Source of the DNA: Neoconidiobolus thromboides FSU 785
Taxonomy: Eukaryota; Fungi; Entomophthoromycota
Length of the DNA: 38,385 nt
Direction: 5' to 3'
Assembly: GCA_025603075.1 (NCBI GenBank)
Contig: MU626442.1
Span: forward strand, 1-38,385
Of the stretch, positions 1 through 38,385 are shown in pieces. Position 1 is the first letter of the stretch; each line of letters begins with the position of its first letter. Under the pieces are notes generated by a model. The model ran no database searches. It was not told the origin of the DNA and saw nothing but the letters and a program-made list of their open reading frames with translations. The translations under genes were made by a program, and so were the position numbers.

Positions 1-5
1 CCCAG

Positions 6-47
6 CAATAGCTGTTCTTGACTCCAAACCCTGAGTACCAGATTTCA
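6..47 (-). repeat. 42-bp segment shared with 12021-12062 (36/42 identical)
   Basis: Reverse complement reads TGAAATCTGGTACTCAGGGTTTGGAGTCAAGAACAGCTATTG versus TGAAATCTGGTACTCAGTGATTGGAGCCAAAGGCAGCTATTG at 12021. Confidence 0.75.
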
Positions 48-201
48 CAAAACTATCCAAAATTCAAATTATTTGACTAAAAAAACAAAGTTTAAAAAAA
101 AATAATTTAAAATTAAGCAATGTCATATTAATTAAACTATTAGCTGATAACACTTTAATGTTGAGTAATACTCGACTCTATTATTTCACACTTAATTAAG
201 C

Positions 202-309
202 ATATGGGGATGTATTTTTGTGTTTAAGAATTTCACTAACAAATTTTCCGCTTAAATAGTGCTTAAAAAATAGAAAAAATAATGAAGTCAAAAAAACACT
301 CCCCCATAT
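202..309 (-). mobile_element. ~100-bp MITE copy 1 (young subfamily, orientation B)
   Basis: ATAT-GGGGATGTATTTTTG...AAAAAAACACTCCCCC-ATAT; ~15-bp imperfect TIRs; nearly identical to the copy in the amidase. Confidence 0.92.
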
Positions 310-733
310 AAATCTGTATATGAATCTGTATATAAACCTGTTATGTATATTTTTTTTATGTCCAAGGCTAACATTGTTAGATTCAATTTACTTTCTATAA
401 CCTAACAATCCGTTTCTTTTTTCCTATTTTCTTACTCATTGCTCTTAGTGCTATTACTTTCATTACCTTTTTTTATACATAATATTATGATAATACTTGA
501 TGCCTAGCCTAGTTAATTATAAGATTCTAAAAGCACTAAAGTGTTAACTAAAATTTATTATCTGGCATTTAACTAGAAAATATAACAAACTTGTTTAGGT
601 AATATTGCTGCTATTAATTGATTTAAAGATTATAAAGCCTATTTAATAATTTGTTTAAATTTCAAGTCATGTTTAATATAATCCTTACTGTATACCAAAT
701 ACCTATTAGTACTTAAAGCCAATTAAAAGTATA

Positions 734-837
734 ATATGAGACTGTTTTTTTTGGTTTCCTTATTTTTCCATTTTTTAAGCGCTATTTGAGTGGAAAGATT
801 GTAGTAAAATTTTTAAACAAAAAATATATCCCCATAT
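734..837 (+). mobile_element. MITE copy 2 (orientation A)
   Basis: ATAT-GAGACTGTTTTTTTTGG...GCGCTATTTGAGTGG...AAAAATATATCCCC-ATAT. Confidence 0.9.
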
Positions 838-2050
838 TATATTTTAAACTGGTTCTTAATACAAGCTTTGCTATTTTATCATGTGGTATAATGTGATATT
901 ATAAAGAGTTCAGTGGCACATTAGTGTGAACTAAGATTATTTTAAACACTATTTAGTTAAGCTCATAAACATATTCTAGTATGATGTTTTTAGAATATTA
1001 AGTAAAGTTGCTAAATTTTTAAAATTGGAAAGCTTAATTCTATACTACTAATTAAAAAAATATGCTTTAACTAACAATTTATCTTCTGTATTTTATTACA
1101 TTATAATTCACTTTTAACGGAGATATAAAATAGTTAACTACTAAGATTTTTTTCAACTTAGTTTAATAAAATAGGAATAAATTATTATATAAAATGATAA
1201 TTTAATAAAACTTTAAGGATTTTAACTAATTTTAGATTTGACTATGATCACAGTTTTAAATCTTATTTTGAAACTAAGTGTAGGGGAAAGTGGTAGTGAG
1301 CTTTAATAAATTATTTGAAATAACTTAATTTATTACAAATATTAGTTTGGGGAAACAAAAATTAAATAAAACTTTGGTTTTTCATTTAACTCTATAATTG
1401 TATAAATTAAAAGATTTTATACACTACATTAAGTCTTTTTTATTTGAAATAAGATACAAAATAAAGAATAAGTAAAAAACAAACTAGTTATTAATTATAA
1501 TTTAATTAAATAAAAAGAAATTAAAGTTACAATAGATTTCCAAATACTACTTTCTTTTATTCATTGATTTCTACTACCTTTTTTATCACCAATTTATCAA
1601 CTTTGAGTTAACTATTTTATTTACCCCACTTCAACTTAGCTTAACCATGATTTAACTAGGCTGGGTATAGTTAAAGCGATTAATTATTGGTTAATTTAAC
1701 ACAATATCTTAAAACAAGATAAATAAAATGAATATTAATTTATACAAAAAATGAAAGGTTCGTTATAATATAATTATACAATTATTAAAATTAACGAAAA
1801 AGACAACAATAGAATAAGAAACTGATGTACTTTATACAAGTTAACTATCAATATTGAAAATGGAATTTACAGCCAATTATATTAATAGGGATGCGATTTA
1901 ATTGAAAAGGGGTTATGAGATGTTATATGGGGTGTATTAATAAAGGAAAATCAGGTAATAACGGTGATTAGTATATAAAAGAAAAAAAAAAAGAAAAAAA
2001 AGTTTTAATTTCAAATATTAATAATAACTTCAACTTTAAATCAATATAAA

Positions 2051-3064
2051 ATGGATTTAAAAGAATGGTACGATTTTATAAAGAGCGAAGACTCAAGTCG
2101 GTGTGGGAATGACGATACACAACCACAAAGGAGGACAATTAATGGAAGAAGTGGAAACTGGATTGATATTAAATTCAATAATATTAATAAATTTATGAGA
2201 TTTAATTTAATGAACTGTAATATAATAAAATGTACTAAATGTTTGACAAGTTTCATAAGCTACGACCATTCTCAACTTATCTGCTGTAATCAAATAATTG
2301 AAATGAAACATAGAGATACTAGTAAAAGTAGTAAAAGTAAGAGTATGGACAATAATAATTTTATAAATTTTAGTAAATTTATTAAGAAATATGGCAATCA
2401 TTATATTAATAAGAGTTCTCATTTATTGTTTTTGAACTATGAATTGCCTCAATTTGAAGAAACATGTCAAGCTATTATGGTTATTAATAACTCGACATTT
2501 CGTATTTATAATTTATATGGATTAGAATTGATGGAAGCTATGGAAGTAGATGATAAGTTAAAATATGAACTAAATCAGCAGCACAATAAAATATTAATAA
2601 AAAAAGAAAAAAAGAGATTCAATTTAATATTGTTTAACTATAAACATTATAAATTATTAAACAAATTATTGAATCAAATTGAACCCATTAGAAGGAGTAC
2701 TAAAAAAATTACCACCAAGTCATCTAATTCATATTTTGGTTTAAAGATCCTCAAAAAGAAATTTAAAAAAGAATTCAAATCAAATGCAAGTACTCCTCCA
2801 ACCCCTACATCCACTGTAACTAATTATAATTTATCATCCCCATTTTCAATATATAAAAACACCTTTTTATCTACTCCTAATTTAATTTATCCTTTTTATT
2901 CCAATGACATATTAAGTATAAGATCCTCTATTTCCTCTTCAGAATCTTCTCAATCTTCAATTCCATCTTCTCCATTAAACTTAAATTTATATTACCAACC
3001 AAATTTAGATATGGACATTGATGACCTTTTGTTTAAATTTCCTATACCTCCTCCTAGATTTTAA
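2051..3064 (+). CDS. Hypothetical protein (337 aa); Cys motifs in N-terminal part, Ser/Pro-rich C-terminus
   Basis: Uninterrupted ATG-to-TAA ORF, far longer than neighbouring background ORFs; CTKC and CC motifs; no family recognised. Confidence 0.7.
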   Translation: MDLKEWYDFIKSEDSSRCGNDDTQPQRRTINGRSGNWIDIKFNNINKFMRFNLMNCNIIKCTKCLTSFISYDHSQLICCNQIIEMKHRDTSKSSKSKSMDNNNFINFSKFIKKYGNHYINKSSHLLFLNYELPQFEETCQAIMVINNSTFRIYNLYGLELMEAMEVDDKLKYELNQQHNKILIKKEKKRFNLILFNYKHYKLLNKLLNQIEPIRRSTKKITTKSSNSYFGLKILKKKFKKEFKSNASTPPTPTSTVTNYNLSSPFSIYKNTFLSTPNLIYPFYSNDILSIRSSISSSESSQSSIPSSPLNLNLYYQPNLDMDIDDLLFKFPIPPPRF

Positions 3065-4923
3065 TATGTTTTGCTTAGAATTAGAATTAATAAAATAATT
3101 TATAACGTATAGCTTAATAATAGAAATTAGTTAAAATTTAGTATTTTATAAATCATTGCTATTTATTCAGGTTATTTTTTGATCTCCGTGCTAAATCAAT
3201 CTTTAGATTTAACTATTAAGATGTTAGAAAAATATTAAATTATCAACGTTAATATTAAACCGATGGCGGATAGTTGTAACATTCTAATATTTAAGTTTTT
3301 TGAGTTTTTTTTGAAATCTTTATCCTATTTTTGATGGAAGTTGAGATCTCAGAGTTCGTTAAATAAATTAGTAAACTTGTTAAATTTAGTATATGATAAA
3401 ATCATTTTCAAGCTATTAATTATTCTCTTTTAGTAAGTTTATTTAGATTTTTAAAATTATTCAAACTTGATTTTAAAAAAATTAGTTTCCATTGCTATTT
3501 TTATAAAGTTTGAATTTTAGCTAAAAATTTTAAATTTAAAGCCACTATTTTGATTAATAATCTTATAAAAATAATTCCAACTATATCATTTTACTATTTT
3601 ATCTTTTATTATTTATATATAACATTTAAAGTTTGTCTAATCCATTTATTAAGAAAGAGTTAGCTTTTTAAGATTAAGACTTTGTTACATAATGTTTCGC
3701 AAAGTCAGAGGGGATGTAAAGTGGTTTCTGCTACATAGTAACTTTACAGTTGCTACAACTATAAGCAGCTAACTAAGTCGTATTAGAGTTATAATAGCTG
3801 GAATCTTCAATATTTTTATTGATATTTATGAATACAATTACAATGTTACTTAATAGGCTATTTAAGCTTAAAGTTTATTTGATGTTATATTTAATAGTAT
3901 TGTTTCATTTATTATTTAAGTGGTTATAAGAAAGTAAATAATTTTAAACCAAAACACAATGATAAAAATTGTCTCAGTTTTTCAACAAGATAGGTTTGGT
4001 AAGTTTATAGTGTCTAGAAGTATCAAATTAAATAAACTATAATACTATATGACTAGAAGTTTATATCACAAGGATATCTATCTCTATCATAATTATCATT
4101 GAAGCCCCATTCTATTCTTTCGGTATATTTAGATCAAACGTTTCCATATCCATGGTTGGTGAAACATGATGGGCTGTCAAAGCCTTTGATATTGAGTCTT
4201 AAAAAGACATTGAAAGCTATATTAGCTATAAAATCTTTGAATCCTCGGGTCATTTTTTTCTGGTAATGTATACCATTATTCCTTATTTAGTAATTTAATA
4301 AATGATACTATTTTTGTCTTAATTATTATGAACACTATTAAACGTCAAGTTTAAAGTATAAGATTGATTTATTTTTATTATAAAAATAGGACAATGACTA
4401 AGCTTTTTGAATCTTGAGAACAATTTTAATGATTAGTGTAAATCATTGTTTTGGTTACACTTTTATTCTTTGATCTTTATATGTGGAACTTTATTTAATG
4501 TTACATATACATTGTCTTGCAGCCTTAGTAAAACTACAGCAAAATTCTTATATACTTTTGTGTGCTCTTTTCTCCGCTTCTTATACGAAAGTAGTTAACC
4601 TTGCCACCTTTACAATTAGGAATAAATTCTTATAAAAATCTGACAGCTGACAGCTAAAAATATTTCTGATCCTAAATGCTTAGATTTATTTCCAAAAAGG
4701 TCAAATTATTTTTCACTTTTAGCAAAAGCCCCTAAAAAATAAAAAAATGCAGGGTTTTTTAAAACTAAAATTTTATAGCATTATGTAAGCAAATTGCAGG
4801 ATTTTTCAATCAACATTTCTTATAGTGTTTATAAAACAGTAATTACTATTGGCATCTATTAGAACCCTTGGAATCATATAAATAAAGACAATAAGTCAAG
4901 TATAATATTATAAATAAATTGAG

Positions 4924-5976
4924 ATGTTAAAGTTTATTAAGTTATTCACATTTGCTTTGGGTATATCTATTACCGCTTCTTATAAAAATATTCATGTAAA
5001 TGAATCATCAACTTCTGTAGCTGCTGTTAGACGCTCGGTTTCAGCTAAGAGCAACAACTTTTTATTAGGTGATATAGTTGACTTTGCTAAAGATTTATAT
5101 TTACCTAGCGTTATCCAAGATCTGTATAAATTTTTAATAAAGGTGCCACCAAAAAGATTAGCTTCTCCAAGGAATGTCAAACATGGTACCATTGAGGATG
5201 TTCATAAATATTTGTCTCGTTCCTTAATTTCTTCATGCCCAGCAGAGAAAATCCTTAACCTAGAATGCCTTTGTGAAAAGACATTTTCAAATATTAAGAT
5301 TATAAAGGATGAAGACAGTCGCTCATTGGTAACCGTTACTACTGATGATAAATATAATTTAATTATTGTTTCTTATCGTGCCTCTTTAAGTGCTCAAAAT
5401 TGGCTTACTAATTTTGAATACCCTATGATTGATTTTCCTAATTCAAAGCCTGGTGTAAAAGTACATCATGGGTTTTATTCTAATCACCGTTCCAGTTATG
5501 TTCCTGTAAAAAATGCTGTTGTTGAGTTACTTGACAATCCTAAGTATAAAAATTATATACTACACATAACTGGATATAGTTTGGGGGCTTCAACTGCAAC
5601 AGTTTCGCTTCCAGATTGGGTTTCACTTCTTAAATCAAGGAATGATCAAAGAAAGATACAAGCTTATGTCTATGCTTCTCCTCGTCCAGGGAATGAAGGA
5701 TTTGCTCAGTATATTGCAGAGTTGGACGTACCAATAACTTTATATACCAATAGAAACGATATTGTTCCTCATGTCCCACCAAGATCTATGGGCTATGTCC
5801 ATGCTGCGCCGGAAATTCATGAAAGATATGTTGGATTGGGTAGAACTGAATTAGTTGAATGTAGCCAGGAATACGACGAAGATCCGAACTGTGGTTATAA
5901 AGAAACTTTCCCTATATCGGTAGCTATGCATTTATTACCTTTAAATGGATTGGTGCCCTTACCTCCATACTGTTAA
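4924..5976 (+). CDS. Secreted class 3 (Mucorales/Rhizomucor-type) triacylglycerol lipase
   Basis: Signal-peptide-like N-terminus; HITGYSLGAS nucleophile elbow, VHHGF, ASPRPGN, NRNDIVPHVPP (catalytic Asp), C-terminal His, C-terminal Cys pair. Confidence 0.92.
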   Translation: MLKFIKLFTFALGISITASYKNIHVNESSTSVAAVRRSVSAKSNNFLLGDIVDFAKDLYLPSVIQDLYKFLIKVPPKRLASPRNVKHGTIEDVHKYLSRSLISSCPAEKILNLECLCEKTFSNIKIIKDEDSRSLVTVTTDDKYNLIIVSYRASLSAQNWLTNFEYPMIDFPNSKPGVKVHHGFYSNHRSSYVPVKNAVVELLDNPKYKNYILHITGYSLGASTATVSLPDWVSLLKSRNDQRKIQAYVYASPRPGNEGFAQYIAELDVPITLYTNRNDIVPHVPPRSMGYVHAAPEIHERYVGLGRTELVECSQEYDEDPNCGYKETFPISVAMHLLPLNGLVPLPPYC

Positions 5977-7261
5977 GAATAAACATTTATTTCTAAAAAT
6001 AAGTAGCTTGATTTTATTCATTTTTTCATTTAGCTTATTATTTTTATGTAAAATTTTATTTGCAATTAGATGAAACATTTATGACTCGAAGGTTCTTAAA
6101 ACAGTTCTTTTAGTTCGTAAATTTTATTCTCTCACTGTATTCTAAATTAGGTCAATTCATTAGGTTTTTTAATTTTTTTGCTTCATATTATTCATTGTTC
6201 TTTATTATCTCTCTATAGCTCACCGTGAGTCCTTTTTAATAGATTTTTTAGAAGTAAAGTGAGGAGTTACTACTTAGAGCTATATCATTATTTTTTATTG
6301 AAAGAAACAGCCTTTAAAACATAATGATTTATGAGTTGAAACCCGACATTATGGGTTTAAAGCTTGTTAAAAAAACTGAATTCAGTCCATTGAAAGTAGT
6401 GAATGGGAATGTTATTTTAATTCAGCACTTACATATAATTTTTCACAGCTTTATGTTACTCGAAAAATTGAAAATAATGAAAAAAAGTATTTCCAAGTTA
6501 TAAATTACACTGTAATTAGCATTTACTACTTTCAAATCTGATTTATTATATAAGAAAGTGAAAGCAATAAAGCGCAGCTTACGGCATAACCAATATTAAA
6601 TATTACTTCTCATGGCCAAAACAAGGATGATTAACTTAGACCGAAATATCCTAGCTATTTAATACTAAATATCAATTTGATATTAGCTAAGTATATAAAT
6701 TTTTATGTAGTTAATGTTTTTATTGTCACTCTCATGAATACAAAATATAAAATATCAAAGGCAGTTAAATTTATCTTATTCTATTTAATAACATAAATTA
6801 TCAAATGACATTTTTACACTCTTTCAATTATTTTTCTACTTTTACGTTTACATTTTAAACAAACTATTAGTCAAATTAAATTTCCAAAAACATATACACA
6901 CCTTTTACAAACTTAAACACTAAATTTAATAATTATATCAAAATTAAAAGGATTTTAACTCTAGTTTAATAATTTATCTTTCCCACTATAGTTTCTGTAG
7001 GAAATTTGATGGTTAAATATGGAAAGTAAAATTTAAAAGTAAAATAAAAGAACTAAATTGGTGTATAGATAGTCTTTACTTATAATAATAAATTACTATT
7101 TATATATTACTGTTTGAAATAAAAGCTACAGTAGAATCATAATTGATTTTGATCTTGTTTTAATATTACTTTGATCTTTTTATCGTTTTAACAAAAACAT
7201 CCAAAATATGGCTAAAAAGTATATACAAGTCAACTAAAGATAGCATCAACCGTTGAACTGA

Positions 7262-8400
7262 ATGAGGCCTAAGGTTTTAGAAGAAAAGTTAAACAGTAAT
7301 AATATAAAGTCAGAAAAAAGACTATTAAAAAGTTATTTCGGACAAGAGAATGTAGGAAGAGGAGGAGGCTTTGATAGCTCTACCCTGAAAAAAGAACAAA
7401 AATCAATTAGTTCTTTTTTTGGATAAAATCGAACTGTCTCTAACACTATTTAAATTGATTTTTGCCGGTTTAATATATCTTAATATGTATAAAATAGTAC
7501 CTTATAGCAAAAGAAAGAGGCGTAATAAGATGCCATCTCAAATTGAATTGGAAAACGAAAAGGAGTATAAAGAGTTGGTTTCGATTTATTTAAAACAAGC
7601 TATGGAGGATAAAGATCATAGTAATAAGATACTTGAGCTTACTAATAAAATAAACTTGGAAGGAGGAATGACGTTAACTTGGTAGGTTGCTTTGATGGAT
7701 AATGGATAACCAATTATTATTGGTTTGCATAGTAAAGAGTAATTTTATTATAAAAGACGTACCCATACTTTTAGATGGTAAGCCATTTATTTCTACAAGC
7801 ACTTTTAATGTATTTAATACATCAGACTCTTTGGCTGTTCTTTTATCGTATAAGGTAAACAACTTTGATCCTTGATAGGCGGATTATAATGCTTATTTAG
7901 GTAGCACACATCCTCTATGAATTTATGCACAAAAAATAGTTTATAAAGAGTTTTTTAGTAGAGTGGATTGGTAATTTTTAAATAAAATCTTTTTATAAAC
8001 TTTCCAGACAACAGGTATCTTCTTACTTTTATGATCAGTTGATAATAATTATCAAATTAAAAAGCACTGTAAAGCTACAAAGGGTAAAGGACTATTTTAT
8101 CGGTTTTTTTCATGAATTTAACTTTGCTTAGAAAAGAGATGGCTCATGTCCTACAATGAGATGTGTTAGCTAGAAGCTAAAAAGCTAGGCCTAGAACTAG
8201 CTACTAAAGCTTGTTTTGACACTTTAAAAGGCAACGATATATGATCTATACCAGCAACTAACATTAATTCATTCATTAGCTTCTGGAATATGTTCAGAAC
8301 TGAGAGATTTAAAGAAACATAGTAGGGTATGGACAGTATTTAAAATTGCACCCTACGATCAAAAAGAAATTAAATTAAATCAAAATGTATCGGATACGTT
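7262..8400 (+). pseudogene. Decayed coding relic, family unidentified (possibly transposon-derived)
   Basis: Protein-like frames MRPKVLEEK..., ORF 7419-7685 and ...LCLEKRWLMSYNEMC*LEAKKLGLELATKACFDTLKG..., broken by stops and frameshifts. Confidence 0.4.
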
Positions 8401-9649
8401 ACTTTAATTTCATCAGTACAATTATTTATAAATTCGGTGTTTTTTGTACACAAAGCTCAAACAGCTTTTTGTTTATTCAATAAAATTGTTTATGTTAAAA
8501 GAGAGTATACTAAAAAGCATTACTTAGGCTATTTTAGTTTATATCAAATTTGTTCCTTTTTCTGTTTAAAACTTCTCATCATTCCAATATGTTCCTATTT
8601 AAGATGCACTATAAGGCTCTCCCTCAACAGCTAATAAGCAGTACAGGATTCGACCTAATTTTAAAAAAATAGTAGCTTAATTATTTATAGACAAAGGTCG
8701 TCATAAGCAGCTATAGATAACTTTGAAACCTCAAATTCATTCAATGTTTACTTAAGCTCTTAAGCATTAGGAACTTTTAGAAAAAGCATCGTTCCAATTA
8801 ATTCCTTGAGAGAATAGTTTGAATATATCCATTGGTAGGACTTAATAAATTTAAAAAAGTTAGTGAGCTTTTTTTTGCTTCAGTATTAGCTAATGGCTTT
8901 TTAAAAAAATTACTTTGAACAAAGGTGAAAAAAACATCTCCTTACTTATTTTCAATAGGTTTGCTAAAAAATACACACTTCTTTTTAATCTATAAAATGT
9001 TAACATAAAAAGTTCAATGTACTCAATTTTTATGTATCAGTAATAATTTACTGGTTTTAGTTTAAAAAGGGGAAATAGATTCTGAATAATAGAGTAAAGT
9101 TGTAATTAATGTAAGAATAGATTTTGTATCATTGTATAAATATAAATTTAGAGTTCATTAGTGACAAATTAAAAGCTAAAAATGAATATATGAAAATTTA
9201 GAAATTTAATGAATAAATGGTAAAGAGTACCACATAAAGGTACATATAACTTTTAGTTGCTCTACTTTTAAGTTTTGAATTCTTTAGATTCCTCCTTTAA
9301 TAACACATACACCTTATATACAACCCTTAACAATCTCTCGAATTTTCATTGATAAGTGAGTGAAACGAAAAAACCAAAAATTGTGATCAAACTGTTGGAG
9401 AATAATTTCTTAACTAGGGAATGCTAATAACTAAAAAATAACATTGAATACTGTAATTAAAAACAAAAATATAGAACTTATGTATTAACTAGCTAATCTT
9501 TATTCTATATTATTTTGTTAGTATTTATAGTTTTATAAAATAGGTTCAGAGCATTATAATATAAATAAGAGTATATCATATATATGTAGGATCTATTAAT
9601 CTTCCTCTATAATTTATAAAATGCTGTATTAGGGTACAAAATATAGTAC

Positions 9650-11545
9650 ATGGATCAATCAGAAGGTAAGAAAATATATTGAAATCATCTCAATATAAGA
9701 ACATAGAACCAATTTCGATTTTATAAATTAACTCAATCAAAAAATAAACCACTAACAAAACAAACATAGATTTTTACAAGTATAAAAGCGAATTTATGGA
9801 ATGGGCGAACAAAAATAATTTAATAAAATAGAAAACAAAAATAACATGAATATTATTGATTTTAGCAACAAGGACGATTCAAGAGTTAAGTTTAGGGATA
9901 GTTGAAAGGCGCTGGAAAGCGATTGAAGTATTAAACTATTTTCAACAACAAGCCCGTTTAGCCCATGAAAAAACAAATTGTGTAATGGTATTTATGGATG
10001 GATACAGCGAAAAGGCAGCTGAAGAAATTGATGCCAACATAAAATCTGGTAAAGAATATGATTTAAAAGAGTATCCATTGCTAGGTGTTCCAGTATCCAT
10101 AAAAGATATGGGAGTGTTTTTTTTGACTTCATTATTTTTTCCATTTTTTAAGCATTATTTAAGCGGAAAATTTGTTAGTAAAATTCTTAAACACAAAAAT
10201 ACATCCCCATATACTAGATGTAGAAGGGTACGCCACTGTCGCCGCATATCAAATGAATGTAGGAGGAATAGAAAAAGAAGACGCTGGAATTGTGAAATTA
10301 ATTAAACAATTAGGTGGTATTCCATTTTGTAAAACAACTATATGTCAATTCGCAATTACTACTGAAAGTTCAAGTTCTTTACATGGTACTACACATAATG
10401 CCTACAATCCAGAATACTCAGCAGGTGGTAGTAGTTCTGGTGAAGGACCTTTGATTGCTTTAAAAGGCTCTCTTTTAGGTATTGGTTCTGATGTCGGTGG
10501 AAGTTTAAGATATCCAGCAGCTTGGAATGGACTTTATTGCTTCAAATCTACTTCCAATATCTTACCAACAAATGGTACTTTTAAATTTGAAAAAGGCCAA
10601 ACATTTATTAAAGTGGTATCAGGGCCTATGGCTAGCAATATGAATGATTTAAAGTATGTATGGGATGCCTTTTTAACCAAAGATTTACAACCTTTCGACC
10701 CAAATTGTATACCATTAGCTAAGAAAGAGTCATATATTAAGAAGAAGAGATTTGGTTACTTTACCTCTTGTGATAGCTTGCCTTCTACACCAGCTGTACA
10801 AAGAGCAGTCAATGAAGCTGTACAAGCATTACAAAACCAAGGATATCAAGCAGTAGAATTTAAGCCTACATCAATGATTGATATATATAGTCTAGGTAGT
10901 AAAATCCTTGGAGCCAACTCAAGTGAAGAAAGCCTAAATAAAGTAACTTCAGAAGGATATCATCCAACAATCCAGCAATTGATACTTTTTACAAAACTAC
11001 CAGGATTTGTAAAATCCAGCTTAGCTTATGTTTTAAACTTACTTGGTGAAAAATTGTTGTGGCATGGGCTTAATATCCAAAGAAAAAGAAGTGTTGGAGA
11101 GCTTTGGAATATACAACATGAGATAGAAACTTACTTTACTGAATTTACAAAACATTATGAAGAATTAGATATCGAATTTTTGATCTCTCCAGTACATGGC
11201 CTCCCTGGTCATAAACATGGTAGTTTTATGAAAACCGTTCCTGGCACTTCCTATTCTTTATACTTTAACCTTTTAAATTTACCATCAGGTATAATACCAG
11301 TTACCAACGTTGATCCTAAATTGGATTCTTTTGAATTGAATGAATGGTTGAATAGTAAAATTAGTAATGGTCTTAACTTAGGAAGGAAGGGCTTAAGTGA
11401 CCTTTATGGTTGCTATGATGCTACTGAAATGAAAGGTCTTCCAGTTGGATTACAAGTTAGTTGTAAAAGATATGAAGATTCTAAAGTATTGGAAGCTATG
11501 CAGACAGTGGATGATGCTTTAAAAGAATATAAAAAGATAAATTAA
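9650..11545 (+). pseudogene. Amidase-signature (FAAH/acetamidase-like) gene frameshifted by a 103-bp MITE insertion
   Basis: PLLGVPVSIKD (catalytic Lys), AGGSSSGEG, GSDVGGSLRYPA (Ser-Ser). Removing 10110-10212 joins ORF 9856-10305 to ORF 10172-11545 as KD-ILDVEGY. The first exon ATGGATCAATCAGAAG|GTAAG (9650-9665) spliced to AG|9866 is inferred. Confidence 0.88.
10106..10212 (+). mobile_element. MITE copy 3, inserted in the amidase coding sequence
   Basis: ATAT-GGGAGTGTTTTTTTTGAC...CAAAAATACATCCCC-ATAT; precise removal restores the reading frame. Confidence 0.95.
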
Positions 11546-12020
11546 AACTTCTTATAATAAAATATCATTGGGCCATATGTTATTGTTTACTAGTTACTTT
11601 TTTTATTTAAATACTGGATTTTACATTGATTTAACCGTTTCAGTCCCATAGACGAGATATCTCGTATTTTTTTCAGAGTTTGGTTATGGTAAGAGATCCC
11701 ATTCAATATGTACCAGTTAACAAGAAATTGTGTTCAAGTGTTGCTTTTTAATATAATTTAATTATTTTTTAATATCAAATTTGGTAAAAAATTAATCAAT
11801 TTAATAGCTAGTTTTAAAAATTATTATTATATAAAATAAAAAAATAAAAAATACAATTATAAATTTTATACGAAATACTAAAAAAAACTCAATAGCTTTC
11901 TATATCTTATAAAATGCCATAATTTATATTTTTTATTATAATAACTATAAAGTACTTTATAATTTAATTTAACGCTATTTAAACTAAACTTCTCTTTTAT
12001 GATATTATTTTAAAATATTA

Positions 12021-12062
12021 TGAAATCTGGTACTCAGTGATTGGAGCCAAAGGCAGCTATTG
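12021..12062 (+). repeat. Second copy of the 42-bp segment at 6-47
   Basis: 17-bp exact match followed by 19/25 identity to the reverse complement of 6-47. Confidence 0.75.
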
Positions 12063-12555
12063 TCTAGTTGACTACACTGTAAGTCGAAAGGTCTTAGCTT
12101 ATACGGCTAAGATGGGCTTGAATCATGAAGAATAGCACGTAATAGGTTACAGACTATGTAAGATAAATAGAATAGACAATACTAATATAAAAGCTACGTA
12201 AAATACTATTAATAAAATTTAGTGGCTTTATTAAATGTACAAGATATCAAGGAATAATTCAGTTAAAAAGCCTCGAGCTACTATATTCTGACAAGTACAA
12301 ATATCAAAACGAGAAGATAACATTCTTTGGGATGAAGCTAGAAATTCTCATAGCAAACTAAACATCTAAAAAACGAAATATTGTCTTATGAAATTTTGAT
12401 TAAATCGAAATTAATGCCTTATGGATGTTGCGACCCTTTTGAGCTTTTCATTGTGTTTGTTTTTATAGTCGAATTATGCATATAGCCGATTTTTTAAGTT
12501 TGATTCTTATAATTTGGCTGAATCTTAATGCACATTTTACCTTAAATGGGCAGCT

Positions 12556-12579
12556 AAATGAGTCGCAAATGAGTCGCAA
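12556..12579. promoter_or_regulatory. Direct repeat (AAATGAGTCGC)x2 upstream of LIS1, containing AP-1-like TGAGTC cores
   Basis: Exact 11-bp tandem duplication ~160-180 bp upstream of the inferred ATG; function is inferred. Confidence 0.4.
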
Positions 12580-12736
12580 CGTCTGCAAACTAACTTGTTT
12601 TTTGTGAATAAAAAATAGCCACTCTTACAAAGCTATCAAATGAAAATGAAATTGAAACTGCTAACAAACAGACTAACAATCAAAAAGAACAAAAAAATTC
12701 AAGCATTGATTTTTTTAATCAAAATAATCAACTCTA

Positions 12737-14405
12737 ATGGAAAAAAACCGGGGAATAAGAGAATTGTAAGTAATATAACAATATAACTTGTGATAATTAA
12801 CTCTAAAAATACAATAGAGAAATAGGTATCTTGGAATATTTATATCGTAAAGGATATACTCAAAGTTATAATGAGTTTCGTAAAGAAAGTGATATTGATA
12901 TATTTCATCCCAAACAAAATGGGGAGGATACTATTGTACAAAATCCCAGGGTGAACCATTTGTTAGAAAAAAAATGGAGCTCAGCGTCTAATTTACAACA
13001 GAAGGTAAACTATCATCTTAATTTTTCAGTATTAAAACTAAGCTAAATACATAATTCCATTTAATAATATCTGAATTTAGGTAATAGAATTAGAAGAAGA
13101 ATTAAAGCAAAAAAAGGAGAATAAAAAAGAGAGTCAATTTAATAAAAATTATTTACCAAAGCCACCAAAGTTATTAGAAATGTCAGGACATAGAATGGCT
13201 ATTACTGCTGTTTTGTTTCATCCAATTTATAACTTATTATTTACTGGTTCAGAGGATTGTACCATTAGAGTTTGGGATTATGAGAATGGAGGCTATGAAA
13301 GGAGCATTAAAGGACATACGAAACCTATTCATCAGTTAGCAGTTTCCAATGAAAAAGGGAGTTTATTAGGTAAATATAGTTAGACTAAGTAGAGATTTTG
13401 TAACAATAGAATCCAAATTAATTATCTCCTTTATTTAGCTTCCTGTTCTAGTGATTTAAGTATAAAAATATGGGATATCAATAATGATTATCAATGTATA
13501 AAAACCTTAATGGGCCATGATCATTCTGTTTCTTCAATTAAATTTAGTCCCAATAATGATTTGCTTTTATCCGCTTCAAGAGATAAATCAATTAAGGTTT
13601 GGGAAGTTAGTACTGGGTAATTGAAATTTATCTTTTTATTAGTATGAATTATTTACATTAATATTTTTAAATTAGTTATTGTTTAAAAACAATTAATGGT
13701 AATAGTGAATGGATTAGAAGTATTGATATTTCTTTAGATTGTAGTACTATTGTAGCCGGTTCTTTTGATCATGTAACTCAGTTGAATTGTTTTTATTTAT
13801 ACTTAATAATTTTTATTCTAGATGGTAAGGACGTATGATTTTAATTCGGGAGAATTAAAGAATATACTTAAAGCCCATAATAATGTGGTCGAATATGTTA
13901 ATTTTTTACCAATTCAATCGTATCCATTTATTAAAGATTTGTGTGATTTAAATGTAATTAATATAATTTAATTTATTACTAAAAACATTTTTTATCATAA
14001 TATGTTTAGACAATTCCAGATGTACCAGGTCAATTTATAATATCTTGTTCAAGGGATAAAACATTGGCTTTATATAATATTCAAGGCCAAGTTTTATATC
14101 AATTTGTAATACTATTTTATTATATTTATAATATAAATATATTAACAAATTTAATATTAAAATTTATACAGAAAGGACATGATAATTGGGTAAAACAAAT
14201 GGTAGTTACTGGAGGTGGTAAATATATGTTAAGCATCAGTGATGATAAAACATTAAAAGCTTGGGATCTTCAAACAGGAAGAGTATTGCGTACTATTTTA
14301 TTGGACGAACAATTTCCTACTTCCATCGCTATGTCAAAAGATGGCTTATATTGTGCTACTACTTTTCCAGATGGTAAAATCTCTATTTGGAATTGTTTTA
14401 AATAA
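12737..14405 (+). CDS. PAC1: LIS1/PAC1/NudF dynein regulator (LisH, coiled coil, WD40), multi-exon
   Basis: Spliced start [10 protein letters not shown]|[13 protein letters not shown] (LisH), [85 protein letters not shown]; GT-AG introns between ORF fragments. Confidence 0.88.
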
Positions 14406-14727
14406 AAATAAGAATGAGAACAAAAACATCATAGCGGAATAAACATTCATATTTATTGTTTTTATAAAATTAGTTACTATTATGTTATTATTTTAAAATT
14501 TAGAAGTATTAAAATGAATATACTTTATTTTTTAATGGTTACTTTTTTTATGCCTATTCAAAGCGGAACGTTCAGTAAATGATTTACCACAGTAGTCAAT
14601 ATCGCAAAACAACCTAGGTTTATTAGGTTCAGTGAACTCTAATTTAGGGATAGGTATATGATTTGAATCATTCACTATTATATAAAAAAATATTATTTAA
14701 ATCAAAAAAACAGTTTTAAAGACAAAA

Positions 14728-15257
14728 CTAATGGATTTTACCAATCTCAAAAAAGGGCAGACTATGGCCATTAACTTCTGCTTTAACTTTTTGATATTTC
14801 CTTACTTTATAAAATTTATTGACTTTAAATCCTTTAAATTTTTGTTCTTTTAAAAACTGATGTAACTTAGTTTGTTGTAGTAACTGAAAATTAACATCTC
14901 GACGTAAACGTTCTCGTCCAGCTATTATTAAAATTTACTTATTAGTCTACTATTATTAGTTATTATAACTTTAAATTTACTTATTGAATATCCAGATATA
15001 TCTTTTATACATGGTGGCCTAAAGGAGATGATTACTTTTTAGTTGAAATTCTATATTCAATAATTTAATTGTTATCATTACCATGCTCTTTTACCAAATT
15101 TTGAATAATTGCCATTGACATTAAAATCAATCATCTTTTCATTGTTTTCTTCTTGTGCTTTTGTATTTAATTCTGTTGTATTTTCATTTTGTTGTGATCT
15201 CATAGTTGAATCCATTGTATTCTCATCCTGCTGTAATATTTCTTTTAATGAAGACAT
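14728..15257 (-). CDS. Predicted small 3-exon hypothetical protein (~135 aa), not in the ORF track as a gene
   Basis: Exons 15257-15082, 15018-14981 and 14921-14728 join in frame through 63- and 59-nt GT-AG introns with CTAA branch-like motifs: MSSLKEILQQ...GKRAW|PPCIKDISGYSI|TGRERLRRDVNFQLLQQ...EIGKIH*. Confidence 0.5.
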
Positions 15258-15344
15258 GTTTTGTATTATTTTTGTTTTTGTGATTTAACTAAGATTGGTT
15301 ATAGATCAACTTGATGTTTATTCATAAGTAAATTTAAATTTGCA

Positions 15345-15449
15345 ATATGGAGATGTATATTTGTATTTAAGGATTTTACTAACAATTTTTCCACTTAATT
15401 AGCACTCAAAAAATGGAAAAAGTAATGAAACCAAAAAACATCCCCAAAT
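15345..15449 (-). mobile_element. MITE copy 4 (orientation B), between two divergent genes
   Basis: ATAT-GGAGATGTATATTTG...CCAAAAAACATCCCC-AAAT. Confidence 0.9.
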
Positions 15450-15554
15450 GAATTCTCATTTGAAGATTAGAAAACAAACTTCAATAGATTCAAAAATAAT
15501 ACCAGTTTTTAAGAATCACTATCAGTTCAAATCTGACATTTTACAAATAAAAAC

Positions 15555-15592
15555 TGACTCACTTCAAACGAATTTATCAATTTAGCCAATCA
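15555..15592. promoter_or_regulatory. TGACTCA (AP-1/Gcn4-type) plus CCAAT box upstream of the transposase-derived gene
   Basis: TGACTCA at 15555-15561 and AGCCAATC at about 15583-15590, 165-200 bp before the ATG at 15756. Confidence 0.35.
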
Positions 15593-15755
15593 AATTTTCA
15601 ATTATTCTATTTTTTAATGTAATCAAATCATCAATTCATTAGGCATTTTTAAACAGAAAGATGCTTTTTTATAGAAATTAACTTAAATTCAATCAGTTTA
15701 TTTTTTGAATTCAGCATCATTAACACTTGTACTCTATAATCAAAATAAATTTAAC

Positions 15756-17354
15756 ATGTCTTCAGAAAAGGAATTTAATAATGGAACCAATGGATTTACT
15801 TATATTCAACCCAAACCCAACAACGACATGATAGAAGACGATATAATAAATGCCAACGAAATGGAGGAAGAAAGTTTTAATCATACCAATTTTAATTTTG
15901 AATCCAATAATCAATCTTTTCAACCAGATGCTTCCAATTTAAGTAATTTTAGTTTAAAATCCACTTATCATTCTTTACAACAACTTGAGAACGAGCGACA
16001 AAACCTTGAAAATGAGAGGAAAAATGTAGAAAAGAAAATAATGCAACAGCTTAAAGAAGAACAGAAAAATATTGATAAAAAGATTAAAGAAAAGATGAAA
16101 AAAATAGAGCAACTAAAAATGGAAATATTTCATGATCAGAAAGATAAAGAAGCACTAGAAAAAAGATTATTAGAAATGAAAGGACTAAAGACAAAGCCAG
16201 TAATAAGGGGTATCAATCAACCAAAAGTACTATTGACTTTTTCTAATAACTCAAAAGCAAGACAACCTAATATTGATCGAAAATTAAATATGATTGAAGA
16301 TTTTAAAAGTCGAACAATGAGTATTAAAGATATATGTGAAAAGTATAAAATTACAAGACAAACATTTTATAATATTAAAAAAAGTTATCAGGTTTATCAA
16401 GCTGGTTTAGAAGTGGAAAAAGAAGATTCAAGAGGTCGAAATTGTTTATTAAATAAAGATCAATTAGCTAGTATATTTTATGAAGTGGAAAGTCGACAAA
16501 ATGGAGAACAAACGGGTAGAGAATTAGTCAACCTTATTCAAGAACAATTTGGTAAAAAAGTATCTACTAGTACAATCTATAGAGGTTTATTGAAAGCAGA
16601 ATGTACTTGGAAAACTAGTTCTAATATACCAGGCTATTGGAATGAACCTCAGATTTTAGAGTTAAGAAAAAAATTTGTTCAAAGTTTACCATATGATCGA
16701 AGGAATAAAAAAGAATATTATGTGTGCGAAATTAGTTTTAATTTAGATTTAACTTTAGGTTATACCTGGGCATTAAAAGGAAATACAGAAACACTAGAAA
16801 AGAGAAATAAGTCAAAACCTATTCATTTACTTTTAGCTATCTGTAATTCAGGTGATATTATTAAAATGTATTTTAATCGAGATAAAAAAGAAATGTTGAA
16901 ATCAATTACAGAAGAAGAGTTTAAATTATTTTTTGAAGAAAACATTCATTTGTTTAATAATTCAATTGTTTATTTAAATAGTAATAAAGTTTATTCAACT
17001 GCATTTACTCATCCTAAATTTACTAATAAATTAATGGAAAATAATATACATTGCATCTGGTATCCACTTTATTCACCTTATTTAAATCCAGCTGAATATT
17101 TTACTAACTATTTAAAAAGAGATGTTGGTGATAAACAATACAAATCAAGGGATGAATTATATTTTACAATTGAATGTAGTATTAATTCTAATTATACTAC
17201 TAGAAATATTCAGCTGTTCATTGATAAAGCAGAATCTTTATTTCAAGACTGTTTAGTTGAATCACCTATTGTTGGATTTATATTACCTAATATCAATCGA
17301 ATAGAAGTTGATAATCAAAATAATTTAAATAGTTCTAGTATTAATAGTACTTAG
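15756..17354 (+). CDS. IS630/Tc1-mariner transposase-derived protein with N-terminal coiled coil and degenerate catalytic triad (candidate domesticated gene)
   Basis: HTH (MSIKDICEKYKITRQTFYNIKK), second HTH (TGRELVNLIQEQFGKKVSTSTIYRGL), DDE_3-like motifs YYVCEISFNL..YTWALKG (cf. FIDESGFNL..W..KG), IVYLNSN (cf. IVMDNA) and PLYSPYLNPAEYF (cf. PPYSPDLNPIE). No stops or frameshifts; likely ATG at 15756. Confidence 0.85.
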   Translation: MSSEKEFNNGTNGFTYIQPKPNNDMIEDDIINANEMEEESFNHTNFNFESNNQSFQPDASNLSNFSLKSTYHSLQQLENERQNLENERKNVEKKIMQQLKEEQKNIDKKIKEKMKKIEQLKMEIFHDQKDKEALEKRLLEMKGLKTKPVIRGINQPKVLLTFSNNSKARQPNIDRKLNMIEDFKSRTMSIKDICEKYKITRQTFYNIKKSYQVYQAGLEVEKEDSRGRNCLLNKDQLASIFYEVESRQNGEQTGRELVNLIQEQFGKKVSTSTIYRGLLKAECTWKTSSNIPGYWNEPQILELRKKFVQSLPYDRRNKKEYYVCEISFNLDLTLGYTWALKGNTETLEKRNKSKPIHLLLAICNSGDIIKMYFNRDKKEMLKSITEEEFKLFFEENIHLFNNSIVYLNSNKVYSTAFTHPKFTNKLMENNIHCIWYPLYSPYLNPAEYFTNYLKRDVGDKQYKSRDELYFTIECSINSNYTTRNIQLFIDKAESLFQDCLVESPIVGFILPNINRIEVDNQNNLNSSSINST

Positions 17355-17474
17355 TCCTCAAGTTTAGCATTACTATTACTTGGGTTTCTAGTTTAAGTAG
17401 ATATTACTTAATCTTCGAATTTAAGTCATTTATTTTGATTATTATGGATTTAAACTAGTAAATATTATATATTA

Positions 17475-17552
17475 TTTGAGAGTATTTTTGGGGGTATTTT
17501 TTAAACGCTATTTGAGTGGATAAAGTATTAGTAAAATTCTTAAACAAAAAAA
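17475..17552 (+). mobile_element. MITE copy 5, truncated/degenerate
   Basis: Core TTAAACGCTATTTGAGTGGATAAAGTATTAGTAAAATTCTTAAACAAAAAA matches the family; termini eroded. Confidence 0.7.
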
Positions 17553-17639
17553 ATGAAAAATGAGAAATAAAATTCAAAATAGAATAAAATTACATCTATA
17601 ATAAAATTTTAATTTAATTTGATTCTTCTTATTTTAATA

Positions 17640-20332
17640 TTAGCAAGAACCAAATCTAGGTTTTAAATGATCAAACATTAATTTATCTTCTAAGGTAACT
17701 GAAGCAGCAATCTTACTTAAAGCTTTAACAAAATGATGTTGTTGTACAAATAATTTTAATTCCAAATTACTGCTATCTTTAATATCGAAATTAATGTTTT
17801 CTCTCAAAGCAATAACTGCTGCTTCTCTAACTAAAGAAGCTAAATCGGCACCACTAAATAATAAATTGATAAAATTAATATTATAAATTTATAGTAAAAA
17901 TAAAAACTTACGAATAACCTTCACATTTACTATCATAAGCAATTTGTTTTAAATCAATATTTTCATCCATTGGTGTTTTTTTACATATGGTTTTTAATAT
18001 TTCATATCTTTCTGCTGAAGTTGGTAATTCAACGTATAATAATTTATCTAATCTACCAGGCCTTAACATAGCTGGATCGATAATATCTAATTAAATAATA
18101 AATTCGTTGGTTTGTTGATTTTTTTATTTTTATCAATTAAATTTACCTGGTCTATTAGTAGCTGCAATAATAAATACATTATTTCTACCTTCGGCACCAT
18201 CCAATTCTGTCAATAAAGTATTAACTACTCTAGCTGATACTTCTGATTGATTTTGATCTCTTTTGGAACATAAAGCATCTAACTCATCAAAAAAAACAAT
18301 ACAGGGAGCAGAGGCTCTAGCTCTTAAAAACACTTGTCGAATAGCCCTTTCACTTTCCCCGACATATTTATTTAATAGCTCTGGTCCTTTGACAGAAATG
18401 AAATTAGAATGAGATTGATTAGCTACTGCTTTAGCTAATAATGTTTTTCCACATCCTGGTGGTCCCCATAATAATACCCCACTTGGTCGACTAATTCCCA
18501 TTTTTTCAAATAATTCAGAATGTTGAATAGGCTCTACTACTGACATTCTTAATTCTTCTCGAATATTAAATAAAGCACCAATATCATCAAAGGTAACATC
18601 GGGTACAGTGGCAAATCCTTCTCTTTTACTACTGGGTTGTACTTTTTTCAAAGCTGATTTAAAATCTTCCATGGTTATATAAATTTGATTTAATTGTTGA
18701 TTATTTAAAGGTTGAGGATATTTTTGTAGAAATTGTTGTATTAAACTAGTTTCATTTGATACATTATTGTTCGTATTTATTACTTGTTGTTGTTGCTTTA
18801 CTTCTATTATTTCTATTTCTTTAACATCTTCTTTAACAACATTCTCTATTTCTTTGTTGCTTTCCGTAGCGGGTGTTTCTATTTCTTTAGTATCTTCTTT
18901 CATAATAATTTCTGTTTCTTTATTGGCTACTTCTTCAACTATCTTTATTTCTGTAATATTTTCTTTTACTGTTTCTATTCCTTTACTCTCCACTTCTTTA
19001 ACATCTTCTGTCGTAATATTATTATCTTGTAAAATACCATTTTCATTTTCCATTTCATTTTCCATTTCATTTTCATTTTCTTCCCCAGTTAAATCGACTA
19101 ATTCATTAAAATCCAATTTACCTTCTTTTAATAAATTAAAGATTCTTTTAACCGCAATCATACCAGCTGTGGAAGTTAAAGCTTCTAAATCAGCACCAAC
19201 ATAACCAGGCGTATTTTTGGATAAATATTTAAAATCAATCTCTTCTAATATTCGTAAATTTTTACATAATACCCTTAAGATTCTATAACAAAATGGAATA
19301 GAAGTTAATATATTACTATAAAAATAATATAATTAATTTACTTTTCTCTACTCTTTTCATCAGGTACACCAATACTAATTTCTCTATCAAATCTACCTGC
19401 TCTTCTTAATGCTGGATCAATGGAATCCGGTCGATTAGTAGCTCCAATTACTAAGACTGGTTTGTTGTCTGTCTTATCAAAGGATAAATCTATAAAAAAA
19501 CCAACAATTAACATTTCTTATTTATAATAATAAAATTGATCTATTTACCATCTAAACAAGTAAGTAATTGAGCCACGATTCTTCTTTCCATTTCTCTTTG
19601 AGCTGTTTCCCTTTTTGGTGTAATAGCATCAATTTCATCTAAAAACAATAAACATGGTGCATTCTTTTTCACCTGTTCAAAAATATTTCGTAACTTTTTT
19701 TCACTCTCTCCACTCATTCCTGAGACTACTGAAGGTGCTGAGACAATAATGATAGGCACTTTTAATTCTCCTGCAATCGCATTCGCTAATTTTGTTTTTC
19801 CTACACCTGGTGGTCCATGAAGTAAGATACCTCGGGGAGACTTTATTCCACTATGAATGTAAATTTCTGGATGAGTAATTGGTAAAGCTATTAATTCTAG
19901 GATTTCCTATAAGAGTTTGAAATAGAAGTTAATATTGGCAGGAGATGTCCTTTTTTTTAAATTTATTACCTCAATAATCGCTTCAATACCACCTAAATCT
20001 TTTAATGTAATCGTTGGTATTTCAATATTAACTATAAAATTAAGAAATTAGTTAATGAACCAATGACGCTATTTTTTAGAACTATTTACTATTTTTATCT
20101 TCTCTCTTTTTCTTTTTTACTGGTTCTTCTAAAGTATCGTCTTTTGCTTCAGTATCTGGCTGAGATTCTACTTCTTTTTTTTCTTCTGATTTGACTTCTG
20201 CTTCACTTACTTTAATCCCGCCTTTACCCCATAACCCTGTGATCCTTTTATTCATATTATTATTCTATTTTTTATTAGCATATTTCGTATTTGTATTCTG
20301 TTGGATTTATTTACTTTAGTTTTTCTACTCAT
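17640..20332 (-). CDS. RIX7: Rix7/NVL-type double AAA+ ATPase (60S ribosome biogenesis), multi-exon
   Basis: D1 [13 protein letters not shown]...[30 protein letters not shown]; D2 [45 protein letters not shown]; [11 protein letters not shown]; N-terminal MNKRITGLW; C-terminus ...PRFGSC*. Confidence 0.93.
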
Positions 20333-20498
20333 TTTAAAAATTATTAGAAATAATAAAACTCAAGAATTGAAATTTGCTTTAAAAATCGAATTTGAAATTT
20401 AAAAAAGTGAGTATAAATTTCAACCACTTGATAATTTAAAAATATAATATCAAACAATAGTATTAAATGTTTTAATTCAATTTTATTCTACTAATTCT

Positions 20499-21245
20499 TT
20501 ATCCTTCATTATTAGGTTCAACGATTCCTTTTTCTAACAACATTTTTTCCAATTCCCCATTTTGGTGCATTTGCATTAAGATATCACAACCACCAATGAA
20601 TTCTCCTTTAATATAAAGTTGTGGAATAGTTGGCCAAGAACTAATAAATAAACAATATTAAAAAAACTAATAATAATTGAATTAGATCAATAAGAAAACT
20701 TACGAGTACTCCTTAATACCAGAACGAATTTCTTCATCTTCTAATACATTAACCGAAGAAAAGGTATCAATACCTGAATAGATAAAAATCAATTATAAAT
20801 AAAAAAAGAGTCAAAACATCCTTCTCCTTTATAATAAAACCATATTTTTACCTTGCATATTTAAAATAGCTACGGCAGCACGAGAAAATCCACACTAATA
20901 ATTTATTGAAATTTTGTTTTTAAAATAGCTATTAATAAAATGAAATTTACCTGGGGATAATCGGGAGTACCTTTCATAAATAAACATACCGATTGGGCGT
21001 TAATAGCCTGAAAAATGGAAAATTAAATAAATAAAAAAGAAAATAATTCAGTAAAATTCTTTACCTTTTCAATTACTTGTTTAGTATCAGTGGATAAAAA
21101 TTTAACTAATCCAAACTTGGGTTGTTGGAATAAATTCTAATTAATGTTAAATATTAATCAATTGTTCCCTTCTTTTTAATTAGAAATTGCTTTAAACTCG
21201 GATTCTTTTACTTACTTTACTTAATACTCGAAATCTACTTATCAT
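20499..21245 (-). CDS. GRX5: Mitochondrial monothiol glutaredoxin (CGFS type), 6 exons
   Basis: [10 protein letters not shown]|[25 protein letters not shown]|[21 protein letters not shown]; basic presequence-like N-terminus; GT-AG introns. Confidence 0.93.
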
Positions 21246-21811
21246 TTTTTTTATTGATTAAAAGTTGTTGATTTGAGCTGAATCGGATCTGATAATCAAA
21301 ATAGTAAAAATTGGACTAAATTTGAGATTTTAATCAAATAGACTCAACTCGCGTTTTTACTATTGCAAAAATTGAGTGTTTATTTTATTATTAAAACTCA
21401 ATAAACTGTTCACATAAAATTGCTTAAGTAAATATTATTAATTTTTGATATTATTATTGTTAAACATTTTAATTTGTTTATTTATTGTAGTAGAAACTAT
21501 TTTATTAATATACCAAAAATACAAATATTTATTTAATGCTTTAAAATTTTATATCCTAATAATATTTTTCTTCAATTAGTCATGTTTTCTGGTATTTTTA
21601 TATAGAATTAAAATTTAAAATAAATACTTAATGTCTTTAAACAATATGTTTATAGACAACGTTTTACTTTTTATCATAGTATATATTAAGCGTTAATCAA
21701 AAATAAAACCAACTTAAAAAATATCTATATATAAAGCCTAAGATAAATTTTACTTATCTTTATAAATGGTTTTGATCTTTAGCCTTTATAATAATTATTC
21801 AATACCATCAG

Positions 21812-21915
21812 TAGGGGATGTATTTTTGTGTTTAAGAATTTTGCTGATAACTTTTCCACTCAAATAGTGCTTAAAAGATGGAAAAAGTAATGAAGCCAAA
21901 AAAAACACCCCCAGT
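21812..21915 (-). mobile_element. MITE copy 6 (orientation B)
   Basis: TA-GGGGATGTATTTTTGTG...GCCAAAAAAAACACCCCCA. Confidence 0.9.
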
Positions 21916-22019
21916 ATATAAATACTCTTAAAGCCTAAAATAAATCAAATTAACTATTTTGAAAGATACAGTAAATTTTAACATTTAATAATTAAAAATA
22001 ACTCTTATAATTTTTAAAC

Positions 22020-24135
22020 ATATTATCTTCATCTTTTGATTTTCTTCTAACTGAAGAATCATGACTAACTTTATTATTATTATCCTTGGTTTAACTGAAT
22101 ATTCTTTGATTTTGACAAGTTGATTCAAAACGTCTTGACCAGTAGCATCTTCCTTGCTATTTCTATTCTTTATTATTACTTCTGGTTTACTATTTTCTTC
22201 TTTTACTTTAGCTAAATAAAATTATTATTAATTCACTATTAAAAGAAAACAAAAAATAAAATTTACATATATTAATACATTTCAAACATGTCATATTATT
22301 ACAATTATATTTAAGATCTACTTTACACCTTTTATCTAAAACACAATATATAACTACTAAGTTTTTAGATGATTTTTTCTTTTGAAATCAATCTTGATAA
22401 TAAATCATCAATCATTAAATAAAATTGTTGATGATTATTTTTAGCAGATATCATATAATGATCATTTAAATATTTTCTTCAAAACAAACTTATTGAATTT
22501 AAATCATATTTTATTTTTCTTTTATCTATTGTATATACTCTTAAATGTAATTTGTTATGAGGTTTAATACCATTTTTAATCCTTATTAAATCTTTGAAAG
22601 GTATATTAGTATGTATCAATAATACTTTTGGTAATTTTTAAAGTTTTATTTGTTGTTGATATTGGGAACAATATATTGGAATTACTTTTGTTGAAAATAG
22701 TCCATTAAACATTGTTCAATATTTTTATAATTTCACCTCTCCTTCATTGGTATATTCGAAACTGAATAAATTTAAAAAGTAATTAAAATTAAAATTATTA
22801 CTTTGTCCTTTTATATTACATTTACTCTCTTTTATATTACATTTATTCTATCTTTTGTAACTATTCCAAACATTTGACGTATAGGATTATTAATTTAGCC
22901 AATTTTATTCGATAATCTAAATAAACTCAATTATCTAATAAATACATTTAATGTATCAATAATATTTTAATTACTCTGAAGGATGATTTAATTCATAACA
23001 TCTTTCAATTTCTTCAAGTAATTTCAAATTCACCAATATCCTTATTTTATTTATAATAAAATAATAGATATTATTTCAAGCATCTTTAATACCATCCAGC
23101 GTTTTTTCTATTAATAAATTACTTACATTCCAAATGATTATATGCGGATGTTTTTTTGATTTCATTACTTTTTTCATTTTTTAAATGTTATTTGAGTGGA
23201 AGGATTGTTAGTAAAGTCCCTAAACAAAAAAATACATCCCCATACCTTAGCATTAAATCTTTAAAATACCTTGAACTTGATTCTTCTGTTTTGTTGTTCA
23301 TCTTTATTACATTACTTACATCGGCTTTTTCTTTTTCATCTATTTGTGCAACTATAATAACAAGTTAAATTAAAAATTAAATTTATCTATAAAACAGTAC
23401 TATTAAATACTACTTACCTTTCTTATGACCAATCAAATGAACATTCCTAAGCCTTTTTAACTCTACTATTTTTTTTAGTAATTTCAACTCTTTTAGCTTC
23501 GAAAAATTCTTCTGTTTCAATACAATCTCCTAAAACATTTTTATTCATTTACTTCAAAACAACCCATTTCTTTTCTTGATAACTATTTAAAGAGTTTTAT
23601 ATAATAATCTTTAATCATATCAAATGCATCTTTTCAACGCCAGTCTCAAAATTACTGTTATTAATCTCATTTTCAATCCCTTATGAATTTATTAATACTT
23701 TTTAAACTTATTTTTACATAATTAGCCACTTACTTAACAACTTGAGAGCATTTTTACTCTTATATACTTTTTCATTTAATTGAATAGCAGCTGAAAAACT
23801 ACCAGTATTAAACCTTGAAATTCCCTGGTTACCACAAATGTTATCTTCAATATCAATTTCATCTGAATTCATCAAACCAATTAAAGATCTTCCTATTTTT
23901 TGATTATTAAAAGTGGAAGTTAAATCATCTTCTTTAAAAAAATTGTAAAATTAGTTGGTGATCTTAAAGCTTCTTGACCATCACAATAGTATTATCCAAT
24001 ATTTGTTTCATTAAGATTAAATGTTGTATTGGTAAATCTCACTAGTCTTTGATTATTAAATATAAGAATTACAATGTCTTTTTGAGCTCTCCTTGTAGAT
24101 TTGGGGTTTTTCATACCGTTAAGATATCCATCCAT
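22020..24135 (-). pseudogene. Intron-containing pseudogene of unknown family with premature stops and a MITE insertion
   Basis: MDGYLNGMKNPKSTRRAQK... start; GTAAGT..AG introns that join frames (KLL|RIENEINN; GHKK|VAQIDEKE); several in-frame stops and frameshifts; removing the MITE restores MLRYNHLE. The 3' boundary is approximate. Confidence 0.55.
23140..23245 (+). mobile_element. MITE copy 7 (orientation A), in an exon of the pseudogene
   Basis: ATAT-GCGGATGTTTTTTTG...AAAAAAATACATCCCC-ATAC. Confidence 0.92.
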
Positions 24136-24779
24136 TTATTAGTGAGTGTATTGAACTTATTTAAAAGATAAAATTAGATACTTGAAATATCAAGTTAATA
24201 TAAGCATCTAAAATTTTTAAATAATAGCCAAAAATTGCATAGAACGACTTACAACTAGATGCATTGATATTTTTTAATTTATAGTCAAATTCATATTAGG
24301 AAAAAATGACACTGAACTAAAAACGATGAAAGATATCTAGCTGCAAGGCGTTCTAAAAGCATTTACAGATAAAAACACTTAGTACGAGGAAATGGTTTTG
24401 TAAAAGACTATTGTTTTGATAAATAATAAAGTAGAATATTAATCAATTATCATATAACTTAAAGAGAAAAAAATAAAAAAGAATAATAATTACTGTATCA
24501 AGTAATAAACAAAGTACAGTCAAAGGAATCATCGTATCTTATTAAACTTATAAGTTATATCTATTATGAATTTGAATATTTTGCCAAATAATCTCTTGTT
24601 CATTATGATTAATATTAATGCATTTAATATATAGTTCCAAACTAGTTTAATTGTGATTATATTAAATTTATTTTAGTCTTTACATAATAAGACCAAAATG
24701 ATAAAACAGCAAGAAATTAAGTGATAATACCAAACAATAACATACTACATTAAGTAAAGATGACAAAAAGAAATCACAA

Positions 24780-25700
24780 ATGTTGGTATAAGAATAAGAG
24801 ATGAACACAGGATAAGAGGTATCTCAATCAAAACTAAAATATAATATCTGTAAAGCATTTATTTACCGAGAAGATAAATGATGACCAATCAATCACACAT
24901 ACAAATTAACAATAAGTTGAAAAGCAGCATTGATAAAACTAAAAACAATACTAGTAATACAACCAAAGGTACTTTATGGAGAAAAACTACTAATCTAAGG
25001 AAGACCATAAAAGAGGCTTCAAAAGAATTAAACTTAAACTCTGGGGCTGTAAGAAAAAAATACTAATAGTAAAATAAATAGCTTCAAAAATGTTGTTGGT
25101 AATAGCCAAGTAGCAGTATAAGATGCTGAACCAGTGGAAATACTTTTTCCTTGAGGATATATGAAAAATGGTAAAGAGACCAGAAAAAATTTAGTAGGAT
25201 TAATTTTTTCATCAAAAGATGTTAAAGAAACAATCAGCAAATTAAACATCAAGTTTGAAACAACAAAATACATTGCTACACAACTATGAAAAAATAGGTA
25301 ATCAAGCTAACAGCAGCCTAGAAAGCTCCACTCAAAGACGTAAAAGTAGGATAACTCGTACTATTAGAGGTGCTTTATTGGAATCAATAAATATCCGAAG
25401 GAAATCAAAATCAAAAACATGAAAATCTTTTACATAAATTGTTCCACGGAAAAAAGTAAAAGGAAGGAAAAAATAAAGAAAAGATAGGCATGGAAGGGCA
25501 TAATAAAGACAATGTTGTAGAAAAAATTGTCAAAAATCAAAATGAAAAATAATGACAGAAAAGGACAGTGAAATTAATTTCAATGGGTGACCAAGAGCTT
25601 TTTGAGCTTAATAATCAAGAGGAATTTACTGCATAGGAGGGTGGTAAAGATAATTACAAAAATGATCAGGCATTAATTAAAGCTAATAAAAATAATTTAT
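24780..25700 (+). pseudogene. Decayed coding relic, probably retroelement or other TE remnant
   Basis: Purine-rich protein-like frames (ORF 24878-25066; ...VGNSQVAV*DAEPVEILFP*GYMKNGKETRKNLVGLIFSSKDVKE...) with many stops; no diagnostic motif. Confidence 0.3.
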
Positions 25701-26004
25701 AAGTTGCTCTAAACTAGTACTTTCTTATAAACTTATTTTAATAGTTTCAACTAATAAATAAATTTTATAATTTGGTATGTTATTATTATTATACTTTATC
25801 ATTATATCAATAATTAGTAATTTTATTGATAATTTTATTTAAACACCAAAATCACTATAAAAATAATAATATGCAATAAGTTACAAACTATATAAAACAA
25901 ATAAAATAAAAAATATTATTGTAAGGTTTATTTAAAATATTATAAAACTTAATAGCTTTATTAAAAAGTATAATATTAAAAAGTAATATTAAAAAAGCTT
26001 TAAA

Positions 26005-26110
26005 TTATGGGGATGTCTTTTTTGACTTTATCACTTTTTACATTTTTGAGTGCTATTTGAGTGGAAAAATTCTTAGTAAAATTCTTAAACGAAGAAATAC
26101 ATCCCCATTC
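26005..26110 (+). mobile_element. MITE copy 8 (orientation A)
   Basis: TTAT-GGGGATGTCTTTTTTG...GAAATACATCCCC-ATTC. Confidence 0.9.
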
Positions 26111-26186
26111 TAATTTTAATAATGTTAAGAAACTTAAAAATTATAACATAAAAAAATAAATTAGATAATGACTTTTTAATTAGTTA

Positions 26187-26290
26187 AAATGGGGGTGTTT
26201 TTTTTACTTTATTACTTTTTCTATCTTTTAAGTACTATTTGAGTGAAAAAATTATTAGTAAAATTCTTAACCACAAAAATACATCCCTAA
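26187..26290 (+). mobile_element. MITE copy 9 (orientation A)
   Basis: AT-GGGGGTGTTTTTTTTT...CACAAAAATACATCCC. Confidence 0.88.
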
Positions 26291-26320
26291 ATGCTGAAAA
26301 CACATTAAAACAAATTTAAG

Positions 26321-26426
26321 ATATGAGGATGTTTTTTTTGGTTTCATTACTTTTCCATTTTTTAAGCTCTATTTGAGTAGAAAGATTGTTAGCAAAATCC
26401 TTAGACAAAAAAATACATCCCCATAT
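26321..26426 (+). mobile_element. MITE copy 10 (orientation A)
   Basis: ATAT-GAGGATGTTTTTTTTGG...AAAAAAATACATCCCC-ATAT. Confidence 0.92.
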
Positions 26427-26527
26427 GGATATATATTTTCTTGTTTAAAGTTTTATTAACAATTTTTCCACTCAAATAGCACTTAAAAAATGGAAAAAGT
26501 GATAAAACTAAAAAAATGTTATCATAT
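26423..26527 (-). mobile_element. MITE copy 11 (orientation B), abutting copy 10 as an inverted pair and sharing one ATAT
   Basis: ATAT-GGATATATATTTTC...CCACTCAAATAGCACTTAAAAAATGGAAAAAG...TATC-ATAT. Confidence 0.85.
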
Positions 26528-26551
26528 AATAATAATAATAATAATAATAAT
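26528..26551. repeat. (AAT)8 microsatellite between MITE copies
   Basis: Direct reading of the sequence. Confidence 0.9.
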
Positions 26552-26581
26552 AAATTAATAAAAATAATATTTAATAAAAAG

Positions 26582-26688
26582 ATATGGGGGTGTATTTTTG
26601 TGCTTGGTAATTCTATTAATGATTTTTCCACCCAAATAGCAATTAAAAGATGTAAAAGTAATGAAACCAAAGAAAACATCCTTCATAT
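26582..26688 (-). mobile_element. MITE copy 12 (orientation B)
   Basis: ATAT-GGGGGTGTATTTTTG...GAAAACATCCTTC-ATAT. Confidence 0.9.
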
Positions 26689-27741
26689 CTTTTATTTTCA
26701 TTTATTTGTTTCATCTTAAACCCATATTTTATTTATGAAAAAAATGCAAACTTGTAAAAGTAATAGAGTAAAGGATGAAAGATTCTAGAAAACATCCCAA
26801 TTAACAAGCTTTCCGAAGCATAAAATAATATATTTGGTAATAAAACTTCTGCTCTAAGTTATAAAGTTCAATCTTTTTTTGAAAAATTACTATTATATTG
26901 ATTCAAGTATGGAGATTCTTAAATTATTTTAGTAGCAACTTTAAAAAGCAGTATAAGCTACTCAAAATCCGTCCAACTTAAATCTAACACGGTAGCAAAA
27001 TAAATGCCCTCAAATTTTAATTGAATCTTCCAAGAAAGCTTATGTATGTGTCAATAATCCCTAGTCAAGCCATAGCCTTATCGGTATTATTTTACTTCAT
27101 TCTTAGCTATATTATAAATAAGTAAGAATTAAATTGAAATATGAAAATAATGTTTCAATATTAGAACTTTCAAGGTTTAAAACGATAAACTTTTGTTTGT
27201 TTTAACCAATAAAATATTTACAAAATTTAAAAGTATAAGGCAAAAATAGATTGACTTAAGAAGCAACTGCAGTTTTAAACACCAAAACAATTAATTTACC
27301 AATATCTAGTTTAGCCGTATCGGAAAAAAAATCGGCAATTTAAAAACTATCAAAAGAATCAAACTTAAACTTAAAGTAACAATATCATTAATATTAATAT
27401 TAAGGGATAAGAGTAATATTAAAACTTAAAATGCCAACTATTATAATGGACTATAAACCATAGATAATTATAGAATAATAACTAAAATTTGACACTTTAA
27501 TGATCTTGACCAAGTAAGGTTTAATACTTTATCAAATCATTCGGACCGAAATTGCATAATAAATTCATGGTAAAACATGGGTCAACGTAATAAGAAAAAT
27601 AATATTATATAGTTTAAAATGATTGGTTAAGAATATCAGTTTATGCTGTCAACTATTACTTATATATGTCAAAAAATGCTATATAAATAGAAGAGTCCTA
27701 AATTTAATATTTATATCTTTACAAGAATCACTAACACCAAA

Positions 27742-28393
27742 ATGACTTTTGCTTTATCTCTTAGCCCAGAACATGGTTATGTAAATTTAATTTTATCTGC
27801 TTATTCATTTAATAATACAACTATTAGGTATTATTAACTTCTGCTGCCGTTTCTGTTCAATGCTTTCTCAGTGCTGCTGCTGTATCAAGCTTAAGAAAGA
27901 AATTTAATGTTCCAGTAAGTTTAAACAATAATTCAAATAGACTTGATTTAACATTGATAAAAATAGTACCCAGATTCTGGTGATGGCAGACACGCTGCTA
28001 AATTAAGGTAAATAACAGTAATTAATAGGATTATAGTATATTAAGTAATATAATAGTGATGAACAATGGGAGCAATTCCACAATGCCCAAAGAGCTCATC
28101 GTAATTATACTGAACAAGTAGGAGTAACTCAATCTTTATTACTTGCTGCTGGTATTCTTCATCCTAAAGTAGCTACTGGACTTGGATTAGCTTATATTGT
28201 AAGTTTTGTACCCTTTATATTATATTTGTTTTATTGATGTATAAAAAAGGCTGGACGTCAACTTTATTATCACGGTTATGTTAACCAAGGTCCAAGTGGT
28301 AGAGTTTATGGTGTATTACTCTTAGATGGTGGATTAATCGGTTTACTTGGCACCTTAATCTACTCTGGTTTATCTTTGGCCGGTTTTATTTAA
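27742..28393 (+). CDS. MGST3: MAPEG family protein, microsomal glutathione S-transferase 3-like, 5 exons
   Basis: MTFALSLSPEHGY|VLLT...LRKKFNVP|YPDSGDGRHAAKL|SDEQWEQFHNAQRAHRNYTEQ...HPKVATGLGLAYI|AGRQLYYHGYVNQGPSGR; GT-AG introns. Confidence 0.92.
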
Positions 28394-29037
28394 TCTCTTA
28401 ATAGTCATATAATAAACTTAAAATAGCATTTAATATATTGTAACTTTTGAATGTAAAATATCAAGTAAAAGGTAGCTTAGTACTAAAGATTGTTATTTAG
28501 TAAATTTACTAATATTTTGACTCTAATTGTAAATATTATTGAAACATTTTAAAGAGAACGTTTCATGTTTTGTATAAAATTGATTATGTATATTACATTT
28601 GAAAGTATAAAAATAATTATCTAATAAACATAAATACAAATACAGTGATAGGTGTAAGGTGTAAACTCCCTTTTGTCCAAACTGTATGGGACATCATTTT
28701 TTATTCAACATTTAGTTTGAAAAAAATTAACTTTATGTTGTATAAATAATGAACAAAACAATGAAACAATCAAAATTTTCATATTTAATGGATGTAATAC
28801 TAATGTTTTGTTTACAATAACTATAAGACTATAAAGACCTTAAATTTTATAAAAAACAAACATATAATTTCAAAATCAATTCTTTTATTTAAACTTTATA
28901 TTATAAATTAAAAAATGTATATATAAGAAAAGGTATTATGGACTGCAATTTAATTCAAATTGAAGTGTTAATAAACAGAGGAGCTTAATGAACTTGCTTT
29001 CAAAAATGGGAACCTAAAGAGTACGAATAATAACAAA

Positions 29038-30054
29038 CTAATTAAATATGTTGTTATTGTTATTGTTATTTAGGTTCATATGAGATAATGAAAAACGGGG
29101 TTGAGGTGGGGATGCTAATATTGATAATGGCTCATATTCCATTGGATTAATTAAATTTAATGAACTATTCTTGCTATTATTAGATACGTTATTGGTATTG
29201 GTATTACCAAACATATTCAAACTTGGATTATACATATGAATAGAATCCAAAGAAGGGTCTAGTGGAGGCATAGAAAAAGAGTTTGGATATGGGGAATAAG
29301 GATTCATTGATAATGCATTAGCATTAGAAGCAAACAATTCAGAAGGCGATTGATGTAAATAACAACATCTTTTACCATAAGGACAACTACCAGTCTCATA
29401 GTAATTCTTACACAATTGTGTTTTATACTTAGGATGTCGGTTCACAGTTCTAAGATCAGCTACTCCATGCGCAAATCGACATTTTTGATTATATCGACAA
29501 TGGCCTGTATTTAAAAAAGTAGTACACATTTCGGTTTTAAATAAAGTCACGCTTTTGTTTCTATTTTCATCATTTTGGGCTGATTCTGGACTATTATTTT
29601 TTTTACCATTTTTACCATTTTTATTATTTGTATTACCACTTTCATCATCATCATCTAATCCAAGACGATCAAGTGAGTTAATTAGATCTTCTTCAAAAGC
29701 AAGCATGTCTTTTGATTTAAAATTGGAAGGTAAAGAGTCATAACTAGGGTATGTAGGTGGTGCTTGATACTGATAATTATTCAACTTATTATTAATACTA
29801 TTATTAATGTCATTGGATTCTTTATCCTTAATATCGCTGCTCCCATTATTTAACTTGGTCTTAGGATTAAATAAGTCTAAAGAAGGAGTGCGAAAAAAAG
29901 AAGTAGGATCTAAATTGGTATGAAACGGATCCCATTCATTTTTTTTGGATAATGAAGGGTCAGTAGAAGTACTAGATGAAAGTGATGGTTGGAAAACCTT
30001 TATCTCCTTATTTTCTTTTTCTATTTTGCTTTGGGTTGTATTTGTTGTAAGCAT
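29038..30054 (-). CDS. Tristetraprolin/TIS11/Cth1-family tandem CCCH ARE-binding protein
   Basis: Two C-X8-C-X5-C-X3-H fingers separated by 18 residues, with LFKTEM and KYKTQL lead-ins. Confidence 0.93.
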   Translation of the reverse strand: MLTTNTTQSKIEKENKEIKVFQPSLSSSTSTDPSLSKKNEWDPFHTNLDPTSFFRTPSLDLFNPKTKLNNGSSDIKDKESNDINNSINNKLNNYQYQAPPTYPSYDSLPSNFKSKDMLAFEEDLINSLDRLGLDDDDESGNTNNKNGKNGKKNNSPESAQNDENRNKSVTLFKTEMCTTFLNTGHCRYNQKCRFAHGVADLRTVNRHPKYKTQLCKNYYETGSCPYGKRCCYLHQSPSELFASNANALSMNPYSPYPNSFSMPPLDPSLDSIHMYNPSLNMFGNTNTNNVSNNSKNSSLNLINPMEYEPLSILASPPQPRFSLSHMNLNNNNNNNIFN

Positions 30055-30875
30055 GATACTATTGATTTATTTATATTATTCTATTATTTATATTAACAAT
30101 TTGGTTATAAATAAAATTTAATTAATAAAGAATATTAATCTATAAATAACTATATATATACGTAAAATAAATTAAAAAGGTATATATATAAGAGATAGAT
30201 AATCTAAAATGAATAAATAAATAAATAATCTTCTATATCAAACTATTATTACAAACAATAATAATTCAACGTTATATAAATAAAAAGATAATAAATAAAT
30301 TCACTTAATTATAATCCAACAAGTTAATAACTATAATAATAAAACTAATTGGGTGTATTATTATTACAATTATTCGATCTCAAATCACTTAAAAACAAAA
30401 CAAAACAAGACTTTAGTAGAAAATTTTTAATTTCAAATGAAAATTTTTTCAGTGTTCTTTTACCTAGTTTTTAATATTTTTTGACAAATTAAAATTTTTT
30501 ATAAATTATCATATTACGAATACCACTTTAATTTTAAAATTCACTTATACTTTACCTAATAAAATTATATATTCTTATATAAAAGGACTTTAATTAGTAA
30601 AACTGGAATTAATGATTTTTTCTCGGTAAATCATTGGTGAATAGCTTTAGCTAAACTTGAAAAAATTATATTAAAAGATAAAATAAAAAAACGGTTAGCT
30701 AAATAAAATAAGTGAATATATGATTTTATATATTTTAATGGAAACAAACTTATTTTTTTATTCTACACCAATATTTAGAATACAGTTTTTAATATGAAAC
30801 AATCTATACTAAAAAAAATTGTCTTGGATTAAATAAAAGAATGGGATCTTGAAATTTCAAAAATCATATCTTATT

Positions 30876-30909
30876 ATTGGCTGAAGACCAGCCAATTAAA
30901 TTAGACTCA
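30876..30909. promoter_or_regulatory. Inverted CCAAT-box pair plus GACTCA upstream of the RING gene
   Basis: ATTGGCTG-AAGAC-CAGCCAAT (30876-30896) and GACTCA (30904-30909), 80-115 bp before the ATG. Confidence 0.4.
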
Positions 30910-30989
30910 CTTTGCATTTCATAATAGGCAAAAATAGGCTTTTTATTAGTATTAGAAGTAAAAAAATTATTTAAAGGCAACATAGAAGG

Positions 30990-32378
30990 ATGGGATCCAA
31001 AGGAAGTAAAAAAAATAAAAAGGAAGATAAGAAGGGAAATAAGAAGAGTAAGCTACTAAAGAAAATTAGTAAAAAATTGGACCAAATTTATGATGTAATT
31101 TGTAAGCATAGCAAGAACAGTAAGGATGGTATTATTGAACTACATAAATTAGAGACTGGAGATGAAGCGTTAAGAACTATAATAGAAACCATGAAACAAA
31201 AATACACATCAAATGATGGAAACAATGATACAATAAAGGATGAAAGTTTGGAACTAGAAAATGAATCGCTAGAATTAACATTAGAGAAAATGAAGGAAAA
31301 TAATAATGATAGTAAAAGTAGCCAAGAAGATAATAAAAGGAAGGATATTAATCCGGAATCAAAAATAAACAAAAAGGAAGTAAATAGTTATATGGGAGCT
31401 ACAAATAACGAAAATACAATGGTGATCAAGAGTACGAAATTAGAGCAAGAAAACAATGAATTAAAACTAGCATTAAAAGCTAGTGAAGAAAAAAATAATA
31501 AAATAAAAAGCGGACTAAATTGTATAGTATGCTTAAATTATTATGAACTGCCACATAATTTAGAGTGTGGTCATGTATTTTGCTTTCACTGCATTAAAGA
31601 TTGGTTTCTGAGTCAAATTCGAAATGATGTGAATTTGTTTTGTCCACTGTGCCGTTGTAATATTCAAAAGGTTCCTAATTTTTGTTTTATTTTATATGAG
31701 CAGATAAATCATCAACTGGAAAACAATCCTAATAATAATAGCCTCCAGCTGCTAAAGAAAGTTAAAACAAGTTATCAAATGTATCAAGATAAAAAACAGG
31801 ATATTTGGCTAGATATCTTTCCCAAATGTGGCATACGTAGTACCATAAAGGATGATGATGATGACGTCGAAAGATGCACTAATTGCCATTGGGAAGTGGT
31901 TAAAGGCGTTTGCACAAATTGCAATAATGTTTATACTTTAGATGATATTGTACCTTCTAGTTCAGATTCCGATACCGAGCTATCAGACGATAATAATGGT
32001 GATAATGAGAATGAGAATAATACCAGCAGTAAGAGAAATAATGATCTATCATTAAATTCTATTCTAAAAGATAATCATAATGATGGGTTTTTAAGTAATA
32101 GTTCAGAAGGTGAAGGAGAGCTTTTGGGCTATGATAGTATGGATCAAAGTGACGCAGAGAAAGATATAGAATTGGACACTGATGATGAATCATTTATATG
32201 TAATGACGATGAAGTACAATATGATACTGGAGCTGAGGATAATGAAGATGATGAAGATGTGGAAGTGGAAGAAATTGTATTTAATAGAAATAAAAGAAAC
32301 AATGAGGATAATAATGAAGATGAAGTTATTATAAAAAGAAGCAAAAAGATAATCCTTGATGATGAAGATGAGGAATAA
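30990..32378 (+). CDS. RING-HC E3 ubiquitin ligase, Psh1-like (RING, CxxCxWE..CxxC zinc ribbon, acidic tail)
   Basis: C3HC4 RING CIVC...LECGHVFCFHC...CPLCR; DDDDVERCTNCHWEVVKGVCTNC; D/E-rich C-terminus. This architecture matches yeast Psh1. Confidence 0.85.
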   Translation: MGSKGSKKNKKEDKKGNKKSKLLKKISKKLDQIYDVICKHSKNSKDGIIELHKLETGDEALRTIIETMKQKYTSNDGNNDTIKDESLELENESLELTLEKMKENNNDSKSSQEDNKRKDINPESKINKKEVNSYMGATNNENTMVIKSTKLEQENNELKLALKASEEKNNKIKSGLNCIVCLNYYELPHNLECGHVFCFHCIKDWFLSQIRNDVNLFCPLCRCNIQKVPNFCFILYEQINHQLENNPNNNSLQLLKKVKTSYQMYQDKKQDIWLDIFPKCGIRSTIKDDDDDVERCTNCHWEVVKGVCTNCNNVYTLDDIVPSSSDSDTELSDDNNGDNENENNTSSKRNNDLSLNSILKDNHNDGFLSNSSEGEGELLGYDSMDQSDAEKDIELDTDDESFICNDDEVQYDTGAEDNEDDEDVEVEEIVFNRNKRNNEDNNEDEVIIKRSKKIILDDEDEE

Positions 32379-32564
32379 ATGACGGGTTACAACAAGCTTA
32401 ACTTACATTATTTCTACCCATATTACCCGCTTTATTTAATAAAATATCATTTACGTTTTATTGTTTATTTTATTAGTCATAAAATGTAGAATTATAAAAT
32501 TAAAATTAACTTAACATTTTTATTATTTTACAAAAAAATAGAAGTCACGATAAAAGTATGAGTA

Positions 32565-33314
32565 TTAAAGAAGACTTGATAATAAATTAAGAATATTACT
32601 TTGGTCAAATAAAACAGAAACATCCCAAGGACAGTCGAAATTAAAGTTATTATTAATTTGAGGCACGTAACCTGTCCACTTGATTAGATCAATATAAAGC
32701 TTAGCGTCATAATTGATGGTCAATGGCTTTCTCTTACTTGCGTCCGAATTACATGAGCTCTTTAATATACTTGCAGTAGCTAAATTCTCTTTAGAAGTAT
32801 CTTTGGTGTTATAAAATAGTGTAAATGGTAATGTAAAAGGTGTGGTGGCCATAGCATTGATTGAAACAGGCCTTGGTAAATAACCTTGACCGATAGGTGA
32901 GTTGTTCAATTTAGCATCTATAGTTATATTTGATACCGCAATGTTAATATAATTTTGACTTTTGATATCCAAATTAAGTGCTAATGGTATAGAAACTACA
33001 CCATCGCTGCTATGAGATATTTTATCAGTCAATGAAGAAGAAGTAATAGAAGAACCATCTTGATAGCTTAATTGTTTGAACTCGAAAGAGGGTATTCTAG
33101 GGAATAAGAAAAAGATAGCAGCACCAATACCACCTAATAATATTAAAGTAATTACACCACATAGTAAGGCTCCTTTTCTTGATAAACAACAACAGCAGCA
33201 AAATCTGACACAACAATTCCTTTTTTTCTGTGGTATTCCATTTTCATCAATGCTCATTCTTTCTCTTCCACTATTTAATCCAATTCTACTCTCTCGATTG
33301 TCTGTATAATTCAT
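32565..33314 (-). CDS. Single-pass membrane protein with LEA_2-like domain
   Basis: Cys-rich juxtamembrane segment, TM helix ending FFLFPRIP, then LDIKSQNYINIAVSNITIDA, typical of fungal LEA_2 proteins. Confidence 0.8.
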   Translation of the reverse strand: MNYTDNRESRIGLNSGRERMSIDENGIPQKKRNCCVRFCCCCCLSRKGALLCGVITLILLGGIGAAIFFLFPRIPSFEFKQLSYQDGSSITSSSLTDKISHSSDGVVSIPLALNLDIKSQNYINIAVSNITIDAKLNNSPIGQGYLPRPVSINAMATTPFTLPFTLFYNTKDTSKENLATASILKSSCNSDASKRKPLTINYDAKLYIDLIKWTGYVPQINNNFNFDCPWDVSVLFDQSNILNLLSSLL

Positions 33315-34315
33315 TTTATAAGATTTAATTTATTACAACAGTGGTTATATACGAATAAAGGTTTCTAAAATCAAAGAAGTTTAATCCAGTCAGGGAACAA
33401 ATATAATTAAGAAAATAATAAAATAGAACTTATTTATATAATTCAGTCATAATAGTCTTTATTCTTTAGTCACTATATCATAAATTAATATTCTATTAAT
33501 AACTTTGTTTGGCTATCATTGGCTCACTTTCTTTATTTTTATTTTCAAGCCTTAATGATGTCCGAATTTATTTTACCTTGAAGCATTAAATGATATAAAT
33601 ATTTCAATTACCAATTAACTCTGTTTTTCTCTGCCTTAATTGGCTTTTTATATTTGAATTATTACGGAAAAGATAACTTTGTTATAAAGATTCATATTTA
33701 TTCTTTAATTTATCCGTCCTTGTTATCATTTGTTGTTACTTTGTTGCTCCTTTTTTCTTGGCTACCTATTTTTATAACCTCAAAGTGAAATTTTGCTTGG
33801 TTTAAATAGTAATTTCAAATCAAAAATAAGAAACATTATTAACCAAATGTATTAAAATAACTAAATTTTATACATATTTAAAAATCATATTAAATGTTGT
33901 AACTTTTAATATAAGTTATGATATAACTATTGAACCTATGTTATATTTAAATATCATTATTAATTTAAATTAAAGTATATAATAGATGATACTAGTTTTA
34001 CCTAATCATTTCAATCACAGACCTAATCTAAGATTGCTAACGGTTCCTTATCATTTTAATTTTATCTTAAATATATATACTAGACTCAAAAGACTAGAAG
34101 TGAGTTTATTAATAAAAAGTGTAAAATAGAGAAAAAGAAAGGTACTTCATAACGAAAACTCATTATATAAAATACAAAGTTATTAGAGACATAAACTCAA
34201 TTTGCTATTTACTAATAATTCTCTGGGTCATTTAAAAGCAACTGTATAAAATTATAAACTTTAACTTTTTTGTATATTTAGGCTTTATTTATTAAAACTT
34301 AAAGTTTTAGAAAAT

Positions 34316-34418
34316 ATATGGGGGTGTATTTTTGTTTAAGAATTTTGCTAACAATTTCTTCACTTAAACAGTGTTTGAGATGGAAAAAGTGATGAAGCTA
34401 AAAAAAACATCCCCATAT
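34316..34418 (-). mobile_element. MITE copy 13 (orientation B)
   Basis: ATAT-GGGGGTGTATTTTTG...AAAAAAAACATCCCC-ATAT. Confidence 0.92.
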
Positions 34419-34499
34419 AATAAAGGAGATTTAACTACATTTTATTAAATATTATATAAAAAATAAAAAAATAAAAAAATAGATAAAATAAGATAAAAA

Positions 34500-34532
34500 A
34501 ATATTAATTTAATATTAATTTAATATTAATTT
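34500..34532. repeat. (AATATTAATTT)x3 tandem repeat
   Basis: Direct reading of the sequence. Confidence 0.8.
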
Positions 34533-34536
34533 TTTA

Positions 34537-35454
34537 TTAAACATTAATTAATTCAAAATCAGCATAGTTAAATTTGGCTGATTTACCTAATACCAGCAAC
34601 TGCTTTAATTGTTTGTTATTGAATACAATCGAATCAATCTTAATAAATTTGGTATTAACTTTATTAATACTATTACTATTTAAATTAAGTTTATAAATGG
34701 TATTATCATTATTCAATACGAAGTAAACTTCATTACTATTGCAGTTGTGTAATAATTGTAGTATTTTATTATTATCGTCCTTAATATTAATACTTTTCTT
34801 AATATTGTTAACAACATTTAAAGAATTGACTTCATTTTTTTGATCATTATAGTTTAACTTATAAATATAATAATAGCCAGATGAGAAATAAACCTCCTTT
34901 TTGGAATCATTATAGACTAATCCTTTGATTTTACCTAAATTGCTTCTTAATAGCTGACTCTTGTTGTTACTTAATGAACATTGATACAGATTCCCATTCT
35001 TCGTTGATAATAACAGCTTATCTGTGTTTTTAATGTGTACTAATCCTGTTAACAGGTTCTCTTTATTACTATCTTCATTAATGGTACATAATTTGAAATT
35101 CTTATCACTTCTTTCTTCATTGGTGGTCAATTCAGCTTTAAATAAAGATTTGCATGTTTGATCAAAATAAACTAGCTGGTTTTTAATAATTAAGAAATGG
35201 GTCACATTAACAGGAGTTCGGGGCATAATAGGTATATTTTCTAAATAGCCGCCTTGTACCTTTTGAAATGGTAAATAAGGATTCAATGAGTTGTAACTTA
35301 TTATCTCTTCCTTGTCCTCATACAATTGAGCCGCTACTTCGTTCATTGGGATCGATAAGTCATTACTATTTAATTCTTTTATATCTTGAATCTTGCACTG
35401 CAATAATGATATAAAATAACTAAATACTAAGCATAATAAAATTCCAAACTTCAT
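34537..35454 (-). CDS. Secreted protein with beta-propeller-like (YWTD/LDLR class B-like) repeats
   Basis: Signal peptide MKFGILLCLVFSYFISLLQC; repeats QLVYFDQ..KSLFKAEL, IKGLVYNDSKKEVYFSSG..IYKLNY, SNEVYFVLNNDNTIYKLNL. The fold call is by pattern only. Confidence 0.65.
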   Translation of the reverse strand: MKFGILLCLVFSYFISLLQCKIQDIKELNSNDLSIPMNEVAAQLYEDKEEIISYNSLNPYLPFQKVQGGYLENIPIMPRTPVNVTHFLIIKNQLVYFDQTCKSLFKAELTTNEERSDKNFKLCTINEDSNKENLLTGLVHIKNTDKLLLSTKNGNLYQCSLSNNKSQLLRSNLGKIKGLVYNDSKKEVYFSSGYYYIYKLNYNDQKNEVNSLNVVNNIKKSINIKDDNNKILQLLHNCNSNEVYFVLNNDNTIYKLNLNSNSINKVNTKFIKIDSIVFNNKQLKQLLVLGKSAKFNYADFELINV

Positions 35455-35784
35455 TTTAATGTAACTGTTCAAAGTAATTATTAGTGGCGTAATGGAATAT
35501 AACGATATTAAAAAATATAAAAGTGAAAGACTTTAAAGTTAACTTTTGATTATTTATATCTCAATTTCTTTTAGAATTTTTATTCACTAAATGTTGGATG
35601 AAATTAATTAACTCATTCATTTTTTCATGGTTACTTGAGTCATTTGTTTTTTGTCTGTATAAATATTTATAGGATTCCAAATGTGAAATTAATAAGAATA
35701 TTATTTAAAAATAACTCATTATTTAAAAATAGTAATTGAAATAAAGATACAAAACGTGGTATTAAATAGTTATTAATTTTTTTA

Positions 35785-35808
35785 AGCTTATTAGCTTATT
35801 AGCTTATT
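35785..35808. repeat. (AGCTTATT)x3 tandem repeat
   Basis: Direct reading of the sequence. Confidence 0.8.
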
Positions 35809-35989
35809 ATATTTATTTATTTTCTTATAACATTAAACTTCAAATTTTGGACTCAAAATATCAAAATAATAATTAAGGCATTGTATATTATTGAGATGTT
35901 AACTTTATTCCTAAATAAAAACTTGGGACTCTTTACCTTTTAAAATTTTATTAAAATTTAATTTAAAAAACCAATATCTGAAATGATAT

Positions 35990-36700
35990 CATATTAATGG
36001 TGTTAATACTAGACTATAAAAATTTAAGTCTAATTGACAAGCAGTCTACTGGCTAGTTGAGTTCATAACTATTGATTGGCTGGTAATCAAATCATAGCAA
36101 TTATACCTTGAAATAAACCAATTATCTCCTACTTTTGTAAAAAAGCTATGACTTGATCAAAAATCCAAGAACATAAAAAAATTCAATTTAACTTGATTGA
36201 TTTTAAAATGAAATCTAGTGAAAAAGTATAAAAGAGACTAAAATTCGTTATTCGCTTATTACTTTAGTTATTAACATTAACATATAAGAATTGAATGAAG
36301 TGTATGAAAAACCATTTTCAGCAAGCAGGCGCTTGATAGGTATTGAAAATATAAGACATCTAGCCATTTTGAAGTTGCTTTAGTGATACATTTTGTGTTC
36401 TTTAAAATGCACACCAAAGGAAGCTTACTACTTTTCAAGTAGTAAATTATTCTTTGGGACACATCTAGTGGTCTCCCTTCACTGGTTTTGATGATAATTT
36501 GTTATTCTAAACAAGTAAATGCTAAAATATCTAAATTTGATATAATCCCTTATACATTCCATTAAACTGACTTGATACATTTGCTTTATTCAGTGATTTT
36601 TCAACTGATGTATATAGTTTTTGATGATTTGATAGAATTTGAAAGAATAAAATATAACTTTAAATTGTAAAAAGCTTCATTTTGAATTTAGCGTTATTTT
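35990..36700 (-). mobile_element. Possible highly decayed non-LTR retrotransposon 3' region
   Basis: Frame NQ*RETTRCVPKNNLLLEK...ARCLIF...ENGFHTLH..C loosely resembles the zf-RVT region (W..lPtn..L....C..C...E...H...C); many stops. Confidence 0.25.
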
Positions 36701-37001
36701 TGCTACTACCATATTGTATATAATTTTATTTAATATCAAATGCAAAAAAGATTCAAATCATAACTGAACAGACCTTATAAGGGGGTTAAAGAGAGAACAA
36801 AATATTCCAATACGACTAAAACAAAAGGTTGTCAATCTAGAAGAATTAGTAGATTGTAAGTTTTTAAAACAAACCTAAATTTAAAACCTAAAAAAATAGA
36901 CTGAATATAAATTGTAAGATCCGCTACACAGCTTGAAAAGAAATCTAGGCTGGGTTGGATGAGTAATAAGATATAAACTATTAGTTTTATTATTATTAGA
37001 A

Positions 37002-37108
37002 ATATGAGGATGTTCCTTTTGGTTTCATCACTTTTTCCATTTTTTAAGTGTTATTTGAGCGGGAAGATTATTAGTAAAGTTCTTAAACACAAAAATACGT
37101 CCCCATAT
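37002..37108 (+). mobile_element. MITE copy 14 (orientation A)
   Basis: ATAT-GAGGATGTTCCTTTTGG...CACAAAAATACGTCCCC-ATAT. Confidence 0.92.
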
Positions 37109-37199
37109 ATTATCAAAGTTTACTATTGATAATAATAATAAACTTAATCAAGCAAAGTATAAAATTAGTGTTTTAGGGAAAACAGGAAATAAAATCAAC

Positions 37200-38385
37200 A
37201 AGTAGTGTTATTATTAACTATAGCTTCAGTATATTCTTTTGATGAATGTAAAAGTTTTGGGCTCAATAGAAATAGAAATCAATATGATTATTAAAAAATA
37301 AGTAATAATAGTAATAAAATATCAACGTTACAACCTATTATTAAAAATACAAAAAAATTAAAGATGACCAAATTCAAACTATTATACAACATTTACTAAA
37401 TGATCCAACTATTTCATCAAGATTTAATAAAAAAATAATGATAGTAAATATTTATCAGATGATATATATATTAAATATAAGTAGAAGAATGATATACAGT
37501 AAATATTTTAATGATTTGAAAGATAAAGCAGTGGCTAGGTCAATGTCTTTTAAATATATATCAAATAATCTCAAAAATACAGCAAGAAAAACGGATCTAT
37601 ATAATATATGTGTCCAACCTATAGTTAGAAAAAAGTTATTCAAAAATAAAATAAATACAACAATAAAAAACAAAGAAGAGATAGAAGAAATTTTCAATCA
37701 AGAAGAAAAGTTGTACAAATTACATAAATTCTGTGTTGATATTCAAAAAAACACATTTAATGAAACTATTAAAAAATTAAATAACAAAAGCTGTATAATA
37801 ATTTTAGATTTAAACAAAATATGAAAATAGGAACAAGATCAGATTCAATAACTTTAGATTATTATAATAAACAAGCTATATCAGTATTAGGTTTTAGTGT
37901 TTTATATTTAAAAGATGACAAAACAATAGGCAAAGTTTACTTTGATTATTTATCTGAAATATTAAATCATGATTCAGTATATGCAGGAGATTGTTTAATC
38001 AATTTAATCTCTACAGAGCTTTTATTTAAAAAGTTTACAGAAATTAATATATGGGCAGATACAGGAAATCATTTTAGATCCCAAGGGCTCCTACATTATA
38101 TATTTAAACAAATTCACAAAATAAATAGTAATTTAAATATTGATCTTGATTTTTTGCTGAGCATCATGGAAAAAGTATAGTTGATGGACATTTTGGAAAT
38201 CTTCCAAAATGGAAAAGTAGTTTTGAAGTATCAGGTAAAATAGAATATATCAATCAATTAATTTGAAGGTTTGAAATTTTTATTTGCGAACATAATAAAA
38301 TTAATAACTCAACTGTTAATAATGGGAAAACAGATATGATTTTTAAAAAGTATGAAAGAAACAAAAATACAAAAAGAACAATAGA
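37200..38385 (+). mobile_element. Frameshifted Sola-like DDD transposase, running off the window end
   Basis: After correcting single-base frameshifts: RKTDLYNIC (cf. TDxCxxC), IIILDFKQNMKIG (D1), YYNKQAISVLGF, ILNHDS, IWADTGNHFRS (D2), FFAEHHGKSIVDGHFG (D3). Confidence 0.72.

Follow-up and report, generated by a model that had tools for sequence, protein, structure and literature searches.

We identified in the fungus Neoconidiobolus thromboides FSU 785 a transcribed single-exon gene that is, with a probability of about 0.65, the immobilised and catalytically inactive descendant of a DD38E-spaced IS630/Tc1-type transposon, kept as a Neoconidiobolus host gene and belonging to a small family. 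Its product would, with comparable probability, be a domesticated dead transposase with predicted DNA binding through a pair of helix-turn-helix (HTH) modules and oligomerisation through an inherited helix. The gene lies in a stretch of 38,385 nucleotides, called the window here, and the features discussed below are collected in Table 1. A first-pass annotation made from the letters of the window had proposed a domesticated host gene. The degenerate active site, the immobility, the single copy, the transcription and the constraint among paralogues all uphold that proposal, while the fusion, the uniqueness and the upstream motifs that it had also invoked did not survive.

Table 1. Features of the candidate gene, its surroundings and its relatives; positions are those of the window unless a locus is named.
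Feature	Position	Strand	Basis or remark
CDS, IS630/Tc1-derived protein with degenerate catalytic triad	15756..17354	+	single exon, 532 aa + stop
Disordered N/S-rich region, aa 1-67	15756..15956	+	pLDDT < 50 (AlphaFold)
One 74-residue K/E/Q-rich helix, aa 68-141	15957..16178	+	AlphaFold, pLDDT ~90
Two helix-turn-helix modules, aa 173-280	16272..16595	+	Pfam HTH_28, HTH_32, HTH_33; AlphaFold helices
RNase H-like DDE-type domain, aa 319-500	16710..17255	+	alignment A2, model topology, Foldseek
Catalytic codons	C324 TGC 16725-16727; N408 AAT 16977-16979; E447 17094-17096	+	
Unspliced transcript contig	15703..17563	+	RNA run X2, same organism: 1882 nt, 0 differences, depth 68
Head-to-head neighbour, spliced, multi-exon	14476-15389	-	CT..AC joints 14674/14742, 14921/14981, 15017/15081
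Complete MITE copy, both ends (TGGAGATG ... ACATCCCCA)	15346..15448	+	blastn, alignment of 14 copies
MITE copy, degraded, internally deleted, inverted, in candidate 3' UTR	17496..17554	-	blastn, alignment of 14 copies
MITE copies in the window	192-324, 747-861, 10106-10212, 15346-15448, 17496-17554		
MITE copies in the window	21761-21968, 23131-23281, 25984-26681 (five copies), 34288-34418, 37002-37149		
Paralogue loci	L002 6001-7291, L004, L001, L003 1-400		MU626621.1, MU626961.1, MU626886.1, MU626400.1
Complete canonical-triad transposons	L005 3779-5555; L007 1685-3844		TIRs 34-50 bp, start TTACTT, TA-flanked

The contig around the gene has a G+C content of 25% and is eukaryotic, with introns. 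As first described, the gene is a single intact open reading frame, running unbroken and with no internal stop for 532 codons from the ATG at 15756 to the TAG at 17352-17354. Pfam matches to HTH_28, HTH_32 and HTH_33 at aa 172-286 and to DDE_3 at aa 323-468 (E 8.9e-14), together with an AlphaFold model computed from an input alignment of 19 sequences, bear out the earlier view that the HTH modules and the DDE_3 scaffold are kept. In the model, HTH1 spans aa 173-215 and HTH2 aa 234-280. The NCBIfam IS630 transposase model was matched over positions 12-288 of 299 (E 8.8e-24), with a score of 84.5 bits that falls short of the model's cutoff of 100 bits. A sequence search of the PDB with the candidate protein gave no transposase match; the relationship to transposases among PDB structures came from the fold search, in which Foldseek matched the model to Mos1 (E 2.5e-8), to Metnase/SETMAR (TMt 0.71-0.73, with an rmsd of 3.2-3.7 Å and 13-17% sequence identity over the catalytic domain) and to Sleeping Beauty (0.60-0.62). 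The candidate thus has the arrangement that characterises the IS630-Tc1-mariner group, with paired HTH modules ahead of an RNase H-like DDE/D domain. The N-terminal N/S-rich stretch and long helix noticed earlier are also found in the model, as a disordered head (aa 1-67) and a helix with a pLDDT of about 90 (aa 68-141). From its predicted structure, this helix is probably a coiled-coil oligomerisation element.

The catalytic positions had been read from the sequence as C, N and a retained third residue, and both the alignment and the predicted structure agree, placing C324, N408 and E447 at the canonical D, D and E positions. In the model, C324 lies on beta1, N408 immediately behind beta4 and E447 where a helix begins, all three being the canonical sites. 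With two of its three acidic residues replaced, the protein is catalytically degenerate as proposed, and the D, D, E/D triad of active IS630-Tc1-mariner transposases is missing. Both aspartates are present in every one of the 14 more distant relatives in alignment A2, and the glutamate in 13 of them, with P0014 carrying K instead; D1 sits in Y(V/I)DE(S/T)GFNL, D2 in LDNxxIHH and E in LNPIE. The spacing between D2 and E is 38 residues in the candidate protein, as in 11 of the 14. The family motifs IHH and KGRA are gone from the candidate copy, the paralogues having lost fewer and kept D2, and the fold-defining motif YSPxLNPxE is retained.

As to alternative acidic residues at the catalytic positions, a possibility raised at the outset, none adjoins N408 in the alignment and the model, and the acidic E325 directly follows C324. 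E325 is one of the points in favour of a still working transposase, or of a protein acting in trans as the partner of a MITE, with a non-canonical active site. We consider this very improbable, as both aspartates are replaced, nothing acidic stands beside N408 and the gene is single copy; the evidence from the MITE itself is given next.

The gene has no TIRs and no TSD of its own, and to this extent the earlier statement that TIRs are absent was right. It went too far in that an inverted repeat of 55 nt, 80% complementary, is present around the gene (arms 15360-15414 and 17496-17550), both arms being copies of a MITE. We rejected this repeat as the gene's own TIRs. The upstream arm belongs to a MITE that is complete in itself and the downstream arm to an internally deleted remnant, so the two are separate insertions and not the ends of a 2-kb element. 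The TA-flanked TIRs of active IS630-Tc1-mariner elements are lacking at the candidate gene, which has no element ends and occupies a fixed single locus, as expected of an immobile sequence.

The MITE family has a form of about 105 bp, TA|TGGGGATGTATTTTTGTG...CATCCCCA|TA, in which the target duplication TA could equally be read as ATAT. At least 14 copies occur in the 38-kb window, about one per 2.7 kb, and MITE copies on both sides of a gene are therefore expected by chance. In the reads the family reaches about 2000 times the single-copy depth, corresponding to thousands of genomic copies, and it is present in many promoters and UTRs of this genome. These numbers, the TA (or ATAT) flanks and the inverted copies on either side of the gene are what would speak for a working transposase or a MITE partner. 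Against this, the flanking copies do not form the ends of one element, and the MITE ends (TGGGGATGT...) are unlike the TTACTT... ends of related transposons. The MITE was also rejected as a binding partner: an internal MITE sequence, ATTACTTTTTCC, resembles the TTACTT... ends, but 72 of 1000 shuffles score as high. The dispersed repeat had no tRNA or Rfam identity, and no partner transposase for it was identified.

Several further observations concern the MITEs and their neighbourhood. In DNA and RNA runs alike, MITE depth exceeds single-copy depth by a factor of hundreds to thousands. The upstream copy sits between the candidate gene and its head-to-head neighbour, and it lies in the neighbour's 5' UTR or promoter, since the RNA contig of the neighbour extends into it. 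Elsewhere in the window, an amidase frame at 9856-11545 (Pfam Amidase, E 1.1e-65) consists of two overlapping ORFs around the MITE at 10106-10212. The upstream motifs to which the first-pass annotation had drawn attention carry no statistical weight: the window has three TGACTCA sites where chance alone would give 2.75, and we rejected the sequence as a meaningful promoter motif.

Copy number and expression, both proposed earlier as checks on the gene, gave results in line with a resident host gene. The candidate gene is single copy, with a DNA depth of 32-69 in run X5 against 19-115 for its neighbours. The window contains no second copy of it and no other IS630-like relics (148 related proteins as queries), and no near-identical copies of the gene or its protein were found in protein databases. 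The many near-identical, TIR-flanked copies that were to be expected of an active transposon are likewise not found, the nearest paralogues having at most 68% DNA identity. An unspliced RNA contig with defined ends shows that the gene is transcribed. Its first AUG is the ATG at 15756, the 5' UTR measures at least 53 nt and the 3' UTR about 209 nt, ending in the MITE remnant. RNA contigs of two other organisms likewise cover the gene, which thus has the host-mRNA expression of a domesticated transposase. The setting between host genes is also as first described: in the same RNA run the neighbours on either side form spliced contigs with GT..AG joints, at depths of 271-673 against the candidate's 68. 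A DNA contig from organism C (17120-18033) links the candidate gene to the AAA ATPase gene next to it, with two differences.

The coiled coil had been taken for a fusion marking co-option, and this part of the first interpretation has to be abandoned. The nearest relatives outside Neoconidiobolus (P0004-P0027), drawn from metagenomes, Logan assemblies, JGI and a EukProt transcriptome, are 17-25% identical to the candidate protein in alignment A2 and 21-29% in phmmer matches. In those with a canonical triad the N-terminus is charged and helical and the C-terminus bears a G-PF-G-x-L-P motif; for one of them, P0005, a helix is predicted at aa 12-59 (AlphaFold). At least L005 and L007 reside in real transposons, given their TA-flanked TIRs, and their transposases also bear the long N-terminal helix. 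Since canonical relatives carry the equivalent helix, two of them within such elements, it is inherited and ancestral to the transposon clade, and we rejected the coiled coil as a domestication-specific fusion. The candidate protein fits this clade in its spacing of 38, in its helix and in a C-terminal motif weakened to SPIVGFILP. It differs from these relatives, which share with it the long helix, two HTH modules, DDE domain, C-terminal motif and spacing, in its catalytic residues (C, N and E against D and D in 14/14 and E in 13/14), in lacking the TIRs of L005 and L007, in an extra N/S-rich disordered head of about 67 residues and in the greater length of the helix.

A quick IQ-TREE analysis unites the Neoconidiobolus copies in a single clade (SH-aLRT 100) with a stem of 2.08 substitutions per site, sister to the canonical clade (SH-aLRT 90). 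The length of the stem suggests that a burst of change preceded the duplications. Neither the candidate gene nor the helix-bearing transposon clade was found described in the literature searched, and this DD38E-spaced clade, revealed by the analysis through the long N-terminal helix of its transposases, seems to be without a name. In outline, Intruder (DD38E) of the Tc1/mariner group is described as an animal family of narrow taxonomic distribution and a sibling to DD34E/Tc1 (PMC7731502). It shares with the candidate a D2-E spacing of 38, a likeness that may be coincidental.

The candidate had also been regarded as a lone intact survivor, and this was mistaken. It belongs to a small lineage-specific family, consisting, on the sequence data, of the singleton and a tandem array elsewhere in the genome. 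Exhaustive HMMER searches of 1.84 billion representatives recovered only four close proteins, all from N. thromboides FSU 785 (GCA_025603075.1), and among the same representatives no homologue of more than about 28% identity was found outside this assembly; there is accordingly no deep conservation, a point against the host-gene reading. In a word-index protein search, the full query was dominated by low-complexity words, and limiting it to aa 165-520 returned one paralogue. The paralogues lie at contig ends or on contigs of 1.5-2 kb, whose ends overlap (L003/L004 98%, L001/L003 93%), and each short contig opens on the C-terminal part of a copy and runs into the next. This pattern implies three or more copies in tandem. 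The array breaks the assembly, and its flanks seem to be an RNA12-domain gene on one side and a BEACH/WD40 gene on the other; the public models of its copies (385, 386, 261 and 121 aa) are truncated or have doubtful introns. Its contigs hold the same MITE family as the window. DNA differences among the array copies amount to 23-32%, and at the protein level these copies show 33-40% identity to the candidate. They share with it the MSSxNEFNN start, the N/S-rich stretch, the KIEQLK core of the helix and the HTH modules, and all are open to the ends of their contigs. Wherever D1 is visible in them it is Gly (GGA), and D2 and E are kept.

Selection was estimated over the transposase part by the Nei-Gojobori method. 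The dN/dS ratio is 0.21 for L001 against L002 (dS 0.89) and 0.09 for L002 against L004; for the candidate against its paralogues it is 0.31-0.47, values that are unreliable because dS is at or above 1, near saturation. Under neutrality, about 27 stop-creating changes would be expected at d=0.5 and about 1.6 at d=0.03 per lineage (ts:tv ~7). Paralogues still open at 33-40% identity, with dN/dS of 0.09-0.47 and some 27 stops expected, imply long purifying selection, and on these comparisons selection would clearly have acted through most of the history of a family already without D1. The same evidence bears on the idea that the gene is just one more copy of a multi-copy transposon family in decay that never had a host function. 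The confinement of the family to one lineage fits such a history, but its copies are 23-32% apart in DNA and all open, they are arranged in tandem and not dispersed, no TIRs were found around the array copies, D1 is lost in every copy where it is visible, near-identical copies are lacking, and dN/dS is well below 1 among copies that had already lost D1. We judge this origin to be improbable.

Whether the candidate copy itself is still maintained is a separate matter. Its family may have been functional for long, and the singleton may now be drifting as a recently dead relic, still open and transcribed since little time has passed. Such an outcome is rather unlikely in our estimation, though it deserves more weight than the other alternatives. 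The copy has lost two catalytic residues as well as IHH and KGRA, more than the paralogues, which keep D2; its terminal branch is longer than those of the paralogues (0.58 against 0.38 and 0.12), and its RNA depth is 4-10 times below that of its neighbours. Alleles from organisms C, D and E, represented by RNA contigs of two organisms and one DNA haplotype, are 5.5-7.7% divergent (30 differences in 388 nt; 66 differences in 1206 nt). Among the 40 allele differences listed of about 394, aa 13-53 have nine non-synonymous and four synonymous codons and aa 128-137 have one and three. The catalytic half, at 6.3-6.8%, is nearly as diverged as the disordered head (about 8%), as drift would produce, and over the allele split only about 1.6 stops are expected, so that the open frame is weak evidence of present-day selection. 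There is also a possible loss of 4 nt in one haplotype.

Other properties of the alleles and of the transcript run counter to drift. Despite 96 substitutions in 1594 nt, the alleles have no indels. The HTH stretch (16269-16765) is the least diverged part, with 18 differences in 497 nt (3.6%), about half the divergence of the remainder. The transcript is bounded by defined ends, the ATG at 15756 is the first AUG in it, and fold-defining motifs such as YSPxLNPxE are kept. We take present-day selection on the candidate copy to be likely, and favour a maintained host gene over a relic.

If the gene is a maintained host gene, its history and function might be as follows. The ancestor would have been a DD38E-spaced IS630/Tc1-type transposon with a long helix, two HTH modules and an RNase H-like domain. 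With Cys and Asn in place of the first two aspartates, the present protein would no longer cut DNA. It is probably a sequence-specific DNA binder that oligomerises through the 74-residue helix, and the dead catalytic domain may have been retained for structure or for interactions. Most likely it would either repress or regulate the ends of related transposons, or serve as a chromatin or transcription factor like CENP-B/Abp1. A more specific proposal is that the dead-nuclease family, as oligomers, binds transposon-end-like sites, possibly within MITEs, and so silences MITEs or regulates adjacent genes; we regard this version as unlikely.

Hosts have repeatedly gained DNA-binding proteins by co-opting transposases, and domesticated transposases are well known as a phenomenon, of which the candidate would be a plausible case with a predicted function. 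Like the candidate, SETMAR/Metnase, derived from the Hsmar1 mariner in primates, is a transposase of this superfamily turned into a host gene with a mutated triad. In SETMAR only the third residue is changed (DDN), some nuclease activity is kept and a SET domain is fused, whereas the candidate, from an entomophthoralean fungus, has replacements at the first two residues (C and N) and carries no foreign fusion. CENP-B and the fission-yeast proteins Abp1, Cbh1 and Cbh2 are pogo-derived, paralogous host proteins of the same superfamily, with an N-terminal paired HTH, a degenerate DDE domain and a separate dimerisation element. They are of pogo/Tigger origin, which belongs to another Pfam DDE family, and dimerise through the C-terminus. 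We use them as a working model for the candidate family, the likeness being one of general descriptions. Documented co-opted transposases of fungi are, to our knowledge, few and mostly pogo-derived, and our literature search found none for Entomophthorales. The present case, if true, would be an IS630/Tc1-type co-option in an early-diverging, insect-associated fungal lineage, unusual in that the dead transposase itself grew into a gene family by tandem duplication. Its practical value will be modest until DNA binding or a phenotype is demonstrated.

The divergent alleles also point to the nature of the material. Over positions 13700-19500, as seen in runs X5 and X6, the DNA of organism C comprises two haplotypes of about the same depth; the first is almost the same as the window and the second differs from it by about 6%. 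For the neighbouring AAA gene, both forms are also present in the RNA run from organism D, and the divergent form matches organism E. Together the two haplotypes suggest hybrid, heterokaryotic or mixed material. In run X5, one haplotype lacks 1+3 bases at 16047-16051, in the A-rich, helix-coding stretch; this loss would shift the frame unless compensated, and it does not appear in the RNA contigs of organisms D and E. Overall, the allele differences have a transition-to-transversion ratio of about 7:1.
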